In this document: positions 1-64,000 of the stretch, piece by piece
How positions within the stretch are numbered: position 1 is the stretch's first letter
How the letters are laid out: every line of letters starts with the position of its first letter
Virus record (IMG/VR): IMGVR_UViG_3300035182_001152
Reading direction: 5' to 3' (one strand)
Source of the DNA: a virus
Taxonomy: Duplodnaviria > Caudoviricetes
Length of the DNA: 64,000 nucleotides
The notes under the pieces: generated by a model
Database searches by the model: none
What the model was told of the DNA's origin: nothing
Seen by the model: the letters and a program-made list of their open reading frames with translations, nothing else
Program-made: the position numbers and the translations under genes

Positions 1-1
1 C

Positions 2-517
2 GCAGCGATTGTTGCAAACATCACCGCAATCGCTGAATCTACGGGCGCTACTGTTGATTTCTTGCACGAAAGCGTGACCCACTTACTAGCAAACATTGCA
101 ACTGCAGCTCATGATGGCAAGCCAATCCGTCTCATGCACCTGAACTCCATCGCCGCATTCATGGCCGGCGTTGACGCGATTACACAGGCACTGCCAAATT
201 CTCAGGATCCAACCAAGAAACAAAACACAATTCGCGCTCTGTCTGTTGCAGGTATTGCCAGTGATGGTATGATCAACGATGCGACGTTCCCGATCATCGA
301 AGTTGGCGCTCGACGCGAGGATCTCAAGAGCAAGTACGTCCAAATGCTAAAGGATTACGTACTATCCCGTGAGAAGGGAAATCCGCAAGGAACAATTGTG
401 GCTAGTGCAGCACGCAAGCTCCAAATGGCAGTAGACCGTGCAATGCGATCCATAGCTAAGCCACGTTCATTCGCAAACGCCGGGCCCGGAGCTGCAACCG
501 GAGGCGTTCCCACTTGA
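2..517 (+). CDS. Hypothetical protein, 5' end truncated by window edge
   Basis: Frame of ORF 62..517 is open back to position 2 (AAIVANITAIAESTGATVDFLHES...); followed by a terminator hairpin. Confidence 0.65.
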   Translation, partial: AAIVANITAIAESTGATVDFLHESVTHLLANIATAAHDGKPIRLMHLNSIAAFMAGVDAITQALPNSQDPTKKQNTIRALSVAGIASDGMINDATFPIIEVGARREDLKSKYVQMLKDYVLSREKGNPQGTIVASAARKLQMAVDRAMRSIAKPRSFANAGPGAATGGVPT

Positions 518-543
518 CGTTTTACCCGAACTATAGCAGAATC

Positions 544-573
544 GAAGGGGTCAATGTTGACCCCTTCCTTTTT
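544..573 (+). terminator. Rho-independent terminator
   Basis: GAAGGGGTCA-ATGT-TGACCCCTTC stem-loop followed by CTTTTT. Confidence 0.7.
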
Positions 574-614
574 AGTTGATATGATTCATCTCAACATGTC
601 CACGCGGGTAAATT

Positions 615-806
615 ATGGCTGACGTTCTGTTGCGCTTCAGTGTCGCTAACCTCATCGTCAACCAAGTCATTGACTCTGGCCTGGCTCCAGCAGACAAGAT
701 GAAAACGTTGGCTGATCTTGAGCTCAACATCACGTTGATGCACAAGCTAGGCCTTACGTCCCTGAAACCCGTTGTGGAGATGACCGCTGATGACCTCGTA
801 TACTGA
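615..806 (+). CDS. Small hypothetical protein (63 aa)
   Basis: ATG start, fits between terminator and next gene, codon usage like its neighbours. Confidence 0.55.
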   Translation: MADVLLRFSVANLIVNQVIDSGLAPADKMKTLADLELNITLMHKLGLTSLKPVVEMTADDLVY

Positions 807-817
807 AAAGGAGCTCC

Positions 818-1465
818 ATGTCCTCGCTCAACAATCACTTCACAGACGCCGATCTGCAAACCGTCCAAGACGGTATCAATACCTTCATCCGCCTGACCGG
901 GCTGATCTACGATCCCAGCCCCCTCGTCTGGAACCGCTGGTTCACCGATGAAAGCGACCTCAAGGCGGCACTCCGATCAGTCCGTGATGCGTTCGTCAAC
1001 AGCAAGCGAATGTTGGGCAAACGGAAGTACCGGGGGGTCGACTTCAACCACGTCAAGGAGATCAAGAAGGACCTGACGACCTTCTTGACGTCGGGCAAGG
1101 ACGCCGGTGAAACTGCTCACCTGAGGAAATGCAACCTGCCGATGTACTACTTGGTGATTGATCCAGTGATCGATCTGTTCGGCAACTTCGATCACGAAGA
1201 ATCGATCTTGTTCGCACCTGAGATCATCGATGGCATCTGCAAGATGGTCGACGACTGCACGAACTACGGGACGTACGAGCAAGCGATCGAAGCGCAACTC
1301 CAGGTGCGAAAGCTGATGGCAGCCCGTGAGGAAACCAAGAAGCAGGAACAACTGTCCAAGCGCAAGAAGAAGCCCAAGGCACAAGATCCGTTCCTCGCCC
1401 TTCTTGCATCAGTCGCTGCAGAAGTTGATGACGACCTGGAAGAGGACGAGCAAGACGAACTGTAA
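818..1465 (+). CDS. Hypothetical protein with acidic C-terminus
   Basis: AAGGAG SD before ATG; 215 aa; followed by terminator. Confidence 0.75.
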   Translation: MSSLNNHFTDADLQTVQDGINTFIRLTGLIYDPSPLVWNRWFTDESDLKAALRSVRDAFVNSKRMLGKRKYRGVDFNHVKEIKKDLTTFLTSGKDAGETAHLRKCNLPMYYLVIDPVIDLFGNFDHEESILFAPEIIDGICKMVDDCTNYGTYEQAIEAQLQVRKLMAAREETKKQEQLSKRKKKPKAQDPFLALLASVAAEVDDDLEEDEQDEL

Positions 1466-1485
1466 GCGGCAACACCGCTTAAAAG

Positions 1486-1510
1486 AAGGCTACCCAAGGG
1501 TAGCCTTTTT
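1486..1510 (+). terminator. Rho-independent terminator, possibly bidirectional
   Basis: AAGGCTACCC-AA-GGGTAGCCTT with T-tract after and A-tract before. Confidence 0.7.
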
Positions 1511-1522
1511 CGTTTCCGGCCG

Positions 1523-1529
1523 ATAAATA
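1523..1529 (+). promoter_or_regulatory. T4-like late promoter (ATAAATA)
   Basis: GATAAATA 22 nt upstream of neck gene; motif recurs before most structural genes. Confidence 0.7.
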
Positions 1530-1551
1530 CACTCATACACCGAGGAACTGT

Positions 1552-4497
1552 ATGAGTACATTTGACATTATCACTGACGCCCCAGGCCTTCTGCGCACAG
1601 AAGCGATTAACATCACGCTGAAGTTTGATCGTACAGGTCCAACAACTGGTCGTATCAGCTGGAATATCCCTACTCCCGCTGCTGGTTGCACAGCAGACAC
1701 TCAGGCGTATTGTGGTATGGTCGTCACAGTTGACACGACACCAGCAACGTCAGGAGCGCTGCCAACTAACGGCCAGGTGTACAGCTCTGACGCTTCCGTA
1801 GATGCCAACTTGTTTGCAGGTGACAAGCTCGGGACAGCAATGATTGTTGGTGCATTCTACCAAGATCGCACAACAACGTTTGTTGACGTTACCGGGTTGA
1901 TGGCAAACACTCCATACTACGTATCAGGTTACCCCGTTGATTGCCAACTGCGTTACATGGTTGAAGGTGTCCACGCATACTCTCAGAACTACACGAACCG
2001 TGGATCTGATGGTACAAACGGCACACAGGTGCTGGTCCTTAACTCATCTGCATCGGCAATGGGCGTGCAACCAACAGATTCAACCGGGCTAAATGTTGGT
2101 CAAGAATACAGCTTCCAAGTTCAAGTTGGGCTAGTTCCGAAGCCAAACCGTCCTGTGGATTCTGTTGAGTGCACAGTTACACCTCACGTGTACACAATTA
2201 CGGTTGACGGCACAGACGGACAGTCGTATAGCGAGCTCGTTGACGCAATTAACAAGCAGTTTGCTCTATTGTCCAATGGCGCCCTGGGTGCGACGCCTCC
2301 AAACACGGGAGCATACTACTGGAATGCACCACACCAGAAGCTATTCCAATGGAACGGTACAACCCACGTTGAACTCCCGGTAATCATCGATCAGACAGCG
2401 CCAAATATCGTTTCTACGAATACCTACTGGCTGAACCCTACAACCGGTGAGCTTTCGATTTGGAACGGCTCAGCGTGGGCAGCTGTGCAAGTGATCACTT
2501 TTGCAACAGACCCAACGAGCCCAATCGCTGACAAAACATACTGGTTCAACGGCATGCAAGCATTCTTGTGGAATGGAACTGCATGGTGTGTTGTGTCAAA
2601 CGTGACACAACCTACGGATCCGTCACTGCCCATCACTCCTCCCGCAGGATCATACTGGTATGACACTGCTGATGGTGCGACGTTTAAGTGGAACAGTACG
2701 CTCGAGATGTGGTCATCTGTTCCCGTAATCCATTACAACCAGGATCCAAACACGTTACCAGTAGGCACGTTCTGGTTGAACGATGTTGCGGGTCTACTAT
2801 ACCAGCTGAACACACCGTCGGTTGGTTGGAATCTGCAACCTAACCTTGCGATTACAGAAACGGAGCCTGCAACCCCAGCCCCAGGCAAGTTCTGGTACAA
2901 TCCAACGACAAAGGTGCTGAAGCAGCGTTCGATGGATAACCTAACGTGGAACATTGAACCTGTTATTGTGTTCTCACTCGATCCAGTGCCACGCTCAGGC
3001 TGTGATTTGTGGTATGACACATCAACAAACCAACTGAAGCTGTACGATGCATTGGCAGAATTGTGGGTGGTTGTGTCTAGTGTATACATGCAAGACACAG
3101 ATCCAACTGCTACTCCTGTCATTGCACAAGGAGCGACATGGTACGACACAGATACAAACGTGTTCTACGTGTACGGTGGTTCGTGTTTTGTCGCTACTCC
3201 GTACATTAGCTGGCCATCTGACCCAACACAACTTGCGCAGGGTGTTGTATGGCACAACATCACAACTGACACACGGTACGTGCGCGGTCCTGCAGCATGG
3301 GCACAAATTACGCCTGTTGTAACAACTAACGATCCAACTAGCCTGCCAACAGGCACGTTTTGGTACACTCCTTCAACGCTCGCACTGAAGTCGTGGAACG
3401 GTGTCACGTGGGTTTCAGTTACATATTCGCTATTGCCCCTGACACCAACAAAGGGCACATTGTGGTTTGACACAACAACCAACCTGCTGAAATCGTGGAA
3501 TGGCTACGCCTGGGTTCTCGCAACGCCTGTTGCGACCGTTGAGCTGGACTGCCACGGCAATATGCTGTTTACAGACACCAATGTTGGAAGTGCTTCATTC
3601 ATTAGCCTCGCAGACATTTCTCTGTTTGGAGCTCTCAATGTAACCAACACAATCCACGATGCAAACCCTGGCACCGATGGCGCATCAAGCACCCCATCAT
3701 ACGCAGAGCTTGGAATCGGAACAGACGGCAGTGATGCAGCTCGTGATGCGATCGCGAATGATATTCGTTACGAACTCGGCTACCCTGTGCAAGACGTTGA
3801 GTTGACGAAAGAGCAAATGGATTACGCAATCAACAAGGCTCTCAGCGAACTGCGTCAGCGTTCCGGTCTCCCATACAAACGTGGCTTCTTCTTCATGGCT
3901 CTCAAGGCAAATGAACAGCGCTACTTCTTGACCAACAAGATCAGCGGCATGAACAAGATTGTTGACGTGATGGGCGTATACCGCTGCACATCAGCGTTTC
4001 TCGCATCAGCTCACGGCGCGGGCGTGTACGGTCAGATTGTCGTTCAACATTTGTACAACATGGGCACGTTTGACTTGCTCAGCTATCACATAATGGCAGA
4101 CTACACAAAGATGATGGAAATCCTGTTTGCTGCACGTGTGACATACACTTGGAACGAGCAAACCCGCGAGATCTGGCTACATCAACGGTACAATCAGGCA
4201 GAACCGATGGTAATGATTGATGCAACTGTGGAACGTACAGAGCAAGACATCATGACCGATCGTTACGCCAAGCCGTGGATTCGTCGATATGCTGCTGGGG
4301 TTGCACGAATCATGCTCGCCGAAATCCGTGGCAAGTTCTCGACGTTGCCTGGTGCAAGTGGTTCCGTCACTCTGAATGCTGCAGAACTGCGTCAGACGGG
4401 TCAAGCAGAAATTGAAGCTTGCTTGGCAGAAATTGACGACTATCTGGTCGATAAGCCAGAAGAGTTTGGCATGGGCACCACATTCACATTCGGTTAA
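1552..4497 (+). CDS. gp13: Neck protein, T4 gp13-like C-terminal domain with long Trp-rich repeat N-terminal extension
   Basis: C-terminal ELGYPVQDVELTKEQMDYAINKALSELRQR...WIRRYAAGVARIMLAEIRGKF matches the gp13 pattern; lies before gp14/gp15/gp18/gp19 homologues. Confidence 0.8.
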   Translation: MSTFDIITDAPGLLRTEAINITLKFDRTGPTTGRISWNIPTPAAGCTADTQAYCGMVVTVDTTPATSGALPTNGQVYSSDASVDANLFAGDKLGTAMIVGAFYQDRTTTFVDVTGLMANTPYYVSGYPVDCQLRYMVEGVHAYSQNYTNRGSDGTNGTQVLVLNSSASAMGVQPTDSTGLNVGQEYSFQVQVGLVPKPNRPVDSVECTVTPHVYTITVDGTDGQSYSELVDAINKQFALLSNGALGATPPNTGAYYWNAPHQKLFQWNGTTHVELPVIIDQTAPNIVSTNTYWLNPTTGELSIWNGSAWAAVQVITFATDPTSPIADKTYWFNGMQAFLWNGTAWCVVSNVTQPTDPSLPITPPAGSYWYDTADGATFKWNSTLEMWSSVPVIHYNQDPNTLPVGTFWLNDVAGLLYQLNTPSVGWNLQPNLAITETEPATPAPGKFWYNPTTKVLKQRSMDNLTWNIEPVIVFSLDPVPRSGCDLWYDTSTNQLKLYDALAELWVVVSSVYMQDTDPTATPVIAQGATWYDTDTNVFYVYGGSCFVATPYISWPSDPTQLAQGVVWHNITTDTRYVRGPAAWAQITPVVTTNDPTSLPTGTFWYTPSTLALKSWNGVTWVSVTYSLLPLTPTKGTLWFDTTTNLLKSWNGYAWVLATPVATVELDCHGNMLFTDTNVGSASFISLADISLFGALNVTNTIHDANPGTDGASSTPSYAELGIGTDGSDAARDAIANDIRYELGYPVQDVELTKEQMDYAINKALSELRQRSGLPYKRGFFFMALKANEQRYFLTNKISGMNKIVDVMGVYRCTSAFLASAHGAGVYGQIVVQHLYNMGTFDLLSYHIMADYTKMMEILFAARVTYTWNEQTREIWLHQRYNQAEPMVMIDATVERTEQDIMTDRYAKPWIRRYAAGVARIMLAEIRGKFSTLPGASGSVTLNAAELRQTGQAEIEACLAEIDDYLVDKPEEFGMGTTFTFG

Positions 4498-4553
4498 ACG
4501 GTGCATTAGTCGTCAGGTTGCCCGAATCTCTCCGGGTTAAAAGTAGCAGACCC

Positions 4554-4560
4554 ATAAATA
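4554..4560 (+). promoter_or_regulatory. Late promoter (ATAAATA)
   Basis: CCCATAAATA upstream of 4599 with AAGGAG SD. Confidence 0.7.
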
Positions 4561-4598
4561 CCAGACATCTCTGAATATGGTCCACAAGGAGCAACCTG

Positions 4599-5999
4599 AT
4601 GACAACGATTACTTCCGAAAACGTCAAGTTCAACGGCACTCTCAGCAACGCTGCTGTGCTGAAGAACGTTGGTAACGTTAAAACCCTGATTCTGACGGAT
4701 ACTCTGAGCGCGGCTGACCGCACACGTTTGGACGCATTCATCGCTCAGTACGGTTCAAACCCACTAGCTGGCCCAACTGCTGGTAAGCAAGTAGTGAACT
4801 TCACCGGTTCACCTACCGGTGCAACCGCAACAGGTCTGTCGAACATCGCTGCGGCAACTGCTGGTACGGCAACGGTCAACATTGGCGGCAACAAGACAGG
4901 TGGTTCTGCCTCCGGTCTTGCTGCTAAGACGGGCACATCTGGCGTCCAAATTGTCAATCTCGCTCGGGGTGTCGTTGGCAGCACAGCTACAGGACTGGCA
5001 AACGACATCACCACATACACAATCTCAATGACGATTGACGGCGTCTCTACGCCTGTCTCCGTTGTTGGATCTGCAGCTCAAACGTTTACGACTCTGATCA
5101 CGGAAATCAACGTTGACCTCGGCGCTGCTGGCTCTGTCGCTCTCGTTGGCGGTGATCTGAAGTTCACGTCCGCAACAACCGGTCTCGCTTCGAAAGTTCG
5201 TTTGAACTCTGGTACTCTACTGCCAGCTCTGACAGCTTACCAAGGCGTATTCCCACCAGCTGATGGTGATAACACAGGTCGCACATACAGCGCTAACTTC
5301 TTGATCGACGGTACAATCAAGAAGACGGCAACATTCGACGGCTCTGCTGGTGTTACATTAACCAACGTGTTAACGGCAATCAACACGGGCCTGGCTGGAG
5401 CAGCAACAGCAGCAATCACAGGTGGTAACATTGTAATCACGTCTGCAACGACTGGCAAGACATCCTCTGTTCGCGTATACGACACCGGCTTCCTGTTCGC
5501 TTTAATGACAGGTTATGTCGGTATCACGTCAACTGACGGTGTTGATCCAACGACATACACAGCCACGATTGTGGTTGACGGTGTGACAAAGTCTGTCTCC
5601 GCAGCAGGTAACACAATGCAAACGTTCACAACGCTGGTTGCTGCTCTGAACACTGCACTTGGTGCGGCAGGTACGGCAGCGATTGCCGGCGGTGCGATCA
5701 CTGTGACATCTGCAACAACCGGCACATCCTCGTCGGTTGCCATCACCGACGGCAACCTGTTCAAGAACGTTGCAGGATTCACCACTATCTCTGACGCAGT
5801 CGCTGGCGCAACTGATCTGGTTGCAGAAATGCAAAAGGCTAAGGTTGGCGGCGCATCCCTATACGACGAGTTCAAGGTAATCTCTGTTGGCCTAAAGCCA
5901 GCTCTACCAGCTGTTCCAGCTGCACTGCCTAAGACCTTGGCCTTCACGTACTGGAATGGTACTGTGTGGAAGTACCTCGTCGACGGCAGCAACGTCTAA
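4599..5999 (+). CDS. Putative virion structural protein with three ~65-aa repeats
   Basis: T/A/G-rich; three modules ending TSATTG-x-x-S-x-V; late promoter; within neck cluster. Confidence 0.75.
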   Translation: MTTITSENVKFNGTLSNAAVLKNVGNVKTLILTDTLSAADRTRLDAFIAQYGSNPLAGPTAGKQVVNFTGSPTGATATGLSNIAAATAGTATVNIGGNKTGGSASGLAAKTGTSGVQIVNLARGVVGSTATGLANDITTYTISMTIDGVSTPVSVVGSAAQTFTTLITEINVDLGAAGSVALVGGDLKFTSATTGLASKVRLNSGTLLPALTAYQGVFPPADGDNTGRTYSANFLIDGTIKKTATFDGSAGVTLTNVLTAINTGLAGAATAAITGGNIVITSATTGKTSSVRVYDTGFLFALMTGYVGITSTDGVDPTTYTATIVVDGVTKSVSAAGNTMQTFTTLVAALNTALGAAGTAAIAGGAITVTSATTGTSSSVAITDGNLFKNVAGFTTISDAVAGATDLVAEMQKAKVGGASLYDEFKVISVGLKPALPAVPAALPKTLAFTYWNGTVWKYLVDGSNV

Positions 6000-6026
6000 T
6001 CGACTACCCAGCGCCCTACGCTGAGT

Positions 6027-6082
6027 CAGGAGAGGGTTCCATAAATGGTCTTCAAAGTGACCATTTATGGAACCCTCTCCTG
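6027..6082. repeat. Perfect 24-bp inverted repeat with 8-nt loop
   Basis: CAGGAGAGGGTTCCATAAATGGTC (6027-6050) / TTCAAAGT / GACCATTTATGGAACCCTCTCCTG (6059-6082). Confidence 0.95.
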
Positions 6083-6260
6083 CCTTCAAGACCTGCAAAG
6101 CGTGTTTTGAACAAAAAAAGCACTCGTAGAGTTTTGCCTTGGTTATGTTCCTAGCAACGTAGCCGTTATCAACATGCATGCCAACAGACTCAAACCAGAT
6201 GCGACCCTTGAAGAGCTCCGAGCTATCGTAACCTACGTAGAACGGGCCACAGCTTCATAA
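6067..6260 (+). pseudogene. Internally deleted, frameshifted HNH homing endonuclease relic
   Basis: MEPSPAFKTCKACFEQKK in one frame; -1 frame gives ALVEFCLGYVPSNVAVINMHANRLKPDATLEELRAIVTYVERATAS*, the C-terminal GYVxxNVxxI...ANxxKxDAT motif of HNH endonucleases. Confidence 0.7.
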
Positions 6261-6263
6261 ATA
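6257..6263 (+). promoter_or_regulatory. Late promoter (ATAAATA)
   Basis: CATAAATA upstream of gp14-like gene, overlapping the relic stop codon. Confidence 0.7.
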
Positions 6264-6282
6264 TTGTCTTTGAGGATTTGAT

Positions 6283-7854
6283 GTGACTACATGCGTACCC
6301 ACCCCTTCCGGCCAATCTTGCCCTCCAGCATCTGACTGGGCGTCGTGCCGTCCGTGGGATCTGACCAAAGAAAGTCGCACAAACTGCTACGCAGACGACC
6401 TGATTCAGTCAGCGTTGAACATCGCTGGCGCACAAGTTAATGTGTACAAACTGCTTGGCGTTCACGAACAGACTCTCCTAGTCGACTTGACGGGTAACGG
6501 AACGCCAATCTCTGGTGGCGATGCCGTTAACTACCCCGCAAAGAACGCATTCACAATTCATGCGCAAGAGTGGCGCTCTCGTCAAGTTGGCTCCGCGGCA
6601 ATTTTGGCTTCTGCATACATTGGCTACGATTTCGGCGTTGTCAAGCTTCCAAACGGCCGTCAGCGTTATGGTGTAGAAGCTTCCGTAAGGCAACTGATCA
6701 CAGCGATTAAAATCAAGCAAAGCGCTGATCCTTTGCGTCGGGTTGCTAAAGTTCGCGTTGAGCGTTCAGAAAACGGTATGGACTGGTACGGCGTCGCCGT
6801 TTTGACACTACCAAACGACGACGCGCTAAACACCCTGTACTTCAAGGCAACCGTACCAAACCGCTACTGGCGTCTGCGTCCTATTGGATTTGTTGGGACC
6901 GACTGCGATAGCTGGGGCGTACAAGCGCTCGAGATGTTCGACTATTCGCTGACAGACATCAGCAACATTCAGGACAAGATCCTGATGGAAAACCGCGATC
7001 GCGCATACCAAACAACGCCTGTAATGCTGAAGGGCTATTACGAACTACTGTCTGTGGCAACTGACTTCTCTCGCTTTGGTCTTGAAATCCCAACGTCAAC
7101 GTACCAAATTCGCGTCAACTTCACCGCATGCGTATCAACACTTGGTCGCCCAATCGTGATTGGCGACATTGTCGAACTACCAAGTGAAACGCAATACACT
7201 CCAGACCTGCGTCCTATCAAGCGCTGGTTGGAAGTGACGGATGTTACGTGGGACTCATCGTCGTACACACCAGGCTGGCAGCCAACAATGTTGATGATTA
7301 CAACACAACCAGCACTCGCTACAGAAGAAACGCAAGACATTTTCGGCGATCTTGCTAAGAATGTTGATTCTTCTGGTTTGTTCAACAACGATGATGGCAA
7401 CAACCAGATGTACCAAGATTTCTCAACTGTCTCTCAGACGATTGAGCAAGAATCTAAGACGCAAGTCCCAGAGCGTGGTAGTGAAGGTTCTAACGTCGTC
7501 CGTGAATTTACACCAACAGAGTTGACAAATGCAGCAAACACGGGTGCTCCTCATTTGAACCACTTGGGATTCAACCGCACGGGACTGTATGTAGAGGATG
7601 CAATTCCTCAGAACGACGCCCCGTACACAGAAGGTCCAACTTATCCAGACACCCCCAAAGATGGCGACTACCACCGCATGACATATGTGGGATTGGCGGG
7701 AAACATTCCTGCTCAGCTATACCGCTGGTCTACACTAAAAGGACGCTGGATATATCTGGAAACAGACTTGCGTGAACAGTACAACGATCAAAAGCCACGC
7801 TTAACAGAATACACAACTAGCGCCTACAAGAAGTGGGCCGGGGAGATCAAATAA
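6283..7854 (+). CDS. gp14: Neck protein, T4 gp14-like, with inserted beta-sandwich (discoidin-like) region
   Basis: DDLIQSALNIAGAQVNVYKL and SRFGLEI...LGRPIVIGDIVELP resemble gp14; RYWRLRP...WGVQALEM resembles the F5/8-type C-end; gene order. Confidence 0.7.
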   Translation: MTTCVPTPSGQSCPPASDWASCRPWDLTKESRTNCYADDLIQSALNIAGAQVNVYKLLGVHEQTLLVDLTGNGTPISGGDAVNYPAKNAFTIHAQEWRSRQVGSAAILASAYIGYDFGVVKLPNGRQRYGVEASVRQLITAIKIKQSADPLRRVAKVRVERSENGMDWYGVAVLTLPNDDALNTLYFKATVPNRYWRLRPIGFVGTDCDSWGVQALEMFDYSLTDISNIQDKILMENRDRAYQTTPVMLKGYYELLSVATDFSRFGLEIPTSTYQIRVNFTACVSTLGRPIVIGDIVELPSETQYTPDLRPIKRWLEVTDVTWDSSSYTPGWQPTMLMITTQPALATEETQDIFGDLAKNVDSSGLFNNDDGNNQMYQDFSTVSQTIEQESKTQVPERGSEGSNVVREFTPTELTNAANTGAPHLNHLGFNRTGLYVEDAIPQNDAPYTEGPTYPDTPKDGDYHRMTYVGLAGNIPAQLYRWSTLKGRWIYLETDLREQYNDQKPRLTEYTTSAYKKWAGEIK

Positions 7855-8621
7855 TGTCATTCGCACGAGATGGTTACTACTACAACCAGCAACTGAAGAC
7901 TTACATTCTTCAGTTCATGGCAATCTTTACGGACCTTCAGGTGCAAATCGGCAAGTGGAATACTGAGGACGAACGCCTGATTAGTGTTCCAATTCACTAC
8001 GGCTCACAAGACCGCGTAGTTGCGTCGATCCTCGCTGAGAATACACAGAACAAGCCACTGCGTCTGCCTGCCATGAGCGCCTATCTGCGCAATATGACAT
8101 ACAACCCAGCCCGCGCAGTTGGCACCGGCTTTGAGCGCCGACAGTCGTACGTTCCTGTCGGTGGTCTTGTCCCCAATGACATTAACGTTGTGTATCAACG
8201 CCGCCCTGTTCCATACGAGATCGATATGGATCTGTCAATTTACGCCAGTAACACAGACCAACTGTTTCAGATTTTCGAACAGATCCTGCCAATCTTTGAT
8301 CCGATCCTCCAGATCCAAGTGACGGACTCTCTGTTTGACATGAAGAAGATCACCACTGTTGAGTTGACGGGTATTCAAGTTGAAACCAACTACCCAATCT
8401 CAACGGACCGTCGAATCATCCAGTCAACGCTGTCATTCAAACTACCAATTTTCATCGATACCCCCGCAGAAGTGCGCAAAAACTACGTCAACAAGATTTT
8501 CATGCGCGTTGGTGCTGTTAGCACGGACTCAACAGATGAGTTCGATATCATTGGCGACCTCAATTCGCAGGGTATTGCATACGAGTTGATCCAGGATGGC
8601 TCCAGCGTATCCCTCGGCTGA
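7854..8621 (+). CDS. gp15: Tail sheath stabiliser/terminator, T4 gp15-like
   Basis: YYYNQQLKTYILQFMAIF, VPIHYGSQD, PVPYEIDMDLSIYASNTDQLFQIFEQILPIFDP; ATG overlaps previous TAA (start 7854 rather than 7833). Confidence 0.85.
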   Translation: MSFARDGYYYNQQLKTYILQFMAIFTDLQVQIGKWNTEDERLISVPIHYGSQDRVVASILAENTQNKPLRLPAMSAYLRNMTYNPARAVGTGFERRQSYVPVGGLVPNDINVVYQRRPVPYEIDMDLSIYASNTDQLFQIFEQILPIFDPILQIQVTDSLFDMKKITTVELTGIQVETNYPISTDRRIIQSTLSFKLPIFIDTPAEVRKNYVNKIFMRVGAVSTDSTDEFDIIGDLNSQGIAYELIQDGSSVSLG

Positions 8622-8647
8622 AAATAAAGGTCCAACGGGTCTATTCG

Positions 8648-8654
8648 ATAAATA
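8648..8654 (+). promoter_or_regulatory. Late promoter (ATAAATA)
   Basis: GATAAATA upstream of sheath gene with AGGAG SD. Confidence 0.7.
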
Positions 8655-8690
8655 TCTACAACCATTCATGAATTTGATAGGAGTGTCACA

Positions 8691-10673
8691 ATGGCTAACC
8701 TAGTTTCCCCAGGCGTAAGTGTTACAGTAACGAATGAAAGCTTTTTCATTCCTGCTGCTGCCGCAACCGTCCCTCTGATCTTCATCGCTACTGCAGATGA
8801 GAAGAAGCAACCCGACGGTATCACTGACGCCGCAGGTACCTTCGAAAGCAACGTAATCCGCACCGTTACATCTCTGACACAGAGCACGCAACTATACGGC
8901 ATTCCTCGCTTCCTCGTTGACTCTGCTGGCAACCCACAACACGGTGACACCCGCAACGAATACGGTCTGTTTGCGCTGAACCAATTCCTCGGCATTGGTA
9001 GCTACGCTTACGTTGTTCGTGCAAACGTCAACTTGAACGACAGCCTGTCAGACATTCAGCGTATGTGGAACACCAAGATGCAAGAGTCCGCATACGTGCT
9101 CGAAAATCTGGTCAACGCATACCTGAACGAATACAACCAAACAAACGGCTTTGTTTCCAGCTCCGCTAACGCAGTTGGTACACTCGGCTCAATCACAGCC
9201 GGCTCTTCGTACACAGCTGGCACGTACACGAACGTTCCTCTCACGGGTGGCACGGGTTCTGGTGCAACTGCCAACATCACCGTTTCTAGTGGCGGCAATG
9301 TGACGGTAGTCACGGTAGTTAATCGTGGTTCCGGCTACACAGTTGGTGACGTCCTGTCAGCATCCGCATCCAACATCGGTGGCACAGGTTCTGGCTTCTC
9401 CGTCCCTGTCGCAACGTTGACGGGCTTCAAGCAAACTGTTAACCAAACGACTCTGCTGTCCCTCGCAGCAACAGCAACGTACCCAGTGTGGCAGATGTTC
9501 TCGTTCAAGAACTCGATGGACTCGTTCACAAACGACTTCACGTCGGCTCCTCAATTGGTGTATGCAAACGGCTTCTCTGCTGCCTCCACGGGCACGTTTG
9601 TTGGTTTGACTGGCGACGCTGTTGCCTGGGTCACCGGCGCACTCGGTAGCGTGGTTGGTACAGAATGGACAGCTACCGAAGCATCTGCAACACTGCTTGG
9701 CGCAGCTGACTCGTTCAAGTTCACCACGAACTTCCTGAACCAAACCAGCCTTGGCGCAAACGACGCAGCACGTCGCGTTGCAGTTGTTACAGCTCTCGCA
9801 GCGTCGATCAACAGCAACACAGACATCCGTTCGGAAATCTACGAATACAACCTGATCCTGTGCCCTGGTTACTACGAACTGGTTGACGAAATGCTGAATC
9901 TTCGCGCAGACATTCAAGAAGAAGCATTTGTGATCGGTGACGTTCCCTTCGACAAGTCTCCAGAAGATGTCGTCACGTGGGCTGCAACAGTTGATCGTCG
10001 CACGTCAACAGGTCTGGCATACTACTACCCACACGGCTTGGCCTCCAATTTGGATGGCGCAAACGTGTTCGTGGCAGCATCCGGCATCGCTCTGCGCACG
10101 ATTACATACAGCGATGATGTTTCCGAGTTGTGGGTTGCCCCAGCTGGTACACGTCGTGGTCTGGTTTCAGGCGTTTCGAATGTTGGTTACGTAACTGGTA
10201 CGCTGGGTACTGCTACAACGTTCGTTGATGTTGCTCTCAATGGTGGTCAACGTGACAACATGTACAAGTACTTCACCAACCTGAACCCAATCGTGTTCTT
10301 CCCGGGTCGTGGTATTATCGTGTGGGGTCAAAAGACTTCCGCTCCCGATGCCTCAGCTCTCGACCGTATCAACGTCGAGCGTCTGGTTGAATACGTCCGC
10401 CGTCAACTTCGCAAGAATACGATGTCGTTCGTCTTCGAACCTAACGACCAGCTGACACGCGATAACCTGAAAGCAACGGTTGACGCATTCCTCGGTGACC
10501 TGATTGTCAAGCGCGGTCTGTATGACTTTGCTACCATTTGCGATAGCTCAAACAACACTCCTGATCGTATCGATCGCAACGAGCTATACATTGACATCGC
10601 TTTGAAGCCAGTTCGTGCAGCTGAATTCTTGTACATCCCAATCCGCATTGTTGCTACTGGCGCATCAATCTAA
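8691..10673 (+). CDS. gp18: Contractile tail sheath protein
   Basis: N-terminal [14 protein letters not shown]; C-terminal [51 protein letters not shown]. Confidence 0.95.
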
Positions 10674-10680
10674 ATAAATA
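10674..10680 (+). promoter_or_regulatory. Late promoter (ATAAATA)
   Basis: Immediately after sheath stop, before AAGGAG and GTG of tube gene. Confidence 0.65.
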
Positions 10681-10701
10681 GCACAAACAAGGAGACACAG
10701 C

Positions 10702-11292
10702 GTGAGTACAATCAATGACATCGGTATCCCAGGCGTAGGCACTGGTATCCTTCAACCAAAGTTAAAGAACCGTTGGCGTGTGACGTTCGCCAACATGGGC
10801 GGTGGCACGGATAGTCAGCCTGTTTCCATGCAGGCGATTAGCGTCAACCGTCCTAAGCTGACGCACGAAAAGATCACACTGCACCGCTACAACTCAGTGT
10901 CGTATATCGCCGGCAAGCACTCGTGGGAGCCAATGTCTCTCACGATTCAAGACGACGTAACAGGTACGGCAGCAGCGGTAATTCAGGCGCAAGAACAGAA
11001 GCAACAGTGGCTGATTGGTGCTGAAGGTCAATGGCTTGCAGCTGCTGGTGAAGGTTCTCTGTACAAGTACGTGACGTACCTCGATATGCTTGACGGTAAC
11101 GACCAAGTAATCGAACGTTGGACTATTGAAGGTTGCTGGATTGAAAGCGTTGACTACGGTGAAATTGCATACGAATCGAGCGATCCAGTGACGATCACTC
11201 TGTCCGTTAGCTACGACCACGCTCGCCAGAACATCGGCGGCTACAACCAAGGTCAAGGTATCGCAACAGGCGGCGCAGGTAAGATTCAATAA
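10702..11292 (+). CDS. gp19: Tail tube protein
   Basis: Follows sheath; RPKLTHEKITL...YIAGKHSWEPMSLTIQDD, LDMLDGND...ERWTIEGCW...YGEIAYES is the gp19-type pattern. Confidence 0.88.
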   Translation: MSTINDIGIPGVGTGILQPKLKNRWRVTFANMGGGTDSQPVSMQAISVNRPKLTHEKITLHRYNSVSYIAGKHSWEPMSLTIQDDVTGTAAAVIQAQEQKQQWLIGAEGQWLAAAGEGSLYKYVTYLDMLDGNDQVIERWTIEGCWIESVDYGEIAYESSDPVTITLSVSYDHARQNIGGYNQGQGIATGGAGKIQ

Positions 11293-11311
11293 TCAAACCA
11301 CGCTACGAAAC

Positions 11312-11340
11312 AAAAGCTCGCTCCGGCGAGCTTTTTCTTT
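11312..11340 (+). terminator. Rho-independent terminator
   Basis: AAAAGCTCGC-TCCG-GCGAGCTTTT plus T-tract. Confidence 0.8.
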
Positions 11341-11353
11341 GGGCTATAAGGCC

Positions 11354-11360
11354 ATAAATA
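11354..11360 (+). promoter_or_regulatory. Late promoter (ATAAATA)
   Basis: GCCATAAATA upstream of 11383. Confidence 0.7.
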
Positions 11361-11382
11361 CGGCATAACCTAAGGGCATTCT

Positions 11383-12804
11383 ATGACAGATCCACGTACG
11401 TTCACCGTAAAGCAGTGTGAATCCTGCTACTCGCAGAAAAGTGGCGCATCTATCGCCAACGCTACGGGCTCACGTCGCGACTTCTTCAATGCCTTGGGTA
11501 AAGTAGGTGATCTGCAGGTACTAAACAGTGTTAGCGGTGGCACGATCGGTCGCGGACTGCGCAATCTCGCAAGCATCTCCAACTCAATTCGCGTTGGCCA
11601 AGGCGCTTTGCCATCATCTATCGGCACGTCCTTAGAGACAGGTGCGAACTGGGTGCTAGCTCAGACTGGCATCGCTCCTACCGTTGTCACAGCTGTACAG
11701 GGCTTCAATCCCGCAATTGCAAACCAAGCGTATGGACAAGCAAAAAGTGTGTTCTCTGACGTCAAATCAGGTAACTTCTCACTATCGAACATCCCGTATG
11801 TGCTGCAAGATTTTCAGAACCTGGAGCGTCTTGGCCGCAACATCTTTACCCCCGGTCTCGGCGATGTACAAACGGCTCTTGGGGAACATTGTGAAGCATC
11901 GCCATACGCTGTTGACCTGATTGCACGTGCACCAAAGTACAAATTCCTATTTGTTGTACAATTCATTGCAAACAAAGGCTACGGTGATTTGAGTGGTCAA
12001 GGTTTGAGTCCCCTAGACATGGCCTTCACCGTCAAGAAGGCTTCTCGTCCGAACTTGAAGTTCCACTACGACGACGTTAACTACTACAACTACCGTACAA
12101 AAGTTATCACCAAGACGGAGTTTGAAGAGATGAACATGTCGTTCTTGGACGATACGCAAAACATTGCAGGTCAATTCTATCACGCTTACATGCGTGCGAT
12201 GTCACCAATCACTGGCATTGAAGAATCAGGTGCGCTCGCTGACTTGCTTGAGCAGGGTGGCATGGACTTTGAAAATAAGACCCTAACAGCAAACCAAATT
12301 ATGAACACGATTGGTGCAAGTACGTACGCTGCTTCGTCTGGCACGCTTGCAAACGATACTAAAGACGTGTTCAAGGAAATTCGCCTATATCACCTGTTTG
12401 ATAACGGTAACCGGATGAACGTCTGGCGATTCTTCAACCCCAAGATCACATCGTTGAACCTCGACGAGCTTGACATGTCCATCGGCACCGAAGGCAGTGA
12501 ATTGTCAATCCAATTCACTTACGATAGTGTGTTCATGGATCCCGACGTTTCTCTGGCGGATGATAGCAAGTACAACTTGAAGCAAACACAACGTGGCGCA
12601 TTGTACCCCCTCAAGTACAACGGCAAAACGTCTGGTGCCAACTCACCAATTTCTACAACAACCAACATTAACGGCCAATCTACAGATTTGCTGGGTGGCT
12701 TGTCAAATACCGTTAGTGCGGTTGGTAACGCCGCCACAGCGGCCGTCGCTGATCTCAGCACCAAATTTAGCAGCGCAATTTCCAGTCTACCGTTTGGTAG
12801 TTAA
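11383..12804 (+). CDS. Putative baseplate/tail tube initiator (tube-like fold in C-terminal half)
   Basis: KKASRPNLKFHYDDVNYYNYRTKV...MSFLDD resembles tube/gp54-like proteins; position after gp19; assignment is inference. Confidence 0.6.
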   Translation: MTDPRTFTVKQCESCYSQKSGASIANATGSRRDFFNALGKVGDLQVLNSVSGGTIGRGLRNLASISNSIRVGQGALPSSIGTSLETGANWVLAQTGIAPTVVTAVQGFNPAIANQAYGQAKSVFSDVKSGNFSLSNIPYVLQDFQNLERLGRNIFTPGLGDVQTALGEHCEASPYAVDLIARAPKYKFLFVVQFIANKGYGDLSGQGLSPLDMAFTVKKASRPNLKFHYDDVNYYNYRTKVITKTEFEEMNMSFLDDTQNIAGQFYHAYMRAMSPITGIEESGALADLLEQGGMDFENKTLTANQIMNTIGASTYAASSGTLANDTKDVFKEIRLYHLFDNGNRMNVWRFFNPKITSLNLDELDMSIGTEGSELSIQFTYDSVFMDPDVSLADDSKYNLKQTQRGALYPLKYNGKTSGANSPISTTTNINGQSTDLLGGLSNTVSAVGNAATAAVADLSTKFSSAISSLPFGS

Positions 12805-12805
12805 T

Positions 12806-13294
12806 ATGGCAGGTCCTACACTTAAAGACCAACAGTTGATGCGACGCCCGTCCGGTACAAGCAACCGACGGTTTACGCAGGGACTGTTCACCCCCCGTAA
12901 CCCTCAGAAGTACGTCGGTGATGTGACAAAGATTCGCTACATGTCATCGTACGAATTGGAAACCCACAAGTTCTTCGACAGCAACGAACGAGTGCTACGC
13001 TGGTCCAGTGAAGAGATCGCAATTCCGTATTTGAAGCCCACCGATCAAAAGGTGCATAAATACTGGCCAGACTATTGGGTTGAGTACATCAACAAAGACG
13101 GTGAGATCGTTCAAGAGATCATTGAAGTGAAGCCAGCTGCGCAAACTCGCATGCCTCGGAAAAACAGCAAACACAACTTGTACGAATCGCTGACCCTTGC
13201 GGTAAATGTCGCAAAGTGGCAGGCAGCCCAAGCGTTCTGTAAGGCTCGGGGCATGGCCTTTAGGATCATCACAGAGCGCAGTATTTTCAAATAA
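12806..13294 (+). CDS. gp4: Head completion protein, T4 gp4-like (TnsA-like nuclease fold)
   Basis: GLFTPRNPQKYVGD, IRYMSSYE, WSSEEIAIPY, HKYWPDYW, EVKPAAQT, AKWQAAQAFC; true start ATG 12806, not 12593. Confidence 0.9.
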   Translation: MAGPTLKDQQLMRRPSGTSNRRFTQGLFTPRNPQKYVGDVTKIRYMSSYELETHKFFDSNERVLRWSSEEIAIPYLKPTDQKVHKYWPDYWVEYINKDGEIVQEIIEVKPAAQTRMPRKNSKHNLYESLTLAVNVAKWQAAQAFCKARGMAFRIITERSIFK

Positions 13295-13330
13295 CAGAAA
13301 GAAGCATGAATAAGTTCGGGAGAACTCATT

Positions 13331-14092
13331 ATGTTAAATACAGAGCAATTTATTGAGCGGGCCCACTCAATACATGGGACGACATACGACTATACGCTGT
13401 GCAAGTATACTAAGAGCACAGTACCCGTCACAATCATATGCCCGGAACATGGGCAATTTGAACAACAGCCAATTATCCACACGTTTAACAAAGCTGGATG
13501 CCCCAAGTGCAGCAACAAGCGCAAAGGTGCCTACCACAAAAAGGACACAAATTGGTTTGTGCAAGAGGCGGTCAAAATACATGGATTGAAGTACAGCTAT
13601 CAAAAAGTCGCCTACCACCGATACCATGATAAGGTGGAGATCATCTGCCCAACGCATGGATCTTTTTGTCAAACCCCGGGTGCACATATCTTTCAAAAGC
13701 AGGGATGTCCCACGTGTTCGTATCAAGACTATGAAGGTGGATACGGCAAACAACGATTTGTTAGCCATCCAGAGATAAAAGACAGGCCGGCGATGTTGTA
13801 TGTGATAAAGTGCACAGGGAATGATGAACGCTTCATCAAGATCGGTATCACACAACATTCACTTGATCATCGGTTCCGCAAGACGAACACTATCCCGTAC
13901 GCATACGAAACAGTAGACATCGTTTCGGGGACTTTGTACCAGATGTTCAAGTATGAACAGAACCTGAAAAGATTGTTCAAGGCTTACAAGTACAAGCCCC
14001 AGCTAAAATTCAATGGGCATACGGAATGTTTAATCGTCGATTGCGAAGCATCCCTCTACGAGGCGCTAAATACCCTAAAGGAACTACCATGA
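13331..14092 (+). mobile_element. Free-standing homing endonuclease (DUF723-like zinc repeats plus GIY-YIG-like C-terminal domain)
   Basis: Two repeats (V/I)xIICPxHGxFxQxPxxHxxxKxGCPxC; C-terminal LYVIKC...FIKIGITQHSLDHRF...E. Confidence 0.75.
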
Positions 14093-14538
14093 GCGGATAC
14101 GTCGTAAACCAAAAAACCATCGAACATCCTTTGGAGGATGTATTCGACATTGAATCTGGTACAACTATTGTTGAATACAAGGAAGTTGTACCAGATCAAG
14201 TCGTGCCGATGGTTAACTACGACAAAAAGGACGACGAGATTGAAGGTAAGCTTGAAGAGATTTACGCAATCGCAATCGGACAAGTTGGTGCAATTGCTGA
14301 CGAAATGGAACGTGTTGAAGGCAAGTACAAAGCTCGGATGGGTGAAGTAACTGCTACGATGCTAAACGTCGCTCTTGGTGCCGTTCGTGAAAAGTCTATG
14401 TTGAAGATGCACAAGGACAAGCTCTCACCTGTGACAGGCCAGGGCCCCCAGACTGTGCACAATAATCTGAATATCGTGGCAGATCGCAACGAACTGCTCC
14501 GAATGTTGATGGACAAAAACAAGTCTCAACCCCAATAG
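14089..14538 (+). CDS. Putative terminase small subunit
   Basis: Helical 149-aa protein directly upstream of TerL; ATGA overlap with HEG stop; function inferred from position only. Confidence 0.5.
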   Translation: MSGYVVNQKTIEHPLEDVFDIESGTTIVEYKEVVPDQVVPMVNYDKKDDEIEGKLEEIYAIAIGQVGAIADEMERVEGKYKARMGEVTATMLNVALGAVREKSMLKMHKDKLSPVTGQGPQTVHNNLNIVADRNELLRMLMDKNKSQPQ

Positions 14539-14559
14539 GTGACCTGTTAAACCACGTGG

Positions 14560-14566
14560 GTAAATA
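14560..14566 (+). promoter_or_regulatory. Variant late promoter (GTAAATA)
   Basis: Directly upstream of TerL; one mismatch to ATAAATA. Confidence 0.5.
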
Positions 14567-14571
14567 TGCCC

Positions 14572-16149
14572 ATGGCAAAAAATAGTAACCCATTCCTCAA
14601 AAAAGCAAACGAGCAACACGAGTATACGGCCGAACAGGTCATGGAACTCGATAAATGCTCGCGCGATCCTGAATACTTCATTGACACATACTGCCAGATC
14701 CAACACGCTGTGCAGGGGTCGATCCGCTTTGCCTTGCGTCCATACCAGCACAAGATTATCAAGACTTTTGCGAACAATCGACTTTCGATTACGCTCGCTC
14801 CCCGTCAGATTGGTAAATCCTGGATTGCTGGTGCATTCTTGTTGTGGTTCGCCACTTTCCACTCCGAAAAGACGGTGGTTATCGCATCAAACAAGAATGA
14901 TAACGCCATGGAAATGATCCACCGCGTTCGATTCATCTATGAACGACTGCCGCATTGGATCAAACCTGGCTTGACGGCAGACGGTTGGAACAAACACGCT
15001 GTTGCATTCGATAACCACAGCCGTATCATCTCTCAGGCAACGTCTGAAAACACAGGTCGTGGTCTGTCAATCTCTCTGCTGTTCCTCGACGAATTCGCAT
15101 TCGTACGTGACGGTATTGCTGAAGAATTTTGGACGTCGATCTCACCTACCCTAGCAACCGGTGGTAATTGTATTATCTGCTCAACACCTAATGGTGACAT
15201 GAACAGATTCGCGCAATTGTGGCGCGGCGCAAACATTCCACACCCAACGATGGAAGGTGTAGGTATCAATGGGTTCGCTCCGATTGAGGTAATGTGGGAT
15301 GAGCCACCCGGTCGTGATGCGAAGTTCAAAGAAGCGGAAATCGCCAAGATTGGTGATATACGCTGGATGCAGGAATACGAGTGCCAATTCCTATCGAATG
15401 ATCCATTGCTGATTGACACGGTTGTGTTGGCAAACTTGACCAAACTGATTGAGCGAGTTCGACCAGCCGGCAAATCAGGGGAGATTGTGTTCTACAAAGA
15501 ACCGGCACCAAATACAACGTATTTGGTCGGTATGGATGCCGCAACAGGTTCTGGTAACGACTATACAGCAATCGTTGTATACGACTTCCCAGGACTTGAG
15601 CAGGTTGCTGAATTCCGCTCGAACACAATGTCTTCCGTTACAGCATACCACATGCTGAAGAAGATCCTGAAGATTTACGAACGTGCTAAAGGTAACGTGT
15701 ACTTCTCTGTGGAGAACAACGGTGTTGGCGAAGCTGTAATGGCGCTGTTTGAAGCAGACGAGAACCCGCCAGAAACCGCGGAGTTTGTGTCAGAAACGGG
15801 ACAGAAGCGCAAGGGCATGACTACGTCTGGCAAATCGAAGATCAAAGCGTGTTTAACGTTCAAGGAAATGATCGAGCGCAACGGGATCCACATCAAATCG
15901 AAGGCGATGCTGGCTGAGCTGAAGAACTTTGTTCGCTCAAAGGGATCATATGCCGCCAAAACTAGCAGTACAGACGACCTAATCATGGCGACACTGATTG
16001 CAGTGCGGTTGCTAGAAGAAATCGCATCGTACGACCAAGATGCGTACGATAAAATGTACGCTCACGCTTTCATCTCCGAAGGTGAATCGTCATATTCATC
16101 TGAGCAATATGACGAAAGCGACTACGGATCTGCAATGGTCTTCGGTTGA
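14572..16149 (+). CDS. gp17: Terminase large subunit, T4 gp17-like (start 14572 or 14566)
   Basis: LRPYQ, Walker A PRQIGKS, Walker B LLFLDEFAF, CSTPNG motif III, nuclease GMDAATGSGNDY and DDLIMA; no intein seen. Confidence 0.95.
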   Translation: MAKNSNPFLKKANEQHEYTAEQVMELDKCSRDPEYFIDTYCQIQHAVQGSIRFALRPYQHKIIKTFANNRLSITLAPRQIGKSWIAGAFLLWFATFHSEKTVVIASNKNDNAMEMIHRVRFIYERLPHWIKPGLTADGWNKHAVAFDNHSRIISQATSENTGRGLSISLLFLDEFAFVRDGIAEEFWTSISPTLATGGNCIICSTPNGDMNRFAQLWRGANIPHPTMEGVGINGFAPIEVMWDEPPGRDAKFKEAEIAKIGDIRWMQEYECQFLSNDPLLIDTVVLANLTKLIERVRPAGKSGEIVFYKEPAPNTTYLVGMDAATGSGNDYTAIVVYDFPGLEQVAEFRSNTMSSVTAYHMLKKILKIYERAKGNVYFSVENNGVGEAVMALFEADENPPETAEFVSETGQKRKGMTTSGKSKIKACLTFKEMIERNGIHIKSKAMLAELKNFVRSKGSYAAKTSSTDDLIMATLIAVRLLEEIASYDQDAYDKMYAHAFISEGESSYSSEQYDESDYGSAMVFG

Positions 16150-16175
16150 CCAGTCAATGGGGTCAACTCTATACT
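16146..16175 (+). promoter_or_regulatory. Sigma70-like promoter
   Basis: TTGACC-18 nt-TATACT upstream of HD gene. Confidence 0.55.
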
Positions 16176-16200
16176 GGTGTGACATAACCCAGGATAGAAC

Positions 16201-16857
16201 ATGACCTATATCGTCGATCACCGTCAAACATTACTAGACCAATATCAAGGTCTGAAGACGCTTCCGCCATTCCGCCGCATGGCGACGACGGTAGAAGATA
16301 GCCCATGGCATCGCGAAGCGAATGTGCTCGTGCACACCGACATGGTGATGGATAAATACGTCAAGCTGATGGATGGCCGTCTCAGCCCCAGCGATCTGGG
16401 TGATGAGAAATGGACTCGCTTGATGTATCTTGGCGGAATTGCTGCCGCGTTCCACGATGTTGGCAAGCCCGCCGCAGAGACGAAGCAGTACAGCGAAACT
16501 CGTGGTGAATATCGTCGTTATGGCGGGCACGAACTTCTGTCTGCTCGGATGTTCGAAGATTATGCCGTCCAGCGATTCCCGATGTTTTCCGCACAGGAAA
16601 TCGTCATGGTCTCGTGGATGATCGAACATCACTTGTTCTGGAACGCAGATACCAAGAAGCAAGAAAACCTCGCCCGCACGTTGAACACTTTCGGCCCAAT
16701 GGGCGTGGATGTGTACACGTGCCTGCTGCTCGCTGACCAATATGGTCGCATCTCGGACGATCCCGATAAGAACGCAAAGGCTGATGCCTACGTTGAAGGA
16801 TTCGTTCAACTCGCAAAGGAAATTGGCATGCCTACTCCCACTACACCTGCGAGCTGA
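16201..16857 (+). CDS. HD-domain phosphohydrolase
   Basis: SPWHREANVLVHT, AAFHDVGKP, GHELLSA, IEHH, LLADQYGR motifs. Confidence 0.85.
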   Translation: MTYIVDHRQTLLDQYQGLKTLPPFRRMATTVEDSPWHREANVLVHTDMVMDKYVKLMDGRLSPSDLGDEKWTRLMYLGGIAAAFHDVGKPAAETKQYSETRGEYRRYGGHELLSARMFEDYAVQRFPMFSAQEIVMVSWMIEHHLFWNADTKKQENLARTLNTFGPMGVDVYTCLLLADQYGRISDDPDKNAKADAYVEGFVQLAKEIGMPTPTTPAS

Positions 16858-16888
16858 AGCTAGGACTGTTCCTGAATTATATCAAGGT

Positions 16889-17043
16889 AGCTTGGATCAA
16901 CTTGATTGTTCAAGGGATACGTAAAGGGTAATGTTGATTTTATCTCCTTTAGAGCGAACAATATCAAGACAGATGCGACTTTTGCAGAGTTCGACCGAGT
17001 TGATAACTGGTTGAAATCAAAGTTGGAGATACAACATGGATGA
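16889..17043 (+). pseudogene. HNH endonuclease C-terminal relic with frameshift
   Basis: SLDQLDCS, then after a 1-nt shift KGYVKGNVDFISFRANNIKTDATFAEF...*; canonical SLDRIDxSKGYVKGNV motif. Confidence 0.75.
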
Positions 17044-17557
17044 ACATAAGGCCCCCATTCTTTGGATGCCAATTGCACCTTCAGGGGCCGGTAAGAGCAC
17101 GGTCTACAAGCAATTGCTGGAAATATCTCCGGCAACCAGGACATTCTCACTGGACGCTCTTCGTCACGAGTTCTATCATCCGACCGATTACAAGATCGCG
17201 TACGAAAAGGCCGTCGCAGACAAGAGTTTCGAGGCAAAGGCAAACGCCCGGTTCCACGCCGATATCAAGAAGTGTCAGGCTGAGGGTGTCGACCTGTACG
17301 TAGACAACACGAACCTGTCCGCCCGCCGCCGCCGCTGGTACATTGATATCGCTCGGAAGCTTGGCTTCCGAGTTGTTGCTGTGATGATGCCTGCTGATCT
17401 GGATACGTTGCTGGCACGCCAGAAAACGCGCGGCGACAAGCAGGTTCCGGAGCATGCTGTGCGTCAGCAGTACTACGCCTTGCAGACCCCAACGATTGGT
17501 GAGTTTGACGAAATCGTCGTCTCCGATCACAACCTCGTTGCTCACGGAGCTCGATAA
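17036..17557 (+). CDS. P-loop kinase (AAA_33 / polynucleotide kinase-like)
   Basis: PIAPSGAGKST Walker A, FSLDALR, LYVDNTNLS..RRR, RQKTRGDKQVP. Confidence 0.85.
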   Translation: MDEHKAPILWMPIAPSGAGKSTVYKQLLEISPATRTFSLDALRHEFYHPTDYKIAYEKAVADKSFEAKANARFHADIKKCQAEGVDLYVDNTNLSARRRRWYIDIARKLGFRVVAVMMPADLDTLLARQKTRGDKQVPEHAVRQQYYALQTPTIGEFDEIVVSDHNLVAHGAR

Positions 17558-17764
17558 TGCCAATCACTGCACTCGATGTTGACGGTGTAAGTCCTAGACT
17601 ACAATAAGTTATGGCCCGTGCCATGGAAGAAGGCCTTCGGAGAAGACTTGGTCTCCAGCAGAGGCTTCTTCCATGCACACAATGAGTTCAGCACAGACAT
17701 CGTCCCACCAGAGAAGTTCGAACTGTTCAAAAGGATAAATAGACAATCGGGAGATTGTCTATGA
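17557..17764 (+). pseudogene. Truncated, frameshifted HAD-family phosphatase relic
   Basis: MPITALDVDGV; removing one A at 17590 continues VLDYNKLWPVPWKKAFGEDL...; DxDG HAD motif I. Confidence 0.55.
17735..17741 (+). promoter_or_regulatory. Late promoter (ATAAATA)
   Basis: GGATAAATA upstream of SWIM-finger gene. Confidence 0.65.
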
Positions 17765-18321
17765 GTGAATTTTTGGTTCTGCGGGGCGAGCGGATCATCC
17801 AACAGCTGAATGAAGTGTCGTCCGTACCTGATCTTGAGGATAACATTGAACGTGAGTTCCCTGCTACCAAAAAGCGTCAGCACGCAACAAACGACGTGAC
17901 GATCTCTAACGTGCAGTACATGCCGTATATCGGTATGAAAATGCTGCACGTTAAGTCCGTTTCCAGCAGCAACGGCCATCAATACAAACAAGCCCTGCAG
18001 TTTCAACGTGTAGCGTTTGAGCCACGAGATACAGGCCAGAACGCAACGTTTATGGCTAGTGATGGCCAAGATTATCACGTTCAGCCCCTGCAGCTTGCAG
18101 GGCACAACGTGAAAGTCCGCTGCAATTGCATGGACTTCTACTTCCGTTTCGCCAACTACAACGCTCAAGATAAGTCGTTGGTTGGTAAGCCGCCTCCACT
18201 ATACCGTCGCAAGACGACTACACGTCCTCCAGTCAACCCAGGCCAGGTTCCTGGGATGTGCAAGCATTTGCTGAAGCTGGTGCAAACCCTGCAAGGAGCA
18301 GGATTGGTTGCACCAGATTAA
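17761..18321 (+). CDS. SWIM-type zinc finger protein
   Basis: VRCNCMDF...GMCKH (CxC...CxH); ATG 17761 preferred over TTG 17755. Confidence 0.7.
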   Translation: MSEFLVLRGERIIQQLNEVSSVPDLEDNIEREFPATKKRQHATNDVTISNVQYMPYIGMKMLHVKSVSSSNGHQYKQALQFQRVAFEPRDTGQNATFMASDGQDYHVQPLQLAGHNVKVRCNCMDFYFRFANYNAQDKSLVGKPPPLYRRKTTTRPPVNPGQVPGMCKHLLKLVQTLQGAGLVAPD

Positions 18322-19187
18322 CGTCCGAGAATATCCCTGACCTTTGCCGCCTTGGCAGCCTTCATCGCCTTCTCTTCAGGAGTATCGATTCCACTAATTA
18401 CAGCCTTGCCTGAGGCATCACGCTTGAATAGCGCACCCTTCTTTTCGGGTTTCTGGATCGATCCAAAGGTATTCTTGACAATCGTTTGAGCAATTTGACG
18501 CGGGTCAAATTCCTCTTCTTCAGTGTCTGTATCGTTTGGGAGAACGCGCCCTTGTTGAGGCTCCGGATCAGTTGTTTCGCCAGGAGTTACAGACGACGCG
18601 ATATCATCCAACCGTGAATGATCGATTTGCTCATCGTCAGCCTCAGTGCCAGGCGTCTTTGCTGAGGATGTATGCACAGTCTCAGGTTCAAATTCAGGCG
18701 TTAGGTGGGCATTAGAGGGTGGAGCATATCCCATGCTATCCGGGCCATCTTCCTTGACAACCACCTTCTCTTCTTTCTTGTCTACCTTCTTTTCCTTTTT
18801 AGCTGGTTTGTCCTCTTCTTGCTTGACCTTGAACGATGTTGTCACCGTCGGCTTCGGTCCAGATGAGGTAGCAAATTTCACGGATGGGTCAACGATAAAC
18901 GAGACAGTACCCTGCGCAGGCTCAAAGTAATAGCCATCTACGACAACTTCTACATGGAAAGGAACGTCTGTTCCTTTAATGTGCGTCAAGGGTGGTAGCT
19001 TAGCAACCCACATATGCTTGCCCTCAGCGCGAACGCACCGATAAGCACAATCACAACCCTGTGCTTCATTCGTTAGCACGAACTTGACCATTGGCAGATT
19101 CTTGTCGTCCAGTCCTTGGATAATGACTTCAAATTCCAAGTCGCTGCTTTTGGTAGGATTTAACTTGATGGTGGATGCTTCAGACAT
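18318..19187 (-). CDS. Hypothetical late protein, beta-rich N-terminus and acidic disordered C-terminus
   Basis: 289-aa ORF with SD and late promoter at 19205-19211. Confidence 0.75.
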   Translation of the reverse strand: MSEASTIKLNPTKSSDLEFEVIIQGLDDKNLPMVKFVLTNEAQGCDCAYRCVRAEGKHMWVAKLPPLTHIKGTDVPFHVEVVVDGYYFEPAQGTVSFIVDPSVKFATSSGPKPTVTTSFKVKQEEDKPAKKEKKVDKKEEKVVVKEDGPDSMGYAPPSNAHLTPEFEPETVHTSSAKTPGTEADDEQIDHSRLDDIASSVTPGETTDPEPQQGRVLPNDTDTEEEEFDPRQIAQTIVKNTFGSIQKPEKKGALFKRDASGKAVISGIDTPEEKAMKAAKAAKVRDILGR

Positions 19188-19203
19188 AGTGACCTCTTTG
19201 CGG

Positions 19204-19617
19204 TTATTTATCGCGACGCGTGAACACCGCTGTCACGCGCTTCACGGCATGCCGCATTTGGTTAACGCCAACAGTTACGCGCGAAGATACAGCGTTAACA
19301 ATGTTGATCACCTTGACCACAATGTCAGCCTTTGCGCTATCGATCACGTACGCGCGCCTCCAAGCTGGCCGTTCCTTGAACTTGACAGTAATCTGCACCT
19401 GCTTGGTCTTAGCTGACACCTTTTTTGGCCAGGGGACGTAGATCCCCGGGTGAACCGCAAAGCTGCCGCCGCCGCCGCCAGAGCCACCCTCGGGAGGAAC
19501 GATCACTTCGATCTTACATACAAACAACCCAAAGCCCATGGTTAGCATCCCGCAACATGCAGGCATGCCTAGACCTTTGGTAATTAAGCCACTGTAAGAG
19601 TTTTTGAAGAGAGCCAT
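19204..19617 (-). CDS. Hypothetical protein
   Basis: ATG overlaps TAA of upstream gene (start MALFKNSYSG). Confidence 0.65.
   Translation of the reverse strand: MALFKNSYSGLITKGLGMPACCGMLTMGFGLFVCKIEVIVPPEGGSGGGGGSFAVHPGIYVPWPKKVSAKTKQVQITVKFKERPAWRRAYVIDSAKADIVVKVINIVNAVSSRVTVGVNQMRHAVKRVTAVFTRRDK
19205..19211 (-). promoter_or_regulatory. Late promoter (ATAAATA, minus strand)
   Basis: TATTTAT on + strand, overlapping stop of upstream gene. Confidence 0.65.
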
Positions 19618-20195
19618 TATGCCGGCATGCGTTCGCAAACCTCTTGAACGCTCGGCATTCCGTTGAAGTCGCGCAGATTGAAAGTTGTTAGCGGAGTCGT
19701 TCCGTCATCGTCGTAGATGATCAATTGAGCAGCATTGACATCGATCTTCGTGCGATTACGTTCATACTTTAGCAACGTATTGAGAAGCAGAGTCATCGTA
19801 GATTCGGAAATCAAAATTCCCGCTGTATCCGCTTTGATTTGCGATAGCATCAAGCCAGTTGTGCCGGTAGCGACGTGCGATGTGGTTGGTTCTTCCCATA
19901 CAGCTGGTGCAATATCTTCGACGTGGCTTTCATTACCACCAACGCGATACCGCTCCATTACCGGCAAGGAACTGCCGCCATCGAACGTAAATACATAGTT
20001 CTTTGTTGGATCGTAGCTTGAAAAATCATAGCGGTACCAACCACCACCAATTTCCGTTGTCGCACCCGCCGTCACAATATGCGTGTTCAAAGAAGGGTTT
20101 GAGCCGTCTAGCTGGTAGATATCGATAGTTGGCGTCAACCCTGGCTGTGAATAACCGCCATTTGTGAAGTGTACTGTAATGATCTTGCTTGGCAT
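19617..20195 (-). CDS. Hypothetical (probable virion) protein
   Basis: 192 aa; AAGGAAG SD; late promoter at 20217-20223. Confidence 0.75.
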   Translation of the reverse strand: MPSKIITVHFTNGGYSQPGLTPTIDIYQLDGSNPSLNTHIVTAGATTEIGGGWYRYDFSSYDPTKNYVFTFDGGSSLPVMERYRVGGNESHVEDIAPAVWEEPTTSHVATGTTGLMLSQIKADTAGILISESTMTLLLNTLLKYERNRTKIDVNAAQLIIYDDDGTTPLTTFNLRDFNGMPSVQEVCERMPA

Positions 20196-20216
20196 GTGCT
20201 TCCTTGATTGTTACAA

Positions 20217-20268
20217 TATTTATGTCGCGGATTCGTCTTCAACCCGTGAAGTCAGCGCTACATAAATA
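20217..20268. promoter_or_regulatory. Divergent pair of late promoters
   Basis: TATTTAT (minus) at 20217-20223 and ATAAATA (plus) at 20262-20268. Confidence 0.7.
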
Positions 20269-20294
20269 CACCATTCTGAAGGCTCCCCCTAATA

Positions 20295-20936
20295 ATGAGT
20301 GTAATTGTAGCCCAGCCAGCCAGCAGTGGTTCCACCTCCGGTTCAGGCTCTAACCCAACGCTGTACGCAGACCACCCTGTATCGCCATCGCTGCCTGCAG
20401 CGGGTGGCGATAACTCCATTGCTTTGGGATCTGGCGCAGTTACGGAATCGGGTGCTACAGGTGCAATTGCAATCGGTAATCAGTCGCTGGCTCGGTTACC
20501 AGGGTCGGAAGTATTCGCTAGCGGTCGCTTTGGTAGTCTTGGTGACGCCCAAGCTGGCAAATACATGCTGCGAGCTGTATCAACCAACGGCTTTCCAACA
20601 CAGCTGTATCTTAACGGCACAACCGGACAACAACTCACCCTCACAGATGACTCCACCTGGACGTTCACAGTCACGGTAACGGGCCACCGTCAAGATGTCA
20701 GCGACGGACACGCTGGATTCAAAGCAGAGGGCGTTGTCTATCGCCAATCAGGTGCAAATACAGTTTCTTTGCAGGGGAATCCTACAATAAGCGTGTTAGG
20801 ACGTAGTGATCAGCAGTGGAGCATAAATATCGGTACAGACACGACCAGTGGCAGCTTGACCATCAATGTAGTGGGTCAAGCGGGGAAAATTATCCGCTGG
20901 GTAGCACTTGTCGAAACACTTGAGGTAACCAACTAA
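20295..20936 (+). CDS. Short fibre/tip protein, paralog of the C-terminal domain of 20936..23566
   Basis: YadA-like SIALGSGA/AIAIGNQS repeats; GDAQAG...IRWVALVETLEVTN matches GDAQTG...IRWVACVQTTEVTN. Confidence 0.7.
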   Translation: MSVIVAQPASSGSTSGSGSNPTLYADHPVSPSLPAAGGDNSIALGSGAVTESGATGAIAIGNQSLARLPGSEVFASGRFGSLGDAQAGKYMLRAVSTNGFPTQLYLNGTTGQQLTLTDDSTWTFTVTVTGHRQDVSDGHAGFKAEGVVYRQSGANTVSLQGNPTISVLGRSDQQWSINIGTDTTSGSLTINVVGQAGKIIRWVALVETLEVTN

Positions 20937-23566
20937 TGAATTTCAATCACGACTCGGGTGTAATTGATACCCTACAAACCCTCGACGTATCATCAACCCC
21001 TCCACTAGGTGGAACAGCAGGTGTTCTATCGATCATCGGTACGGGATCGGTTGTGATGCCTGTTGGTACTACAGCCCAGCGTCCTGCTAACGCCGCTGGT
21101 CAACTGCGCTACAACTCAGACAACTCCGCACTGGAATTCAACACAGGTTCGGCGTGGTCAATGCTGTCGACTGGTGGTGGTACCGTCTCCAGCGTCACCG
21201 TAACTACCACGACTGGCATGCAAGTCAGTGGTGGTACAACACAGACCATTACTGGTACTGGTACGTTTGCCCTCACGCTGAACACTGAACTGCAGGGTCT
21301 ATCAGGCCTTGCAGCAGCTGGTATGGTAGCCCGCACCGGTACAGGTACATATTCTCCGCGCACGATCACGGGCACGGCAAGCAACATCACGGTTACTAAC
21401 GGCGATGGTGTGGCCGGCGCCCCTACGATCGACTTGGCTACCGTCACTCAGGGTTCAACGGGTACCTCGTTCGTTAAGGTCCAGCTGGATACCAAGGGTC
21501 GTGTCATCAACAATACCGCTGTTGTAGCGGGTGATATCACTGCCCTCGTTGACGCAACATACGTTAACGTATCCGGCGACTCCATGTCGTCTGCCGCCAA
21601 CCTGACGTTCTCGGGTGGTGGTGAAGTTCTCGGCCTTCCAGCCGTCCCAACAACTTCAGGTTCTGCAGCTTCCAAGGCCTATGTTGACGCAGTTGCCCAA
21701 GGCTTGGATGCAAAGGCATCCGTTCGCGTTGCAACAACCGCTGCGGGTACTCTTGCAACTTCGTTCGCTAACGGTCAGACAGTTGACGGTATTACTCTGG
21801 TAACAGGTGACCGTATTCTGATTAAGAACCAATCGACTCCTGCTGAAAACGGTATCTACACGGTCGCGGCATCGGGTGCACCAACGCGTGCAATCGATAT
21901 GGATAACTGGACAGAAGTTCCAGGCGCATACACATTCGTCGAAGTTGGTACAACGAACGCCGACACAGCATGGGTGTGCACATCTGACCAAGGCGGCACG
22001 CTGGGTACTACAGCAATCACATTCGTTCAGTTTGGTGGCGTTGGTACATACACTGCTGGTACAGGTTTGACGCTAACAGGCACTCAGTTCTCGTTGACAT
22101 CACCTGTCACAATCGCCCTTGGTGGTACCGGTCTAACGACTACTCCTGCAAACGGTGCAATCGACATCGGTAACGGTACAAACTTCACACGTACCACGCT
22201 GACCCAAGGCACAGGTATTACGATCACCAACGGTGCTGGCTCGATCACGATCGCTAACGCAGGCGTGACATCAATCACTGGTACGGCTAACCAAATCACT
22301 GCATCTGCATCAACCGGTGCTGTTACACTTAGCCTGCCTTCTGCTATTACAGCACCTGGCTCGTTGACGGTTACAACCAACTTGACTGTATCTGGTCTGA
22401 CGGCTAACGCTTTCGTGTACTCCGGTACAGCTGGTCTGCTGACAGCAACTGCCGCTCCTACGAACGGTCAATTGCTGATCGGTTCAACTGGTGCTGCTCC
22501 TGTCGCAGCAGCGCTGACGCAGGGTACGGGTATTACGATCACTAACGCCGCTGGTTCAATCACAGTTGCTAACGCAGGTGTAACGTCATTCTCTGCTGGT
22601 ACAACTGGTCTGACGCCTAGCACGGGTACAACCGGCGCTATCACACTAGCGGGTACGCTTGCCGTAGCAAACGGCGGTACAGGCTTGACAACAACGCCTA
22701 CCAACGGTCAAATTGACATCGGTAACGGTACGAACTTCACACGTACCACAATCACTCAAGGTACCGGCATCTCCGTAACCAACGGCGCTGGCTCGATCAC
22801 GATTGCAAACACTGGTGTAACTTCTGTTGCTCTGGCGCTGCCATCATTCATCACTGTATCTGGCTCCCCTGTTACAACGACAGGTACTTTGACGGGTAAT
22901 TTGGCCTCACAATCGGCAAACACGGTGTTTATCGCACCTAACGGTTCTGCTGGTGCTCCAACGTTCCGTACACTGGCATATGCTGATTTGCCCGTTAAGC
23001 TGTACGCAGAAAACCCATCATCACCTACGGCACCTACAGCTGCTGGTACAAACACCATTGCCCTTGGCTCAGGCGCGTCAGCCCCTGCTGCAGGTGCGAT
23101 CGCACTGGGTGATGGTTCAAGCGGTTACTTGCAAGGCGCTACCGTCAACGCAAACGGTAAGTTTGCGACTGCGGGCGATGCACAGACAGGTCTGTATGTT
23201 CTGCGCAACAGCACAACGACAGCGACACAAACAGAATTGTTTATCGACGGCTCTGCTGCTCGATTGGTTCTGCCAAACAACTCACTGTGGACCTTCCGTA
23301 TTACGGTTGCTGCTCGTCGTACGGACGCAACCGGTGGCGGCGCAGGCTACACAATCGACGGTGTAATCCGCAAGGATACCACCGCTGCTTCGACAACGAT
23401 CGTTGGCGCAATCTCCAAGGCTGTGCTGGGTGAAACCAACGCGGCTTGGGACGTCACCGCTTCTGCAGATACCACGAACGGTTCTCTGAAGGTGGCGGTC
23501 ACGGGTGAAGCTGCCAAGACGATTCGTTGGGTTGCATGTGTACAAACGACAGAAGTGACCAACTAA
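20936..23566 (+). CDS. Long tail fibre/whisker-like protein
   Basis: G/T/A/S-rich repeats; LDAKASVRVATT...DRILIKNQ...ENGIY module common in phage fibres; ASKAYVD. Confidence 0.8.
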   Translation: MNFNHDSGVIDTLQTLDVSSTPPLGGTAGVLSIIGTGSVVMPVGTTAQRPANAAGQLRYNSDNSALEFNTGSAWSMLSTGGGTVSSVTVTTTTGMQVSGGTTQTITGTGTFALTLNTELQGLSGLAAAGMVARTGTGTYSPRTITGTASNITVTNGDGVAGAPTIDLATVTQGSTGTSFVKVQLDTKGRVINNTAVVAGDITALVDATYVNVSGDSMSSAANLTFSGGGEVLGLPAVPTTSGSAASKAYVDAVAQGLDAKASVRVATTAAGTLATSFANGQTVDGITLVTGDRILIKNQSTPAENGIYTVAASGAPTRAIDMDNWTEVPGAYTFVEVGTTNADTAWVCTSDQGGTLGTTAITFVQFGGVGTYTAGTGLTLTGTQFSLTSPVTIALGGTGLTTTPANGAIDIGNGTNFTRTTLTQGTGITITNGAGSITIANAGVTSITGTANQITASASTGAVTLSLPSAITAPGSLTVTTNLTVSGLTANAFVYSGTAGLLTATAAPTNGQLLIGSTGAAPVAAALTQGTGITITNAAGSITVANAGVTSFSAGTTGLTPSTGTTGAITLAGTLAVANGGTGLTTTPTNGQIDIGNGTNFTRTTITQGTGISVTNGAGSITIANTGVTSVALALPSFITVSGSPVTTTGTLTGNLASQSANTVFIAPNGSAGAPTFRTLAYADLPVKLYAENPSSPTAPTAAGTNTIALGSGASAPAAGAIALGDGSSGYLQGATVNANGKFATAGDAQTGLYVLRNSTTTATQTELFIDGSAARLVLPNNSLWTFRITVAARRTDATGGGAGYTIDGVIRKDTTAASTTIVGAISKAVLGETNAAWDVTASADTTNGSLKVAVTGEAAKTIRWVACVQTTEVTN

Positions 23567-24667
23567 TGAGATAACTCATGGATTTTGATCACAGTTTTGA
23601 CACGATCTCACCAGATAACATCGCATATTTGTCCATTGGAGGTGTGGGGGGACTCACACTTCCAAGTGGATCGACAGTCCAGCGTCCAGGCACACCCGTA
23701 AACGGTCTGATCCGATACAACAACACGGACAACGTCTACGACTTGTACCAACAAGGTGCATGGCACCGGATGATGGTGGTTCGTGACTTCTCAACGACGG
23801 GTATTACTGCGGCAGGTACTACGCAGGGTACAGCTACGGCAATTTCATCGCTGATTAACGTAGTGAGTAGCGGCATTGGTGGTTCTGGTGTGATTCTGCC
23901 AACGCCGCAGCCTGGTGATATTCTAATGGTCGTTAACGGCACGGGCGTGGCAATCAACGTCTATCCACCAAGTGGTGGTGCCCTAGCTAACTTGGGCACA
24001 AACGTTGCATTCTCGCAATCAGCAACAACTGTTGCCACGTGGGTCGCTCAATCAGCTAGTCAGTACCAACTGCAAAGCTACGTTGGTACTTCACCAGCAA
24101 CGGTTACGTCGGTTGACGTATCAGGTGGTACGACTGGCCTAACAACTTCTGGCGGCCCGATTACCACATCAGGCACAATTACGCTGGCAGGTACTCTGGG
24201 TGTTGCTAACGGCGGCACCGGTTTAACAACATCACCCACAAACGGTGCTCTCGACATCGGCAACGGCACAGGCTTTGTTCGCACTACCCTGACACAGGGT
24301 ACGGGTATTACGATCACCAACGCCGCCGGTTCAATCACAATTGCTAACGCAGGCGTAACGTCAGTCACCGGCACGGCTAACCAAATCACTACATCTGCAT
24401 CAACTGGTGCAGTTACGCTCAGCCTGCCATCAGCGGTAACTGCACCAGGATCACTGACAGTTACAACCAACTTGACGGTGTCTGGCCTTACAGCTAACTC
24501 GTTCCTGTATTCCGGTGCGGCAGGGTTGTTGTCAACTACAGCGGCACCGACAAACGGCCAATTGTTGATCGGTTCAACGGGTGCGGCACCCGTTGCGGCG
24601 ACGCTGACTCAAGGTCCTGGTATCACAATTACCAATGCTGCGGGATCGATTACGATCGCCAATTCCG
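22120..24667 (+). repeat. Duplicated ~460-bp coding block shared by the two long fibre genes (about 22120-22580 and 24211-24667)
   Basis: GGTGLTTxPxNGAxDIGNGTxFxRTTLTQGTGITITN...TAAPTNGQLLIGSTGAAPVAAxLTQGxGITITNAAGSITxAN in both. Confidence 0.85.
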
Positions 24668-26271
24668 GGGCAGCCTCTGTGGTAGGTACTGCAAACCAAA
24701 TCACAGCCGCCACATCATCAGGTGCTGTCATCCTGTCACTACCTGCAGCGGTAATAATGCCAGGCACACTGACGGCAAACACCCTCAGTTCGTCAGGCGC
24801 AACAATTACTGGCGGCACAATCAATGGTACAACGATCGGCGCAACAACCCCATCTACGGGTGCATTTACGTCTGTATCGGTCGGCACTCTTGGATACAGC
24901 CCAACAAACGTAGCTGCATCATTTGCAGGAAGCATTGCAGGTAGCTCACAGGTCGTACACCAAAATACCAGCGCAGGTACAACATCATCAACTGACATTG
25001 TTGTTGCTAACAATGCAGCTACAACAACGACCAATTTTGGCAAGTTTGGCATCAATTCATCCGCTTTTGCTGGTAGTTCAAACTCATTCGGGTTGGCGAC
25101 AGCAACGTACGTAGCTGCAACCTCAGGTGACCTAGTACTGGGTACGACCACGTCTAACGTAATTCGTTTTGTCACTGCTGGCGCATCGGTTGACTGGTTT
25201 GGTATCGGCGCTGATGGACAGTGGAATATTGGTGGCAGTGCAGGCACATCTGGCTTTGTATTCACGTCTGGTGGTTCAGCGGCGGCACCAACGTGGACTA
25301 ACCCCGCAACATTGGTGCCGCCAGGCGGTACGGCTAGCGCCATTCAGTACAATAACGGTACGGGTGGATTTGGTGGGTCGAGCACGTTCACATACAACGG
25401 TTCCGGTCTGATGTCCATTCTCAGCAGCTCTGCTACAATTCTGATGCAGGATGTTAGCGCTGATCCGTCAGCGCCAGCCGCAGGTAATGGTTACCATTAT
25501 GTTAAAGATATGGCATCGCGCCTCGTCCCCATGTGGATGGGTCCGGACGGATTGGCCAACGTAACCCAGCGCTCTCACGCCTACTCGAGTTTTTACCTGA
25601 TTCGCCCCAACGGCGCTACTACGGGTATGGTTAGCATTGGCACGGGTAGCACGATCGTTGGCACATTGACAACCCCCGCTCAGACGTCTACTAACGTCAA
25701 AACGTCTATGGCCCGCACGCTAGTCACCTCCTCTGCTACTACTGCTGGTACACTGGTATCCCTCCGTACAACCAACGCAATGTTGTGGCGTGGTAATGCT
25801 GCTGGTCTTGGTGGCTTTGAATTTGTTGGTCGTTTTGGACTGGATACCGTGGTATCCGCGAATCGCGCGTTCTTCGGCATTGCTGACGTTGTAACCGCAC
25901 CAACTAACATCGATCCGACTACGTCGACTACCCCCGGCAAAATCGGAATGGCGATCAACACCAACACTGGTAACTGGAACCTTGTTAACAACGTAACGGG
26001 TACTGCACCGACGGTGTTAGCCTTGGGTATCAACTTCCCTGTTGATACCACAACAGAATTCGAATTGGCGTTGTACTGCCCACCTAACGGTAGTGCGATT
26101 GGTTACCGCATCACCAACTTGACAACGAGATCGGTGACGACGGGTAGCTTAACAACCAACATTCCCGCCACCACCACGTTCTTGGCACCATGGATCTTCA
26201 TGACCAACAACACCACAACAGCGACGTTTGCAATGAACATTGCAAACATTGCAATGGAGTCATACATATGA
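23578..26271 (+). CDS. Long tail fibre/whisker-like protein
   Basis: N-terminal LPSGSTVQRP...GLIRYN shared with 20936; shares ~150-aa internal block; distinct C-terminal beta domain. Confidence 0.8.
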   Translation: MDFDHSFDTISPDNIAYLSIGGVGGLTLPSGSTVQRPGTPVNGLIRYNNTDNVYDLYQQGAWHRMMVVRDFSTTGITAAGTTQGTATAISSLINVVSSGIGGSGVILPTPQPGDILMVVNGTGVAINVYPPSGGALANLGTNVAFSQSATTVATWVAQSASQYQLQSYVGTSPATVTSVDVSGGTTGLTTSGGPITTSGTITLAGTLGVANGGTGLTTSPTNGALDIGNGTGFVRTTLTQGTGITITNAAGSITIANAGVTSVTGTANQITTSASTGAVTLSLPSAVTAPGSLTVTTNLTVSGLTANSFLYSGAAGLLSTTAAPTNGQLLIGSTGAAPVAATLTQGPGITITNAAGSITIANSGAASVVGTANQITAATSSGAVILSLPAAVIMPGTLTANTLSSSGATITGGTINGTTIGATTPSTGAFTSVSVGTLGYSPTNVAASFAGSIAGSSQVVHQNTSAGTTSSTDIVVANNAATTTTNFGKFGINSSAFAGSSNSFGLATATYVAATSGDLVLGTTTSNVIRFVTAGASVDWFGIGADGQWNIGGSAGTSGFVFTSGGSAAAPTWTNPATLVPPGGTASAIQYNNGTGGFGGSSTFTYNGSGLMSILSSSATILMQDVSADPSAPAAGNGYHYVKDMASRLVPMWMGPDGLANVTQRSHAYSSFYLIRPNGATTGMVSIGTGSTIVGTLTTPAQTSTNVKTSMARTLVTSSATTAGTLVSLRTTNAMLWRGNAAGLGGFEFVGRFGLDTVVSANRAFFGIADVVTAPTNIDPTTSTTPGKIGMAINTNTGNWNLVNNVTGTAPTVLALGINFPVDTTTEFELALYCPPNGSAIGYRITNLTTRSVTTGSLTTNIPATTTFLAPWIFMTNNTTTATFAMNIANIAMESYI

Positions 26272-26880
26272 ACATCAATTTTCAGTAGGGGATTATTGCT
26301 TACCTTGGCTCTGGCTCATTGCAGCCATTCTTGACGTATTCTAGTGGCTATGTGTGCAAATGGACACGTTGATGCCACTCTTGCAAATGGTTCCAACAGC
26401 TATCTGATCACAGAATCGACAAGTGTGCCTAATGCGTGGTGCCCCCTTCCTGCAAATACCGACTGCTACTGAAATCATTGCTGATTGGCCTACATATAGC
26501 GCACAAGCTCTTGTGCTCTGGACGGGTGTCGTACCCTGGCTGCACAACACTCTTCGGGGTAAGTTGTGAGGCTGGCCTGTACAACTAGTTGCAACCCCTC
26601 ACGTGCTACACAGTAGTGGGTTACCACATTCCCGTCATCATTAGCGGGGAAATTTAACACGTTGCGTACGAACCGAATCCGCCAGTGGGCTACCCAGCTT
26701 AACAATAGCGCCACCAGTGGTGTTCTGCATTCAGGCGTAATCGCTACGCTCCCAACGCAGCTGCAAACGGGCGGATCCACAGCGCGGACAAACATAGTCT
26801 CCACCCCCGCCATTCACGCTATCGGGCGCACACGCATAAACTCTTGCTCGAGCCCTCCTCATTTAGCTACCTGCAGATAA
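26268..26880 (+). pseudogene. Decayed paralog of the downstream gene 26914
   Basis: ATGA-coupled start MNINFQ*GIIA aligns with MRISFRQGIVA; DATLANGSNSYLITESTSVPNAW aligns with IAFADGAANYMLSERLTIHSAW; several stops and frameshifts; 3' limit approximate. Confidence 0.7.
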
Positions 26881-26883
26881 ATA
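26877..26883 (+). promoter_or_regulatory. Late promoter (ATAAATA)
   Basis: CAGATAAATA upstream of 26914 with AGGAG SD. Confidence 0.7.
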
Positions 26884-26913
26884 CTGGATCACGATATCTC
26901 CAGGAGAGTCTCC

Positions 26914-28239
26914 ATGCGTATTTCATTCCGCCAAGGTATTGTTGCAGCCCCATCAGGTTTCCTGACACTCAACAATAACACTGTCGACTTGACGATTCCT
27001 TCCCCAGACCTTGCAATCATTGCATTTGCAGATGGCGCTGCCAACTATATGCTATCGGAGCGTCTGACGATTCACAGCGCTTGGCAAGGCCCATTTACTG
27101 CAGGCTCAACCTCATACTGGTTGTACTGGGACATCAACACTACCACTGGTCAGCGCACTTTTGGCCACACGACAATTCAGCCGGTCGATGGCTCATCAGC
27201 TCCACAGAACCCCGTCAACGATCAGCATTGGTTTGACACCGTAGCAAACAAGATGAAGGTGTGGAACTCAACGGCAGGCCGCTGGATTCCAAAGATTCGT
27301 GTGTTTGCCGCTAAGCTGGCAGGCGGCTCTGTCTTCGTCAGCGTTAGCCAAAACTCTCCACAATTCACGGGTACACAAGTCGGTGCTTTCGTCAACGTCC
27401 CAACGTCAATTGGCGCACTGATTTTCGACATCAACGGTGATCCAATCAAGCGTGGAAACGCCTTCTTTACCACTGAAGACGTCACTGTTGCAGGTGTGGC
27501 ATCGGCAGCACAGGTCAAACTTGGCGCGATCATGATTCAGGCTGTTGCTACAAGCAACATTCCGGCGTATAGCATCGTCAACTTCACTGACTTCAACAAA
27601 GTTAGCCTTGCAACCAATGTCGTGATGAGCTCTGGTGCATATGGTATGATTGAAGTTGACGCCATCACCGGCGATATCGTTAATGTTGCTCTGGAAGGAG
27701 TGATTTCCAACCCACTGTGGGACTGGACGAGTGCGGGTGTGAATGCTCCTCTGTATGTCAGCTTGAACGGCACGTTGACAGCGACACCGCCTCCTAGCCC
27801 GGTAGTTGTTGCTACAGTAGTTGATAAGAACACAATTCTGCTGCGCTCAGCAATCACCACGGTTACAATTGATGGTGGCGGTGCTGGTGGCTCCCTGACC
27901 GTGAAGGACGAAAGCTCCAACGTGGTAACAGGAACAACGTCGATTAACTTCGTTGGTCCCAACATTACAGCGTCGGCTGGCGGTGCTGGTGCAGCTGTTG
28001 TGACGGTCACAACACCAGCGCCTAAGTATGATTCAATCATTGCGACTAACGGTCAAACGGTGTTCAACACTTCCGTATCCACTATCGCAAACGGGGGTGG
28101 TGTCAGCAAGCTGCAGGTCTACCGCAACGGAGTTCTGCAGCGTGAGGGTGGCTCATACACTGTTACTGGCGCAAACCAGATCACATTTACGGCAAACATC
28201 ATCACGAATGATGAGATTGCACTGTACTCATTCACCTAA
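26914..28239 (+). CDS. Virion structural/fibre-associated protein
   Basis: Trp repeat PVNDQHWFDT...KVWN; DUF2190-like middle region; C-terminal GQTVF...LQVYRNGVLQ...YT...ITF domain. Confidence 0.75.
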   Translation: MRISFRQGIVAAPSGFLTLNNNTVDLTIPSPDLAIIAFADGAANYMLSERLTIHSAWQGPFTAGSTSYWLYWDINTTTGQRTFGHTTIQPVDGSSAPQNPVNDQHWFDTVANKMKVWNSTAGRWIPKIRVFAAKLAGGSVFVSVSQNSPQFTGTQVGAFVNVPTSIGALIFDINGDPIKRGNAFFTTEDVTVAGVASAAQVKLGAIMIQAVATSNIPAYSIVNFTDFNKVSLATNVVMSSGAYGMIEVDAITGDIVNVALEGVISNPLWDWTSAGVNAPLYVSLNGTLTATPPPSPVVVATVVDKNTILLRSAITTVTIDGGGAGGSLTVKDESSNVVTGTTSINFVGPNITASAGGAGAAVVTVTTPAPKYDSIIATNGQTVFNTSVSTIANGGGVSKLQVYRNGVLQREGGSYTVTGANQITFTANIITNDEIALYSFT

Positions 28240-28253
28240 ACGACGGAACTAAC

Positions 28254-28931
28254 ATGTCACAACCATCAGGACCACAACACGCCATTGTAGGTAACCAAAT
28301 CTACATGTTCATTGATGAACTGGCGGATGTTACCATTACCAATCCCGTCAACACGCAGGTACTCACGTACCAAGGTGGAAGCTGGGTCAACGCGAACGCC
28401 CCATCAGGTGGAGGTGGAGGTGGAGGTGGTGGACTTGAACCTCCTCAGATCCAGCGCTTGACCTCTGCATCCGAAGCGCCGATGGATGGCACCAACTATT
28501 ACGCGTGGGATCCGTTTACTCAGGAACCGCCAATGGGCTACTCGAACTCCGCGTACGTTTCCTTGGATGAATACGGTCTGGCTCTCTTTTTCGACGTTGG
28601 TGGCACTTACTCTGTAAAGCTATTGTGCACAATTACAATCGATCAGTACAACAACGCACCAACAAAGCCAATCATGTATGGCACGTCCATTCCAAACGTC
28701 ACCACATACGGTTCGCCAGCTAAGAACCATTATCGCGCTGGCGCTGTTGCGGGGGATGATCTCAGTCGGAAGGTAATTTCTTGGGACGACGAATACATCG
28801 TGTTCGCAAATCCAGGCGATAACACTCTCGTTGAAGGCTTTGTGTTTGCTGATCCATCAGAACATTCGATTCTGTACCGGATGGATATCACACTTGTGGT
28901 TACGCGGCTAGGCAACTACATCTTGTCATAA
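28254..28931 (+). CDS. Fibre-associated protein with poly-Gly linker
   Basis: DELADVTITNPVNTQVLTYQGGSWVN fibre motif; 9-Gly run at 28407-28433. Confidence 0.65.
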   Translation: MSQPSGPQHAIVGNQIYMFIDELADVTITNPVNTQVLTYQGGSWVNANAPSGGGGGGGGGLEPPQIQRLTSASEAPMDGTNYYAWDPFTQEPPMGYSNSAYVSLDEYGLALFFDVGGTYSVKLLCTITIDQYNNAPTKPIMYGTSIPNVTTYGSPAKNHYRAGAVAGDDLSRKVISWDDEYIVFANPGDNTLVEGFVFADPSEHSILYRMDITLVVTRLGNYILS

Positions 28932-28932
28932 C

Positions 28933-29595
28933 ATGCCTCTGACGGTTGTAACTCTAACACAGTCACAGAATGAAGAAGGGCCCAACGGGGCCCTTCTTTC
29001 TCGGTGCAAGCAATCCGTAGCTAATGCACTACCTCCTGGGGCAAAGCACGAGATAGTGTTCTGCCCTCCGGAGAAGTTTGCAGAAGAACGAATGCGAACT
29101 GCGTTGATGGATGAATATGTGTGCTCTGTGGACGACGATGATGTGATAGACCCACGTGCATTGCGCGTTTGTCTTAAAGCTCTCCAGGAAACGGGTGCGG
29201 GACTGGCTTGCACGAATGAAGCTGAGACAGACATCAATCTCAACATCCGTTACGTAATGTCAGGAACCAAGTTGTACCAGAACGCTAGTCGTCACCCAAG
29301 AGTTCTTCACCACTTGGCGATGTGGCAGTCAAAGTTTGTGGATCCATACGCACTGGAATTGAACAACAAGTACACGGTGGGCATTGATTGGTTCATCAAG
29401 GTTAGCGCTGCGCTCCAAGGGGGTGCAGTACACATTCCAATGACGGGATATTTCTGGTGTCAGCACGAAAAATCAATGACCCACCAGGCCAGCAGAAACT
29501 ATCATTTCCGCGTCTCTGAGATGCGCAACGACGTGATTGCTAGGTGGGGAGATCGGCGCGGATTTATTCCGGTTTACCCAGAAGAAAAATGGTAA
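28933..29595 (+). CDS. Glycosyltransferase, GT-A fold (family 2-like)
   Basis: EYVCSVDDDDVIDPRAL (DxD), DWF...GGAVHIP..GYFW.QH. Confidence 0.7.
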   Translation: MPLTVVTLTQSQNEEGPNGALLSRCKQSVANALPPGAKHEIVFCPPEKFAEERMRTALMDEYVCSVDDDDVIDPRALRVCLKALQETGAGLACTNEAETDINLNIRYVMSGTKLYQNASRHPRVLHHLAMWQSKFVDPYALELNNKYTVGIDWFIKVSAALQGGAVHIPMTGYFWCQHEKSMTHQASRNYHFRVSEMRNDVIARWGDRRGFIPVYPEEKW

Positions 29596-29612
29596 CTCTT
29601 CTGCGAGTTAGC

Positions 29613-29619
29613 ATAAATA
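29613..29619 (+). promoter_or_regulatory. Late promoter (ATAAATA)
   Basis: GCATAAATA 163 nt upstream of gp32 start. Confidence 0.55.
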
Positions 29620-29678
29620 GATAGGTCAGTAATGACAGGGTAGAGAGGCTACCTTAATTGGGAACTGTTCCCAACCTC

Positions 29679-29707
29679 TTGACTTTATCCAGAAGTGAAA
29701 CTACAAT
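29679..29707 (+). promoter_or_regulatory. Sigma70-like early/middle promoter
   Basis: TTGACT-17 nt-TACAAT. Confidence 0.7.
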
Positions 29708-29781
29708 CTGTAGATGTGATCTTAGACATGAGTTCACAGACGAGAAGTTCAACAACAACTAGAAGAGAACAGGAAAACAAA

Positions 29782-30759
29782 ATGTCAAAAGCAAAAATGA
29801 GTCTGGCCGAACTGCGTGCGGCTTACAAGGAACCAGCTAAGGAAGGCGGTTCTGGCAACTCGAACTTCAACAAGTACTACCCCTTCTGGAAGATGAAGAA
29901 CGGCCAAAAGGCTATTGTTCGTTTCCTTCCGGACCGCGATGAGGGCAATCCCCGCGGCTTCATGGTAGAAAAAGTCAACCACAACCTCACGATCAACGGT
30001 CAGAAGAAGTCCGTCCCATGCTTGAGCATGTACGGTGAAGACTGCCCGATTTGCAAGGTGTCGCAAGACTACTACAAGGCAAACGACAAGGTCAATGGTT
30101 CGAAGTACTGGCGCAAGAAGAGCTACCTGGCTCAAGCAATCATCGTCGAAGATCCGCTGCCCGCAGATCCTGAGACTGGTGTGACCCACCAAGGTCAAGT
30201 GCGCAACATCACGGTCGGCTACCAGCTGAACGAAATCATCAAGGAAGCATTCGCTGACGAAGACGCGCTGCAAGGCGTGCCGTACGACTTCGAAGAAGGC
30301 CACGATTTCGTGATCAAGAAGTCCGAACAGGGCGAGTACTCCACATACACGATGGGTACGAAGTTCCAATCGAAGCAGCGTTCGCTGACCGAGGAAGAAC
30401 TGGTTGCTGTTGAAGAAGGCATGATCGAGCTGAAGACGCTTCTGCCGAAGAACCCTGGTGTTGAGAAGATCCGCGCCATGCTGAACGCTGACCTGAATGG
30501 TGAAGAATACCACGACGGCAAGTCGTCCAACTCGGACGACGGCGATGAAGATGGTGAAGCTCCTGTCCGTGCCAAGCCGGCTGCAAAGCCTGCACCTGCT
30601 AAGGTGACAAAGGTTGCAGAAGACGATGAAGACGCTGCTCCGTGGGATGAGCCAGCAAAGCCAGCTGCTAAGGCAGCACCGGCCGCAGCTGATGCAGGTT
30701 CTACGGACGTAGACGACATGCTCGCAGCAATTCGCGCACGTCGTAAGGCATCGACCTAA
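29782..30759 (+). CDS. gp32: Single-stranded DNA-binding protein, T4 gp32-like
   Basis: AIVRFLP, H...CLSMYGEDCPIC zinc site, YWRKKSYLA, acidic tail; AGGA SD before ATG 29782. Confidence 0.9.
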   Translation: MSKAKMSLAELRAAYKEPAKEGGSGNSNFNKYYPFWKMKNGQKAIVRFLPDRDEGNPRGFMVEKVNHNLTINGQKKSVPCLSMYGEDCPICKVSQDYYKANDKVNGSKYWRKKSYLAQAIIVEDPLPADPETGVTHQGQVRNITVGYQLNEIIKEAFADEDALQGVPYDFEEGHDFVIKKSEQGEYSTYTMGTKFQSKQRSLTEEELVAVEEGMIELKTLLPKNPGVEKIRAMLNADLNGEEYHDGKSSNSDDGDEDGEAPVRAKPAAKPAPAKVTKVAEDDEDAAPWDEPAKPAAKAAPAAADAGSTDVDDMLAAIRARRKAST

Positions 30760-30770
30760 TTGGTCTGGTT

Positions 30771-30800
30771 GGAGAGAGCCTAGGCTCTCTCCCTTTCCTT
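30771..30800 (+). terminator. Rho-independent terminator
   Basis: GGAGAGAGCC-TA-GGCTCTCTCC then CTTTCCTT. Confidence 0.6.
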
Positions 30801-30813
30801 TAAGGAGTGCCTC

Positions 30814-30999
30814 ATGCGCAAGCAAAATCGTCCGCTAGACACCTCCGAAACTCGCACAATCATTCAATCAAAGATTGAACAGATGTCCGTGCGTCAGCTT
30901 CTTCAACGAGATAGCTTAGTTTTGCAGGGATACACACAAGAAGAGGCCATTAAAATGGTCCTGGAGGTAACAAATGGCAAAAGCCAAATCGGTGTTTGA
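30814..30999 (+). CDS. Small hypothetical protein (61 aa)
   Basis: AAGGAG SD; overlaps uvsX start. Confidence 0.6.
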   Translation: MRKQNRPLDTSETRTIIQSKIEQMSVRQLLQRDSLVLQGYTQEEAIKMVLEVTNGKSQIGV

Positions 31000-32086
31000 C
31001 TTCGTTGAGAAGTTTGACAAAGAACTAGAGGGAATGGAGAACGTTGGTACGTCTTCACTTCCTCCTCGTTACTGGTATTCTACCGGTAACTATGTGCTGA
31101 ACCGAATCATTTCGGGCAGCTTCAAAAACGGAATTCCGCAAGGTCGAATTACCGACCTTGCTGGTCCGTCAGGCTCTGGTAAGAGTTTCATCTCTGCCAA
31201 CCTAGTTGCAGCAGCACAAAAGCAAGGCGCTTACTGCCTTGTGATTGACAGTGAAAACGCACTAGATAATGACTTCATATCGAAGATCGGCGTCGACGTT
31301 GAAAACAGCTACAAGTACCTCAGCGTCACAACGATTCCCGATGTGACAAAGGTTGTGTCCTCGTTCCTCAAGAAGTACAAGGAACAAGTGGGAGAGGCTG
31401 AAGATGCACCGCAAGTGCTGATTCTGATTGACTCACTGGACATGCTGATGACAGAAACCGAACTTGACCACTACGATAAGGGTGTGTCCAAGGGCGATCA
31501 AGGTCAGAAGAACAAGCAACTGAAGGCGATGCTTCGCACGTTCGTGCAAGACATCAAGCACCTCAATGTCGCTATGATCGTCACGTCGCAGGTGTACAAG
31601 AACCAAGACCTGTTGAACGGTGAAGGTGTGTGGATCGTCTCCGACGCTGTGAAGTACGCTGCATCCCAAATCATCTTGATCCAGAAGCGCAAGCTGAAGG
31701 ATGAAGGTAAGGGTGCAAAGGTTGGCGATTTCGCTGGCGTTCGCATGATCTGCGAAGGCTACAAGACACGTTTCACGAAGCCGTTCCAGAAGGTTGAAGT
31801 TGAAGTGCCGTATGAAACTGGCATGGATCCACTGTCTGGTCTGCTAGAAGTGGCAAAGGCTGTTGGGGTGATTGTCCAGCACGGCAGCTGGTACACAATG
31901 GCGGGCAAGGAGGAAAAGTGGCGCAGTTCCGACCTCGAAGCATACCTCGATGAAATTATCGAGGCGCTGGAAGCAAAGACCACAGCTTTCCTCGACGCAG
32001 ACGCTCCAACGGAGACAACTGATGATGGCGTTTCCGCCAAGCAGAAGCGAATGGCCAAGCACGCAGAAATGCAAGCAGCTGAATAA
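30974..32086 (+). CDS. uvsX: RecA-like recombinase UvsX
   Basis: GIPQGRITDLAGPSGSGKS, IDSENALD, LILIDSL, KTRFTKPF...VEVPYETGMD. Confidence 0.92.
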   Translation: MAKAKSVFDFVEKFDKELEGMENVGTSSLPPRYWYSTGNYVLNRIISGSFKNGIPQGRITDLAGPSGSGKSFISANLVAAAQKQGAYCLVIDSENALDNDFISKIGVDVENSYKYLSVTTIPDVTKVVSSFLKKYKEQVGEAEDAPQVLILIDSLDMLMTETELDHYDKGVSKGDQGQKNKQLKAMLRTFVQDIKHLNVAMIVTSQVYKNQDLLNGEGVWIVSDAVKYAASQIILIQKRKLKDEGKGAKVGDFAGVRMICEGYKTRFTKPFQKVEVEVPYETGMDPLSGLLEVAKAVGVIVQHGSWYTMAGKEEKWRSSDLEAYLDEIIEALEAKTTAFLDADAPTETTDDGVSAKQKRMAKHAEMQAAE

Positions 32087-32105
32087 ACTGTTGTAAGGTC
32101 AACCA

Positions 32106-32133
32106 AAACAGGTCATAGTGATATGACCTGTTT
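32106..32133 (+). terminator. Stem-loop between uvsX and HNH gene (terminator or translational repressor hairpin)
   Basis: AAACAGGTCATA-GTGA-TATGACCTGTTT, ending 5 nt before the HNH ATG. Confidence 0.55.
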
Positions 32134-32138
32134 CCCTT

Positions 32139-32684
32139 ATGCAAATCATCAAACGACAAACCGCTCAACAATCTGGCCTAAACAAGTACTTTACGGGTAA
32201 GCCATGCAAGTCCGGACATATATCAGAACGATATGTTCACAGTGGTGTTTGTATTGCTTGCCTACGTAAGAATGTTGATCGGTACCGGGCGAGTCACCGC
32301 GAAACTGTGAATCTGCGAACGAGGACTTGGCGAGACCATCACCCGGGATACTATACGGATCGCTATGCTTATGATTCATCTAAGTCCAAAGAATGGACTA
32401 AACGATGGAAACAAGCCAACCCAGCTCGTGTGGCGCTAATGCAGGATCGCCGCGGCGCCTTGTTAGCTCGTGCTACTCCTACGTGGGCGGAGGCAGAATT
32501 GATCAAGCAGGTATACCGCAAGCGTGATGAACTTAGCAAGGTGTGGAACATAGATCTGACGGTAGACCACATTATACCGATCCAAAGTGATACAGTGTGT
32601 GGGTTACATTGCTGGGCAAACCTTCAACTCATAGAAAGAAGCGATAATGGACGAAAACACAACAAATACATTACCGACTGGTAA
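32139..32684 (+). mobile_element. HNH homing endonuclease
   Basis: KYFTGKPCKSGH...CIAC N-terminus; ATPTWAE...VDHIIPIQSDTVCGLHCWANLQLI...NGRKHN. Confidence 0.85.
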
Positions 32685-33708
32685 GCCTCGACCAGCTGAA
32701 CAGCTAATCCGTGACAACTTGTTAGTTAAGCATTACGCGGGTAGCCGTGCCTATGGCACTAATTTGCCCACGTCAGATACAGATTTTCGTGGCATCTTTG
32801 TCGCTGACCCAATCAATGTGCGGACACCGTTCTATCCAATCACTGAGAAGGTGGACACAAGTGAGGAGGACACAGTAATCTACGAGTTGGCGCAGTTTAT
32901 GAAGCTGACGCTGGACTGCAACCCCAACGTGATTGAGACGCTTTGGGTTGATCGTCAAGACATCGTGACTACTTCTCCTGCTTATGAGGTTCTTCGTCAA
33001 AACGCAGGTGCCCTGCTATCAAGCAAAATTGCGTTTACTACGTCTGGATACGCCCTGTCACAACTGAAGCGGATCAAGGGCCACAACAAGTGGATCAACA
33101 ATCCGCAGCCGGAAAAACGTCCTCAGATGATTGACTTCATCTCACTCGTCCACAACTTCACAGGTGCAAAGACGTTCAAGATCGACCTGCGCAATTACCA
33201 AGACAATCACCGCCTGGTTCCATACAGTGGCGATACGTACGGTCTGTACCAAGTAAATGGCTATTCACCGTACAACGCAGAAACGGGTGCACTAAACGCA
33301 GACTATGAAGGTGACTCCAACGCGCTCGGTGTGCCGTTGTTCATCATCAAGTTCAACCGTCAGGTGTACTCTGACGCTGCAGAAACGTGGGAGAACTACT
33401 GGACGTGGAAAAAGAATCGCAATGTCGCGCGTAGTGCGCTCGAAGAGCCATTTGGTTATGACTGTTACACTGATGATACAGAATTTTTGACTAACACGGG
33501 ATGGAAACGGTTCGACGACGTCTCAGAGACAGATACTCTAGCCACGTTTAACCAATTATCGCATAAGATTGAATATCAAGCTCCGACAGAACGAATTGAT
33601 AGTAAGTTCACAGGCAATCTATACCATTTGACAGGGCATCACGTCGACACCCTCGTGACTTCAAATCACAATATGTACGTTCAGGACCTCGTATGGAAGA
33701 AAAACTAG
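32647..33708 (+). CDS. Pol-beta-superfamily nucleotidyltransferase N-part fused to an N-terminal intein fragment; no C-extein in the ORF
   Basis: GSRAYGTNLPTSDTDFRG; CNPNVIE; ends FGYD/CYTDDTEFLT...VTSNHNMYV...*. Confidence 0.85.
   Translation: MDENTTNTLPTGKPRPAEQLIRDNLLVKHYAGSRAYGTNLPTSDTDFRGIFVADPINVRTPFYPITEKVDTSEEDTVIYELAQFMKLTLDCNPNVIETLWVDRQDIVTTSPAYEVLRQNAGALLSSKIAFTTSGYALSQLKRIKGHNKWINNPQPEKRPQMIDFISLVHNFTGAKTFKIDLRNYQDNHRLVPYSGDTYGLYQVNGYSPYNAETGALNADYEGDSNALGVPLFIIKFNRQVYSDAAETWENYWTWKKNRNVARSALEEPFGYDCYTDDTEFLTNTGWKRFDDVSETDTLATFNQLSHKIEYQAPTERIDSKFTGNLYHLTGHHVDTLVTSNHNMYVQDLVWKKN
33463..33708 (+). mobile_element. Intein N-terminal splicing region only (81 aa)
   Basis: Block A CYTDDTEFLTNTGWK and block B VTSNH present; no block F/G (HN plus S/T/C) before the stop. 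Confidence 0.8.
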
Positions 33709-34220
33709 AGCACGTTCAGCGGCTGCTGAGCCTGTTTGATGACAGGGAGACTCACAAGACAGCGCACAATCGAGAGATTGCGGCTGCATTGAACGATGGA
33801 CTACTAACAGCGCTGTTTGAGCTGCTTGGACTCCCAACCGAGGACGTTGTTTGGGAGGATTTCTTCGTTCTCGACTCCGTGATCGTCGTTGCCGTCCAGA
33901 TAACATACGATACAGCGAAAGAACGCACGGAATTCCTGCGTTTAATTGCGCCTGTAAAGGCTGACAAAGACGTTACGCGAGTGACTCGCTCTGTCAAGTT
34001 TGGCATTCCTCTACTGAACGCGTTTGAGCCGTTGGATCAGATTAAACAACATTTGATCAACCTCGCTCGTGAAACGACCGCTGCTACAGAGGAACCTCCT
34101 GAACTTGTTGGACCACCTAAGCCACCACCCTCTACAAAATTCGACGCAGAGCCGCTGTCCGATGACCAACTAATAGCATTGATGGCCATGCGCCGTATCT
34201 CAAAGGCAACAAAACAATGA
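33693..34220 (+). CDS. Hypothetical protein
   Basis: 175 aa; AGGA SD; overlaps previous stop. Confidence 0.7.
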   Translation: MEEKLEHVQRLLSLFDDRETHKTAHNREIAAALNDGLLTALFELLGLPTEDVVWEDFFVLDSVIVVAVQITYDTAKERTEFLRLIAPVKADKDVTRVTRSVKFGIPLLNAFEPLDQIKQHLINLARETTAATEEPPELVGPPKPPPSTKFDAEPLSDDQLIALMAMRRISKATKQ

Positions 34221-34675
34221 GCAGAATTGCAGACTTGGGAGAAAAGAACATCAACTTACCAAAGCTGATTGGTGAGTATGAAGACGCTCTGTCAACAATC
34301 GACGACAACTTGAAGCTGTCGGGGAAGACCCACGATCAAGCACTCAAAGAGCAAGCAACGTGGCCAATTTACTACAGCCAACGGCGTGCTGAGCTAAAGA
34401 CGCTGATGAAGTACCTTGATGCACAGGTAGCTTCTGTACGCGGGTCGTTCTCACGCCGCTACAACGAAAACTACAGCACGAAGCTTGGTGAGCGCATGAT
34501 GGAGCGTTACATCGACAACGAGGAGGCATACGTCAAGATGTACGAACTGTACCTTGAAGTTGCCGAACTGCACGATAAGTTCGATGCTGCCGTTGACGCT
34601 TTTGACAAGCGGGGTTTCGCATTGCGAGACATCACCGCTGCACGTGTTGCACAGATCCAAAGCGCACTCTTATAA
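34217..34675 (+). CDS. uvsY: Recombination mediator UvsY-like
   Basis: All-helical 152 aa; MERYIDNEE...AFDKRGFALRDI pattern; adjacent to uvsW. Confidence 0.7.
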   Translation: MSRIADLGEKNINLPKLIGEYEDALSTIDDNLKLSGKTHDQALKEQATWPIYYSQRRAELKTLMKYLDAQVASVRGSFSRRYNENYSTKLGERMMERYIDNEEAYVKMYELYLEVAELHDKFDAAVDAFDKRGFALRDITAARVAQIQSALL

Positions 34676-34679
34676 CAAC

Positions 34680-36215
34680 ATGACAACAACAAGAAGCGAA
34701 TGCAAAATTCGCCTGCTAGATGAGGTTACAGCGTTTGTCGTCGGTCTGCGAGGAGAGCACCTGGAGGCTCTGTCGGACCGCTACGCCGTCAATGCAGCGA
34801 ACTATTTCTTCAACCCACGGTTCAAACTTGGACAGTGGGATGGTAAGATCCGTTACTTCCACAAGAACGGCAAGACGTACATTTACCTGTTAGATGACAT
34901 CCTGCCACGCCTGGTTAAACTAGGGTACAAAGTAACGATTGAAGACCTTCGCTCGCCAGCACCTCAACCAGAGTTGGCGACTGCTGATATGTTTAAGGAC
35001 GTGCTCCACCCGGATACAGGTGAGCCGATCATCCTGCGCGACTATCAGTACAACAATGTGAACAATCTAATTGAGCACGGTAACGGCTTAATTATTGCAT
35101 CAACTGGTGCGGGTAAGACGCTGTTGTCCGCATGTCTCGTTAACTCATACGGCAAGCTTGGCCTGAAGACGTTAACGATTGTTCCCAACCAGGATTTGAT
35201 CCGCAACACCAAGCAAGACTACATCAATTGCGGTCTCGATACGGGTGAGTATAGCGGCACATCAAAGACGCTCGAACATCAACACATCGTGTCAACGTGG
35301 CAAGCGTTGAAGAACAATCCAAAGATCATCGAACTGTTCCAAGTGATTCTTGTTGACGAGTGTCACGGTGCAAAAGGCAACGTGCTGCAAAAGATCCTAA
35401 CAGATCATGCAGCACGAATTCCGTACCGATTTGGTGTCACGGGCACGCTACCGAAGGATCCATCCGATGTGATGTCGATTAAGGTTGCTCTTGGGCCCGT
35501 TCGTGGAACCGTCACGGCAGCAGAATTGATGGATCGTGGTATTCTGGCACAGCTGCACATTGACGTCCTGCAGTTGGAAGAAGACTTACGCGACGAGTAC
35601 AACAAGTTCTGCGCTGAAGACGTTGTCAACGTTAAGCCACCTACATACACGGCGTTCAAGGACGCATACTTCGGTGATTTTGCAGCGGAAAAGTCGTACC
35701 TGCATCGCAAAAAGGATCGGATTGAGTGGATTGCAGACTTCTTGTGTGCTAAGCGTGACACGGGGAAGGGCAATGTATTGTGCCTCGTTGACAGTATTCC
35801 GTTTGGACGCCAGCTAGCAAACATCATCCCTAATGCAATCTTCGTCAATGGCCAGGATGTCAAGAAGTCTGAAGAGCGCCAGAAGATTTACGACTTGTTC
35901 AAGAACAACGACGATCTCGTTGTGATTGCAACTGTTCACATCGCAGGCACAGGCCTAAACATTCGACGAATCTTCAACCTCGTGATGGTTGACGTGGGCA
36001 AGTCTTTCATCCGTGTGATCCAGGCGATTGGTCGAGGATTACGCACAGCTGAGGACAAGAAGTCTGTGATTGTGACCGACATTTGTGGAGACCTCAAGTA
36101 CAGTAAAAAGCACTTGAAGGAACGGACAAACTACTACGAAGAAGCCCAGTACAAGTACAAAAAACACCAAATCGACTACGTTAAGCAGATGTCCGCTCTT
36201 GACGGGTTCGAATAA
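34680..36215 (+). CDS. uvsW: SF2 DNA helicase UvsW-like
   Basis: LRDYQ, STGAGKT, VILVDECH, FGVTGT, GLNIRRI, IQAIGRGLR; ATG 34680. Confidence 0.9.
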   Translation: MTTTRSECKIRLLDEVTAFVVGLRGEHLEALSDRYAVNAANYFFNPRFKLGQWDGKIRYFHKNGKTYIYLLDDILPRLVKLGYKVTIEDLRSPAPQPELATADMFKDVLHPDTGEPIILRDYQYNNVNNLIEHGNGLIIASTGAGKTLLSACLVNSYGKLGLKTLTIVPNQDLIRNTKQDYINCGLDTGEYSGTSKTLEHQHIVSTWQALKNNPKIIELFQVILVDECHGAKGNVLQKILTDHAARIPYRFGVTGTLPKDPSDVMSIKVALGPVRGTVTAAELMDRGILAQLHIDVLQLEEDLRDEYNKFCAEDVVNVKPPTYTAFKDAYFGDFAAEKSYLHRKKDRIEWIADFLCAKRDTGKGNVLCLVDSIPFGRQLANIIPNAIFVNGQDVKKSEERQKIYDLFKNNDDLVVIATVHIAGTGLNIRRIFNLVMVDVGKSFIRVIQAIGRGLRTAEDKKSVIVTDICGDLKYSKKHLKERTNYYEEAQYKYKKHQIDYVKQMSALDGFE

Positions 36216-36233
36216 CCAAGGTATACTTACACC

Positions 36234-36722
36234 ATGTTAATCTTCGACGGCAATTCGCAACCAATCATTCTTGACAGCATTCACGGTCCGACAGTAACAG
36301 AGCATATGTGGGTGCTCGACCTTGCAATGCTCGATTTCACTCTAGCGCCCCTGTTGATGCTGGAGGAGGTCGTATGCCCATCCATTCGTGTTCTAGTTCG
36401 TGGGTTTGAGTTCATTCTCCCCGCCAACTGGTCTGTCTTGGTGTACGATCGAGAGTCCGCACAACTCGATGTTGTGGAGCTAGCAGAAACTGCGGGGCGT
36501 GAATTCACAGCGTTTACGTATGGTCCTCAAAAGTCAGCTCCATCACCAGCAATCATCACCGTAACCAACTACTACGTTGAGCACAAAAACGTAGGTCCGT
36601 CGCTGAATAAGCACCAAATGCTGTGTCACCCCATTGGGCCTGACGAGTGGATCTGTGTATCCCCCAGCGATACGTACAATAAGTACCTAAAAGACATCAT
36701 CGTTGGTGACTTAATTGGTTAA
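36234..36722 (+). CDS. Hypothetical protein
   Basis: 162-aa ORF in operon. Confidence 0.7.
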   Translation: MLIFDGNSQPIILDSIHGPTVTEHMWVLDLAMLDFTLAPLLMLEEVVCPSIRVLVRGFEFILPANWSVLVYDRESAQLDVVELAETAGREFTAFTYGPQKSAPSPAIITVTNYYVEHKNVGPSLNKHQMLCHPIGPDEWICVSPSDTYNKYLKDIIVGDLIG

Positions 36723-36731
36723 GGAAAGAAC

Positions 36732-37106
36732 ATGGCATCAGATAAACACGTAAGTGTAGCAGAGTTGAAGACATTCATTGACGCAGTAGAGTTTGCGTCA
36801 GATGCAGACAACTGGATCCCAAGTCAGCGCCAATGGGAGCGAATTCGGTCGATGATTGACCGTCTCGAAGATGCTCCCGCACCACCTCCGCCTGCTCGAT
36901 ATGTGCCAGACAATCAACAGATGATGCAACTCCCTCAGCCATCAATGATGCAGGTTCCTCAAGGGGGGATGATGCCCAGTATGATGCAACCACCTCAGAT
37001 GCTGCCTCCAAACGCTCCATTTGCAGCAGGTAACCCAGCAATGCCTGTTCGCACGCCTGATATTGACACAATGGGGAAGCCGTACCAAAGTGCCTTCGCA
37101 GCTTAA
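36732..37106 (+). CDS. Hypothetical protein with M/Q/P-rich tail
   Basis: AAGGAA SD; 124 aa. Confidence 0.65.
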   Translation: MASDKHVSVAELKTFIDAVEFASDADNWIPSQRQWERIRSMIDRLEDAPAPPPPARYVPDNQQMMQLPQPSMMQVPQGGMMPSMMQPPQMLPPNAPFAAGNPAMPVRTPDIDTMGKPYQSAFAA

Positions 37107-37629
37107 CACACAACTGAAAGACCGCATTCTGTGGTTTGATGGCGACTCCTCGTATGAACCGAGGAGTTTGCTGTATGCAATGCGTCAAGCTGACGTCAAT
37201 TTCGTTACGGAATTGAATGAGATGGTTGCGGAATATAACCGCAATGTTGCCGCATCGCAAGAACTGCGGGTCAAAGAATCATGCGGTGAATTGTCGTTTG
37301 ATTGGACGATTCCTGACAAATACAAAACACTAGATGTGGTTGATTATCTGTTTCAAGCGCATCAAATGCTATTTGAGCACGTCAGTCCAACAGAGTTTGA
37401 TCAGCGTGAAAAGCGCCTTGCAGAGGAAGTTGTTCTGTATCAGAAGCTCGGTCTTTTTGACGTTTTGCGGGCCATTATTTGGATCATAAATACGTTGACC
37501 GCTACCAACACCGTCTGGGGTATTGGTAGAGGAAGTAGCGTGTCGTCATACGCGTTGTTTGTGGTAGGTGTTCACGATGTGGACAGTTACGCTTACGATC
37601 TGGACATAGACGACTTTTTGCACGAATAG
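37090..37629 (+). CDS. dnaE: DNA polymerase III alpha (DnaE)-like N-terminal fragment; start uncertain (GTG 37090 or TTG 37021)
   Basis: RLAEEVVLYQKLGL...VWGIGRGSSVSSYALFVVGVHDVD...DDFL matches DnaE GRGSxxGSLVxY.LGIT.VDP...FERFL. Confidence 0.75.
   Translation: MPSQLNTQLKDRILWFDGDSSYEPRSLLYAMRQADVNFVTELNEMVAEYNRNVAASQELRVKESCGELSFDWTIPDKYKTLDVVDYLFQAHQMLFEHVSPTEFDQREKRLAEEVVLYQKLGLFDVLRAIIWIINTLTATNTVWGIGRGSSVSSYALFVVGVHDVDSYAYDLDIDDFLHE
37486..37492 (+). promoter_or_regulatory. Possible late promoter inside the DnaE-N gene
   Basis: CATAAATA 147 nt upstream of 37640. Confidence 0.45.
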
Positions 37630-37639
37630 GACACCATCT

Positions 37640-37870
37640 ATGTCAAACGCAGTTAAGAGTGCTCGTGGTCAACTTGTTGATTTTGATCACTTGAAGATCA
37701 AGCAACAACTAGCCACAGCTCCAAAGCCAACCAATGTTAAGGCTCGTGAAGACTTCATCGACCAAAAATTCAAGCGTCGGTTGAAGAAGATCAGTCGTAC
37801 CATTGTTGACACCGCCGGTCCGGGTGACGACTTTGTCGACGAGGACGAAACACCAGAAGAAAGCCTATAA
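37640..37870 (+). CDS. Small hypothetical protein (76 aa)
   Basis: AGGA SD; operon position. Confidence 0.65.
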   Translation: MSNAVKSARGQLVDFDHLKIKQQLATAPKPTNVKAREDFIDQKFKRRLKKISRTIVDTAGPGDDFVDEDETPEESL

Positions 37871-37874
37871 CCAT

Positions 37875-38453
37875 ATGAACCTCACTGCAATCAATAACGT
37901 AATCATATTCAAATTCGTAGACGCTGTAAATGCCAAGGGCGAGTTCGAAAAAGCCGCCACTGAGTCAGGGATCATCCTGAAGGGTAGTGTAGACGACAGC
38001 GCAAAGTCCCCTCGTTGGGCAACTGTGACACACGTTGGTCCAGATTGCAAGGTTAATGTGGGGGATCAGATTCTGATCCCCAACCTTCGCTGGACAAATG
38101 GCTTCAAGGTCGACGGTGTGTATCACTGGAAGACGGACCAAACGCAAATCGCGGCTGTCCGCTCTGCGGAAACAGGTAAACTGAAGGCGGCAAATGACTA
38201 TGTGGTGTTCGTTAAGAACAAGCCATCATCTTCATTCACCAGCCAATCCGGCCTGTTGATCATGTCAGCCCCGACAACAGACACCCCGAGCGGTCGTGCT
38301 CTGTCAATCGGCCCTGATGCGGATCCGGAATTGGCTGATTCCACCATCTACTACAGCGACATCAACTTCACGAACGACTTTACTCACGGGTCTGTTTCCT
38401 TGGCTTTCGTCAAGGAAGAAGAAATCTTCGTGTACGTTCCTGCTGGAGAATAA
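37875..38453 (+). CDS. groES: Co-chaperonin with two tandem GroES-like domains
   Basis: Domain 1 NNVIIFK...TESGIIL...ATVTHVGP...VGDQIL; domain 2 NDYVVFVK...SQSGLLI...GRALSIGP...KEEEIF. Confidence 0.7.
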   Translation: MNLTAINNVIIFKFVDAVNAKGEFEKAATESGIILKGSVDDSAKSPRWATVTHVGPDCKVNVGDQILIPNLRWTNGFKVDGVYHWKTDQTQIAAVRSAETGKLKAANDYVVFVKNKPSSSFTSQSGLLIMSAPTTDTPSGRALSIGPDADPELADSTIYYSDINFTNDFTHGSVSLAFVKEEEIFVYVPAGE

Positions 38454-38455
38454 TC

Positions 38456-39835
38456 ATGTTTTTCATCGGCTTGCTGATGCTGTCAACGACAGCAATCGCA
38501 TTCGCTGCTGCATACTTTAGCGTCTATGGCCTAGCAAACACCTTTGCCGGTGTTTTCTGGTCTGTAGTCGTCATGGGCGCATCTTTGGAGGCCGGCAAGC
38601 TGGTCGCCGCCTCATACCTGTACCGCTATTGGTCAACTACCAACGTTGTCCTGCGTACCTACCTGATGGCGGGGGTGGCGGCACTAATGATCTTGACGTC
38701 AACGGGTATCTTTGGTTATCTGTCGACTGGCTATCAACAGGATGTGTTGCCCCTGCAGCAGAAAACTGAACAGATCAAACTCCTCGAGGATGATCGTACC
38801 CGGTCTCTTGCTCGGAAGACTCAGATCGATACACTAATTGCCGGTGGACCTTCACTGACAAACCTAAACCGTGCCAACGGTACGATCGACCCAAACGCAG
38901 CCCGCACCCTCCGCGAAACAACGAAGGCTCGCGCATCGATGGTCGCTCAGTACAAGGATGAACAGGTGCAAGTAACGAAGCACATCGCTGATTTGGACAC
39001 TCAACTGCTGTCCCTTAAGCAGGATGTACTCAAGGTACAGGCACACGTTGGCCCAATCATCTACATTGCGCAAGCCTTTGGTCTACCTGCAGACGACGCA
39101 ACGAAGTACCTGATCTTCATCATTATCTTCGCATTCGACCCGATGGCCGTCGCAATGACCCTCGCAACGAACAATGCACTGCGTCTGCGCAAGGAAGAGA
39201 AGGACTCAAAGGAGGCTGGTGCGATCACACCGCCAGCTGCTGAGCCTGAGCTACCTACACCGATCCCCGAAGAGGTCCAACCTGAACCAGCGCCAGTAGT
39301 TGATGAAGTGCAGCCAGCGCCAGTAGCGGAAGAGGTGCAACCACTTGCAGACGCCATTGGTCCTAACCCAAATGAGGTGCTGTATGATTGGGTTCAAAAT
39401 CATGGTACAGCAGAGCCGTCCGCAGATGAGATTGTTGACGACTGGGTCCGAAATCACCCAAGGTACGATCCGGCCGTACACGAAAGTGCACAAGAACAGC
39501 CAGAAGTAACTGTTTCTGAGCCTGCTGTACATGAAATTGAGCAACCAGAGCCAGAAGTAACTGTTTCTGAGCCAGAGGCAAAAGCGGAAGAAGCTCATGA
39601 GCCTGAGCCGGCACCCGTGCAACCTGTGATCAGCCAGGGCCGTCGCTTCCGTCCTGCGCACGATCGCTGGTCGGACATGGATCACTCTGGTACGAAAATG
39701 CGAGAGCTGATCAATCACCACAAGTACCTGAAGGCTAAGCAAGATAACGGTGACACGCTGTCCGCTGAGGAAGCCTGGGAACTAAATGCAATCGAAGCTG
39801 TGCTTCGCAAGCACGGGGTTGACATGTATCTTTGA
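38456..39835 (+). CDS. Membrane protein (several TM segments, coiled coil, acidic Pro-rich tail)
   Basis: Hydrophobic N-terminal helices, LEAGKLV, IFAFDPMAV; 25-bp direct repeat at 39498-39522 and 39549-39573. Confidence 0.75.
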   Translation: MFFIGLLMLSTTAIAFAAAYFSVYGLANTFAGVFWSVVVMGASLEAGKLVAASYLYRYWSTTNVVLRTYLMAGVAALMILTSTGIFGYLSTGYQQDVLPLQQKTEQIKLLEDDRTRSLARKTQIDTLIAGGPSLTNLNRANGTIDPNAARTLRETTKARASMVAQYKDEQVQVTKHIADLDTQLLSLKQDVLKVQAHVGPIIYIAQAFGLPADDATKYLIFIIIFAFDPMAVAMTLATNNALRLRKEEKDSKEAGAITPPAAEPELPTPIPEEVQPEPAPVVDEVQPAPVAEEVQPLADAIGPNPNEVLYDWVQNHGTAEPSADEIVDDWVRNHPRYDPAVHESAQEQPEVTVSEPAVHEIEQPEPEVTVSEPEAKAEEAHEPEPAPVQPVISQGRRFRPAHDRWSDMDHSGTKMRELINHHKYLKAKQDNGDTLSAEEAWELNAIEAVLRKHGVDMYL

Positions 39836-39860
39836 CCGTTGAAGTTCTCCTCGGTAATCT
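39832..39860 (+). promoter_or_regulatory. Sigma70-like promoter
   Basis: TTGACC-17 nt-TAATCT upstream of clamp loader. Confidence 0.5.
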
Positions 39861-39896
39861 GTATAGTTTGAATACAAGCCGAGGAGAATAACGACA

Positions 39897-40832
39897 ATGG
39901 CAGCACAAAATAACCACTCGCTCTGGGTGGAAAAATACCGTCCTCAAACGGTTGATCAGTACGTTTTCCATGACCCACGCCAGAAGAGCGCTGTAGAGAA
40001 CATGATCAAGGAAAAGTCAATCCCTCAACTGCTGCTCTCGGGCGTACAGGGCAGCGGAAAGACGACGCTAGCGCAGATTCTCATCCGCGCAATGGGCCTT
40101 GATGACATGGACGTACTGACGATCAATGCCTCCGACGAGCGTGGCATTGATACATTCCGCAATACGATCAAGAACTTCGCCCTCTCAATGGCGATGGGTC
40201 GCTTCAAGATCATCCACCTTGAAGAAGCGGACAAGCTAACACCTGATGCACAGGCAGCTCTCAAGCGATTCATGGAAGAAACGAGCGAATTTGTTCGCTT
40301 CATTCTGACATGCAATAATGTCAGCAAGGTGATCGCTCCAATTCGGTCTCGGTGCCAGGAGTACTACTTCCGTGGCGGCGACGTCAATGACGTAACGGAA
40401 TATGCACTTCGCGTTCTGTGTGCTGAAAAGGTCAAGTTTGACCTCGATCTACTTGACAAGTATGTAGCGAATGGCTATCCTGATGTTCGCAAGATCATCA
40501 ACCTCCTCCAACAGAACACGATCAACGGTGAGTTGCAGCCTCCTGTATCCAGCGGTGAAACTGGCGACTACAAGTTCCAGCTACTCGACTCGCTGGAGGC
40601 AGACAAGTGGGTTGAAGCACGGAAGCTCGTGTGCGCAACGGTAACGTCGGATGAGTGGGAAGGTGTGTATCGATTCTTGTACGAGAACCTACATCGCGCA
40701 CCATCGTTCTCAAAGAAGGACAAGTGGGAAGAGGCGATCATCATCGTCGCTGAACACCTATACAAAAACACGATTGTTGCTGACCCTGAGATCAATGCAG
40801 CAGCGATGTTCATTCGCCTGGGTCAGATCTGA
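39897..40832 (+). CDS. gp44: Clamp loader AAA+ subunit (gp44/RFC-like)
   Basis: LWVEKYRP, GVQGSGKTT, INASDERGID, LEEAD, IRSRC. Confidence 0.93.
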   Translation: MAAQNNHSLWVEKYRPQTVDQYVFHDPRQKSAVENMIKEKSIPQLLLSGVQGSGKTTLAQILIRAMGLDDMDVLTINASDERGIDTFRNTIKNFALSMAMGRFKIIHLEEADKLTPDAQAALKRFMEETSEFVRFILTCNNVSKVIAPIRSRCQEYYFRGGDVNDVTEYALRVLCAEKVKFDLDLLDKYVANGYPDVRKIINLLQQNTINGELQPPVSSGETGDYKFQLLDSLEADKWVEARKLVCATVTSDEWEGVYRFLYENLHRAPSFSKKDKWEEAIIIVAEHLYKNTIVADPEINAAAMFIRLGQI

Positions 40833-40863
40833 CTCTGCGCCAACAGTTAAACAAGGAGACAAC

Positions 40864-41232
40864 ATGACCACAGATCTATCAAACTTTGGGATTTCAACGC
40901 AGGGCGCACTGTCAGCGTCCGACGCGATCGTGGGCGCCAAGCTTTACACAGTTGCCCCGTCACCGTTCGGCGTAGTTGCTACGCCGAATAGCTTCGACCC
41001 CGTGCATCTACTACAACGGATTGATGCATTGGAGACTCGACTCCGAGCAGTAGAGGGCAGGTATGACTCAGGTCAGGATGACCCCAGCTACTTCACAAAG
41101 TCATTCAACACAACCAAGCAAATCACAGAAGATTACACCTCTGGCTTTAGCTCCGGTCGCTCCTCTTTAGTCGAGCACCTACCAAACGATCATGTGTATG
41201 CATACGATCAAGCAATGAAGGTGGTGAAGTAA
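40864..41232 (+). CDS. Hypothetical protein (122 aa)
   Basis: AAGGAG SD before ATG 40864. Confidence 0.65.
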   Translation: MTTDLSNFGISTQGALSASDAIVGAKLYTVAPSPFGVVATPNSFDPVHLLQRIDALETRLRAVEGRYDSGQDDPSYFTKSFNTTKQITEDYTSGFSSGRSSLVEHLPNDHVYAYDQAMKVVK

Positions 41233-41234
41233 TA

Positions 41235-41786
41235 ATGAAAATGTGTCCCTCATGCACGAAGTTATTAGCAGTGGACCTGTTTGCTAGGGATAAAACCCGC
41301 GGTGATGGTCTTGCCCGTAGCTGCAAAGCGTGCACGAAGACATATCGTCAGAAGTGGCTTGCCACAAAGAATGAGACCCAACGAAGCCAAATGCGGTTGG
41401 ATATCAAGCGCTGGGGATTGGAAAACCCAGCCCAGAAGTTGTTGCTTGATCGCCAGTATAGAAAGACTCAGCGTTACAAAAGAACTCAGAGTGAGTACCT
41501 TAAACGTTGGAGACCAAGTAATAAGCACATAGTTAATGCTGCTCATGCACGACGCCGAGCTCAGCAACTACGGGCAATTCCCATCTGGTTTGAAGCAGAT
41601 CAGGTGAAAGAAGTTTACAACCAAGCTAATAGACTATCTAAGCTGTTCGGCAAACGCTTCCACGTAGATCATATAATTCCGTTGATGAATCCCACGGTAT
41701 GTGGACTTCATTGTTGGCATAATCTTCAAGTGCTAGATGCCCAACTTAATTTGAACAAAACCAATTCATACCAACACGATTGGTGA
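41235..41786 (+). mobile_element. HNH homing endonuclease
   Basis: KMCPSC...CKAC; AIPIWFE...FHVDHIIPLMNPTVCGLHCWHNLQVL...NLNKTN. Confidence 0.85.
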
Positions 41787-42142
41787 AGGAGAATATCATA
41801 GCTAGAAGAAAAAAGCCTGAGGGCGAAACTCCCGACGAAGCCGTCGTACGACACCGGCTTGAGCAGATTGCTGACAACGCAACGCGTAGTGAAAAGGTGT
41901 CCTGGGACCGCAAGATGGATAACATGGTTTCGCTGATCGCGAAACTGCGACCAATCGAAGATCAGACCCTCGATCTGATGGCACAGAAGGTTCCCATTCT
42001 CGATGAGATTGAGATCCTTCGACGTGAGATGGTTCGCGAATGCGTCCATCCATACACACACCTCGTCGATCACGAAGGTACGGTGAAGTGCAACTTCTGT
42101 TCCAAACGTTTTGGACTTGTAAATGGTGGAACGCAAACTTGA
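41780..42142 (+). CDS. Hypothetical protein with C-terminal CxH...CxxC zinc motif; start uncertain
   Basis: ECVHP...VKCNFC; best SD (AAGGAG 41786-41791) points to ATA at 41798. Confidence 0.65.
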   Translation: MVKENIIARRKKPEGETPDEAVVRHRLEQIADNATRSEKVSWDRKMDNMVSLIAKLRPIEDQTLDLMAQKVPILDEIEILRREMVRECVHPYTHLVDHEGTVKCNFCSKRFGLVNGGTQT

Positions 42143-42665
42143 TATCTTCCGAGTCCTTGATGCAGCAGACGCCAAGGACGAGGAGTTCTTCAGGAAGCTG
42201 ACAGATGAGGAACGGAAGGGACTCCAACCGTTCCTCATCTCACGTTGGATGTCTGGTACTTCCAACGCTGCTCAGATCGTCCTAATCAACGAATTCCTCA
42301 ACCCGTACGCGTTTTCACTAACACGACACAAAGAGCTGCTTTGGCAATTGCTAACTGTTGTTAACAGCGGAAGACGGCAGCGTTATGTGTGGAATAAACT
42401 TCCTGCAAAACGTGAGTCGGGGAAGCCAAACGCCCTACGCGCTGTTCGTGAATACTACAAATACAGCACTCGAGATGCAGTTGATGCACTCGAGATTCTC
42501 TCACGCGACCAAGTTATCAACCTTGCAGAACAGCTAGGATGGCAGCCTGATGACATCGCAAAGATCAAACGTGAGTTGAAGGTTGGCAAGGAAACGGATG
42601 ATACTGAAAAGCCGGTGAAGAAAGGCAAGAAAGCCACGCCGGTAGACAACCTACTGGAATATTGA
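42123..42665 (+). CDS. gp62: Clamp loader small subunit, T4 gp62-like
   Basis: PFLISRWMS...LINEFLN...LLWQLL...VREYYKYSTRDA..ALEIL; near gp44. Confidence 0.65.
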   Translation: MVERKLDIFRVLDAADAKDEEFFRKLTDEERKGLQPFLISRWMSGTSNAAQIVLINEFLNPYAFSLTRHKELLWQLLTVVNSGRRQRYVWNKLPAKRESGKPNALRAVREYYKYSTRDAVDALEILSRDQVINLAEQLGWQPDDIAKIKRELKVGKETDDTEKPVKKGKKATPVDNLLEY

Positions 42666-42914
42666 CGGAACACGTATACACCGCGAATGGTCTGCACCCA
42701 TCTCGTAACGTATTCAAGCGAAATGAAAATGGAAGCGTTGTACTAATGCTGACACGTCAGTGCTACGGGGAACCGCATTCAATTTGAAACTCTGCTGGCA
42801 TCTGATGTTGAATATCTGACAGAACACAGATGGAATGTCGACAAGTTGATCACTGAATTCTCCGTGTACGACATTAAGGTGTTGCACGATAGTTCATGGA
42901 TTGACGCTAAGTAA
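42662..42914 (+). pseudogene. Possible frameshifted relic of an HNH/AP2-type endonuclease N-terminus
   Basis: RNVFKRNENGSVVLMLT then +1 frame GNRIQFETLLASDVEYLTEHRW; weak similarity recognised by eye. Confidence 0.35.
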
Positions 42915-42926
42915 GGAACAACACAC

Positions 42927-43652
42927 GTGTTGAGAACAACGCTAGAGCACATGCAAAACACTCGCCGTCCCACAATCGAATCGCGGTTCACATGCCGCGC
43001 GTGCCACAAGGTGTTTGTCCTTGAGGATCGATTCCTGGCGCACGAGTGTAAGCAAATGAAACGTGAGGCAGAGCTGAAGTCTCCCGTCGGACAAATAGCT
43101 CTGCACTATTACCAGCTGTGGATGCGGGCTCAAAAACGTCTACCGCCACCAGCAGGTTCTTTCCTCGCTTCAAAGTACTTTCGCACATTCATTAACTTCG
43201 TCAAGTTCTGTCAACGTGTTGAACTGCCGCGGGTAGAGAAGTTCATTTGGCTAATGGTGACGAAGAACTATCCACCAACAATGTGGATGAACGATGATGT
43301 GTATGCGATTTACTTGGAATTCTGCGATCGAAAGACACCACCTTTGGATCAGGCGACACTATCAATCGATACGCTGATGAAGTATGCGGACACAAATGAA
43401 TTCGAGCTCCATGGGGTGTTTGATAAGATGCCAATCCAGACGATGATTCACCTGATTCAGGTGCGAAAGTTGTCCCCTTGGTTATTGCTATTCAGTAAAT
43501 CGTTCAAGAATGCATTCATCAACAGGACCAATCCTGAGCAGAAAGTGATTCTGGAACACATGATTCGGCCTGAGTATTGGCCGGACAAAATGGCGCAATA
43601 CCCTGCTGAGGTGGCTAAGATCAAGACGCTTGTCACCGCTATGGGGATCTGA
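42927..43652 (+). CDS. Hypothetical protein with C2H2-like zinc finger
   Basis: FTCRACHKVF...FLAHEC. Confidence 0.7.
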   Translation: MLRTTLEHMQNTRRPTIESRFTCRACHKVFVLEDRFLAHECKQMKREAELKSPVGQIALHYYQLWMRAQKRLPPPAGSFLASKYFRTFINFVKFCQRVELPRVEKFIWLMVTKNYPPTMWMNDDVYAIYLEFCDRKTPPLDQATLSIDTLMKYADTNEFELHGVFDKMPIQTMIHLIQVRKLSPWLLLFSKSFKNAFINRTNPEQKVILEHMIRPEYWPDKMAQYPAEVAKIKTLVTAMGI

Positions 43653-43672
43653 CGTACGGTGAGACTGCTGAC

Positions 43673-43679
43673 ATAAATA
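43673..43679 (+). promoter_or_regulatory. Late promoter (ATAAATA) heading the fibre/radical SAM operon
   Basis: ACATAAATA 28 nt upstream of 43708. Confidence 0.7.
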
Positions 43680-43707
43680 AGGTGAACACACTCTATCGAG
43701 GAACGCC

Positions 43708-45036
43708 ATGTCAGCATATCAAATCGACTTCTCAGATCCACTCAAGAATGGTTTTGCCATTTCTGATGGTAGCTTTAACGGCCCAGGTGGCTCCTCTGCA
43801 AATACATCGCTACGGTTGTATGGCCGTGGCGCACGTGAATGGGGTGAGGCAGTTGACGAGGATTTGGTCCGTCTGACTGAAAACTTCGCTGCTGCTTCAG
43901 CACCAAGCGTGCCGATTGCAGGCCAATTCTGGGTTGAATCATCTCTGTACTACCGCGACACATCGCTGGGAAGCGTTCTGCAAGGTTGGTACTTCTACGA
44001 CGTCAATTCTGTAGCAACGAACAAGTGGACACTTCTTGGAGGCACTGGCGTTGTCTCTGGTACAGCTCCTCTGTCGCCAGTTGAAGGACAGTACTACTAT
44101 GACGGTGGTGTTAACCAGCTGCAGGGCTATTTCTCACTTGGCCGCTATGAACCTCTGACATGGGTCACTCGTTCCAGCATGTCAGGTACAGGTGCTCCCG
44201 TATCGCCAGCCGTAGTCCCTCTCCAACAACTTCGTGTGTGGAACGCAGGCACAAGCGCATGGGTTTCCCCTTCTGTCACAGCTGTCACTGGTGGCACCCC
44301 ACCAGTTGGTGCTGTAGTGGGTTCGTTGTGGTTTAACACCACTACAGGTAACCTGCTTGTTTGGACGGGGGCGCAATGGCAACAACTGGTAGGTCCTGCC
44401 ATTTCTGGCGGGACATCAGCTGTCTCTGGTATTCTGAACATGAATACCTACAAGATCACCAACCTCGGCGCCCCGTCAGTTAGTACCGACGCCGCAACCA
44501 AGGGATACGTTGACAGTGTTGTTGGCGGCGTCGGTGGCTTCCTACCGCTAACAGGTGGTAGTCTGGCTGGTCCAGGCAATCTGAGTGTTGGTGGCACGTT
44601 GAACGTTGCAGGACTGGCTACTCTCGGCTCGGGCTACGTAAACTCAACGTTCTACGCTAACGTTGCTACGTTTGGTAGCACGGCAACTTTCAACTCAGGT
44701 CTGACATCTGTTGGTACAATTAACATCACCACTGGTAGCCTAAACGTCGCTGCTGGCGGCGGTAGCTTCAACGGCACGGTCAACGTGAACGGCTACAAGA
44801 TTGTCAATCTTGCAACTGGTACAAACGCCAACGACGCTGTTAACGTAGCACAAATGAATGCTGCCATTGCGGCTGGTGGTGTGGGTGCAACAACACCTGT
44901 AATCTACACCTCAGGCACTTATAAGGCTGGCGACATCTGCATTACCGGCGGTAAGATCTACATAGCAGTCGGTGGCGGTAGCGGTATCGCCCCGGGTGGT
45001 AACTGGAAACAAATCTGGCCTGCAACATACAGCTAA
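43708..45036 (+). CDS. Fibre-like virion protein
   Basis: N-terminal TSLRLYGRG..EWGE...LTENFA...P.P.AGQFW domain (paralog of 53654); Trp repeats; KITNLGAP..STDAATKGYVD and KIVNLATG..NDAVNVAQM fibre motifs. Confidence 0.8.
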   Translation: MSAYQIDFSDPLKNGFAISDGSFNGPGGSSANTSLRLYGRGAREWGEAVDEDLVRLTENFAAASAPSVPIAGQFWVESSLYYRDTSLGSVLQGWYFYDVNSVATNKWTLLGGTGVVSGTAPLSPVEGQYYYDGGVNQLQGYFSLGRYEPLTWVTRSSMSGTGAPVSPAVVPLQQLRVWNAGTSAWVSPSVTAVTGGTPPVGAVVGSLWFNTTTGNLLVWTGAQWQQLVGPAISGGTSAVSGILNMNTYKITNLGAPSVSTDAATKGYVDSVVGGVGGFLPLTGGSLAGPGNLSVGGTLNVAGLATLGSGYVNSTFYANVATFGSTATFNSGLTSVGTINITTGSLNVAAGGGSFNGTVNVNGYKIVNLATGTNANDAVNVAQMNAAIAAGGVGATTPVIYTSGTYKAGDICITGGKIYIAVGGGSGIAPGGNWKQIWPATYS

Positions 45037-45045
45037 AGCATAAAC

Positions 45046-46455
45046 ATGCCTCAAATCTCTACAACAACATCCGTTCCATCTGGATATGTAATCAGCACGA
45101 TGCAATCAGTCATCACTGCACTGATTGCAGCAATGGCAAGCGGCCAGACGGTGTATGCGTCTGACATTCGCTCAATGAACTCGAGTGTCTATGATCTCTG
45201 GCGAACCCACGCTCACACGGTGACAGACCGCCAAGGTATCGACACTTACGGTAACTTGACCGTGTACGGTAGCGGAGGAACGTCTATCGTCAACACCGCT
45301 TCAAACCTTGCGCTTGGCGCCGTGACAACTCCCTCTGGCATCGCTGCAGATCAAGTGATTACAGCCGCAGACATCAACGTGATGATTAACATGGTCAATT
45401 CCATGCAGTCACACACCCATACGATCACTGATAGTATCGGTGCTATATACTCGTCTCCAAACATCAATTTCTATTTCAATGGTTCTCCTAATCTGATCTC
45501 GGGTACAGACAGTGATGGCACTACCGGTGGCGATTATGCGAACATAACGTTTAAGACAGACGGGACGCTATTTCCCGAGGCACGTGGCACGTATTACTAC
45601 GGTGCAGTACAAGCTAACAACTGGATGACAAACAGCCCTGTTGATGCATTAACAGCTACAGGTTACCAGATTAAGGCACACATGGTAAGCGCAGATCTGG
45701 GGTATTGTCACTGGGGTGCTGGAACGTTTGACGCATGGTTGAATCTTGGTGTTAGTAACCTTGTTTGGTCGTGGGTGCAAAACAACGCGGGCGACTACGG
45801 TCAAGCAGTTGTTCAATTCCAAATCCGCGACATTAACACGCTAACGATTCTTGTTGACACACATGTGACTTTTCAAACCGGCTTTATTGCACCACTATCA
45901 CACTGCTGCTTCCCTGCGGATTCTTTCGTCTTAATGGACGATGGTAAGTGGAAGAAGATTCAAGACGTGAAGGCGGGTGATGTTGCCATGGGTATGGGCA
46001 AGCCCGTGATGATCAACAGCGTAGAGAAGCCACGTCTAGGCGAGCGCAGGATGATGCAATTTGGCGACAAGTCGCTGGCGTGGTCAGAAGAACACGCAAT
46101 GTGGACCCGCGACAACGCAGGTTCACAGTGGTGGTGGTCTGCTAACGCTGATATGTGGCGTGCTGAAGTGAGTGTAGGCGTAATGGGCGGGTTGAAGGAC
46201 AACTCAACGATGCGCTCTGGTACCAATGTGTCTGACTGGGCTCACCTGGATGGCTGGAAGGCTAATACTGTGACTACGATCCCTGCAGACGCAACGACTC
46301 CATTGTATCTCCCACGCACGGGCGGTTCTCCTATTATCGTCAACGGCTACGTTGTTGGCGCTGGTGTTGATGAAACCGGCTTTGAGTACTCAAAGCTGGA
46401 CTGGGATGCTGTACGCGCAATGCTTCCTGTTGTTGACCCACTCCCAACAGCGTAA
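45046..46455 (+). CDS. Hint (Hedgehog/BIL-type) domain protein
   Basis: Hint starts at Cys288 (45907): CFPADSFVLMDDGKWKKIQDVKAGDV; block B-like SEEH; ends IIVNGYVVGA without terminal HN. Confidence 0.8.
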   Translation: MPQISTTTSVPSGYVISTMQSVITALIAAMASGQTVYASDIRSMNSSVYDLWRTHAHTVTDRQGIDTYGNLTVYGSGGTSIVNTASNLALGAVTTPSGIAADQVITAADINVMINMVNSMQSHTHTITDSIGAIYSSPNINFYFNGSPNLISGTDSDGTTGGDYANITFKTDGTLFPEARGTYYYGAVQANNWMTNSPVDALTATGYQIKAHMVSADLGYCHWGAGTFDAWLNLGVSNLVWSWVQNNAGDYGQAVVQFQIRDINTLTILVDTHVTFQTGFIAPLSHCCFPADSFVLMDDGKWKKIQDVKAGDVAMGMGKPVMINSVEKPRLGERRMMQFGDKSLAWSEEHAMWTRDNAGSQWWWSANADMWRAEVSVGVMGGLKDNSTMRSGTNVSDWAHLDGWKANTVTTIPADATTPLYLPRTGGSPIIVNGYVVGAGVDETGFEYSKLDWDAVRAMLPVVDPLPTA

Positions 46456-46476
46456 GGTAATAACGAGGGAACAGAT

Positions 46477-46680
46477 ATGTCAGAAAACCTAAGTACAAAA
46501 ACGACGACATCCCCTGCGGTTCCGAATGTGAACCCAGGAGACCCAATTACGTCTACCACGTTTGAAGCAATGCTGAACGTGTTGAACGAACTCGTGAACC
46601 ACACTCACATTTTCTACGACGACTACAGCACTGCGTGCAACTGTAACTGCAACTGCGCCTGTTCACGCGGCATCCTCTAA
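46477..46680 (+). CDS. Cys-rich peptide, candidate radical SAM substrate (C-terminal CNCNCNCAC)
   Basis: GAGGGA SD, 67 aa, five Cys in the last 14 residues, directly upstream of radical SAM genes. Confidence 0.8.
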   Translation: MSENLSTKTTTSPAVPNVNPGDPITSTTFEAMLNVLNELVNHTHIFYDDYSTACNCNCNCACSRGIL

Positions 46681-46698
46681 CAGAGGCGTTATAACCAT

Positions 46699-47595
46699 AT
46701 GAAATACATCCTTGTTCGCCAAGGAGGTAATCGTGCTTCTGCCTTCTCAGACATCGTTGAGCAGGTCAATTATCAAGACGTACCCCAGGTTGGCTTCTAC
46801 ACGCAAGTAGCACCGAGTATGCGGTTAATTCGTAACCGCACTACCGACAATCACGATTCCCCCTTTGCGATTGCCCGATTCCACGTCGACCCAGCACTGA
46901 AGGTCCAGCCTCCGTCACACTTTCGTCGAATTGACATGAGGGCTGTCGAACGGATGATGACAAACCACAAGTACGTGATATACGGTGTCGTCAATCCAAC
47001 TCACCACGTAATTGATCACACAGTCCTTGACGGTGCTGTGTACGTCGCGCGGGATGCTGACGGTAAGTTGATCAATGCCCAAACAGGAGATGTCCTTGGT
47101 GACTCCAAGGTAACGTTTATGACGGTGTTCTTTGCGTTTGTGCGCGTCAAGGGGTTGCCGATCTATCTGATGGTACTCAATCCAAATCTACTCAGTGCGA
47201 CGGATGGGTTTGATTGTTATCACGAAGAAACGGACACCAAGTGGATCATGTTGCCGGAACGTGACAACGCGCTGATCGAGCGAGTGTTTACGCCGCAAAT
47301 ATATGACGGCACGTTGATTGGTAATGTGATTGTGCGCGATGAGGGTGATGGACAGCCGATGATCCAACTGTTCAACGATCCATGCGGCATCCTGTACGAC
47401 GAAAAGCACCTTCGCTCTGATGTGTTCATTAACGGTGTCGCAACGATTGATACCAATCTAAGCGTGTTTACAATGGACGGCGCTGTCCGCATTAGCAGTC
47501 AAGGCCGTGGGTACGTTCGAATTGTATTTGACCTTGGTGACTACTTCAATCTGTCACGGACCGAACACCCTGCACTGGAGTACGTCGTACTATGA
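46699..47595 (+). CDS. Hypothetical protein in radical SAM operon
   Basis: 298 aa; GAGG SD; stop overlaps next ATG. Confidence 0.75.
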   Translation: MKYILVRQGGNRASAFSDIVEQVNYQDVPQVGFYTQVAPSMRLIRNRTTDNHDSPFAIARFHVDPALKVQPPSHFRRIDMRAVERMMTNHKYVIYGVVNPTHHVIDHTVLDGAVYVARDADGKLINAQTGDVLGDSKVTFMTVFFAFVRVKGLPIYLMVLNPNLLSATDGFDCYHEETDTKWIMLPERDNALIERVFTPQIYDGTLIGNVIVRDEGDGQPMIQLFNDPCGILYDEKHLRSDVFINGVATIDTNLSVFTMDGAVRISSQGRGYVRIVFDLGDYFNLSRTEHPALEYVVL

Positions 47596-49262
47596 GCACA
47601 GCTGTCATTAAGTTCTACCCAAAGCGAACACTAACGCAAGCCCAACAGCAACGGATTGTTGATCACCAACCTTCCGTGCGAATCAATGACGACGGCACAT
47701 TTGATACGTCTGTCCGCACAATCATCACCCCAAAAGGCGATGTCAAGGAGGTGTCGTATAAGACGATTCGTCCAGGTGTGCACGAGCGAATGATGAAGAC
47801 AGCTGACGTATATGACTTGTTTGAAGACCTTCAACACATGAACCTGATTGTCACAAACGCGTGTAACCTCAGTTGTTCCTACTGCTACGAGCAGCATAAC
47901 AAAGATTACGGTCGATTCACAAACGAAAGCCTAAAACAGCTATACAACTTCCTCGTCGCGTGCAACCCAAACAGCGGCAAGCTGTTTCAGTTCTTTGGTG
48001 GCGAACCCCTGATCCACAAGCAGTTGATTCTCGATTTTATCGCCAAATATCGTGACGAACTGCAGGCAAACAGTAAGACAACTGCCGTTAGCATTATCAC
48101 CAACGGTATTCTGTTAACGCCAGAATTCATCAACGAGTACTTTGCGAATGACTTCGTTTGTATGAGCGTTAGCCTCGATACGGATGATGCTGAGATTGAT
48201 CACCGTGAGATTGGCCAGGCTCGGATCGACAAAATCATCAACATGATTGGTCTAATCCCCTCGTACCACAAAGACAATCATATGGTTAGCGTCCGTTGCA
48301 CGATCGCAATGGAGAATGCTCCGCGGCTAGTTGAGTTCGCCAAACGCTTGTATGACAAGGGTCTTCGAGCAATGGTAATTCATCCGCTGACGATGAGTTC
48401 CGTTAACGGCCACATGATATGGAATACTGAAGATTGGAACAACCTCCACACTAGCGTTAGCCACATCATCAAGACGCTGCCTAACTTCGAGGTTCAATTC
48501 TCAGAGGGTGTCGGTGCCAAGGGCGGCAACAACTGCATGGTTGGTTCTGACATGATCGCTGTTGACGCGTCGGGTGATTACTCCGGTTGCCATTTCTTCA
48601 CAAACCAGAAGGAGGCGGCCGCTCATACGATCCTTGGTAACTTGCTGCTGGACCAAGTGTACGTTGACCGGTACATGAAGTTCCAAGAAACGTACGACCA
48701 GATGTTCACATCGGAGCCACAATGTCAAGCCTGCGATCTCAAGGGTTTCTGCTACCAATGCCCTGCAGGCAATTCTGATTCTGGTCGTGGCCAGCTGTTC
48801 CGGCCAGACGATATGTGCCAGAGCATTGTACGTCTGTTCCTCGAACTGCAGAATGACATCGTGCGCAAGACATTCAACGCTAAGCTACAGGAGCTGATTG
48901 GTTCTGTACAGCAGTACGGTGAACACTATGTGTTCAGTAAGGCAATTGTACACCTCCACCACTTCTACAAGAATGGTCAGCATGCCACTGACGTTCAAGT
49001 TGATCCCAACCTCCCATACGAATACCTCGCCGCCGGTTTTATGGCAACAATTACCGGTGGCGACGCTAGCGTTCCGGTTGACATCAAGAGTTTGTATGAG
49101 GCGTTGATGCGCAGTAAGGGCAAACCAGTTAACGCGAGTATGGCACAGGGTACAGCTGATGACATCAACAAGCGTATCTTCTACCTAGCCCTACTACACA
49201 TGGTTGTGCTGAACAAGAAGGGTGATGACTTGTCAAAACCGCACAAAATCATTAAGCTGTAA
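47592..49262 (+). CDS. Radical SAM/SPASM maturase 1
   Basis: CNLSCSYC, FFGGEP, ITNG, NNC...GDYSGCH, CQACDLKGFCYQC...C. Confidence 0.93.
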   Translation: MSTAVIKFYPKRTLTQAQQQRIVDHQPSVRINDDGTFDTSVRTIITPKGDVKEVSYKTIRPGVHERMMKTADVYDLFEDLQHMNLIVTNACNLSCSYCYEQHNKDYGRFTNESLKQLYNFLVACNPNSGKLFQFFGGEPLIHKQLILDFIAKYRDELQANSKTTAVSIITNGILLTPEFINEYFANDFVCMSVSLDTDDAEIDHREIGQARIDKIINMIGLIPSYHKDNHMVSVRCTIAMENAPRLVEFAKRLYDKGLRAMVIHPLTMSSVNGHMIWNTEDWNNLHTSVSHIIKTLPNFEVQFSEGVGAKGGNNCMVGSDMIAVDASGDYSGCHFFTNQKEAAAHTILGNLLLDQVYVDRYMKFQETYDQMFTSEPQCQACDLKGFCYQCPAGNSDSGRGQLFRPDDMCQSIVRLFLELQNDIVRKTFNAKLQELIGSVQQYGEHYVFSKAIVHLHHFYKNGQHATDVQVDPNLPYEYLAAGFMATITGGDASVPVDIKSLYEALMRSKGKPVNASMAQGTADDINKRIFYLALLHMVVLNKKGDDLSKPHKIIKL

Positions 49263-50050
49263 TGATGAAAACAACACACATTGCATTTTACCAAGACGCT
49301 CTGTACGACTGTCCTCTTCTCCGTGGTCAGGTGCTAACCGATATCGACGACCTGCGACTGTTCATGGAATATCACGCATTCGCAGTGTGGGATTTCATGT
49401 CGCTGATCAAATCGCTCCAGAACCATATTGTACCGTCGGGCAATGTGTGGCTTCCGTCACCCGAATCGACAGCTGTTGGTCGATTGATCAACGAAATTGT
49501 CCTGTGCGAGGAAACAGACGACAACCTCGGCGGTGGTCATATTAGCCACTTCGATCTGTACATCACTGCGATGAATGAAGTTGGCGCCAACACAAAGCCG
49601 ATCCTGTCATTCATCAACAAACTGCGAACCAATCGCAAGCTCAGCTTAAACCAGTTGCTGCTAGAACTCCCTCTGCCAGCACGGAAGTTCTGTGAGAGTA
49701 CTTTTGCAGTAATTGCTACCGATCAACCCCATAAGATTGCCGGGGCGTTCGCCTTTGGTCGCGAACGGGTAATCCCGTCAATGTTCACGCAGATCCTCTC
49801 TCAGATGGAGGCCACTGGAATCCAAGCACCAAAGTTCAAGTACTACCTTGAGCGTCACATTGACGTTGACGGGAACGCACACGGCCCAGCTGCGCTTGAT
49901 ATGGTTGATTATCTGTGTGGGGATGACCCAGTCAAGCACCTGGAAGCGGAACGAGCTGCATTGGATGCAATCCACGCTCGGATCACGCTATGGAAGGACG
50001 TACAGCGAGTGATTGAAGACGTCAAGCGTGTCAAGTTTGGAGCAGCATGA
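49262..50050 (+). CDS. DUF3050-like heme-oxygenase-fold diiron oxidase (HDO)
   Basis: FMEYHAFAVWDFMSL, INEIVLCEETD, SHFDLY, FAFGRE..IP, YYLERHIDVDGNAHG. Confidence 0.82.
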   Translation: MMKTTHIAFYQDALYDCPLLRGQVLTDIDDLRLFMEYHAFAVWDFMSLIKSLQNHIVPSGNVWLPSPESTAVGRLINEIVLCEETDDNLGGGHISHFDLYITAMNEVGANTKPILSFINKLRTNRKLSLNQLLLELPLPARKFCESTFAVIATDQPHKIAGAFAFGRERVIPSMFTQILSQMEATGIQAPKFKYYLERHIDVDGNAHGPAALDMVDYLCGDDPVKHLEAERAALDAIHARITLWKDVQRVIEDVKRVKFGAA

Positions 50051-51120
50051 CGACACCAACACTCTCCGGATGCAAGAATATCAGCATCTACCTCGGCAAT
50101 GTTTGCAACTTCAATTGCACATATTGTGACAGAGACTACATCAAGGAGTCGATCGGTGGTCAACATATGACCACCGAGGATATTCCAAAGATCGTTGAGT
50201 TCCTCCAAGCTTCTGGTATAGCTGACAACCCCCCGGAAATGTTTAGCTTCCATGGTGGTGAGCCGTTCACATACGTCAAGATCATGGACAAAATCATGGA
50301 CGCAGTAACGTCAGCTGTCCCTGGCGACTATCCGCTATACATTCAAACGAATGGTAGCCAGATGCTTCAGCATCGATGGTTCTTTGAGAAGTGGGGTAGT
50401 CGCCTTGAGATTAGCATCAGCTACGACTTCTTGTACCAAGACATTAACCGCACCCTGTTTGAGATCAACCCTACGCTGGAAATGTTGAACCAGAACGGTG
50501 TTCGTGGAATCCAGTTCCAATACGTGATGCCAATCTCTAATCCGAAGGTGTTTAGCCTATCAGCATTGAAGGCGATCACTAACTTGTGCCACAAGAACGG
50601 TGTCAAACGGGTTAACCTAATCCCACTGCGGCACATTCGGGGCAAAGACAAGTTCAAGGTGATCCTTGACGACCTTGATATTCCACAGTTCTTCGATGCG
50701 TTCATCAAGTTCATCCACATGCTGTATGTGATGAACATTGACGTTACAGTTGATGGTCACGGTGTTGGATTTGACAAGCACTATTTCTACAACCATAAGT
50801 TAATGGTGTTGTCACCAGATGGTAACATCTATCCCGAATACGACTTCCTCGAATACAAGCGCGAAGAGACGATCATCGGTCAGTGGCGAGAGCAGCAAGT
50901 TATCGAGCGTGTCCGTGATAATGAAGATGACATGCTGCAACCGAAGTGTGTTACGTGCCCATCCCGCCCACTGTGTGGGCTAAAGTACTTACATGGGATG
51001 TTTGGTACTGACCCAGCAACGGATAAGTGTGCGCAGTTCTATCAGATGCTGATGGTTACGATCCAGCACGCACAAAAACTAAAACAACAACCAAGCTTCT
51101 TGCATTGGGTCGGAATATGA
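50047..51120 (+). CDS. Radical SAM protein 2 with partial SPASM domain
   Basis: CNFNCTYC, FHGGEP, QTNG; DGNIYPE (Cys replaced); CVTCPSRPLC...C. Confidence 0.9.
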   Translation: MTTPTLSGCKNISIYLGNVCNFNCTYCDRDYIKESIGGQHMTTEDIPKIVEFLQASGIADNPPEMFSFHGGEPFTYVKIMDKIMDAVTSAVPGDYPLYIQTNGSQMLQHRWFFEKWGSRLEISISYDFLYQDINRTLFEINPTLEMLNQNGVRGIQFQYVMPISNPKVFSLSALKAITNLCHKNGVKRVNLIPLRHIRGKDKFKVILDDLDIPQFFDAFIKFIHMLYVMNIDVTVDGHGVGFDKHYFYNHKLMVLSPDGNIYPEYDFLEYKREETIIGQWREQQVIERVRDNEDDMLQPKCVTCPSRPLCGLKYLHGMFGTDPATDKCAQFYQMLMVTIQHAQKLKQQPSFLHWVGI

Positions 51121-52301
51121 CAACAGAACAACGGCACTTCACACCCAGTGTACAGAACGTAACGAACTTCAAGGAATACTTCCTACAGTACGACGGGTTG
51201 AATCACGTCAGCCAAGAGCTTGGCTTTTCCCTGTTTAAGCGGTACACGTGTAAAGCAGGATGCAAGATGTGTTACTTGCAGAACGACTGGATCGCTGACG
51301 AAGACTTCGGTATCTTCATTCCAAAGGAAATTGACGATCACACTGAAGCTCGCCTTTTGTCATTCTTTGAAGCGTTTTCTGACGTCGGCACGTATGATGA
51401 TTTGGCATATTTGAAACGAGCGCACCCACACCTGTATGAGTTCTACAAGAAGCACAGCCACCGCCTCGTTAATACATCAATGTCAGACACCGCTTTCATT
51501 CAGCAGTACCCACTGCTGATGAATGAGCTCAACTTCAAGGGAATCTACGAGATTACGTTTAGTGATGTGTTCCTAAACAAAAAGAGTGGTGGCTTAGCGC
51601 ATGATATAGTCAATATGCTGAAGCCTCTCCACGCAAAGATGCCCCTGCTAAAGATCAAGGTTGTACGAATCACACAGGAAGGTGAGAAGTCTGATGCCGT
51701 CAAGAAGGTCGTCGACTATGCACACAGTATTGGCATAGCAGTTGGCCTGCAAGACGATATCGTCAAGGGCGACAACAACAAGTTGAGCCTTGATGTTGCT
51801 GACTACCAAGAGCTGAATTATTTCGCTCAAGGGTCTGAGCCGATGCAGGTCCTATCAGAGATTACCTACCTGCAATACACGTCGTCGTTTATGACCCTGA
51901 CCGACACAGTATCGCCAACAAGTGTTCCATTCTTTGATGTATTGTCAACGGACGACATCAGCGTATTCCTGTACAACTCCTTAGATGCTAAGTTAAAGAC
52001 GTACACCCGATACACCAAGGAAATGGATAACACATGCGGCAACAAGCTGTTCGACTACTTTGCGTACGTATCAACGTCGGTTGTGCTACATCCAAAGTTT
52101 AACTTCATCCCCCGGATGTCGCTGAAGCCGTGGACGGCAATGTACCATAAGCTGATAGCTCAGGGTTGGACGGAGACCAAGCTTGGTCTGTATCGACCGA
52201 ACGGTGAGCCAGTGACACCAATCTTTACGATCAGCACAAAGCCAAAGCAGAAAATCTATCACATCCCAATCAAGTGCACTCCTGTAGGAGCAACTGTATG
52301 A
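51117..52301 (+). CDS. Divergent radical SAM-like protein 3
   Basis: CKAGCKMC (CxxxCxxC) near N-terminus; no GGEP or SPASM seen; ATG 51117 overlaps previous TGA. Confidence 0.65.
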   Translation: MTTEQRHFTPSVQNVTNFKEYFLQYDGLNHVSQELGFSLFKRYTCKAGCKMCYLQNDWIADEDFGIFIPKEIDDHTEARLLSFFEAFSDVGTYDDLAYLKRAHPHLYEFYKKHSHRLVNTSMSDTAFIQQYPLLMNELNFKGIYEITFSDVFLNKKSGGLAHDIVNMLKPLHAKMPLLKIKVVRITQEGEKSDAVKKVVDYAHSIGIAVGLQDDIVKGDNNKLSLDVADYQELNYFAQGSEPMQVLSEITYLQYTSSFMTLTDTVSPTSVPFFDVLSTDDISVFLYNSLDAKLKTYTRYTKEMDNTCGNKLFDYFAYVSTSVVLHPKFNFIPRMSLKPWTAMYHKLIAQGWTETKLGLYRPNGEPVTPIFTISTKPKQKIYHIPIKCTPVGATV

Positions 52302-53584
52302 GTCTGACCAAATTTGAGATCGTTCGCACAGGCGAACATTTCTACTACAACAACGAGAACAACGGCTTGCTGGACGCCAACGGTAACAGCCTTAGCCGTG
52401 CTTTTGTACCCCCAGCTGATTGGAATCAGCTGGAAGACCGATTCGGTCGCACAGATGTTGTCAAGAACCCCGAAACAATCAAGATCACCCTGGGGCACGG
52501 TTGCAATTACAGTTGTGGCTACTGCATGCAAAAGGACATTGGCAATCCCGACGAGCGACCGGTCAATGGTCTAACACCAATGCTGATCAGCAAGATCCGC
52601 CGCCACCTGGATCTGTCTGAGACGACACGGATTGAACTGTGGGGCGGTGAAACGCTACTGTATTGGAAAGACATGATGCCGATCATGGAAGAATTTGATC
52701 GTGAGGGAGTTACTTGGTACATCCCAACCAATGGTACTCCCCTGATGCACAAGCACATTGACTTCTTCATGAGGTTGAAGGGCAGGGTTGCAATGGGGAT
52801 CTCTCATGATGGGCCTGCGCATGAGATTACGCGAGGCAAGGAGTTCCTGCACAAGAAGGTTGACGTGTTCAAGCGGATCGAAACGGAGTGTGGTGAGCAG
52901 GTACAGTACAGCTTCAACCCCGTTATCAGTCGTACAAATTACGATCTGTTCGAGATCAACGACTTCTTTGTTCGATTCTTTGACGAGCACAGCTTGAAGT
53001 ACAAACAGCTGAGTTTCGAACTCGGGCGCGTGTACGACGAGACGATGGCAAAGAACTCAACGCACCACGTGATCAATGGTGAGCATATCCCAGCGTATAG
53101 GGACGTTCTGACGCGATACATGGATGCTCATATTGAGCAATTCCAACGGCTTGGTGGGGTTACACAAGCTCCCCTACTGGCGAACAATCTGTTCCATACA
53201 GGCATGGGCGTTCTCCCGTATGTGCGTTCGCTGCAGGAGCAAAAGGTTCCCTTGTTGAAGACGAACTGCGGGGTGGACGACAGTCGGTTGATGAGCATGG
53301 ACACGATGGGCAACGTCCGCACCTGCCAAAACACCGACGAATCGTACAATGGCGGCAACTTGATGTACATCAAGGGCATTCGAATCCAACGTGTTGATCT
53401 CAATCGTGATGCACACTGTGGGTCATGTGAAGTCCGTCGTCTCTGCAAGAGCTCATGCCCACTTGACCTCGGATCGGCAACGTTCCAAACCAATTGTGCT
53501 GTTGAGAAGACGCACTACCGGGCGATCCAGTTGGCTGCATTCAAGTTGTTGTTTGACAGTGAGATTCGCATGATTGGCCAGTGA
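52298..53584 (+). CDS. Radical SAM/SPASM maturase 4
   Basis: CNYSCGYC, LWGGET, PTNG, TNCG...GNVRTC, CGSCEVRRLCKSSCP...C; ATG 52298. Confidence 0.92.
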   Translation: MSLTKFEIVRTGEHFYYNNENNGLLDANGNSLSRAFVPPADWNQLEDRFGRTDVVKNPETIKITLGHGCNYSCGYCMQKDIGNPDERPVNGLTPMLISKIRRHLDLSETTRIELWGGETLLYWKDMMPIMEEFDREGVTWYIPTNGTPLMHKHIDFFMRLKGRVAMGISHDGPAHEITRGKEFLHKKVDVFKRIETECGEQVQYSFNPVISRTNYDLFEINDFFVRFFDEHSLKYKQLSFELGRVYDETMAKNSTHHVINGEHIPAYRDVLTRYMDAHIEQFQRLGGVTQAPLLANNLFHTGMGVLPYVRSLQEQKVPLLKTNCGVDDSRLMSMDTMGNVRTCQNTDESYNGGNLMYIKGIRIQRVDLNRDAHCGSCEVRRLCKSSCPLDLGSATFQTNCAVEKTHYRAIQLAAFKLLFDSEIRMIGQ

Positions 53585-53613
53585 TGTCTGACGGAGAGCG
53601 GATGTGCAAACCC

Positions 53614-53620
53614 ATAAATA
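53614..53620 (+). promoter_or_regulatory. Late promoter (ATAAATA)
   Basis: CCCATAAATA upstream of 53654. Confidence 0.7.
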
Positions 53621-53653
53621 CTCACACATCCATCTCACGGAGTTAGGCATACA

Positions 53654-55465
53654 ATGACCAATTACGTATTCAAGCACAGCGACCCTGCAGCAGGTTCGTT
53701 TCTAGTTCAAGCAGACCAGATCGACGGTACGTCGCGTCCTGGTAATGCGGCATTGTACATCAACCCCGTCTCAGGCCTCTCTGCAATCTCAGCCAATTCC
53801 TCTCTCGTCTTCGCTGGACAGGGAATTGTTGACTACGGCGAACTAGTGCAGAACAATCTGATCTACTTGATGGAGCACTTTGCCTATGCAACACGCCCTC
53901 TAAAGCCTGTACAGGGTCAGATTTGGTACAAAAACGCAGCAGGTGTAGACCCGTCCTTCCCGAGCGACCCATCTTCGGTCGGTCTTTATCTGTGGACAGG
54001 ATCACTCTGGACGCCGATCATTACTGGTGCAGGCGGCGTACTTGACATGGGCGGCGCTCGTGTAGCTAACGTTGGAGATGCAATATCCGCCGGTGACGCA
54101 GTTAGCCGTGGCTACGCAGATGCACGCTACTTGCAGCTGTCTGGCGGCACAATGACCGGTGCAGTTATGGTTGCATCAGGCAACTGGACATTTAATTCCG
54201 GCGTTTCTCTGTCAGTGACAAACGCTCCGACAACCAGTTTGCATGTTGCCAATAAGGCATACGTAGACGCTGCTTCTGCCACGTCTGCCGGCCTAGTTTC
54301 TACTGAAGCTACTACCCGCGCAGCAGCTGATAGCGCACTTTCGTCCAGCATCTCTACGATCAACTCACAACTGCCAAACTTTGTTCAAGTTACTGGCGAT
54401 ACGATGACAGGCACACTGTCGATCGACTCTGGCGGTGGTATCGTTGCCCTCAACGGTTCCGGCACTATTAGTTTTGGCTCTCGTCGCTTGCAGCTCGTCG
54501 GAGACCCTATTCTAAACACTGACGCGGCAAACCGAATCTACGTTGATACAGCGATCGCTACGGCAATTGCGGGCGTTGGCGCTGGATCTAGTGATGGTGT
54601 AGTTGTTAGTGGTGACTTGAATTCATCAACTGGCGTGTTGACTCTTCAGCGCAGCATGGGTCTCTCAGACGTGGTTGTAGTCGGCTCGTTCGCTCCATTC
54701 TCACACGCCCACCCTGCGACCGCGGTTACATACGATCTGTCGTACGTGTATCCACAAAGCTACTTGACGACGTCGGAAGTAGGTGACACAGGCTTCCCCA
54801 ATGTCCAACTGCAAGACATTATTCGCACAATTGACCAAAATTTGACGACATTGAACCGTTGCGTTGTTCGCAAATTGGCCGTCGGCGACGGCATAACTAC
54901 TACATATTCCGTAGGCGCTGTTGGTACCTACACTGTGGGAGATAATCGTCTGCAGGTGTTTGTTGATGGTGTCAAACAGTACGCTAGTGAGCACGGGATC
55001 AGCACTGTTGTATTCACAGATACGGGTATTGGATATCGATCAGTAATCCCAGGCGTCACGGGTGCGCCTCTCGTGTTCAACATCGCAGTGGACAGTGGTC
55101 CTCCAACAACTGTTTCAATTCCAACAGGGGCGGGATACACGTACTTGCAGTATTTCATTGACCTGCAGGCTGCTTTTAGTACACTGTCTATCCCTGCACA
55201 AGTTCGTGCGGACCAATTCTTTGACCGCATTGAGTTGTACTTTGTGTCCAACACTTCAGGTGCAGGATCTAGTGTATTAGTATCAAACACAGCAGGCCAA
55301 GCTTTTACTGTGATTACCACAGCGTCTGCGCCTGTTAACACGTCTGTGACAACGTCATACTCCTACAGCGAAGTCGGCAACCCTGGTGCAGATTCAACCT
55401 CCATCACATTCAACGTAGCACCTGATGCGGGTTCTGTTGTTGAATTTCTAACCTTCCCTGCTTAA
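53654..55465 (+). CDS. Fibre-like virion protein (paralog of 43708)
   Basis: SSLVFAGQG..DYGE...LMEHFA...P.QGQIW; DAVSRGYAD, ANKAYVD, AANRIYVD repeats. Confidence 0.8.
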   Translation: MTNYVFKHSDPAAGSFLVQADQIDGTSRPGNAALYINPVSGLSAISANSSLVFAGQGIVDYGELVQNNLIYLMEHFAYATRPLKPVQGQIWYKNAAGVDPSFPSDPSSVGLYLWTGSLWTPIITGAGGVLDMGGARVANVGDAISAGDAVSRGYADARYLQLSGGTMTGAVMVASGNWTFNSGVSLSVTNAPTTSLHVANKAYVDAASATSAGLVSTEATTRAAADSALSSSISTINSQLPNFVQVTGDTMTGTLSIDSGGGIVALNGSGTISFGSRRLQLVGDPILNTDAANRIYVDTAIATAIAGVGAGSSDGVVVSGDLNSSTGVLTLQRSMGLSDVVVVGSFAPFSHAHPATAVTYDLSYVYPQSYLTTSEVGDTGFPNVQLQDIIRTIDQNLTTLNRCVVRKLAVGDGITTTYSVGAVGTYTVGDNRLQVFVDGVKQYASEHGISTVVFTDTGIGYRSVIPGVTGAPLVFNIAVDSGPPTTVSIPTGAGYTYLQYFIDLQAAFSTLSIPAQVRADQFFDRIELYFVSNTSGAGSSVLVSNTAGQAFTVITTASAPVNTSVTTSYSYSEVGNPGADSTSITFNVAPDAGSVVEFLTFPA

Positions 55466-55466
55466 T

Positions 55467-55850
55467 ATGCGACCACAACACCGTCAGATGCTAGACACCA
55501 TTAAGGCTCTCAGCAGTGAAATTATTCCTGATAACATGACGCGGCAAGAAGATCCAAAGGGCGTGATGGAATGCTCTCTGTATGCTGCCTTGTATCAGGG
55601 AATGTACAACGTTCCACTAGAGATGAACAAATTGATTGAATTCTACGACGAAACTGTCGAAGGATTCTACCATACGATCAATCCGTATATCCTGCTCGGC
55701 TGCGCCCTGGAAATCGTTGACAAGGATGTTGCACTGTCAGTACCTGAAGATATGTTCACATTCACTACACGTCTAATGGATATGTTTGGTCCTTCAATCA
55801 CTGTTGATCAGTTTCTCTATGAGGTTAACCACGATGTCAACTACGTATAA
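55467..55850 (+). CDS. Hypothetical protein
   Basis: 127-aa ORF in operon. Confidence 0.65.
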   Translation: MRPQHRQMLDTIKALSSEIIPDNMTRQEDPKGVMECSLYAALYQGMYNVPLEMNKLIEFYDETVEGFYHTINPYILLGCALEIVDKDVALSVPEDMFTFTTRLMDMFGPSITVDQFLYEVNHDVNYV

Positions 55851-56439
55851 GTGGGTTACTTTGCTGGATAAGCCAAATGCTGTCAAAGTTGGCCGCACAA
55901 TGGGCATTTGTATGGGAAACCCAGCAGATCAATCATACATCCACATGCACGCGGATAGGTTAGTTGCACATTGTCTTGAAGATTCAAACGGCGTTGCGAC
56001 TGCTGTATTCTTCCATCACCCTGAATGGGATGCTGTGTCAGCAATTGGTGGAATTCGTGCCGTACCTTTCAACAATGGTGAATTTGCTGTGGAGTTTTGT
56101 CAACGCTTCAACGAGCTTGGTGTAAAGCGAACGCTTAACTCCTCTGCTCGCAGGGCGGGTTACTGCCAAGTCAACGGTTCGTGGACGAATACTCACTTGT
56201 TTTCAGAGGGGATGGTTGTTGATCATCCCCTTAATTTGACCAACTTTACCCGACTTCACTCCCTACCCGACAACATGACCGTCAACGGTGATCTAATCCT
56301 GGCTCGCACGAGTCTGGTATATCTTCCCAAGAATCTGACCGTCAAAGGAACGCTCGATATTCGGTTCAGTCCAATCTGGACGCGTCCCGAGGGTCTCAAC
56401 GTTGAAAAAATTCGTACACACGCCGGAAAAGTGCTGTAA
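55834..56439 (+). CDS. Hypothetical protein with short LRR-like C-terminal repeats
   Basis: LPDNMTVNGDLIL...LPKNLTVKGTLDI; ATG 55834. Confidence 0.6.
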   Translation: MSTTYKWVTLLDKPNAVKVGRTMGICMGNPADQSYIHMHADRLVAHCLEDSNGVATAVFFHHPEWDAVSAIGGIRAVPFNNGEFAVEFCQRFNELGVKRTLNSSARRAGYCQVNGSWTNTHLFSEGMVVDHPLNLTNFTRLHSLPDNMTVNGDLILARTSLVYLPKNLTVKGTLDIRFSPIWTRPEGLNVEKIRTHAGKVL

Positions 56440-56448
56440 AGGAACACC

Positions 56449-56847
56449 ATGTCACAACCAAAAATTCACGCAAGTGCACTATCTCTGACGGAGGCTTTTC
56501 AAGTGGTAGCCAGTGACGAAACCACAGCTCTAACAACGGGCGCTGCAAAGGTAACGTTTCGGATGCCTTATGCATTTACGTTGACATATGTGCGCGGTTC
56601 TCTGACGACAGCGCAGGCCTCTGGCACCCCGGTTCAGTTTGATGTAAAGATGAACGGCACATCGATTTTTTCAACGCTCCCAACGTTTGACAATACGGAA
56701 AAGACAACGACAACTGCAGCTACACCAGGTGTATTGTCAAACACCACATTGACGGACGATTCAGAAATCACTGTTAGCGTCACTGCTGTAGACGGAGCCA
56801 CTGCTGCAGCTGGATTGAAGGTTTCCTTGATTGGTGCTCGTGCATGA
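56449..56847 (+). CDS. Small beta-sandwich tail-associated protein
   Basis: TFRMPYAFTLTYVR.SLTTA...FDVKMNGTSIF...DDSEITVSV..V...AAGLKVSL pattern typical of phage tail accessory proteins. Confidence 0.65.
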   Translation: MSQPKIHASALSLTEAFQVVASDETTALTTGAAKVTFRMPYAFTLTYVRGSLTTAQASGTPVQFDVKMNGTSIFSTLPTFDNTEKTTTTAATPGVLSNTTLTDDSEITVSVTAVDGATAAAGLKVSLIGARA

Positions 56848-57556
56848 TTTCATTCTGAAAGCGACCATTACGTCGCCTCCGCTTGTCAATCCAACATTTT
56901 CAAACGTAGTGCTGTTGATGCACATGGATGGGACAAACGGTAGTACCACATTTACAGACAGCAGTACAACTACCAAGACTGCTGTAGCAGGCGGCGCCGC
57001 ATCAATCAGCACTGCCTCGCTGAAGTTCGGTACGGGCGCGGCGTCTATCTACAACTCCAGTACAGGCAAGGTTACTGTCAACTATCACACCGACTTTGAG
57101 TTTGGTTCTGGCGACTTTACCATTGAATTCTGGGTGTATTTTACCGACCTGTCATCGTATCCAATGATTATCATCAAGAGTACGGGTACGGGTTACTCCC
57201 CGTGGACTGTTTTCGTCAATGGTGGATACTTCTGCGCCCGCGTGTTTGATGACGGCACTACACCAACTAAGCAAGTAGACATTACAGGAACAACAGCAGT
57301 GACTACGGGCACGTGGTATTTTGTTCAGCTACGTCGCCGCAGCAACGTCTTCGCTCTAGCCGTTAACGGTGTGCAAGAGGCTACCACATCTGCTTTGACG
57401 TCCTTCAATGTATTCTCTTCAACAGCTGACATTACGCTTGGTAACTATCCGTCAGGCACGGACTCCCCACTGTACGGATATATCGACGATCTGCGGTTGA
57501 TTAAGGGCCAATCTATGGACTTTAACCTGCCAACAGCTGCGTTCCCGAACAGCTAA
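56831..57556 (+). CDS. LamG/concanavalin A-like lectin domain protein (receptor-binding candidate); start uncertain
   Basis: FSNVVLLMHMDG, DFEFGSGDFTIEFWVY, GTWYFV, AVNG, GYIDDLRLIKG. Confidence 0.8.
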   Translation: MVLVHDFILKATITSPPLVNPTFSNVVLLMHMDGTNGSTTFTDSSTTTKTAVAGGAASISTASLKFGTGAASIYNSSTGKVTVNYHTDFEFGSGDFTIEFWVYFTDLSSYPMIIIKSTGTGYSPWTVFVNGGYFCARVFDDGTTPTKQVDITGTTAVTTGTWYFVQLRRRSNVFALAVNGVQEATTSALTSFNVFSSTADITLGNYPSGTDSPLYGYIDDLRLIKGQSMDFNLPTAAFPNS

Positions 57557-57577
57557 AGCAAATAGTATGATGTCAAG

Positions 57578-58156
57578 ATGGATATTGACATCGACTTCAA
57601 GACAACGTTTGACCCGTGCCGCATTATGAGGCAGGCCATTCCTGCTTCTATGGTCAAAAATGGTGCACTCGTAAAGCACAACTGTGGGCACTACTTTCAG
57701 CAAATTCCAATTGACAAAGTCACGGGATTTGCTGCGATTCCGTATGAAGAGGCGGAAGCTCTTGGGTATTTTAAGATCGACTTCCTACACTTGTCCGTGT
57801 TGGATTCGTTCGACAGCAAGGCTGAAATGCGCGAGATGCTTCAGCGAGAGCCTGATTGGTCAATATTGCTCGATGAATCGCAAGTGCCAAAGTTGTTCCA
57901 CGTTGGTAAGTATGCTGATTTGCTCACACGAATCAAACCAAACTCCGTGCAACAGTTGGCGGATTGTCTTGCCTTGATTCGCCCTGCGAAGAGATACTTG
58001 CTGAGCAAGTATATGAAAGATAAGGACAGCCTGGCCACCCGACGTGAACTATATCAAAAGGTTGAAGGCGCCTACTACTTCAAGAAGTCACACGCTATCT
58101 CTTACGCGTTAACCATTACACTGCAACTGCACCTAATCTCTCAAGGTCGCCTATAA
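57578..58156 (+). CDS. dnaE: DNA polymerase III alpha (DnaE)-like catalytic fragment
   Basis: MDIDIDF, KHNCG, GYFKIDFLHLSVL, LALIRP, YYFKKSHAISYA. Confidence 0.82.
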   Translation: MDIDIDFKTTFDPCRIMRQAIPASMVKNGALVKHNCGHYFQQIPIDKVTGFAAIPYEEAEALGYFKIDFLHLSVLDSFDSKAEMREMLQREPDWSILLDESQVPKLFHVGKYADLLTRIKPNSVQQLADCLALIRPAKRYLLSKYMKDKDSLATRRELYQKVEGAYYFKKSHAISYALTITLQLHLISQGRL

Positions 58157-58159
58157 ATA
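58152..58159 (+). promoter_or_regulatory. Late promoter, exact T4 consensus TATAAATA
   Basis: Upstream of 58181 with GGAG SD. Confidence 0.7.
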
Positions 58160-58180
58160 CCCCCAACAACGGAGATTCAC

Positions 58181-58624
58181 ATGCGACTTTTGACAGCAAT
58201 GCACCCAACAGATAACCAGAAGCGAGTTCTTGCTAAGATCGCCGCCGCTCCTACGCCTACAGTGGCAGCTTCAGAGATTTCAGCTGATGCAAATCTGGTT
58301 GCTGCACGTAATCTGCTGATGAAGCTCGGCATGATCACGTACACTGATGGCAACGCAGAAATGACCGACCAAGGTCGCAAGGTCGCGACCGACGAAAACA
58401 TCATCGACCAGGGTGGCGAATTGACGCAGGCTGGTCAGCAGCTTGCCTACTCTGACTCTCAGGGTCAACAGACACCAGACAATGGTGCATCGCCACCCGC
58501 TGGGGCTGATGCTGGTCTTGACAGCATGGCGGGGCCGGATGATATGGGAGGCGCTCCGGGAGGAGACCCATTCAGCATGGAAAGCTACCAGCCAATGTCA
58601 CTCCTCAAAGAACTGCTCGGCTGA
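58181..58624 (+). CDS. Hypothetical late protein, acidic/Gly-rich tail
   Basis: 147 aa; promoter and SD present. Confidence 0.7.
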   Translation: MRLLTAMHPTDNQKRVLAKIAAAPTPTVAASEISADANLVAARNLLMKLGMITYTDGNAEMTDQGRKVATDENIIDQGGELTQAGQQLAYSDSQGQQTPDNGASPPAGADAGLDSMAGPDDMGGAPGGDPFSMESYQPMSLLKELLG

Positions 58625-59113
58625 GGAGCGCGTGCTCATTTCCACGCTTGGTGGAATTGGCTTGCGGCGGCGGCGCTTAATGCTTTTGACTGTTCCCATT
58701 GGATACTTGGGAACCGGACCAATGATTCGAGATACAAACTCGATATTGAGTGCACGGTACACTCGCGACGTCATGGGTGTCATTCCACGACGAGAGAACT
58801 CAATTGAGATTGGATAGTTACCACGATTTGTGGTGTACCATTCTGTCGCTGCTTGAATTACCACTTCTTCGTTGACGTGCTCAGGGCCGCACAAATCCAG
58901 CACATAAGCGCGGATCACTTCATCGTCTGCGTTATCGACAATCACCAGCATCGGCGCCTTTCGATACTGAATCAGGGTGATGAACGGGAACCCCGCGTAG
59001 TCCTTAGGATGTGGTTCTACGATCAGAGGAACTGAGGACTTCTTCCCTTCTCCTGCGGGAACACGTCCCTTTGTAGCAGGCTTTGGTGTAGTAGTCGCTT
59101 TCTTTATGGCCAT
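58598..59113 (-). CDS. Hypothetical late protein
   Basis: GGAG SD before ATG at 59113 (MAIKKATT); late promoter 59134-59140; convergent overlap with 58181. Confidence 0.7.
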   Translation of the reverse strand: MAIKKATTTPKPATKGRVPAGEGKKSSVPLIVEPHPKDYAGFPFITLIQYRKAPMLVIVDNADDEVIRAYVLDLCGPEHVNEEVVIQAATEWYTTNRGNYPISIEFSRRGMTPMTSRVYRALNIEFVSRIIGPVPKYPMGTVKSIKRRRRKPIPPSVEMSTRSSAEQFFEE

Positions 59114-59133
59114 ATGATTCTCCGAGTTGCGGC

Positions 59134-59140
59134 TATTTAT
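59134..59140 (-). promoter_or_regulatory. Late promoter (ATAAATA, minus strand)
   Basis: CCATAAATA on minus strand. Confidence 0.65.
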
Positions 59141-59225
59141 GGCACGGTTACACAGGGGGCAATACAGTATCAGGGTATTGGTGCCAGGTGAAAAAGTGCA
59201 GGTAAATATCCGAACAGGAGATTTT

Positions 59226-59846
59226 ATGGCCTTCACACTACCAAAACTTGAATACGCCCAGGACGCACTCGAGCCTCACATTTCGAAGGAAGTGGTCCAC
59301 TTCCACTACGACAAGCACACAAAAAAGTACTTCGAAAAGGCCAACGAATTGGCAAAGGGCACTGTGTTTGCATCGAAATCGCTCGATGATGTGATTTCGA
59401 AGACGTCAGTTCTCAAAATGGATACGGCGCTATTTAACAACGTCAGTCAGGCGTTTAATCATGCCTTTTACTGGAAATGCCTAGCTCCTACCGATAAGGT
59501 TGGGAAGCCATCAGAGGCGCTTGCCGAAGCGATTAAGGAGCAGTTTGAAACTGTGGCCAAATTTAAGGCAGAATTTATCGAGCAAGCTACGAAAGCATTT
59601 GGTTCTGCATGGGTCTGGGCTGTGTTGAAGGACGGCAAGGTCCAAATTAAGACCACCCCAAATGCCAACTCTCCGCTAACTGAGCAGAACTCAATTCCGT
59701 TATTCGTGTGCGATGTGTGGGAGCATGCATGGCTGTATGATGAGAAATTTTGGGCTAATAAGCCAGCTTACCTCCAGGCCTTCTGGCATGTGTTAAACTG
59801 GAACTTTGTTAACGAGAACTTCGAGAATGCCACGACCACCAAATAA
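59226..59846 (+). CDS. sodB: Fe/Mn superoxide dismutase (Fe-type signature more likely)
   Basis: LPKLEYAQDALEPHIS, HYDKH..Y, FNNVSQAFNH.FYW, FGSAWVW, DVWEH; all four metal ligands; AGGAG SD before ATG 59226. Confidence 0.9.
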   Translation: MAFTLPKLEYAQDALEPHISKEVVHFHYDKHTKKYFEKANELAKGTVFASKSLDDVISKTSVLKMDTALFNNVSQAFNHAFYWKCLAPTDKVGKPSEALAEAIKEQFETVAKFKAEFIEQATKAFGSAWVWAVLKDGKVQIKTTPNANSPLTEQNSIPLFVCDVWEHAWLYDEKFWANKPAYLQAFWHVLNWNFVNENFENATTTK

Positions 59847-60413
59847 ATTCCGAGAAGCTGCAAGGTTGATGCACAGTGTTCGGTTTTTGATCCAACCCCG
59901 TGCCCAAAGGGCCACGTTGCAGAACGCCTAACCTCTAGTGGAATCTGCGTTGTTTGCAATAACGAAAAGACAAAGCGCCTGTATCACAGTAACGCAAAAA
60001 TTCGCGCACGAGCTTGCGAAACTAGTCGAGCCCACCATGAAAATGTTGGCACCAAATGGTATCACGACAATAAAGTTCGTGCCTCCCAATTAAACAAGGC
60101 GTGGAGGGAAGAACACCGAGATGAGTTCAGCAAATATACGGTTCAGTGGCGCCGAGCTAACCTCGACAAGTTAACAAAAAATGCAAGCGCTTATCGTGCA
60201 TCAAAGCTGCTGGCTACCCCTTCTTGGGCCGATCACGATAAGATTCAGCAATTCTACACTGAAGCTCAGCGGCTGACTAAAGAAACTGGAATCAAGTACA
60301 CAGTGGATCACCAGATTCCATTGAACAGTGATCTCGTTTGTGGATTGCACGTAGAGCACAACCTACAGCTGCTAACGCTGTCGGAGAATAGTGCCAAAGG
60401 TAACAGATTATGA
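59827..60413 (+). pseudogene. HNH homing endonuclease with one frameshift near the 5' end (missed by the ORF track)
   Basis: MPRPPNKFREAARLMHSVRF, then -1 frame FDPTPCPKGHVAERLTSSGICVVC...ATPSWAD...VDHQIPLNSDLVCGLHVEHNLQLL..SENSAKGNRL*. Confidence 0.82.
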
Positions 60414-61222
60414 TTGACGAAGAACAACTGACAGAAGAGCAGATTGACGCTCGTATTGCCGAGAAGAAGGCGGAATCAAAGCCGCGAGGCCGTCCCAAGA
60501 ACGCAAGTTACCTTCCGTGGGAAGAAGCTCGCGAATTCGTTCGTGGAGAAATGTTGCCGTCGCGCGGCAAGTACTTTGAATGGTGGGACCGCAATAAGCC
60601 AAAGACAATCCCCCGCTTCCCATACCGCGTATACACTGGTGAGAACGAATGGGTTTCGTGGAACGATTTTCTCGGCACGAACAACAAGTTCAACGACAAG
60701 GTTGGGACGAAGTGGCGACCATTCTTGGAAGCAACTGGATGGGCTCTCAAACTCAACCTGAAGTCTCAAGGCGAGTGGATGGAATACTGTAGGATTGAGG
60801 ACCAGCTACCAAAGGACATTCCTGCCCGCCCCGACCTCGTCTATGACGAATGGCGTAGCTGGGGACATTGGCTTGGTAACCGCCCCGTTGAAGCAATTCA
60901 AGCTAAGCAGGAAGTTGCACAAAAAGTTCAAGTGTTCTACATTATCCACGATCCGGAACATGCAGCACAAAACATTCTACGCTTTGGTGTTGATCCGGCA
61001 GGCCTGACGTCTATGAAGGCTCGCTGGGAAGACCAACAGTTTACAATCGTTAAACTGTTCTGGTATGATCCTGCGAAGAGTGCGATTATCAATCAGATCG
61101 TCGAAACCTTCTCACGACCATACCAGGGAAATACCAGCGAGCGCATCGTTCCCAATGTGTGGGAAATTGTGTACCATCTTCAGATGCATCTGGACCAGAT
61201 TACATCCAAAGACGTACAGTGA
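60410..61222 (+). CDS. Protein with two Trp-rich repeats (integrase-repeat-like) and AT-hook-like motif
   Basis: PRGRPK; EAREFVR...IP..P.RVY...W..WNDFLG repeated as EATGWAL...IP.RP..VY.EW..WGHWLG. Confidence 0.7.
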   Translation: MIDEEQLTEEQIDARIAEKKAESKPRGRPKNASYLPWEEAREFVRGEMLPSRGKYFEWWDRNKPKTIPRFPYRVYTGENEWVSWNDFLGTNNKFNDKVGTKWRPFLEATGWALKLNLKSQGEWMEYCRIEDQLPKDIPARPDLVYDEWRSWGHWLGNRPVEAIQAKQEVAQKVQVFYIIHDPEHAAQNILRFGVDPAGLTSMKARWEDQQFTIVKLFWYDPAKSAIINQIVETFSRPYQGNTSERIVPNVWEIVYHLQMHLDQITSKDVQ

Positions 61223-61657
61223 TTACACGGGTAGGATTAGGTCAGCAACTTCACTGATGCTGAACTGAAGTTGCTCACCAAAGTATACGATCCCGTCAGC
61301 GTCGCCCAACTGAGCTAGCGCTGATTGGACCATATCGAGAGCGCGAAACATCATCATGTCATCCGTTGTTGATGACACGTTAATGCAAACATCGATATCA
61401 TCGCCCTTAATCTCAACAAACTCGCGGACGAACGTTTTCTGAGAAGAGATTAGGCTGAGGGCTGCTGCTTTGATTGCCTCCTCCGACAATTCAATTCCTA
61501 CCTCCGTTAGGTAGTTTGCAGCAACTTCATATGCGTGGGCAACAAACTCGCTTCGTGCTGTAATGACGCGCACATCTTCAAATGGATCATTTGTTGATGC
61601 TGCAGCAAATACAACTTCCGGCCAACTGATCGGGGCGTCAGACAATAACCGCGTCAT
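61223..61657 (-). CDS. Hypothetical protein
   Basis: ATG 61657 overlapping end of upstream gene; start uncertain. Confidence 0.6.
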   Translation of the reverse strand: MTRLLSDAPISWPEVVFAAASTNDPFEDVRVITARSEFVAHAYEVAANYLTEVGIELSEEAIKAAALSLISSQKTFVREFVEIKGDDIDVCINVSSTTDDMMMFRALDMVQSALAQLGDADGIVYFGEQLQFSISEVADLILPV

Positions 61658-61985
61658 CAACTGCACCTTGAATCGTGGGGACTGAGTACTTTGTTGGAGC
61701 ACTGAAGGATGTGTCGACTGTCACTTCCTCTGCCGGCATTTGAAGGGCGCGCTTTTGCGCCTCGAGGCTCTGCATCGTGCCAACCAACTGAAGGACTTCC
61801 TTGCTGACGTCCTTGAACTTCTTACTGAAGTACTTCTTCTTGGTTTGCGTCTTTGAGCCGTCAATGGCCTTGCGATATTGAGAGGCTAGACCTACTAGGA
61901 TCTGGAGTCTCTGTTCAACAACGCCGTGCCAATGATCGAGGCGATCGTCACGTGCAGCGTTGCTGATTTCTGAATTGCGGTTCAT
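61638..61985 (-). CDS. Hypothetical coiled-coil protein
   Basis: AGGAG SD before ATG 61985. Confidence 0.7.
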   Translation of the reverse strand: MNRNSEISNAARDDRLDHWHGVVEQRLQILVGLASQYRKAIDGSKTQTKKKYFSKKFKDVSKEVLQLVGTMQSLEAQKRALQMPAEEVTVDTSFSAPTKYSVPTIQGAVDDAVIV

Positions 61986-62010
61986 AACGTCTCCTGTTGT
62001 TATTGGAGAC

Positions 62011-62039
62011 AATATACAGGAAGACCCACTAAACTTCAA
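62011..62039 (-). promoter_or_regulatory. Sigma70-like promoter (minus strand)
   Basis: TTGAAG-17 nt-TATATT. Confidence 0.55.
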
Positions 62040-62055
62040 CAATCTAGTGGGTCTT
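62021..62055 (-). terminator. Stem-loop after gene 62059, overlapping the sigma70 promoter
   Basis: AAGACCCACTA (62021-62031) and TAGTGGGTCTT (62045-62055). Confidence 0.5.
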
Positions 62056-62058
62056 GGA

Positions 62059-62691
62059 TCAGTTTGGAAGGCCGCGAATCAAGATCATCTCAGCGTTGCC
62101 AGCTGACCAGATTTCGTATGTTTGAGATCCGTCTGGTGACGCTGTCTTGTTGGGCGGAATGTCAGTCCCTGCAAGGATTGCCTTTTTGACGTTCAGCTCA
62201 TCACGGAGCGTTGAAACGTTGTACACCCACAGCTCCTCAAATGTGCCGTCTTCGGTGTTGCGTTTGTACACCAAGTGTGCGTCTTTGACAGTGCGGATTA
62301 GACCCTGACGATCGGGATCTTCAGTAGCATCACCCGCTAATCCGTCTAGCTCCGGGTGCTCATCCTCACCTTCTGCTTGGTCGTTAGCCTCAGGCTCTCC
62401 CAGGTCATATTCTTCATCAGATGGGCCGTCGCTAGGTGTCCCGACAACACCTCCACCAGAGCCTCCTGCGGGAGGTGTGAACGGGGCACCTTCATCGGGA
62501 GGGCCCATCTCACCAGCAGGCAGCTCATCGTCCTCCGGCTCGCCCAGAGTGGTGTCGTATTCGAAGTCGTCCGAAGGTTCGCTGTCTGTCGGTTCTTCTG
62601 AGCTGAGATCCAGCTCGTCATCGCCCGTAGGTTGATCCTCAGGCTCGACGAGCCTACGAACACCCTTCAGCACTTCTCGCAAAAATTCCAT
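62059..62691 (-). CDS. Hypothetical late protein, acidic disordered N-terminus with conserved-looking C-terminal domain
   Basis: Late promoter 62718-62724; RQGLIRTVKDAHLVYKR...EELWVYN. Confidence 0.75.
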   Translation of the reverse strand: MEFLREVLKGVRRLVEPEDQPTGDDELDLSSEEPTDSEPSDDFEYDTTLGEPEDDELPAGEMGPPDEGAPFTPPAGGSGGGVVGTPSDGPSDEEYDLGEPEANDQAEGEDEHPELDGLAGDATEDPDRQGLIRTVKDAHLVYKRNTEDGTFEELWVYNVSTLRDELNVKKAILAGTDIPPNKTASPDGSQTYEIWSAGNAEMILIRGLPN

Positions 62692-62717
62692 AACAACCCC
62701 TCATGATTAGTGAGGGG

Positions 62718-62724
62718 TATTTAT
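62718..62724 (-). promoter_or_regulatory. Late promoter (ATAAATA, minus strand)
   Basis: CATAAATA on minus strand. Confidence 0.65.
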
Positions 62725-62726
62725 GT

Positions 62727-63794
62727 TTAGCAGAAATGATGACGGCCAAACATCTTGACCCAGATGTGCTTTGACTTCTCGACGTATGCCTTCAGAGAGA
62801 GTTCATTCATGAACACATTCCAGCGCTTGAAGCGCCATGCCCACAGCATTGCTTTAGCGATGTCCTCTGAGCCAGTTGGATCACAAATGCCAGCCTTTGC
62901 CCACGGAACTTCACGCGACATTACCATTGGGACGCCGCACATAATCATGTCAGCAGCGACAATGTTGAACGTTTCAGAGAAGCTGACTTGCATGCCAAGG
63001 TCCATGTCCTTGATGATCTCAATGAACTTGTCATGTGGCGTCCATTGGTGACATACCAACTCGTGGCCTTCATCGGCGAGACCGGCAAATAGGCCCTGCA
63101 GATTGTGCAGAATTGGATCACCCTTACCCTCAATGCGGCCGATGTTGATGTGGAATCGCAGCTTTTTGCCAATTTCCTCTGCAAACTTCAGGGCAGCGAT
63201 TGCCTGCACAAGGTGATTCTTTAGAGGACGGATGGCACCAAAGCACGAAACGTCAACATACTCACCGTGATCGTGCTTACGGGGAGCGTGGCACCTATCA
63301 ACAGGGTAGTAGTTTGGCATGTAGCGAATGCGATCTTCAATCTCATCTTCGCTGTAACCAGCAGCGGACATCACGTCTTCCAGCTCGCGCATAAAGCGTG
63401 GAGCATTGACGCCAAACTTAACGGTTGGATACTTCAGATAACCAAAGAACCAACGCATTGCAATTCCTTCCATTGCAATGAAAGGGGCTTCACTGTGGAA
63501 ACGAACGATCCACTGCACTTTTGGGTGCAACTTGGACAGCACTTCAAACTTCTCCGGAACAACCCAGAGAGCTTCGATAATCACGTGTGTTGGCTTGTAT
63601 GCAGTAACTTCGCGGTCGATGCAATTATTGTCAACAACCACTACAACTTTCGCTTCAATGCCAGCGTCAACTAGCATGTCACAAACGAAAGTGGCTGAAT
63701 TTAGCAAGCCGGTCGAAATTCCGTGCTCACTGTATGATGGATCCTGGCAGTAATCTTCCCGACGCTTGAGGATAAAAAGGACGCGCGTTGTCAT
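62727..63794 (-). CDS. Glycosyltransferase, GT-B fold (family 4-like)
   Basis: VSCFGAIRPLKNH, GMQVSFSETFNIVAADMIMCGVP; ATG 63794 with GGAG SD; GTAAATA variant at 63824-63830. Confidence 0.75.
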   Translation of the reverse strand: MTTRVLFILKRREDYCQDPSYSEHGISTGLLNSATFVCDMLVDAGIEAKVVVVVDNNCIDREVTAYKPTHVIIEALWVVPEKFEVLSKLHPKVQWIVRFHSEAPFIAMEGIAMRWFFGYLKYPTVKFGVNAPRFMRELEDVMSAAGYSEDEIEDRIRYMPNYYPVDRCHAPRKHDHGEYVDVSCFGAIRPLKNHLVQAIAALKFAEEIGKKLRFHINIGRIEGKGDPILHNLQGLFAGLADEGHELVCHQWTPHDKFIEIIKDMDLGMQVSFSETFNIVAADMIMCGVPMVMSREVPWAKAGICDPTGSEDIAKAMLWAWRFKRWNVFMNELSLKAYVEKSKHIWVKMFGRHHFC

Positions 63795-63847
63795 ATAAAT
63801 CTCCGTGTGATGAGGCCCATACGTATTTACAATTGAGACAATGCACA

Positions 63848-63883
63848 CACGAGAAGAGCGGCAACGTTGCCGCTCTTCTCGTG
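63848..63883. repeat. Perfect 36-bp palindrome
   Basis: CACGAGAAGAGCGGCAAC/GTTGCCGCTCTTCTCGTG. Confidence 0.9.
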
Positions 63884-64000
63884 GTTTTGTTCGCTGTGAA
63901 CTTCAATTTTCGTCGTCAGACACCCCACCAACCCTTGAAGGTTGGTAGACGTGGACGTATTGATCGTGACTTGTGCCCGGTTCAACGAACCGTGGTTGGT

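Follow-up and report, generated by a model that had tools for sequence, protein, structure and literature searches.

Genes and features of the locus

The window (the whole stretch of DNA that was analysed, 64,000 nucleotides of virus record IMGVR_UViG_3300035182_001152) encodes a Hint protein and a small Cys-rich peptide in adjacent genes, which lie between a fibre-like gene and a cassette of radical SAM enzymes (Table 1). The source of the peptide/Hint protein pair is a giant phage.

Table 1. Positions of genes, domains and module copies at the peptide locus
Feature	Position	Strand	Description or basis
Fibre-like gene, 442 aa	43708..45036	+	Directly upstream of Hint protein gene; PHROG tail fibre phrog_2710, E 1e-12
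Hint protein gene, 469 aa	45046..46455	+	Two-module N-domain, beta-rich middle, C-terminal Hint domain
N-terminal helix, residues 16-31	45091..45138	+	AF2 helix; predicted packing against the three module helices
Module copy 1 (repeat 1)	45142..45228	+	Hint protein residues 33-61; helix then HAHTVTD; HMM domain score 49.3
Module copy 2 (repeat 2)	45349..45432	+	Hint protein residues 102-129; helix then HTHTITD; HMM domain score 47.4
Hint (bacterial intein-like) domain, from Cys288	45907..46455	+	Foldseek matches, invariant residues
Peptide gene, 67 aa	46477..46680	+	Variable N-terminus, module copy 3, Cys/Asn tail
Module copy 3	46537..46620	+	Peptide residues 21-48; helix then HTHIFYD; HMM score 60.7
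Alternating Cys core CNCNCNCAC, Cys54-Cys62, then SRGIL	46636..46662	+	Alignment A1
Conserved protein gene, 298 aa	46699..47595	+	Always next after peptide gene
First radical SAM/SPASM maturase-like gene of downstream cassette	47592..49262	+	Pfam Radical_SAM, 7.8e-16

The fibre-like protein has weak Pfam matches to YadA_stalk and T7 tail fibre, and a fibre-like or 'virion structural' gene occupies the same position in a related locus (L001) and in Ralstonia phage RP12. The 298-aa protein has no match in Pfam, PHROG or NCBIfam, and an Atlas search with it gave no useful lead (structure TM < 0.4, best feature score 0.81); genes for proteins of approximately 255-316 aa hold the same position after the peptide in other loci, including RP12, L013 and L033. 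The best NCBIfam match of the first radical SAM enzyme is the PapB ranthipeptide maturase (1.2e-36), at 126.7 bits against a cut-off of 340. Lenient Pfam scans of the enzyme N-termini and of the 298-aa and 394-aa conserved proteins returned nothing useful.

The assigned start of the Hint protein gene is considered correct, since the N-terminus MPQxxVTTSxPxGY is conserved in 15 full-length homologues. An AF2 monomer model of the N-domain reaches only moderate confidence (pLDDT about 60-68). The Hint domain is modelled with pLDDT values of 80-93 across much of its length and is matched by Foldseek to the bacterial intein-like domains BIL2 (6y75; E 6.5e-6, TM by target 0.70) and Clostridium thermocellum BIL (2lwy; TM 0.74), as well as to inteins and Hedgehog (1at0). 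Both the nucleophile C288 and the block-B (T/S)xxH motif (S347-E-E-H350) are invariant among the 15 homologues. Pfam scores for this domain are below threshold (Hint, 17.9 bits with a cut-off of 29.7; Hom_end_hint, 17.0 bits with a cut-off of 32.1), and many Hint protein homologues carry precomputed PF05203 matches.

The peptide gene has a GAGG sequence 9 nt upstream of its ATG, and a scan of the + strand from 43400 to 47800 found no promoter- or terminator-like sites between it and either neighbour. The peptide has 67 homologous clusters; alignment A1 comprises 36 homologues, among which C54, C56, C58, C60, C62, R64 and G65 of the tail are invariant. Conservation runs unbroken from the helix through HTHIFYDDYSTACNCNCNC to RGIL, with the tail as the most conserved part, a pattern that differs from a leader followed by a variable core. 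The locus has the layout of a RiPP precursor, in which a short ORF whose C-terminus is rich in Cys adjoins a SPASM maturase-like gene.

Three copies of one module

A preliminary description of this DNA had aligned three stretches, two in the Hint protein and one in the peptide, to a single pattern ending in HTHxxxD. The three stretches read exactly as given there, being the translations of the module intervals in Table 1. The pattern itself is exact for repeat 2 and the peptide and only approximate for repeat 1, which has HAH rather than HTH and requires a one-residue gap to align with the peptide. In both BLASTP and profile comparisons, the likeness reaches upstream of these intervals into a Thr-rich 'TTxP' segment. 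A module HMM run over all six frames finds exactly three copies in the window.

When Smith-Waterman scores were compared with those of 20,000 shuffles, the claimed similarity stood for two of the three pairs. Repeat 1 scores 51 against repeat 2 (shuffles 18.3 +/- 3.7) and repeat 2 scores 55 against the peptide (shuffles 18.6 +/- 4.0), scores reached by none of the 20,000 shuffles in either case; the latter pair scores 32 when the HxHxxxD anchor is left out (shuffles 15.4 +/- 3.4; 12/20,000 reach this score). Repeat 1 against the peptide alone is insignificant (18, compared with 16.6 for shuffles). With hhalign, family profiles give E 8.8e-11 for repeat 1 and repeat 2, 2.8e-7 for the peptide leader and repeat 2, and 0.003 for the peptide and repeat 1, with a control value of 0.45 for the peptide and the remainder of the Hint protein. 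Repeat 2 is thus the Hint protein repeat closer to the peptide module, and BLASTP aligns peptide residues 2-48 with Hint protein residues 85-129 (E 2e-5).

By these comparisons, a single module of approximately 30-45 residues is present in three copies; it consists of a Thr-rich lead-in, an amphipathic helix and HxHxxxD. Repeat 1 is tied to the peptide only via repeat 2. Invariant positions include H55, H57 and D61 in copy 1 and H123, H125 and D129 in copy 2 (15 Hint protein homologues), and M32, L36, L39, H42, T43, H44, F46 and D48 in copy 3 (36 peptide homologues). Chance resemblance between short helical, His-containing stretches would suit their length of only 28-29 aa and the insignificant score of repeat 1 against the peptide alone. 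Its probability is negligible: it is refuted by the shuffles, by the profile comparison with its control and by the recurrence of the three-way likeness in every related locus.

A family of two-module proteins paired with the peptide

The helix plus HxHxxxD module defines the uncharacterised phage family phrog_31780. Residues 5-129 of the Hint protein match positions 6-122 of the 125 in this profile (E 1.8e-13); the window member differs from it in having extra beta-rich and Hint domains. A profile search yields 179 representative clusters, most of which are stand-alone, two-module proteins of approximately 130 aa. Exactly two HxH motifs are present in 137 of the 147 representatives examined, and Asp follows at +4 of HxH in 279/296 motifs of this family and in 69/69 of the peptides. 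No Cys-rich segment occurs in the two-module proteins, most of which extend only a few residues beyond the second HxHxxxD. Most relatives of the two-module domain also lack a Hint domain; the latter is a lineage-specific addition.

A gene with two HxH motifs lies just upstream of the peptide relative in all of the 18 IMG/VR loci. The pairing is also found in L001, L004-L007, RP12, L011 and L013, even where the partner matches the profile at an E value of only ~1e-4. No two-module gene is present within the 7-13 kb examined around the peptides of L002 and L003, which end in CCIRGMVW; therefore either adjacency of the partner is not universal or these two peptides associate with themselves.

Two phiKZ-related jumbo phages of Ralstonia, RP12 and RP31 (Ripduovirus), also have the peptide system, in the region of ORF074 and ORF70, respectively; the peptide gene is not annotated there. 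Gene order is the same as in the window: two 'virion structural' (YomR-like) genes, the two-module gene, the peptide, a gene of ~295 aa and the enzymes (PMC5468394), the last in the order radical SAM, radical SAM, unknown gene, radical SAM. These phages differ from the window in that the two-module protein is 125 aa in length with no Hint domain and the peptide has 65 aa; the RP12 cassette also has no DUF3050 gene. The paper describing RP12 and RP31 places the radical SAM enzymes merely under 'other genes' (PMC5468394). The two-module protein and the products of its neighbours are not listed among the proteins identified by mass spectrometry of the RP31 virion, a weak negative because only excised gel bands were analysed.

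Profiles of the two-module proteins (A3) and the peptide (A1) found nothing relevant among all PDB sequences at E values up to 1, the sole match being an aldolase (E 0.3). In a collection of isolate phages, blastn with the window region gave just a 62-base, chance-like match to a Gordonia phage, and tblastn with either the Hint N-domain or P0216 gave no match. The phrog_31780 annotations examined record no link to the peptide, and neither module nor peptide turned up in literature searches on phage RiPP, radical SAM and fibre systems. A cyanophage paper (PMC12801897) deals with genes unrelated to these.

Splits, fusions and a predicted complex

Other loci divide the module copies differently. 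The L008 locus has a 1+2 split, with an 84-aa one-module protein and a 135-aa protein that carries two modules and a GGNCNCNCDC tail; these two genes are followed by a radical SAM/SPASM gene. In P0268, P0233 and P0197, repeat 1, repeat 2 and a peptide-type module occur in that order in one chain that has no Cys tail. The gene lists for P0268 and P0233 contain no radical SAM gene within reach, and the P0197 contig is 1.3 kb long. Across these gene layouts the module copies sum to three. An AF2 model of the P0268 chain made with no alignment was unusable (pLDDT 31), and a mixed alignment (A4) went unused because it paired the third module with repeat 2 of the two-module proteins.

The preliminary description had suggested multimer prediction of the peptide with the Hint N-domain, and such a prediction passes its controls: a model of Hint protein residues 1-140 with the peptide scores 0.67 (runs 0.42, 0.70 and 0.67), compared with 0.00 for the best of three controls. 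Among solved complexes, 58 of 80 attain the score mark used; among mismatched pairs, 2 of 110 do. These counts apply only roughly here because the alignments were our own. At least 60% of contacts agree between runs and the partner pLDDT is at least 62. Recall of a known structure is an unlikely source of this result, because no solved complex is similar by sequence. The predicted interface comprises peptide residues 26-49 and Hint protein helices 16-30, 44-52 and 110-121, together with H57, H123 and H125 of the Hint protein and H42 and H44 of the peptide. The model thus supports binding of the peptide to the Hint N-domain. Because most relatives have no Hint domain, the peptide's partner would really be the small two-module domain rather than the Hint domain.

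The module had been proposed to be a trimeric coiled-coil/HxH assembly module through which the peptide co-assembles with the Hint protein. An assembly module and binding of the peptide to the Hint protein are favoured by the complex model, the 18/18 pairing and the fusions and splits; the homotrimeric coiled coil is not. The evidence points instead to a unit of two chains that contains three modules and an extra N-terminal helix. Each protein might self-trimerise separately through its helix-HxH module, with the likeness reflecting common descent and no mutual binding. Known HxH sites do come from three identical chains (PMC6116203), and self-association is plausible for the L002 and L003 peptides, which have no nearby partner gene. 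This arrangement is nevertheless improbable: the exact two-plus-one copy count is kept in very divergent pairs, it takes a three-module unit to account easily for the L008 split and the colinear fusions, the heteromer model clears its controls, and a homotrimer of a two-module chain would gather six HxH motifs, not three.

A retained docking domain as the proposed mechanism

We favour, with a probability of roughly 65%, a three-module unit in which the peptide "leader" is a retained docking domain that tethers the Cys/Asn tail for the radical SAM enzymes. Residues 1-140 of the Hint protein (two copies) and the peptide (one copy) would form one folding unit, a bundle in which the peptide helix docks alongside the N-terminal helix and the helices of both repeats. 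Docking would bring three HxH motifs, with six histidines in all, to the interface, where, by analogy with trimeric phage fibres and spikes, they may hold a metal ion. The N-terminal half of the peptide would stay in place and anchor a single tail, rich in Cys and Asn, to the two-module protein. The docked tail would presumably be cross-linked by the neighbouring radical SAM/SPASM enzymes, and the whole may sit on the virion near the fibres. The beta-rich middle and the putatively self-cleaving Hint domain are lineage additions to what is otherwise a protein of 125-160 aa. The modules of the peptide and the Hint protein thus probably dock together, the "leader" being part of a protein complex.

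A gene with an N-terminal region and a Cys-rich C-terminus beside SPASM enzymes is also expected of a classical precursor with a cleavable leader, which counts against the docking reading. The peptide module would then serve the radical SAM enzymes, or else some accessory protein, as a recognition element and be cut off later; the two-module protein would be a second substrate, a PqqD-like leader-binding chaperone, or a decoy or regulator. This is consistent with the gene arrangement, in which SPASM-type radical SAM genes directly follow a short ORF with Cys concentrated at its C-terminus, and with the two-module gene being found alongside a radical SAM cassette in almost all contexts examined. 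A chaperone role fits the predicted binding, and structured, protein-derived leaders such as the NHLP type are known (PMC12537861).

We nevertheless consider a cleavable leader rather unlikely. No peptidase, transporter/exporter or PqqD-like recognition domain was recognised in the cluster with Pfam, PHROG and NCBIfam, and no PqqD/RRE match was seen in any cluster protein nor, at E values up to 10, in residues 1-85 of the first enzyme, although divergent RREs can escape Pfam and two conserved proteins (298 and 394 aa) have no assignment. The tail rather than the 'leader' is the most conserved part, and the near-invariant HxHxxxD in all three copies is a better fit to an intrinsic site than to a docking tag. 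The two-module proteins offer no Cys-rich segment to modify, and there are three-module chains without a Cys tail, two of them (P0268 and P0233) with no radical SAM gene in reach; the same observations disfavour the earlier alternative that the module is a shared enzyme-recognition tag and the Hint protein a second substrate. A retained docking module is thus the more likely role for the "leader" than a throw-away one.

Implications and comparison with known systems

The docking model can be extended, with rather low probability, to a virion structure associated with the fibres. Two modules from one protein and one from the 'peptide' would make a pseudo-trimeric, six-His metal site encoded by two genes; this site would hold a single Cys/Asn ladder for cross-linking by four radical SAM enzymes, and the full-length product, stapled by these enzymes, would remain permanently in the structure. 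The Hint domain of the partner in this lineage would cleave itself off, and its thioester could attach the complex covalently to another component.

If the model holds, the small gene in such phage "RiPP-like" clusters is one third of a split module, not the precursor of a diffusible natural product; RiPP-type radical SAM chemistry serves the maturation of a phage protein complex; and a six-His site, normally assembled in fibres from three copies of one chain, is heteromeric. Neither RiPP chemistry maturing a phage complex nor a heteromeric six-His site was found in the literature searched. RP12 and RP31 provide a system in cultured phages that is directly testable, with a 125-aa partner, an unannotated 65-aa peptide and three radical SAM enzymes.

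The locus resembles ranthipeptide and sactipeptide systems (PapB/freyrasin, SCIFF/CteB, NxxcB) in having a small gene with a Cys-rich C-terminus beside radical SAM/SPASM enzymes. In contrast to these systems, the enzyme matches are far under family cut-offs, searches recovered no RRE, protease or exporter, the 'leader' shares homology with a neighbouring protein and is predicted to bind it, the tail is near-invariant, and the genes are phage-encoded. Protein-like RiPP leaders (NHLP and Nif11 types) have no sequence relation to the module, but they too have a long, structured N-terminal region homologous to a stand-alone family (PMC12537861). NHLP leaders engage the modifying enzymes and are removed, whereas here the homologue of the leader is a stand-alone protein encoded beside it, to which it seems to bind, and its removal is doubtful.

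Six-His octahedral iron sites formed from three HxH motifs are known in pyocin fibres, T4 gp37 and the P2 and phi92 spikes, and it has been proposed that the buried metals keep three segments in register as they fold (PMC6116203). The preliminary description had likened the module to the T4 gp37 tip; HxH is present in all copies (HAH, HTH and HTH), and the comparison is one of analogy, there being no sequence match to a solved structure. By this analogy, the three-module unit probably binds metal. As in the iron or zinc sites of the T4 gp37 needle, T4 gp12, the R1/R2 pyocin fibre shaft, P2 gpV and the phi92 spike apex, there are three HxH motifs per unit, here in a phage and beside fibre-like genes. 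Unlike those sites, which are built from three identical chains, the copies are distributed over two chains (2+1, elsewhere 1+2) or lie on one, and each HxH follows an amphipathic helix and has an invariant Asp at +4.

Genome and gene cluster organization

The window belongs to a large myovirus; its products include a tail sheath and a head-tail adaptor as well as fibre-like proteins. The recorded contig of its own proteins is 206 kb in length, and contigs of relatives reach 379 kb. The genes for the Hint protein and the peptide lie in a tightly spaced run on the + strand (43708-53584), followed by the remainder of a cassette of radical SAM enzymes and companions. A site scan found no promoter-like, terminator-like or attenuator sites on the + strand separating the peptide gene from either the Hint gene or its downstream neighbour; totals of promoter-like and terminator-like sites in the scanned region were at shuffle level. 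Among the cluster proteins, no peptidase, exporter or PqqD-like domain was found.

Features of the gene run and module copies (window positions)
Feature	Position	Strand	Remarks
Fibre-like protein	43708-45036	+	
Hint protein, 469 aa	45046-46455	+	
Repeat 1	45142-45228	+	residues 33-61
Repeat 2	45349-45432	+	residues 102-129
Hint C-domain	45907-46455	+	
Peptide, 67 aa	46477-46680	+	
Third module copy	46537-46620	+	residues 21-48
Conserved protein, 298 aa	46699-47595	+	no assigned function
Radical SAM/SPASM enzyme	47592-49262	+	best match PapB, far below cut-off
DUF3050 protein	49262-50050	+	
Radical SAM enzyme	50047-51120	+	
Protein, 394 aa	51117-52301	+	no assigned function
Radical SAM enzyme	52274-53584	+	

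The genes flanking the cassette (43708-45036 and 53654-55465) both match phrog_14394 and phrog_2647 near their N-termini, so the radical SAM block is flanked by two related fibre-like genes. The upstream one ends in ...GGKIYIAVGG...NWKQIWPATYS (45000-45036), and an 87-aa ORF of the related locus L008 (962-1225) ends in ...GGKIYMKLGGVWKQIFPAIYS; from their sequences, these look like a common C-terminal motif of the gene preceding the module genes. A DUF3050/HamA_HO-like gene also occurs in L011 (7657-8403) and L033 (4760-5506, minus strand) and is missing from L001 and Ralstonia phage RP12, suggesting that it is an optional component of the cassette.

Similarity of the three module copies

The module consists of a Thr-rich lead-in, an amphipathic helix and an HxHxxxD motif. 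Re-translation reproduced exactly the three stretches named in the preliminary description, and a module HMM finds three copies in the window and no others. The likeness proposed for all three is significant against shuffled controls for repeat 2 with the peptide and for repeat 1 with repeat 2; repeat 1 and the peptide are connected solely via repeat 2. The repeat 2 region matches the peptide by BLASTP (E 2e-5), by Smith-Waterman alignment (55 vs 18.6 +/- 4.0 in shuffles, with 0 of 20,000 reaching the score) and by comparison of repeat 2 and peptide family profiles (E 2.8e-7). For the two repeats, the corresponding values are 51 vs 18.3 +/- 3.7 (0/20,000) and E 8.8e-11; as a control, the peptide profile gave E 0.45 against the remainder of the Hint protein. 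With the HxHxxxD anchor stripped, merely 12 of 20,000 shuffles equalled or outscored the repeat 2-peptide alignment, which also continues upstream into the Thr-rich segment: the likeness thus exceeds HxHxxxD alone. A Thr-rich 'TT(T)SxP' start is common to the Hint protein (45046-45090) and the peptide (46477-46530).

Over its first 129 residues the Hint protein matches phrog_31780, a family whose function is unassigned. Searching 1.84 billion representatives with the N-domain profile yielded 179 clusters, nearly all stand-alone proteins of 120-140 aa. Exactly two HxH motifs are present in 137 of the 147 representatives examined, and Asp follows at +4 in 279/296 motifs. The peptide has 67 homologous clusters, in which the stretch spanning the helix, HTHIFYDDYSTACNCNCNC and RGIL is conserved without interruption, most strongly in the tail.

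Gene pairing

A two-HxH gene lies just upstream of the peptide relative in all 18 IMG/VR loci (17 detected by HMM, that of L033 by inspection). In L011 and L013, whose partners are marginally similar to the profile, the adjoining small ORFs are peptides of the same kind. The partner in most loci is 116-158 aa in length and ends a few residues past the second HxHxxxD; it is Hint-fused in only 2 of the 18, and the Hint domain lies outside this two-plus-one rule. The L002/L003 type, with peptides ending CCIRGMVW, is the exception to this pairing: no two-module partner was present within the short contigs examined. In L003 (566-6696) the ~300-aa protein encoded after the peptide is present as four paralogues. 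In L029 (4868-5184) the partner gene is broken into two overlapping frames of 69 and 54 aa, through a frameshift or through a sequencing error; it is intact (116 aa) in the near-identical L030.

The modules are also divided differently. L008 encodes an 84-aa protein with one module and a 135-aa protein with two modules and a GGNCNCNCDCTRGRM tail, followed by a radical SAM/SPASM gene. Three proteins of the two-module family (P0268, P0233 and P0197) combine three modules in a single chain, each without a Cys tail; separate HMMs assign the successive modules to repeat 1, repeat 2 and the peptide type, colinear with the window's gene order. The gene lists of P0268 and P0233 include no radical SAM gene within reach, so the module can occur separately from the enzymes. 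The L008 split, the three-module chains and the enzyme-free contexts argue that the three modules are one unit. In P0150 and P0240 a ~300-aa domain is inserted between modules 1 and 2, which fits with two modules meeting in space.

For the C-terminal 180 residues of the Hint protein, the structure model shows a Hint fold resembling that of bacterial inteins (TM by target about 0.7); Cys288 and SxxH are invariant. Only 15 full-length homologues were found. Relatives of the C-domain (50-60% identity) terminate many other phage proteins of differing N-terminal make-up, some bearing recognisable fibre domains (collar, collagen and Gp38) and some Gly-rich domains; relatives also occur in Achromobacter phages JWF and 2-1. 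Judged from these sequences, the Hint domain looks like a general, mobile self-cleaving end-piece of fibre-like proteins, added by this lineage to the two-module protein.

Predicted complex and proposed mechanism

The binding of the peptide to the Hint protein implied by the preliminary description is favoured by multimer prediction: a model pairing the peptide with Hint residues 1-140 reached a score of 0.67 (runs 0.42, 0.70 and 0.67), vs 0.00 for the best of three controls. This mark is reached by 58/80 solved complexes and 2/110 mismatched pairs, a calibration that is approximate here as own alignments were used. Contact agreement between runs was at least 60% and partner pLDDT at least 62. 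The lowest-error contacts are predicted between peptide helix 28-41 and Hint helices 16-30, 44-52 and 110-121, which agree with those of the N-domain monomer model; the predicted interface includes Hint H57, H123 and H125 and peptide H42 and H44. The model also pairs Hint residues 3-11 with peptide residues 1-10. Neither partner's profile resembles any PDB sequence, making recall of a known complex unlikely. The binding is stated as model confidence, not measurement.

In the mechanism that we consider most likely, a three-module unit is split between two genes, and the N-terminal half of the peptide supplies its third part. This half would dock on the two-module domain, uniting three HxH motifs, and the docked unit would present one Cys/Asn tail for the radical SAM enzymes to act on. 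On this reading the leader-like region would be retained, which fits the tail being the most conserved part of the peptide and the lack of a detected peptidase, exporter, PqqD-like domain or attenuator. The main rival, in which the region is a genuine leader and the two-module protein its chaperone, is compatible with the predicted binding; we consider it rather unlikely. It accounts less well for an HxHxxxD that is invariant in each of the three copies and for three-module chains that lack a Cys tail.

Comparison with known systems

Among 50,697 phage records, only the isolates RP12 and RP31 have a detectable peptide relative. These Ralstonia phages share the window's cassette, with the peptide gene unannotated. 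In RP12 (NC_041911 82888-83085; L010 12462-12659) it is a 65-aa ORF ending HTHVFYDNYGSNCNCNCACTRGSL, flanked by ORF074 and ORF075, which lie 280 bp apart; RP31 has the same ORF. The cassette enzymes were listed merely as "other genes" (PMC5468394), and the cluster's products are not listed in the RP31 virion proteomics. We found no description of the module or peptide in the literature searched on phage RiPP, radical SAM and fibre systems. Octahedral six-His iron sites are known in pyocin fibres, T4 gp37, and the P2 and phi92 spikes (PMC6116203); these serve as the model for the proposed site here, and it is solely by analogy with them that the three-module unit would bind metal.

What the first reader, a model, noticed from the sequence alone, without database searches (positions are those of the whole stretch)
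45046..46455. Hedgehog-like autoprocessing protein next to the peptide gene
Seen: Hint begins at Cys288 right after ...APLSHC, and its end lacks the His-Asn needed for C-terminal cleavage or splicing. A ~25-aa tail follows. Established: Hog-type Hint domains form a thioester at the N-junction and transfer the N-domain to a nucleophile (cholesterol in Hedgehog). Inference: the 287-aa N-domain, ending in Cys, is released or ligated to a partner, conceivably the modified peptide or another cluster product.
Basis: partly seen in the sequence, partly recalled or inferred. Interest (0 to 1): 0.72.

Follow-up and report, generated by a model that had tools for sequence, protein, structure and literature searches.

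The report
Self-cleaving Hint cap on phage fibre
A tail-fibre-type protein of an uncultured giant phage ends in a real intein/Hedgehog-type (Hint) domain that keeps the residues for cutting at its front end but lacks those for cutting at its back end. It belongs to a large unnamed family that caps phage fibres and conjugative-pilus adhesins, and it most likely removes itself after the fibre is made.

Summary
ORF 45046-46455 (+) encodes 469 aa, with Cys287-Cys288 at the junction. Residues 288-439 fold as a Hint domain (AF2 pLDDT >95; VIA Z 16.5 to Tetrahymena BIL2, 12.7 to Hedgehog).

- **Domain ends:** Cys288 superposes on intein residue 1. Gly438-Ala439 occupy the His-Asn positions.
- **Family conservation (84 members):** Cys1 84/84, block B Ser/Thr-x-x-His 83/84, never His-Asn. 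The domain is always C-terminal and followed by a 14-80 aa tail.
- **Family size and partners:** at least 325 clusters at 50% identity. No Pfam or NCBIfam model covers it, and I found no paper on it. It sits on many unrelated tail-fibre, collagen-like and PilV/pilin N-domains.

Best reading (about 0.6): a self-removing, N-cleaving maturation cap, functionally like the Peptidase_S74 chaperone of fibres.

The proposed ligation to the neighbouring Cys-array peptide has no support.
- Radical SAM genes follow the Cys array (5/5 loci), not the Hint (0/5 array-less loci).
- One natural ortholog lacks the Hint, ends at the junction and keeps the peptide and radical SAM cassette.
- The Cys at -1 is not conserved among orthologs.

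Transfer to some nucleophile is not excluded. The near-universal Thr/Ser/Cys at -1 and the conserved tail remain unexplained.

This scan has reported other Hint caps on phage fibres in other genomes. This His-Asn-less subfamily was not among them.

The parts
45046..46455 (+). Whole gene: 469-aa fibre-type protein with a C-terminal Hint domain (P0001)
   Evidence: ORF list and translation. 14 full-length orthologs at 41-54% identity, all starting MPQ.
45046..45435 (+). N-terminal module (aa 1-130): two copies of a helix + His-x-His unit (H55-A-H57 at 45208-45216; H123-T-H125 at 45412-45420)
   Evidence: PHROG 31780, E 2e-13, on residues 5-129. Internal repeat E 1e-5. The same unit forms the first 48 aa of the neighbouring 67-aa peptide, E 6e-5. 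Mean pairwise identity among orthologs 56%. His-x-His as a metal site of trimeric fibres is from my own knowledge and was not tested here.
45436..45906 (+). Variable middle/distal domain (aa 131-287), beta-sandwich, ending ...APLSHC287. This would be the C-terminal end of the mature protein.
   Evidence: Least conserved part among orthologs, 41% mean identity. AF2 predicts a beta-sandwich at pLDDT 60-90. Only generic Ig-like matches, Z < 7.
45907..46362 (+). Hint domain (aa 288-439): Cys288 nucleophile (45907-45909), block B Ser347-Glu-Glu-His350 (46084-46095), Gly438-Ala439 in place of His-Asn (46357-46362)
   Evidence: AF2 pLDDT >95. Foldseek and VIA matches to BIL, intein and Hedgehog Hint domains. 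Family conservation. Most conserved part among orthologs, 65% mean identity.
46363..46452 (+). C-terminal tail (aa 440-469). The conserved part is G-V-[N/D]-x-x-G-[F/Y]-[D/E]-Y-x-x-L-D-W (440-453).
   Evidence: High pLDDT (90-97) in the model. D447, Y448 and W453 are conserved in 73-74 of 84 members. Tail length in the family is 14-80 aa, median 27.
43708..45036 (+). Upstream fibre-type gene (442 aa), context
   Evidence: YadA_stalk, E 9e-6, and tail-fibre PHROGs. Syntenic in orthologous loci L003, L004 and L012.
46477..46680 (+). Neighbouring 67-aa protein ending ...HTHIFYDDYSTACNCNCNCACSRGIL (context; the 'peptide gene' of the finding)
   Evidence: Translation. Conserved directly after the Hint gene in L003 and L004, and after the Hint-less ortholog in L012.
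46699..53584 (+). Downstream cassette (context): 298-aa unknown, radical SAM, DUF3050, radical SAM, 424-aa unknown, radical SAM
   Evidence: Pfam and PHROG hits.

Best explanation
P0001 is a fibre-type virion protein made of a conserved N-terminal helix/His-x-His module and a variable distal beta-sandwich. It is synthesised with a C-terminal Hint 'cap'.

Proposed mechanism: after folding, Cys288 attacks the carbonyl of residue 287 in an N-to-S acyl shift, assisted by block B Ser347/His350. The resulting thioester is resolved by water. This releases the mature 287-aa fibre protein with a free C-terminus and a roughly 20-kDa Hint-plus-tail fragment that is not needed in the virion. The domain cannot splice or cut at its own C-terminus, because Gly-Ala replaces His-Asn and there is no C-extein.

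Functionally it would be a self-removing maturation or folding module for fibre tips, analogous to the self-cleaving Peptidase_S74 intramolecular chaperone. As the most conserved segment next to the most variable one, it could also serve as a conserved 3' handle for swapping fibre tips.

Shown: the fold, the conserved catalytic residues, the missing C-terminal motif, the strictly C-terminal position on unrelated fibre and adhesin proteins, and a natural Hint-less ortholog. Inferred: that cleavage happens, that water is the nucleophile, and the chaperone role.
For: - **Fold and residue mapping:** Z 16.5 to BIL2, 13-14 to inteins, 12.7 to Hedgehog. Residue 288 pairs with residue 1 and residue 439 with the terminal Asn.
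- **Catalytic conservation across 84 diverse members (27-63% identity):** Cys1 84/84, Phe2 84/84, Ser/Thr347 83/84, His350 83/84. Positions 438/439 are never His/Asn.
- **Position:** always C-terminal, with only 14-80 residues after the fold.
- **N-terminal partners are unrelated fibre or adhesin families:** many tail-fibre PHROGs, Collagen, Collar, GP38, Phage_Tail_Tip, Shufflon_N, pilin N_methyl.
- **Genomic contexts are tail modules or pilus loci:** JWF gp28; a T7-like Providencia phage, after the fibre genes; a jumbo-phage baseplate module, next to a Peptidase_S74 protein; siphophage GpJ modules; SU10-like podophage modules; an R64-type type IVb pilus cluster, after PilV.
- **Selection:** the Hint is the most conserved part among orthologs (65% versus 41% for the adjacent domain), so it is under selection.
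- **Natural Hint-less form:** ortholog P0053 stops about where the others have the junction and keeps the whole downstream cassette. It was seen in two sequencing runs. A free C-terminus at that point is therefore a viable form of the protein.
- **Junction context:** many members have flexible linkers (PPPPT, GGGGGPT) just before Cys1.
Against: - No experiment or proteomic datum shows cleavage for any member. The papers I could reach do not address it.
- Plain hydrolysis does not explain several conserved features: residue -1 is Thr/Ser/Cys in 78/84 members; Glu349 and Arg334 are near-invariant; a 14-residue conserved tail packs on the domain.
- The trimeric-fibre nature of the N-domain is inferred, not shown.
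- The Hint-less ortholog is a single case from metagenomic contigs of unknown viability.
Confidence: 0.6

Rival explanations
1. Hedgehog-like transfer. The Cys288 thioester is resolved by a specific nucleophile rather than water, so the fibre's C-terminus becomes covalently attached to something. Candidates are a neighbouring chain of the trimer, the 67-aa Cys-array protein or another cassette product, a small molecule, or a host-surface group.
For: The domain has the same motif logic as Hog and B-type BIL domains: N-side chemistry only. Features beyond the minimal catalytic set are conserved: Thr/Ser/Cys at -1 (78/84), Glu349 (82/84 Glu/Asp), Arg334 (83/84) and the tail G-V-N-x-x-G-Y-D-Y-x-x-L-D-W. 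In 20 of 120 members a Cys array abuts Cys1 directly, so reactive thiols sit next to the thioester. In this phage the array-bearing peptide is the next gene and shares the helix/His-x-His unit with P0001.
Against: There is no sterol-recognition-size domain, only a 30-aa tail. The module occurs in many loci without peptide, array or radical SAM genes. A Hint-less ortholog keeps the cassette. The peptide has no N-terminal Cys for a native-ligation-type capture. The Cys at -1 is not conserved in orthologs. No candidate acceptor is identified.
Confidence: 0.2
2. Retained, non-cleaving tip domain. The Hint fold has been co-opted as a structural or receptor-binding end domain of the fibre and stays on the virion.
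For: It sits at the distal end, where receptor-binding domains lie. It carries a conserved Trp-rich segment (Q-W-W-W-S, residues 361-365) that could bind ligands.
Against: A receptor-binding domain would be expected to vary with host, but this is the most conserved part of the protein. It is 50-60% identical across phages with unrelated fibres and across pilus proteins. Invariant Cys1 and Ser/Thr-x-x-His argue for retained catalysis. An ortholog does without the domain.
Confidence: 0.1
3. Selfish or neutral passenger. The Hint module spreads among fibre genes by recombination and removes itself so as not to harm the host protein, as an intein does, without contributing to fibre function.
For: Promiscuous distribution on unrelated N-domains with high module identity. 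Presence/absence polymorphism among orthologs.
Against: No homing endonuclease or other mobility function lies in or next to it. It is kept in 14 of 15 orthologs that are only 41-54% identical overall. It is restricted to fibre and adhesin C-termini rather than to conserved sites of essential proteins.
Confidence: 0.1

Closest known systems
B-type bacterial intein-like (BIL) domains (Amitai et al. 2003; Dassa et al. 2004, as summarised in PMC7765530)
   Same: Hint fold. Keeps the N-terminal nucleophile and block B. Lacks the intein C-terminal motif. Found in variable regions of non-conserved surface or secreted proteins. Capable of N-terminal cleavage only by intein-type chemistry.
   Different: No sequence-level membership. 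P0001 does not hit PF13403 Hint_2 (which, from memory, represents such domains), and only 25 of 84 relatives do so weakly, best E 1.7e-5. This family is strictly C-terminal with its own conserved tail, occurs mainly on phage fibres and pilus adhesins, and has Thr/Ser/Cys at -1.
Hedgehog / Hog autoprocessing domain (PDB 1at0, 6tyy)
   Same: C-terminal position. Cys-Phe at the start. Thr/Ser-x-x-His. No His-Asn. The thioester at the N-junction is the only chemistry. VIA Z 12.4-12.7.
   Different: Only a 30-aa tail instead of a sterol-recognition region. Residue -1 is Thr/Ser/Cys, not Gly. Structurally closer to BIL2 and mini-inteins (Z 13-16.5). No evidence for a transferred adduct.
Type A BIL / BUBL BIL2 domains (PDB 6y75, 6tmm, 2lwy)
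   Same: Best structural matches: Z 16.5 and 13.5, rmsd 2.3-2.4. Small Hint domains without an endonuclease.
   Different: Per the review read, those have a conserved C-terminal His-Asn and can cleave their C-terminus. Here Gly-Ala occupies those positions in the query, and His-Asn never occurs there in the family. Sequence identity is about 14%.
Peptidase_S74 intramolecular chaperone of tailspikes and tail fibres (K1F endosialidase, T5 pb1 type)
   Same: A self-removing C-terminal module found on many unrelated phage fibre proteins. In locus L005 an S74-bearing protein and a Hint-bearing fibre protein are adjacent.
   Different: Unrelated fold and chemistry: a Ser-Lys dyad in a trimeric domain versus thioester formation by a Hint fold. 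The analogy is functional only and is inferred.
Pretoxin HINT (PT-HINT, PF07591) of polymorphic toxins, e.g. the Hint of the 8w20 protein
   Same: The family profile matches the Hint of 8w20_A at E 9e-10, including the Ser-x-x-His block. An N-cleaving Hint inside secreted or surface proteins.
   Different: PT-HINT precedes a variable toxin domain that it releases. Here only a short conserved tail follows.

Membership tests
Hint (Hedgehog/intein) superfamily | Hint beta-fold | tested here: met
   AF2 pLDDT >95 over 288-469. Foldseek E 4e-6, TM 0.73 to 6y75. VIA Z 16.5, with 75 chains at Z >= 8, all Hint domains in the top 50.
Hint (Hedgehog/intein) superfamily | Nucleophile (Cys/Ser) as first residue, and block B Thr/Ser-x-x-His | tested here: met
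   Cys288 pairs with residue 1 of inteins. Cys 84/84, Ser/Thr347 83/84, His350 83/84. The block aligns with T-S-T-T-H of 8w20.
Inteins (class 1-3) | Terminal Asn (usually His-Asn) and a C-extein starting with Cys/Ser/Thr, giving splicing | tested here: not met
   Gly438-Ala439 occupy the positions of His-Asn. In 84 relatives position 438 is mainly Gly/Ser/Thr and position 439 is Ala/Gly/Ser/Cys, never His-Asn. Only a 14-80 aa tail follows.
Inteins (class 1-3) | Insertion in a conserved site of a conserved host protein, often with a homing endonuclease | tested here: not met
   The domain is at the C-terminal end of unrelated variable fibre proteins. There is no endonuclease domain.
Hedgehog/Hog domain | Hint followed by a sterol- or adduct-recognition region of ~60 or more residues | tested here: not met
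   The tail is 30 aa in the query, median 27 in the family.
Hedgehog/Hog domain | Transfer of the N-domain to a nucleophile other than water | not testable with these tools
   Needs mass spectrometry of the processed protein.
B-type BIL domains | All intein N-side motifs present, C-terminal motif absent, in variable bacterial surface proteins (definition taken from PMC7765530) | tested here: met
   Motif pattern as above. Hosts are variable fibre and adhesin proteins.
B-type BIL domains | Sequence membership (hit to the family model; I took PF13403 Hint_2 as its proxy, from memory) | tested here: inconclusive
   P0001 has no PF13403 hit at E <= 1. 25 of 84 relatives hit weakly, best E 1.7e-5. 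An Atlas structural neighbour cluster carries PF13403.
Type A BIL domains | Conserved C-terminal His-Asn | tested here: not met
PT-HINT of polymorphic toxins | A variable toxin domain downstream of the Hint | tested here: not met
   Only a short tail whose first 14 residues are conserved follows. P0001 has no PF07591 hit.
Phage tail fibre / virion fibre protein | Homology of the N-domain to known fibre proteins, or location in a tail module | tested here: inconclusive
   The N-domain hits only PHROG 31780, of unknown function. It is flanked by fibre-like genes. Hint relatives sit on bona fide fibre domains.

The most novel reading that the evidence does not exclude
The Hint does not merely fall off. 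Its thioester is handed to a defined nucleophile, so the fibre tip ends in a covalent adduct or cross-link. Possibilities are an ester or thioester staple between the three chains using the conserved Thr/Ser/Cys at -1, capture by the adjacent Cys array or the 67-aa array protein, a C-terminal lactone or thiolactone, or acylation of a host-surface group on contact. That would be Hedgehog-type protein transfer chemistry operating in phage tails and conjugative pili.
Probability: 0.15. Interest if true: 0.88.

Novelty: new variant of a known kind. Interest (0 to 1): 0.62.

Why it matters
Self-cleaving C-terminal chaperones of phage fibres are known only from the Peptidase_S74 type. A Hint-based module at the same place would be a second, chemically different way of maturing receptor-binding fibres. 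It is also shared with conjugative-pilus adhesins.

Because the intermediate is a thioester at the very tip of the fibre, the family could also be a natural protein-ligation or covalent-adhesion device, which is testable with simple constructs.

The family is large (at least 325 clusters at 50% identity), has no dedicated Pfam or NCBIfam model, and three cultured phages carry it: Achromobacter JWF and 2-1, and Providencia PSTNGR1. Experiments are therefore feasible.

For fibre engineering, knowing that the last ~180 residues are removed, and where, matters for designing chimeric receptor-binding proteins.

The finding also clarifies the neighbouring radical SAM cassette. That cassette tracks the Cys array, which in many relatives is fused directly in front of this Hint.

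Tried and rejected
- **Homotrimer prediction:** Complex prediction with three copies of the N-domain (aa 1-287) gave no verdict (score 0.00, partner fold uncertain). It is not used as evidence either way.
- **Middle domain fold:** folding aa 135-287 alone and searching all PDB representatives gave only generic Ig-like/beta-sandwich matches (best Z 6.8). No fold assignment is made.
- **Single-sequence PDB search:** phmmer of P0001 against PDB found nothing. Only the family profile did.
- **Nucleotide search:** megablast of the region against 50,697 phage records found no match.
- **Cultured carriers:** tblastn with two different Hint queries found only JWF, 2-1 and PSTNGR1.
- **Whole genome:** none is held for this window. 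A six-frame HMM scan of the window found only this one copy of the Hint.
- **Literature:** searches for Hint or intein-like domains on tail fibres or pilins, for radical SAM with tail fibres, and for JWF virion data found nothing relevant.
- **Cassette partner homology:** the 298-aa protein after the peptide (P0197) is not detectably related to JWF gp29.
- **Array phase:** the idea that Cys1 always continues the C-x-C phase of the array is rejected. Cys1 is in phase in JWF-type proteins but out of phase in others.
- **Promoter/terminator scan:** nothing above shuffled background in 42500-56000.
- **True intein or PT-HINT toxin module:** both rejected (see membership tests).
Full report
**Observation**

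The ORF 45046-46455 on the + strand is open and encodes 469 residues. All 14 full-length orthologs begin with the same MPQ... start. The junction reads ...APLSH-Cys287|Cys288-FPADSFVLMDDGKW.

Pfam sees only the first ~35 residues of a Hint domain, below the curated thresholds: PF01079 E 0.0024, PF05203 E 0.0062, Vint E 0.06. NCBIfam has nothing. A single-sequence search of PDB finds nothing.

The fold is nevertheless clear.
- An AlphaFold2 model built on 44 relatives has pLDDT 90-98 over residues 288-469.
- Foldseek against PDB returns only Hint domains: BIL2 of Tetrahymena (6y75) at E 4e-6 and TM 0.73, the Clostridium thermocellum BIL, gp41-1 and DnaB inteins, and Hedgehog 1at0/6tyy.
- VIA-align gives Z 16.5 (rmsd 2.3, 138 residues) to BIL2, Z 13-14 to mini-inteins and Z 12.7 to Hedgehog.

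In these superpositions model residue 288 pairs with residue 1. Model residue 439 pairs with the terminal Asn of gp41-1 (125), Mtu RecA (440), PI-SceI (454) and Prp8. Gly438-Ala439 therefore stand where His-Asn would be. The tail is 30 residues rather than ~25.

**The family**

A word-indexed search found 62 relatives. An exhaustive phmmer search with residues 280-469 found 325 clusters at 50% identity with E <= 1e-3, of which 77 are below 1e-30.

In an alignment of 84 diverse members (27-63% identical to the query) the conservation is as follows.
- Cys288 and Phe289 are invariant.
- Ser/Thr347 is present in 83/84 and His350 in 83/84. This Ser-Glu-Glu-His aligns with the T-x-x-H block of a solved Hint.
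- Arg334 is present in 83/84, and Glu349 is Glu or Asp in 82/84.
- Position 438 is Gly/Ser/Thr in 79/84 and never His. Position 439 is Ala/Gly/Ser in 83/84 (Cys once) and never Asn.

The domain is always at the C-terminus. It is followed by 14-80 residues (median 27), and the first 14 of these are conserved (G-V-N/D-x-x-G-Y-D-Y-x-x-L-D-W).

No Pfam model covers the family. Members hit Hom_end_hint, Hint, Vint or Hint_2 only through the N-terminal block. I found no paper describing a Hint domain at the end of tail fibres or pilins.

**What it is attached to**

The parts in front of Cys1 are unrelated to each other. They are dominated by fibre and adhesin families: more than a dozen tail-fibre PHROGs, Collagen, Collar, GP38, Phage_Tail_Tip, Gly_rich_2, Shufflon_N (PilV) and pilin N-methylation motifs.

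The genomic contexts agree.

| Carrier | Context |
|---|---|
| JWF gp28 | Tail fibre with typical fibre repeats |
| Providencia phage PSTNGR1 (T7-like) | Directly after the fibre genes, before the terminase |
| P0027 | Jumbo-phage baseplate module (PAAR, gp25, 1448-aa fibre), beside a Peptidase_S74 protein |
| P0050, P0112, P0121 | After GpJ-type tip proteins |
| P0049, P0069 | SU10-type podophage modules |
| P0035 | After a Shufflon_N PilV gene in an R64-type type IVb pilus cluster |
| P0063 | Prepilin-like N-terminus, inside an integrative element |

In the window the gene lies between two fibre-like genes.

Its own N-domain has two copies of a helix + His-x-His unit (internal repeat E 1e-5). 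These are followed by a variable beta-sandwich.

Among the 15 orthologs the mean pairwise identity is 56% for residues 1-130, 41% for 131-287, 65% for the Hint and 63% for the tail. The Hint is therefore the best conserved part, next to the most variable part.

The Hint of unrelated proteins (P0017, P0018: 58-62% identity) is as close to the query as that of its true orthologs (54-63%). The module has therefore been shuffled between fibre genes.

**Relation to the peptide and the radical SAM genes**

The next gene encodes a 67-aa protein ending ...HTHIFYDDYSTACNCNCNCACSRGIL. Its first 48 residues resemble the second helix/His-x-His unit of P0001 (E 6e-5). Three Pfam-recognised radical SAM genes and a DUF3050 gene follow.

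In 20 of 120 family members an equivalent Cys array is fused directly in front of Cys1. An example is JWF gp28...QNCNCDCNCNCS|CFPAG.

All five such loci that I could read have a radical SAM gene one to four genes downstream: JWF, P0050, P0121, P0112 and P0193. The JWF triad (Hint-fibre, 240-aa protein, radical SAM) recurs in L008 at 34% and 47% identity. None of five array-less loci has a radical SAM gene nearby: P0027, P0035, P0063, P0049 and PSTNGR1. These loci were hand-picked and the sample is small. Still, the pattern says the radical SAM genes go with the array, not with the Hint.

Orthologous loci L003 and L004 repeat the window's order: fibre, Hint protein, 67-68-aa peptide, ~300-aa protein, radical SAM genes.

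Most telling is one ortholog, P0053 (263 aa, 42% identical), seen on contigs from two sequencing runs. It ends ...TATITIVANSLP*, about where the others reach the junction. The peptide ORF starts 22 nt later (...CNCNCNCACTRGIL), and the unknown gene, radical SAM and DUF3050 genes follow. It is the only Hint-less one among 15 orthologs. Two things follow. The N-domain with a free C-terminus at that point is a viable product. The cassette does not need the Hint.

**Mechanism**

The conserved residues are those needed for the first step of intein/Hedgehog chemistry, the N-to-S acyl shift at the bond before Cys1. Everything needed for the later steps of splicing is missing.

I therefore read the domain as an N-cleaving, self-removing cap. 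Cys288 forms a thioester with the carbonyl of residue 287. The thioester is hydrolysed. The 287-aa fibre protein is released without the 20-kDa Hint-plus-tail.

The closest functional analogue is the self-cleaving Peptidase_S74 intramolecular chaperone, which also ends many unrelated fibres and sits next to a Hint-bearing fibre protein in L005 (review statement). That cleavage occurs, that water is the nucleophile, and that the domain assists folding or assembly are all inferences. I put this model at about 0.6.

**What does not fit simple hydrolysis**

- Residue -1 is Thr, Ser or Cys in 78 of 84 members, even though the upstream domains are unrelated.
- Glu349 and Arg334 are almost invariant.
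- The tail is conserved and predicted to pack on the domain.
- Position 442 is Asn or Asp in 78 of 84.

These features keep a Hedgehog-like transfer model alive at about 0.2, in which the thioester passes to another chain, to the Cys array or its peptide, or to a small or host molecule. Nothing I could compute identifies an acceptor.

The specific idea of ligation to the neighbouring peptide is weakened by four points: the distribution data, the Hint-less ortholog, the peptide's lack of an N-terminal Cys, and the fact that the Cys at -1 is peculiar to this phage, since orthologs mostly have Thr.

A retained structural tip domain (0.1) is unlikely, given the invariant catalytic residues and the high conservation across hosts. 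A purely selfish passenger (0.1) is unlikely, given retention in 14 of 15 diverged orthologs and the absence of any mobility function. Self-removal would, however, make the module a convenient conserved recombination handle.

**Comparison with known families**

The motif pattern is that of B-type BIL domains as summarised in PMC7765530, and of Hog domains. Structurally it is nearest to BIL2 and type A BIL domains and to mini-inteins.

It is not an intein: there is no Asn, no C-extein and no conserved host site. It is not a Hog domain: there is no adduct-recognition region. It is not type A BIL: there is no His-Asn. It is not PT-HINT: there is no toxin. Its membership in B-type BIL by sequence is inconclusive.

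I class it as a new variant of a known kind: a distinct, unnamed Hint subfamily with a new context and an unexplained link to Cys arrays.

Earlier notes of this scan report other Hint caps on phage fibres in other genomes. Those were described as type A BIL-like. A look-up by sequence found no earlier sighting of this subfamily.

**Limits**

- No whole genome is held for the window.
- The homotrimer prediction gave no verdict.
- The middle domain has only generic fold matches.
- No experimental data on any member could be found.

Noticed in passing
L012:5237-6254 (also L013:1725-2516): A natural ortholog of the Hint protein that lacks the Hint altogether (263 aa, ending ...TATITIVANSLP*). The 67-aa Cys-array ORF starts 22 nt after its stop, and the radical SAM/DUF3050 cassette is intact. 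Seen in two SRA runs.
   Followed up: yes
L001:4077-7598; L008:7001-10621; L009:7001-12043; L010:3508-12946: When a Cys array (CNCNCDC... type) is fused directly in front of Hint Cys1, a radical SAM gene lies 1-4 genes downstream (5 of 5 loci). In 5 array-less Hint loci there is none. The JWF triad of Hint-fibre, 240-aa protein and radical SAM is conserved in L008 (34% and 47% identity).
   Followed up: partly
L007:6303-9044 and L006:8001-9983: The same Hint module occurs in bacterial conjugative type IVb pilus clusters, right after a Shufflon_N PilV gene. It also occurs on a 660-aa protein with a prepilin-type N-terminus inside an integrative element of a Castellaniella chromosome.
   Followed up: partly
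window 45208-45216, 45412-45420 and 46477-46620: P0001 carries two copies of a helix + His-x-His unit (internal repeat E 1e-5). The first 48 residues of the neighbouring 67-aa protein are a third copy (E 6e-5).
   Followed up: yes
window 46363-46371 (aa 440-442): Three residues after the structural end of the Hint fold there is an Asn (51/84) or Asp (27/84; Asp in this phage). Whether it sheds the short tail by cyclisation is unknown.
   Followed up: no
L009:1241-5203: The GpJ-type central tail-fibre protein (1320 aa) of the same prophage that carries a collagen-Hint protein also has a weak precomputed Pfam Hint hit. One tail module may therefore hold more than one Hint-bearing protein.
   Followed up: no
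L003:1824-2378 and L003:19297-19353: In the orthologous giant-phage contig the fibre/Hint/radical SAM block lies between genes with DNA polymerase III alpha fragments (DNA_pol3_alpha, DNA_pol3_finger), UvsW and a clamp-loader-like AAA protein. It sits inside a replication gene region rather than a classical tail module.
   Followed up: no
window 45046-45435 (aa 1-130): In BFVD a 125-aa protein of Ralstonia jumbo phage RP12 (A0A1L7N0Q6) matches the model at 34% identity, TM 0.71. It probably matches the N-terminal PHROG 31780 module, so this module also exists as a free-standing small protein.
   Followed up: no

Follow-up and report, generated by a model that had tools for sequence, protein, structure and literature searches.

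We propose, with moderate confidence, that the 67-amino-acid protein encoded within a tail-fiber gene cluster is most likely cross-linked by enzymes and associated with the fiber, and that it supplies, from a gene of its own, the final part of a fiber-type protein made of three modules. The gene belongs to an uncultured giant phage (Duplodnaviria; Caudoviricetes) and was studied within the 64,000 nucleotides of IMG/VR record IMGVR_UViG_3300035182_001152, and this whole stretch is called the window hereafter. It is also probable that phages use the chemistry of peptide antibiotics to cross-link part of their own particle. The comparisons described below support the peptide as the best candidate substrate of the radical SAM (rSAM) enzymes encoded beside it.

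A conserved peptide gene under protein-level selection

The initial annotation had described a 67-codon open reading frame with five alternating Cys residues, and the analysis confirms this gene, with homologs and signs of selection that are far above chance. A Shine-Dalgarno-like GAGGG site is present approximately 9 nt upstream of the ATG start codon, and a scan for promoters and terminators at the locus returned a number of sites not above that for shuffled sequence. The translation ends with ...HTHIFYDDYSTACNCNCNCACSRGIL, which can be segmented as ...HTHIFYDDYSTA-CNCNCNCAC-SRGIL. The parts of the gene are as follows.

46477..46680, + strand: ATG-initiated ORF for the 67-aa peptide
Residues 1-25, + strand: N-terminus, variable in the alignment of relatives
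46552-46599 (residues 26-41), + strand: amphipathic helix, from the sequence
46600-46620 (residues 42-48), + strand: conserved HxHxxxD motif
Between HxHxxxD and the Cys array, + strand: putative strand, from a conservation pattern of period 2
46636-46662 (residues 54-62), + strand: array of alternating Cys
46663-46677, + strand: tail, SRGIL

Hydrophobic residues in the helix occupy heptad-like positions (29, 32/33, 36, and 39/40). The array cysteines, which are Cys54, 56, 58, 60, and 62, are encoded by TGC, TGT, TGC, TGC, and TGT, respectively, and the array contains three overlapping N-x-x-C motifs (N55-C58, N57-C60, and N59-C62) in which E, Q, or D takes the place of N in relatives. This is the sole alternating-Cys run in the window that could be assigned to a gene. 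Three shorter runs of this kind occur in minus-strand frames.

The peptide has approximately 140 relatives from metagenomes, IMG/VR, and the Ralstonia jumbo phages RP12 and RP31, in which the homolog is an unannotated ORF of 65 aa. A word-based search recovered 66 homologs with E values of 1e-14 to 1e-26, many of them on contigs of 200-360 kb, and an exhaustive profile search yielded 73 further cluster representatives (50% identity). IMG/VR holds 35 peptide loci. No relative was found when two conserved patterns were scanned across 185,579 bacterial and archaeal reference genomes, and a megablast search of positions 45000-54000 against isolated phages gave no match.

The alignment of close relatives defines an invariant core. 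In it, M32, L36, L39, H42, H44, D48, D49, Y50, R64, and G65 do not vary, and neither do C54, N55, C56, N57, C58, C60, and C62 of the array. The H42 and H44 residues are invariant across all 119 distinct peptide sequences. The aromatic residues had also been put forward as possible crosslink sites. Position 50, which is Tyr or Trp, is the only one of these that hardly varies throughout the family, and Phe46 and Tyr47 are variable.

When the conserved 39 codons of the peptide are compared with those of closer relatives, synonymous differences far outnumber non-synonymous ones (22 versus 6 relative to locus L016, 20 versus 6 relative to L006, and 20 versus 7 relative to a third). The peptide is clearly under purifying selection at the protein level, and therefore it is translated and slippage alone does not explain the array. 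The use of both Cys codons had already been read as favoring protein-level selection over slippage, and these comparisons agree with that reading.

Despite this constraint, the array is not fixed in length. The number of its Cys residues drifts from 3 to 6 across the family and differs even between JWF and 2-1, although these two phages are nearly identical. Larger members of the family carry the array inside proteins of 230-256 aa, and one 256-aa member continues beyond the array with a proline linker followed by another domain.

The register of the array is far more rigid. Exactly 12 residues separate the first His from the first Cys in 125 of 126 members, and conservation between His42 and Cys62 has a period of 2, with a mean entropy of about 0.5 bits at even positions versus about 1.8 bits at odd positions. 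Together, the fixed register and this periodicity indicate that the cysteines continue a conserved face bearing His, His, Phe, Asp, Tyr, and Thr. The residues located between the cysteines are also restricted, given that Asn (317), Gln (54), Asp (22), and Glu (8) account for 85% of the 472 positions. These four amino acids are the acceptor residues of PapB, QhpD, and NxxcB, which form non-alpha thioethers.

A cassette of radical SAM enzymes among fiber genes

The peptide gene is part of a same-strand gene run that begins and ends with genes for fiber-like proteins. The genes and domains other than the peptide are listed below.

43708..45036, + strand: tail-fiber-like protein, 442 aa, opening the gene run (PHROG tail-fiber families, YadA_stalk-like stretch)
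45046..46455, + strand: 469-aa HxH partner protein (a pair of helix-HxHxxxD modules, then a middle domain, with Hint at the C-terminus)
45154-45228 (partner residues 37-61), + strand: module 1, helix-HxHxxxD
45358-45432 (partner residues 105-129), + strand: module 2, helix-HxHxxxD
45907-46413 (from partner Cys288), + strand: C-terminal Hint domain, 42% identical to the Hint domain of JWF gp028
46699..47595, + strand: 298-aa partner, predicted to be all-beta with a C-terminal Ig-like sandwich (AF2 pLDDT 86.8)
47592..49262, + strand: rSAM/SPASM enzyme, 556 aa (PF04055 at 7.8e-16)
49262..50050, + strand: DUF3050/HamA-type heme-oxygenase-like protein, 262 aa, accessory (PF11251 at 2e-81)
50047..51120, + strand: 357-aa rSAM enzyme carrying a single auxiliary Cys set (PF04055)
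51117..52301, + strand: divergent fourth rSAM-like protein, about 394 aa (CxxxCxxC of the CKAGCKMC type)
52274..53584, + strand: rSAM/SPASM enzyme, 436 aa (PF04055; full SPASM Cys set conserved)
53654..55465, + strand: second fiber-like protein, 603 aa, closing the cassette (its homologs in related loci are fiber-like genes at the borders of the cassette)

The CxxxCxxC motif is conserved in all four enzyme families, and three of the genes match PF04055. At least seven C-terminal Cys residues are conserved in both the 556-aa and the 436-aa enzymes, and four are conserved in the 357-aa enzyme. For the 556-aa enzyme, CxxxCxxC and eight further Cys residues are retained among 36 homologs. Its best NCBIfam matches are PapB (1.2e-36) and a QhpD-type model (2.7e-23), both far below the curated equivalog cut-offs, as are all the NCBIfam matches, and its score of 126.7 bits against the PapB equivalog model NF047865, for which the cut-off is 340 bits, points to a related superfamily member and not a PapB equivalog. 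The NxxcB model is absent among the 25 NCBIfam matches listed per enzyme. The 357-aa enzyme conserves C301, C304, C310, and C328 along with CxxxCxxC in 31 homologs.

The fourth rSAM-like protein has no Pfam match. Its ORF is open from position 51027, but translation probably begins at 51117, with an ATG that forms ATGA together with the preceding stop codon. The CxxxCxxC motif is conserved in 97% of its 29 homologs and no C-terminal auxiliary Cys residues are conserved, and its nearest neighbors by language-model comparison are viral rSAM clusters (score 0.96).

The 298-aa partner has no Pfam, PHROG, or NCBIfam match, and a Foldseek search against the PDB returned nothing at E<=0.001. Residues 190-298 gave generic Ig-like matches only (Z up to 6.5; VIA-wide, AFDB clusters). 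A word-based homolog search returned only the protein itself, and the Atlas gave nothing usable.

Labeling the ORFs of the fetched loci by iterated profile searches produced 38 non-identical peptide loci, of which 29 have at least 6.5 kb downstream of the peptide and are long enough for the enzymes to be counted. All four rSAM types reside on the same strand as the peptide in 25 of these 29. Of the 38 non-identical loci, 36 encode the 298-aa partner and 32 an HxH partner, and the gene for the DUF3050 protein appears at varying positions in 15 of the 29 long loci. In one sub-group, the 298-aa gene is located in front of the peptide. Cassette proteins are only about 25% to 77% identical to those of the window, and this divergence, coupled with the variation in gene order, indicates that the association is old and selected. 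The assertion that the peptide is the main rSAM substrate is therefore best restated in a more guarded form: this co-conservation and the preponderance of acceptor-type residues between its cysteines make it the best candidate.

In every phage lineage examined, the cassette is found among fiber or baseplate genes. Homologs of the 442-aa fiber-like protein occupy the equivalent place in related loci, and in L052 the cassette directly follows Baseplate_J and fiber genes. One locus (L009) carries a variant cassette amid genes that look cellular.

The association with enzymes takes other forms in some loci. One sub-lineage has the sequence CC[IV]RGM[VI]W after the array, and two of its loci (L004 and L008) have no rSAM gene within approximately 10 kb. 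In these phages the peptide may work without the enzymes, or the rSAM genes may be located elsewhere in the genome. Another locus (L053) has two of the four rSAM genes nearby. Because L053 keeps two of these enzymes and fibers of the JWF type (see below) have only one, none of the enzymes accompanies the array in every case.

The HxH module and the three-module rule

The region upstream of the array, which might be viewed as a leader, appears instead to be a structural helix-HxHxxxD module that is paralogous to both modules of the upstream partner. A BLAST comparison of the peptide with the RP12 partner (ORF074) gives an E value of 5e-4. Among 32 partner homologs the only invariant residues are H55, H57, D61, H123, H125, and D129, and thus the two His residues and the Asp are invariant in all three modules, two in the partner and one in the peptide. 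In most relatives, the HxH partner is a stand-alone protein of 120-160 aa. An AF2 model of residues 1-136 of the partner from the window is a helical bundle (pLDDT 75.6), and its matches are generic helical bundles (Z up to 5.5).

The number of modules per cassette is three in every layout. The arrangement is 2+1 in 32 loci, 1+2 in L051 and L052, and 3+0 in L053, where the single-chain protein P0131 holds all three, and the array always follows the last module regardless of layout. No relatives of P0131 were found in the IMG/VR scan. This rule fits a 1:1 pseudo-trimer of partner and peptide and the fission of a homotrimeric fiber equally well. A pseudo-trimer would hold one array per assembly, and fission of a homotrimeric fiber would leave three. 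A prediction for a homotrimer of residues 22-67 scored 0.02, with an uncertain fold, and carries no weight in either direction. Either way, the cassettes offer a clean natural example of the fission and fusion of a putative metal-site protein.

Known fibers provide a possible explanation for the count of three. Buried six-histidine iron sites are present in the T4 gp37 tip, R-type pyocin fibers, and P2-type spikes, where three HxH copies create an octahedral six-His Fe site that is thought to register the chains (PMC6116203). This set of proteins includes the T4 gp37 tip, the shaft of the R1/R2 pyocin fibers, P2 gpV, and phi92 gp138. The cassettes resemble them in having an invariant His-x-His in fiber-cluster proteins and three modules each. 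Unlike the solved fibers, however, the module examined here is a helix plus HxHxxxD, and it is perhaps spread over two different chains. Searches of PDB sequences with the peptide profile and the partner domain returned nothing meaningful, and neither these searches nor the generic matches of the partner model showed a sequence or fold relationship to the solved HxH fibers. Furthermore, neither a Cys array nor a partner of the rSAM type is known for any solved fiber.

Alternating-Cys arrays on tail fibers

Arrays of the same type are found on bona fide fiber proteins in phages unrelated to the window. A tblastn search with the 436-aa enzyme identified five isolated phages (RP12, RP31, RSP15, JWF, and 2-1), and relatives of this enzyme with 25-28% identity adjoin the arrays of JWF, 2-1, RSP15, and the metagenomic locus L012. 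In the Achromobacter siphophage JWF, the fiber part of gp028 ends with N-C-N-C-D-C-N-C-N-C-S-C, and a Hint domain begins at the last Cys of this array. The genes 3′ of gp028 are one of 240 aa without assigned function and then an rSAM gene. In Achromobacter phage 2-1 the genes are arranged as in JWF, and the array of gp27 is one repeat shorter. The collagen-like fiber protein P0102 of L012 likewise carries N-C-N-C-N-C-E-C-A-C-S-C before a JWF-type Hint domain, and is followed by a 235-aa gene and an rSAM enzyme that is 25% identical to the 436-aa enzyme. In RSP15, the side tail fiber ends with ...NCQCGN and is encoded two genes 5′ of the rSAM enzyme.

Hint autoprocessing domains are found at the ends of adhesin and fiber proteins. 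One Hint type is shared by the HxH partner of the window, JWF gp028, 2-1 gp27, and P0102, and in the latter three the array terminates at the first Cys of the domain. As a small control, three Hint proteins of this type that lack an array are encoded in type IVb pilus loci (PilV-like) with no rSAM gene nearby, which suggests that it is the array, and not Hint, that goes with the enzyme. Most relatives of the cassette have no Hint domain, and so this domain is not required for the peptide. The idea that Hint ligates the partner to the peptide was rejected for the same reason.

Given these parallels, it is tempting to extend the proposal to phage particles more broadly, although we offer this extension only tentatively and consider it somewhat short of probable. 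RiPP-type rSAM chemistry might act on the particle itself, such that the strand of a split, three-module His-metal knot is stapled with several thioethers by as many as four rSAM enzymes. The fiber tips of unrelated siphoviruses might be stapled likewise, after which the Hint domain would cut itself off. If this were true, it would give the first virion protein carrying enzymatic carbon-sulfur cross-links, and these would provide a substitute for disulfide knots that is compatible with the cytoplasm.

A proposed mechanism and its alternatives

Radical SAM enzymes can link Cys sulfur to Asn or Asp carbons, as in the beta-thioether made by NxxcB. In the reading that we favor, the three modules, each an amphipathic helix plus HxHxxxD, carry a motif like those behind the six-histidine iron sites of phage fibers and spikes, with two modules supplied by the upstream gene and the third by the peptide. 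Beyond HxH, the peptide would run as an extended strand, with its five Cys on the same face as the His, His, Phe, Asp, Tyr, and Thr residues and with Asn, Gln, Asp, or Glu on the opposite face. The four co-conserved rSAM enzymes most likely then remove hydrogen from carbons in the side chains or backbone of residues neighboring the cysteines, and these carbons would be joined to the Cys sulfurs to yield several thioether staples of the ranthipeptide or QhpD type. Foremost among the candidates for this activity are the two SPASM enzymes, of which the 436-aa type accompanies fiber-borne arrays elsewhere. Stapling would take place in the cytoplasm, a reducing compartment that does not permit disulfides, and its product would be a rigid, reduction-proof, and covalently locked element of the tail-fiber apparatus, at the end of a fiber-type assembly, that is neither cut from a leader nor exported. 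Stapling of the strand by several links from Cys sulfur to carbon is, in our view, the most economical reading of the array.

The initial annotation regarded the peptide as precursor-like, and a classical RiPP pathway is the foremost alternative. According to this view, the helix-HxH region is a leader to which the maturases bind, and the Cys-Asn core, once cross-linked, is cleaved from it and escapes at lysis as a diffusible active peptide such as an antibacterial, a signal, or a metallophore. Several features are consistent with this possibility, including a small ORF located directly 5′ of several rSAM/SPASM genes with translational coupling, best matches to RiPP maturase families, and a variable N-terminus followed by a conserved putative recognition helix and core. 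Moreover, the 556-aa and 436-aa enzymes have N-terminal extensions of 70-90 residues, the usual place for an RRE. However, a Pfam scan of these extensions at E<=10, which is a weak search, detected no RRE. Peptidase and transporter families are missing from the cassette (Pfam, PHROG, and NCBIfam) and from related loci, and no protease, exporter, or immunity gene is present in any of the approximately 38 loci. The supposed leader is a module common to fiber-cluster proteins that obeys the three-module rule, and arrays reside within large fiber proteins and within the 256-aa protein that has a further domain. The position of the cassette inside fiber modules is also conserved across very different phages. 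The precursor label is thus poorly matched to the gene, and we consider a released product unlikely.

An unmodified array is a somewhat less probable alternative still. CxCxC arrays can also bind metals, and runs of CxC are typical of metallothioneins. Perhaps the peptide carries a metal-thiolate or iron-sulfur tail, either metallothionein-like or as an extension of the HxH metal site, and the rSAM enzymes act elsewhere or use it as a cluster carrier. The cysteines do share a conserved face with a His pair of the metal-binding type and an invariant Asp, and the two loci that have the peptide without nearby rSAM genes would be easily accommodated. Yet metal binding by the array leaves unexplained why the other face is so strongly restricted to Asn, Gln, Asp, and Glu (85%), why arrays are repeatedly and independently paired with rSAM/SPASM enzymes in unrelated phages, and why rSAM genes are absent beside array-less Hint proteins.

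A cofactor like PQQ or mycofactocin, made by rSAM cross-linking of FYDDY/Tyr50 instead of the cysteines, excision, and completion by the DUF3050 protein, is very improbable. In its favor, the combination of an rSAM/SPASM enzyme, a small peptide with conserved acidic and aromatic residues, and a heme-oxygenase fold is similar in outline to PqqE/PqqA/PqqC. Against it, roughly half of the cassettes lack the DUF3050 gene, no equivalents of PqqB, PqqD, or a peptidase were detected in the cassette, the invariant Cys array with its fixed register would be left without a role, and a fiber-gene context is unexpected for cofactor synthesis.

If the array is indeed cross-linked and present in the particle, the proteins on which radical SAM peptide maturases act would come to include structural proteins of viruses. 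Virology would gain a new class of post-translational modification, and enzymology a new and very compact substrate motif with Cys at every second residue.

Relation to known systems

Among characterized systems, the ranthipeptides (PapB with freyrasin PapA, SCIFF/CteB, and NxxcB) offer one close parallel in that an rSAM/SPASM enzyme is likewise encoded beside a short substrate with Cys-rich repeats. Their acceptors (Asp, Asn, Glu, and Gln) are the residues that alternate with Cys in the peptide family. In contrast to ranthipeptide loci, the cassette has four rSAM enzymes rather than one, it encodes neither a leader peptidase nor an exporter, and no RRE was detected. Cysteines in the array are spaced i,i+2, whereas ranthipeptide systems have CX3D or NxxC alone. 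Furthermore, this system is encoded by phages within tail-fiber genes, and its substrate contains an HxH module and is also found fused to fibers. The NxxC RaS-RiPP belongs to a streptococcal shp/rgg quorum-sensing operon, rather than to a phage fiber cluster.

A second parallel is provided by QhpD, an rSAM/SPASM enzyme that installs several thioethers between Cys and Asp/Glu in QhpC, the gamma subunit of quinohemoprotein amine dehydrogenase, a small protein that stays in a larger assembly and does not become a secreted peptide. By analogy, QhpC would be the closest precedent for a stapled product that remains a protein subunit. However, the cassette includes no dehydrogenase, quinone cofactor, or QhpG, and its setting is viral and structural.

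Our survey of the literature on phage radical SAM proteins, thioether/ranthipeptide and RiPP systems, and DUF3050 found no description of the cassette. One report (PMC12801897) goes no further than to list, under the label "antibiotic gene", an rSAM of a cyanophage that is unrelated to these enzymes. The enzymes are of a known kind, and the substrate family, the motif with Cys at every second residue, the HxH architecture, and the fiber context are new to the sources searched (Pfam, PHROGs with function, NCBIfam, the PDB, and the searched literature). These findings also correct existing annotation, since the records for RP12 and RP31 lack the peptide gene and the partner genes are labeled "hypothetical" everywhere. 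Cultured carriers exist (RP12 and RP31 on Ralstonia, JWF and 2-1 on Achromobacter), and hence the proposed cross-links can be tested directly.

The DNA was also traced in raw sequencing data, with no RNA run listed among those that contain it. In one DNA run of low depth there is a contig break at 46614-46657, which carries no weight as evidence. Four DNA runs from microbial mat and sediment metagenomes, two of which may be its source, contain the stretch without any differences.

The Hint domain beyond phage fibres

The Hint domain that closes the upstream HxH protein has relatives (49-64% identity) that form the C-terminal part of PilV/shufflon-type proteins in three loci, L013, L014 and L015.

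Window 45907-46413: Hint domain of the upstream HxH protein

All three of these PilV/shufflon-type proteins are encoded within type IVb pilus gene clusters that include T2SSE, T2SSF, PilS and Shufflon_N. Since the relatives reside on such proteins, one autoprocessing module appears to be common to phage fibres and the tip adhesins of conjugative pili.

Directly 5′ of the HxH genes lies a gene for a fibre-like protein whose C-terminal end carries a motif of the type G-x-W-[KR]-Q-[IV]-[WFY]-P-x-x-[YW]. This motif is common to very different loci, namely the window and three related peptide loci, and its carrier in L051 is a mini-protein of only 87 aa.

Window 44950-45033: C-terminal motif
L051 577-840: gene of the mini-protein, same motif type
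L052 7323-8717: gene for the fibre-like protein, same motif type
L053 7735-8985: gene for the fibre-like protein, same motif type

Variant cassettes and peptides

Two cassettes that lack DUF3050 are each edged by a 2OG-Fe(II) oxygenase gene (PF13759). These enzymes may serve there as an alternative accessory oxidase.

L051 6934-7422: PF13759 oxygenase gene, cassette edge
L008 9880-10461: PF13759 oxygenase gene, cassette edge

Another variant has DUF3050, two rSAMs and two 298-like genes together with the peptide, which ends in CCVRGMVW, and an FG-GAP/ASPIC protein of 856 aa.

L009 1-14371: variant cassette, neighbouring lipoate ligase, RNase PH and Ham1 genes

This cassette could be a cellular version, or it could belong to a phage that carries host-like genes.

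A sub-lineage with no rSAM genes nearby has a LEM-3-type GIY-YIG nuclease gene directly 3′ of the peptide gene (in L004 and L005), possibly a homing endonuclease insertion that disrupted the cassette.

L004 10264-11118: GIY-YIG nuclease gene
L005 3508-4362: GIY-YIG nuclease gene

Among peptide-family members, P0121 and P0153 present two odd architectures. In one of them, a poly-Pro linker comes after module and array and leads to a 190-aa domain that contains Cys; the other has its Cys array split by a Pro-rich insertion.

Annotation and gene starts

The peptide gene is present in Ralstonia phage RP12, and likewise in RP31, and is left without annotation in the GenBank/RefSeq records of both.

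L001 9001-9198: peptide gene of RP12

Their cassette genes are all labelled 'hypothetical', save for a single RefSeq 'radical SAM' label. For the divergent fourth rSAM of the window, the long ORF runs 94 nt into the preceding gene (51027-51120). Starting instead at the ATG at 51117, as the Atlas entry does, yields an ATGA overlap of the kind typical elsewhere in the operon.
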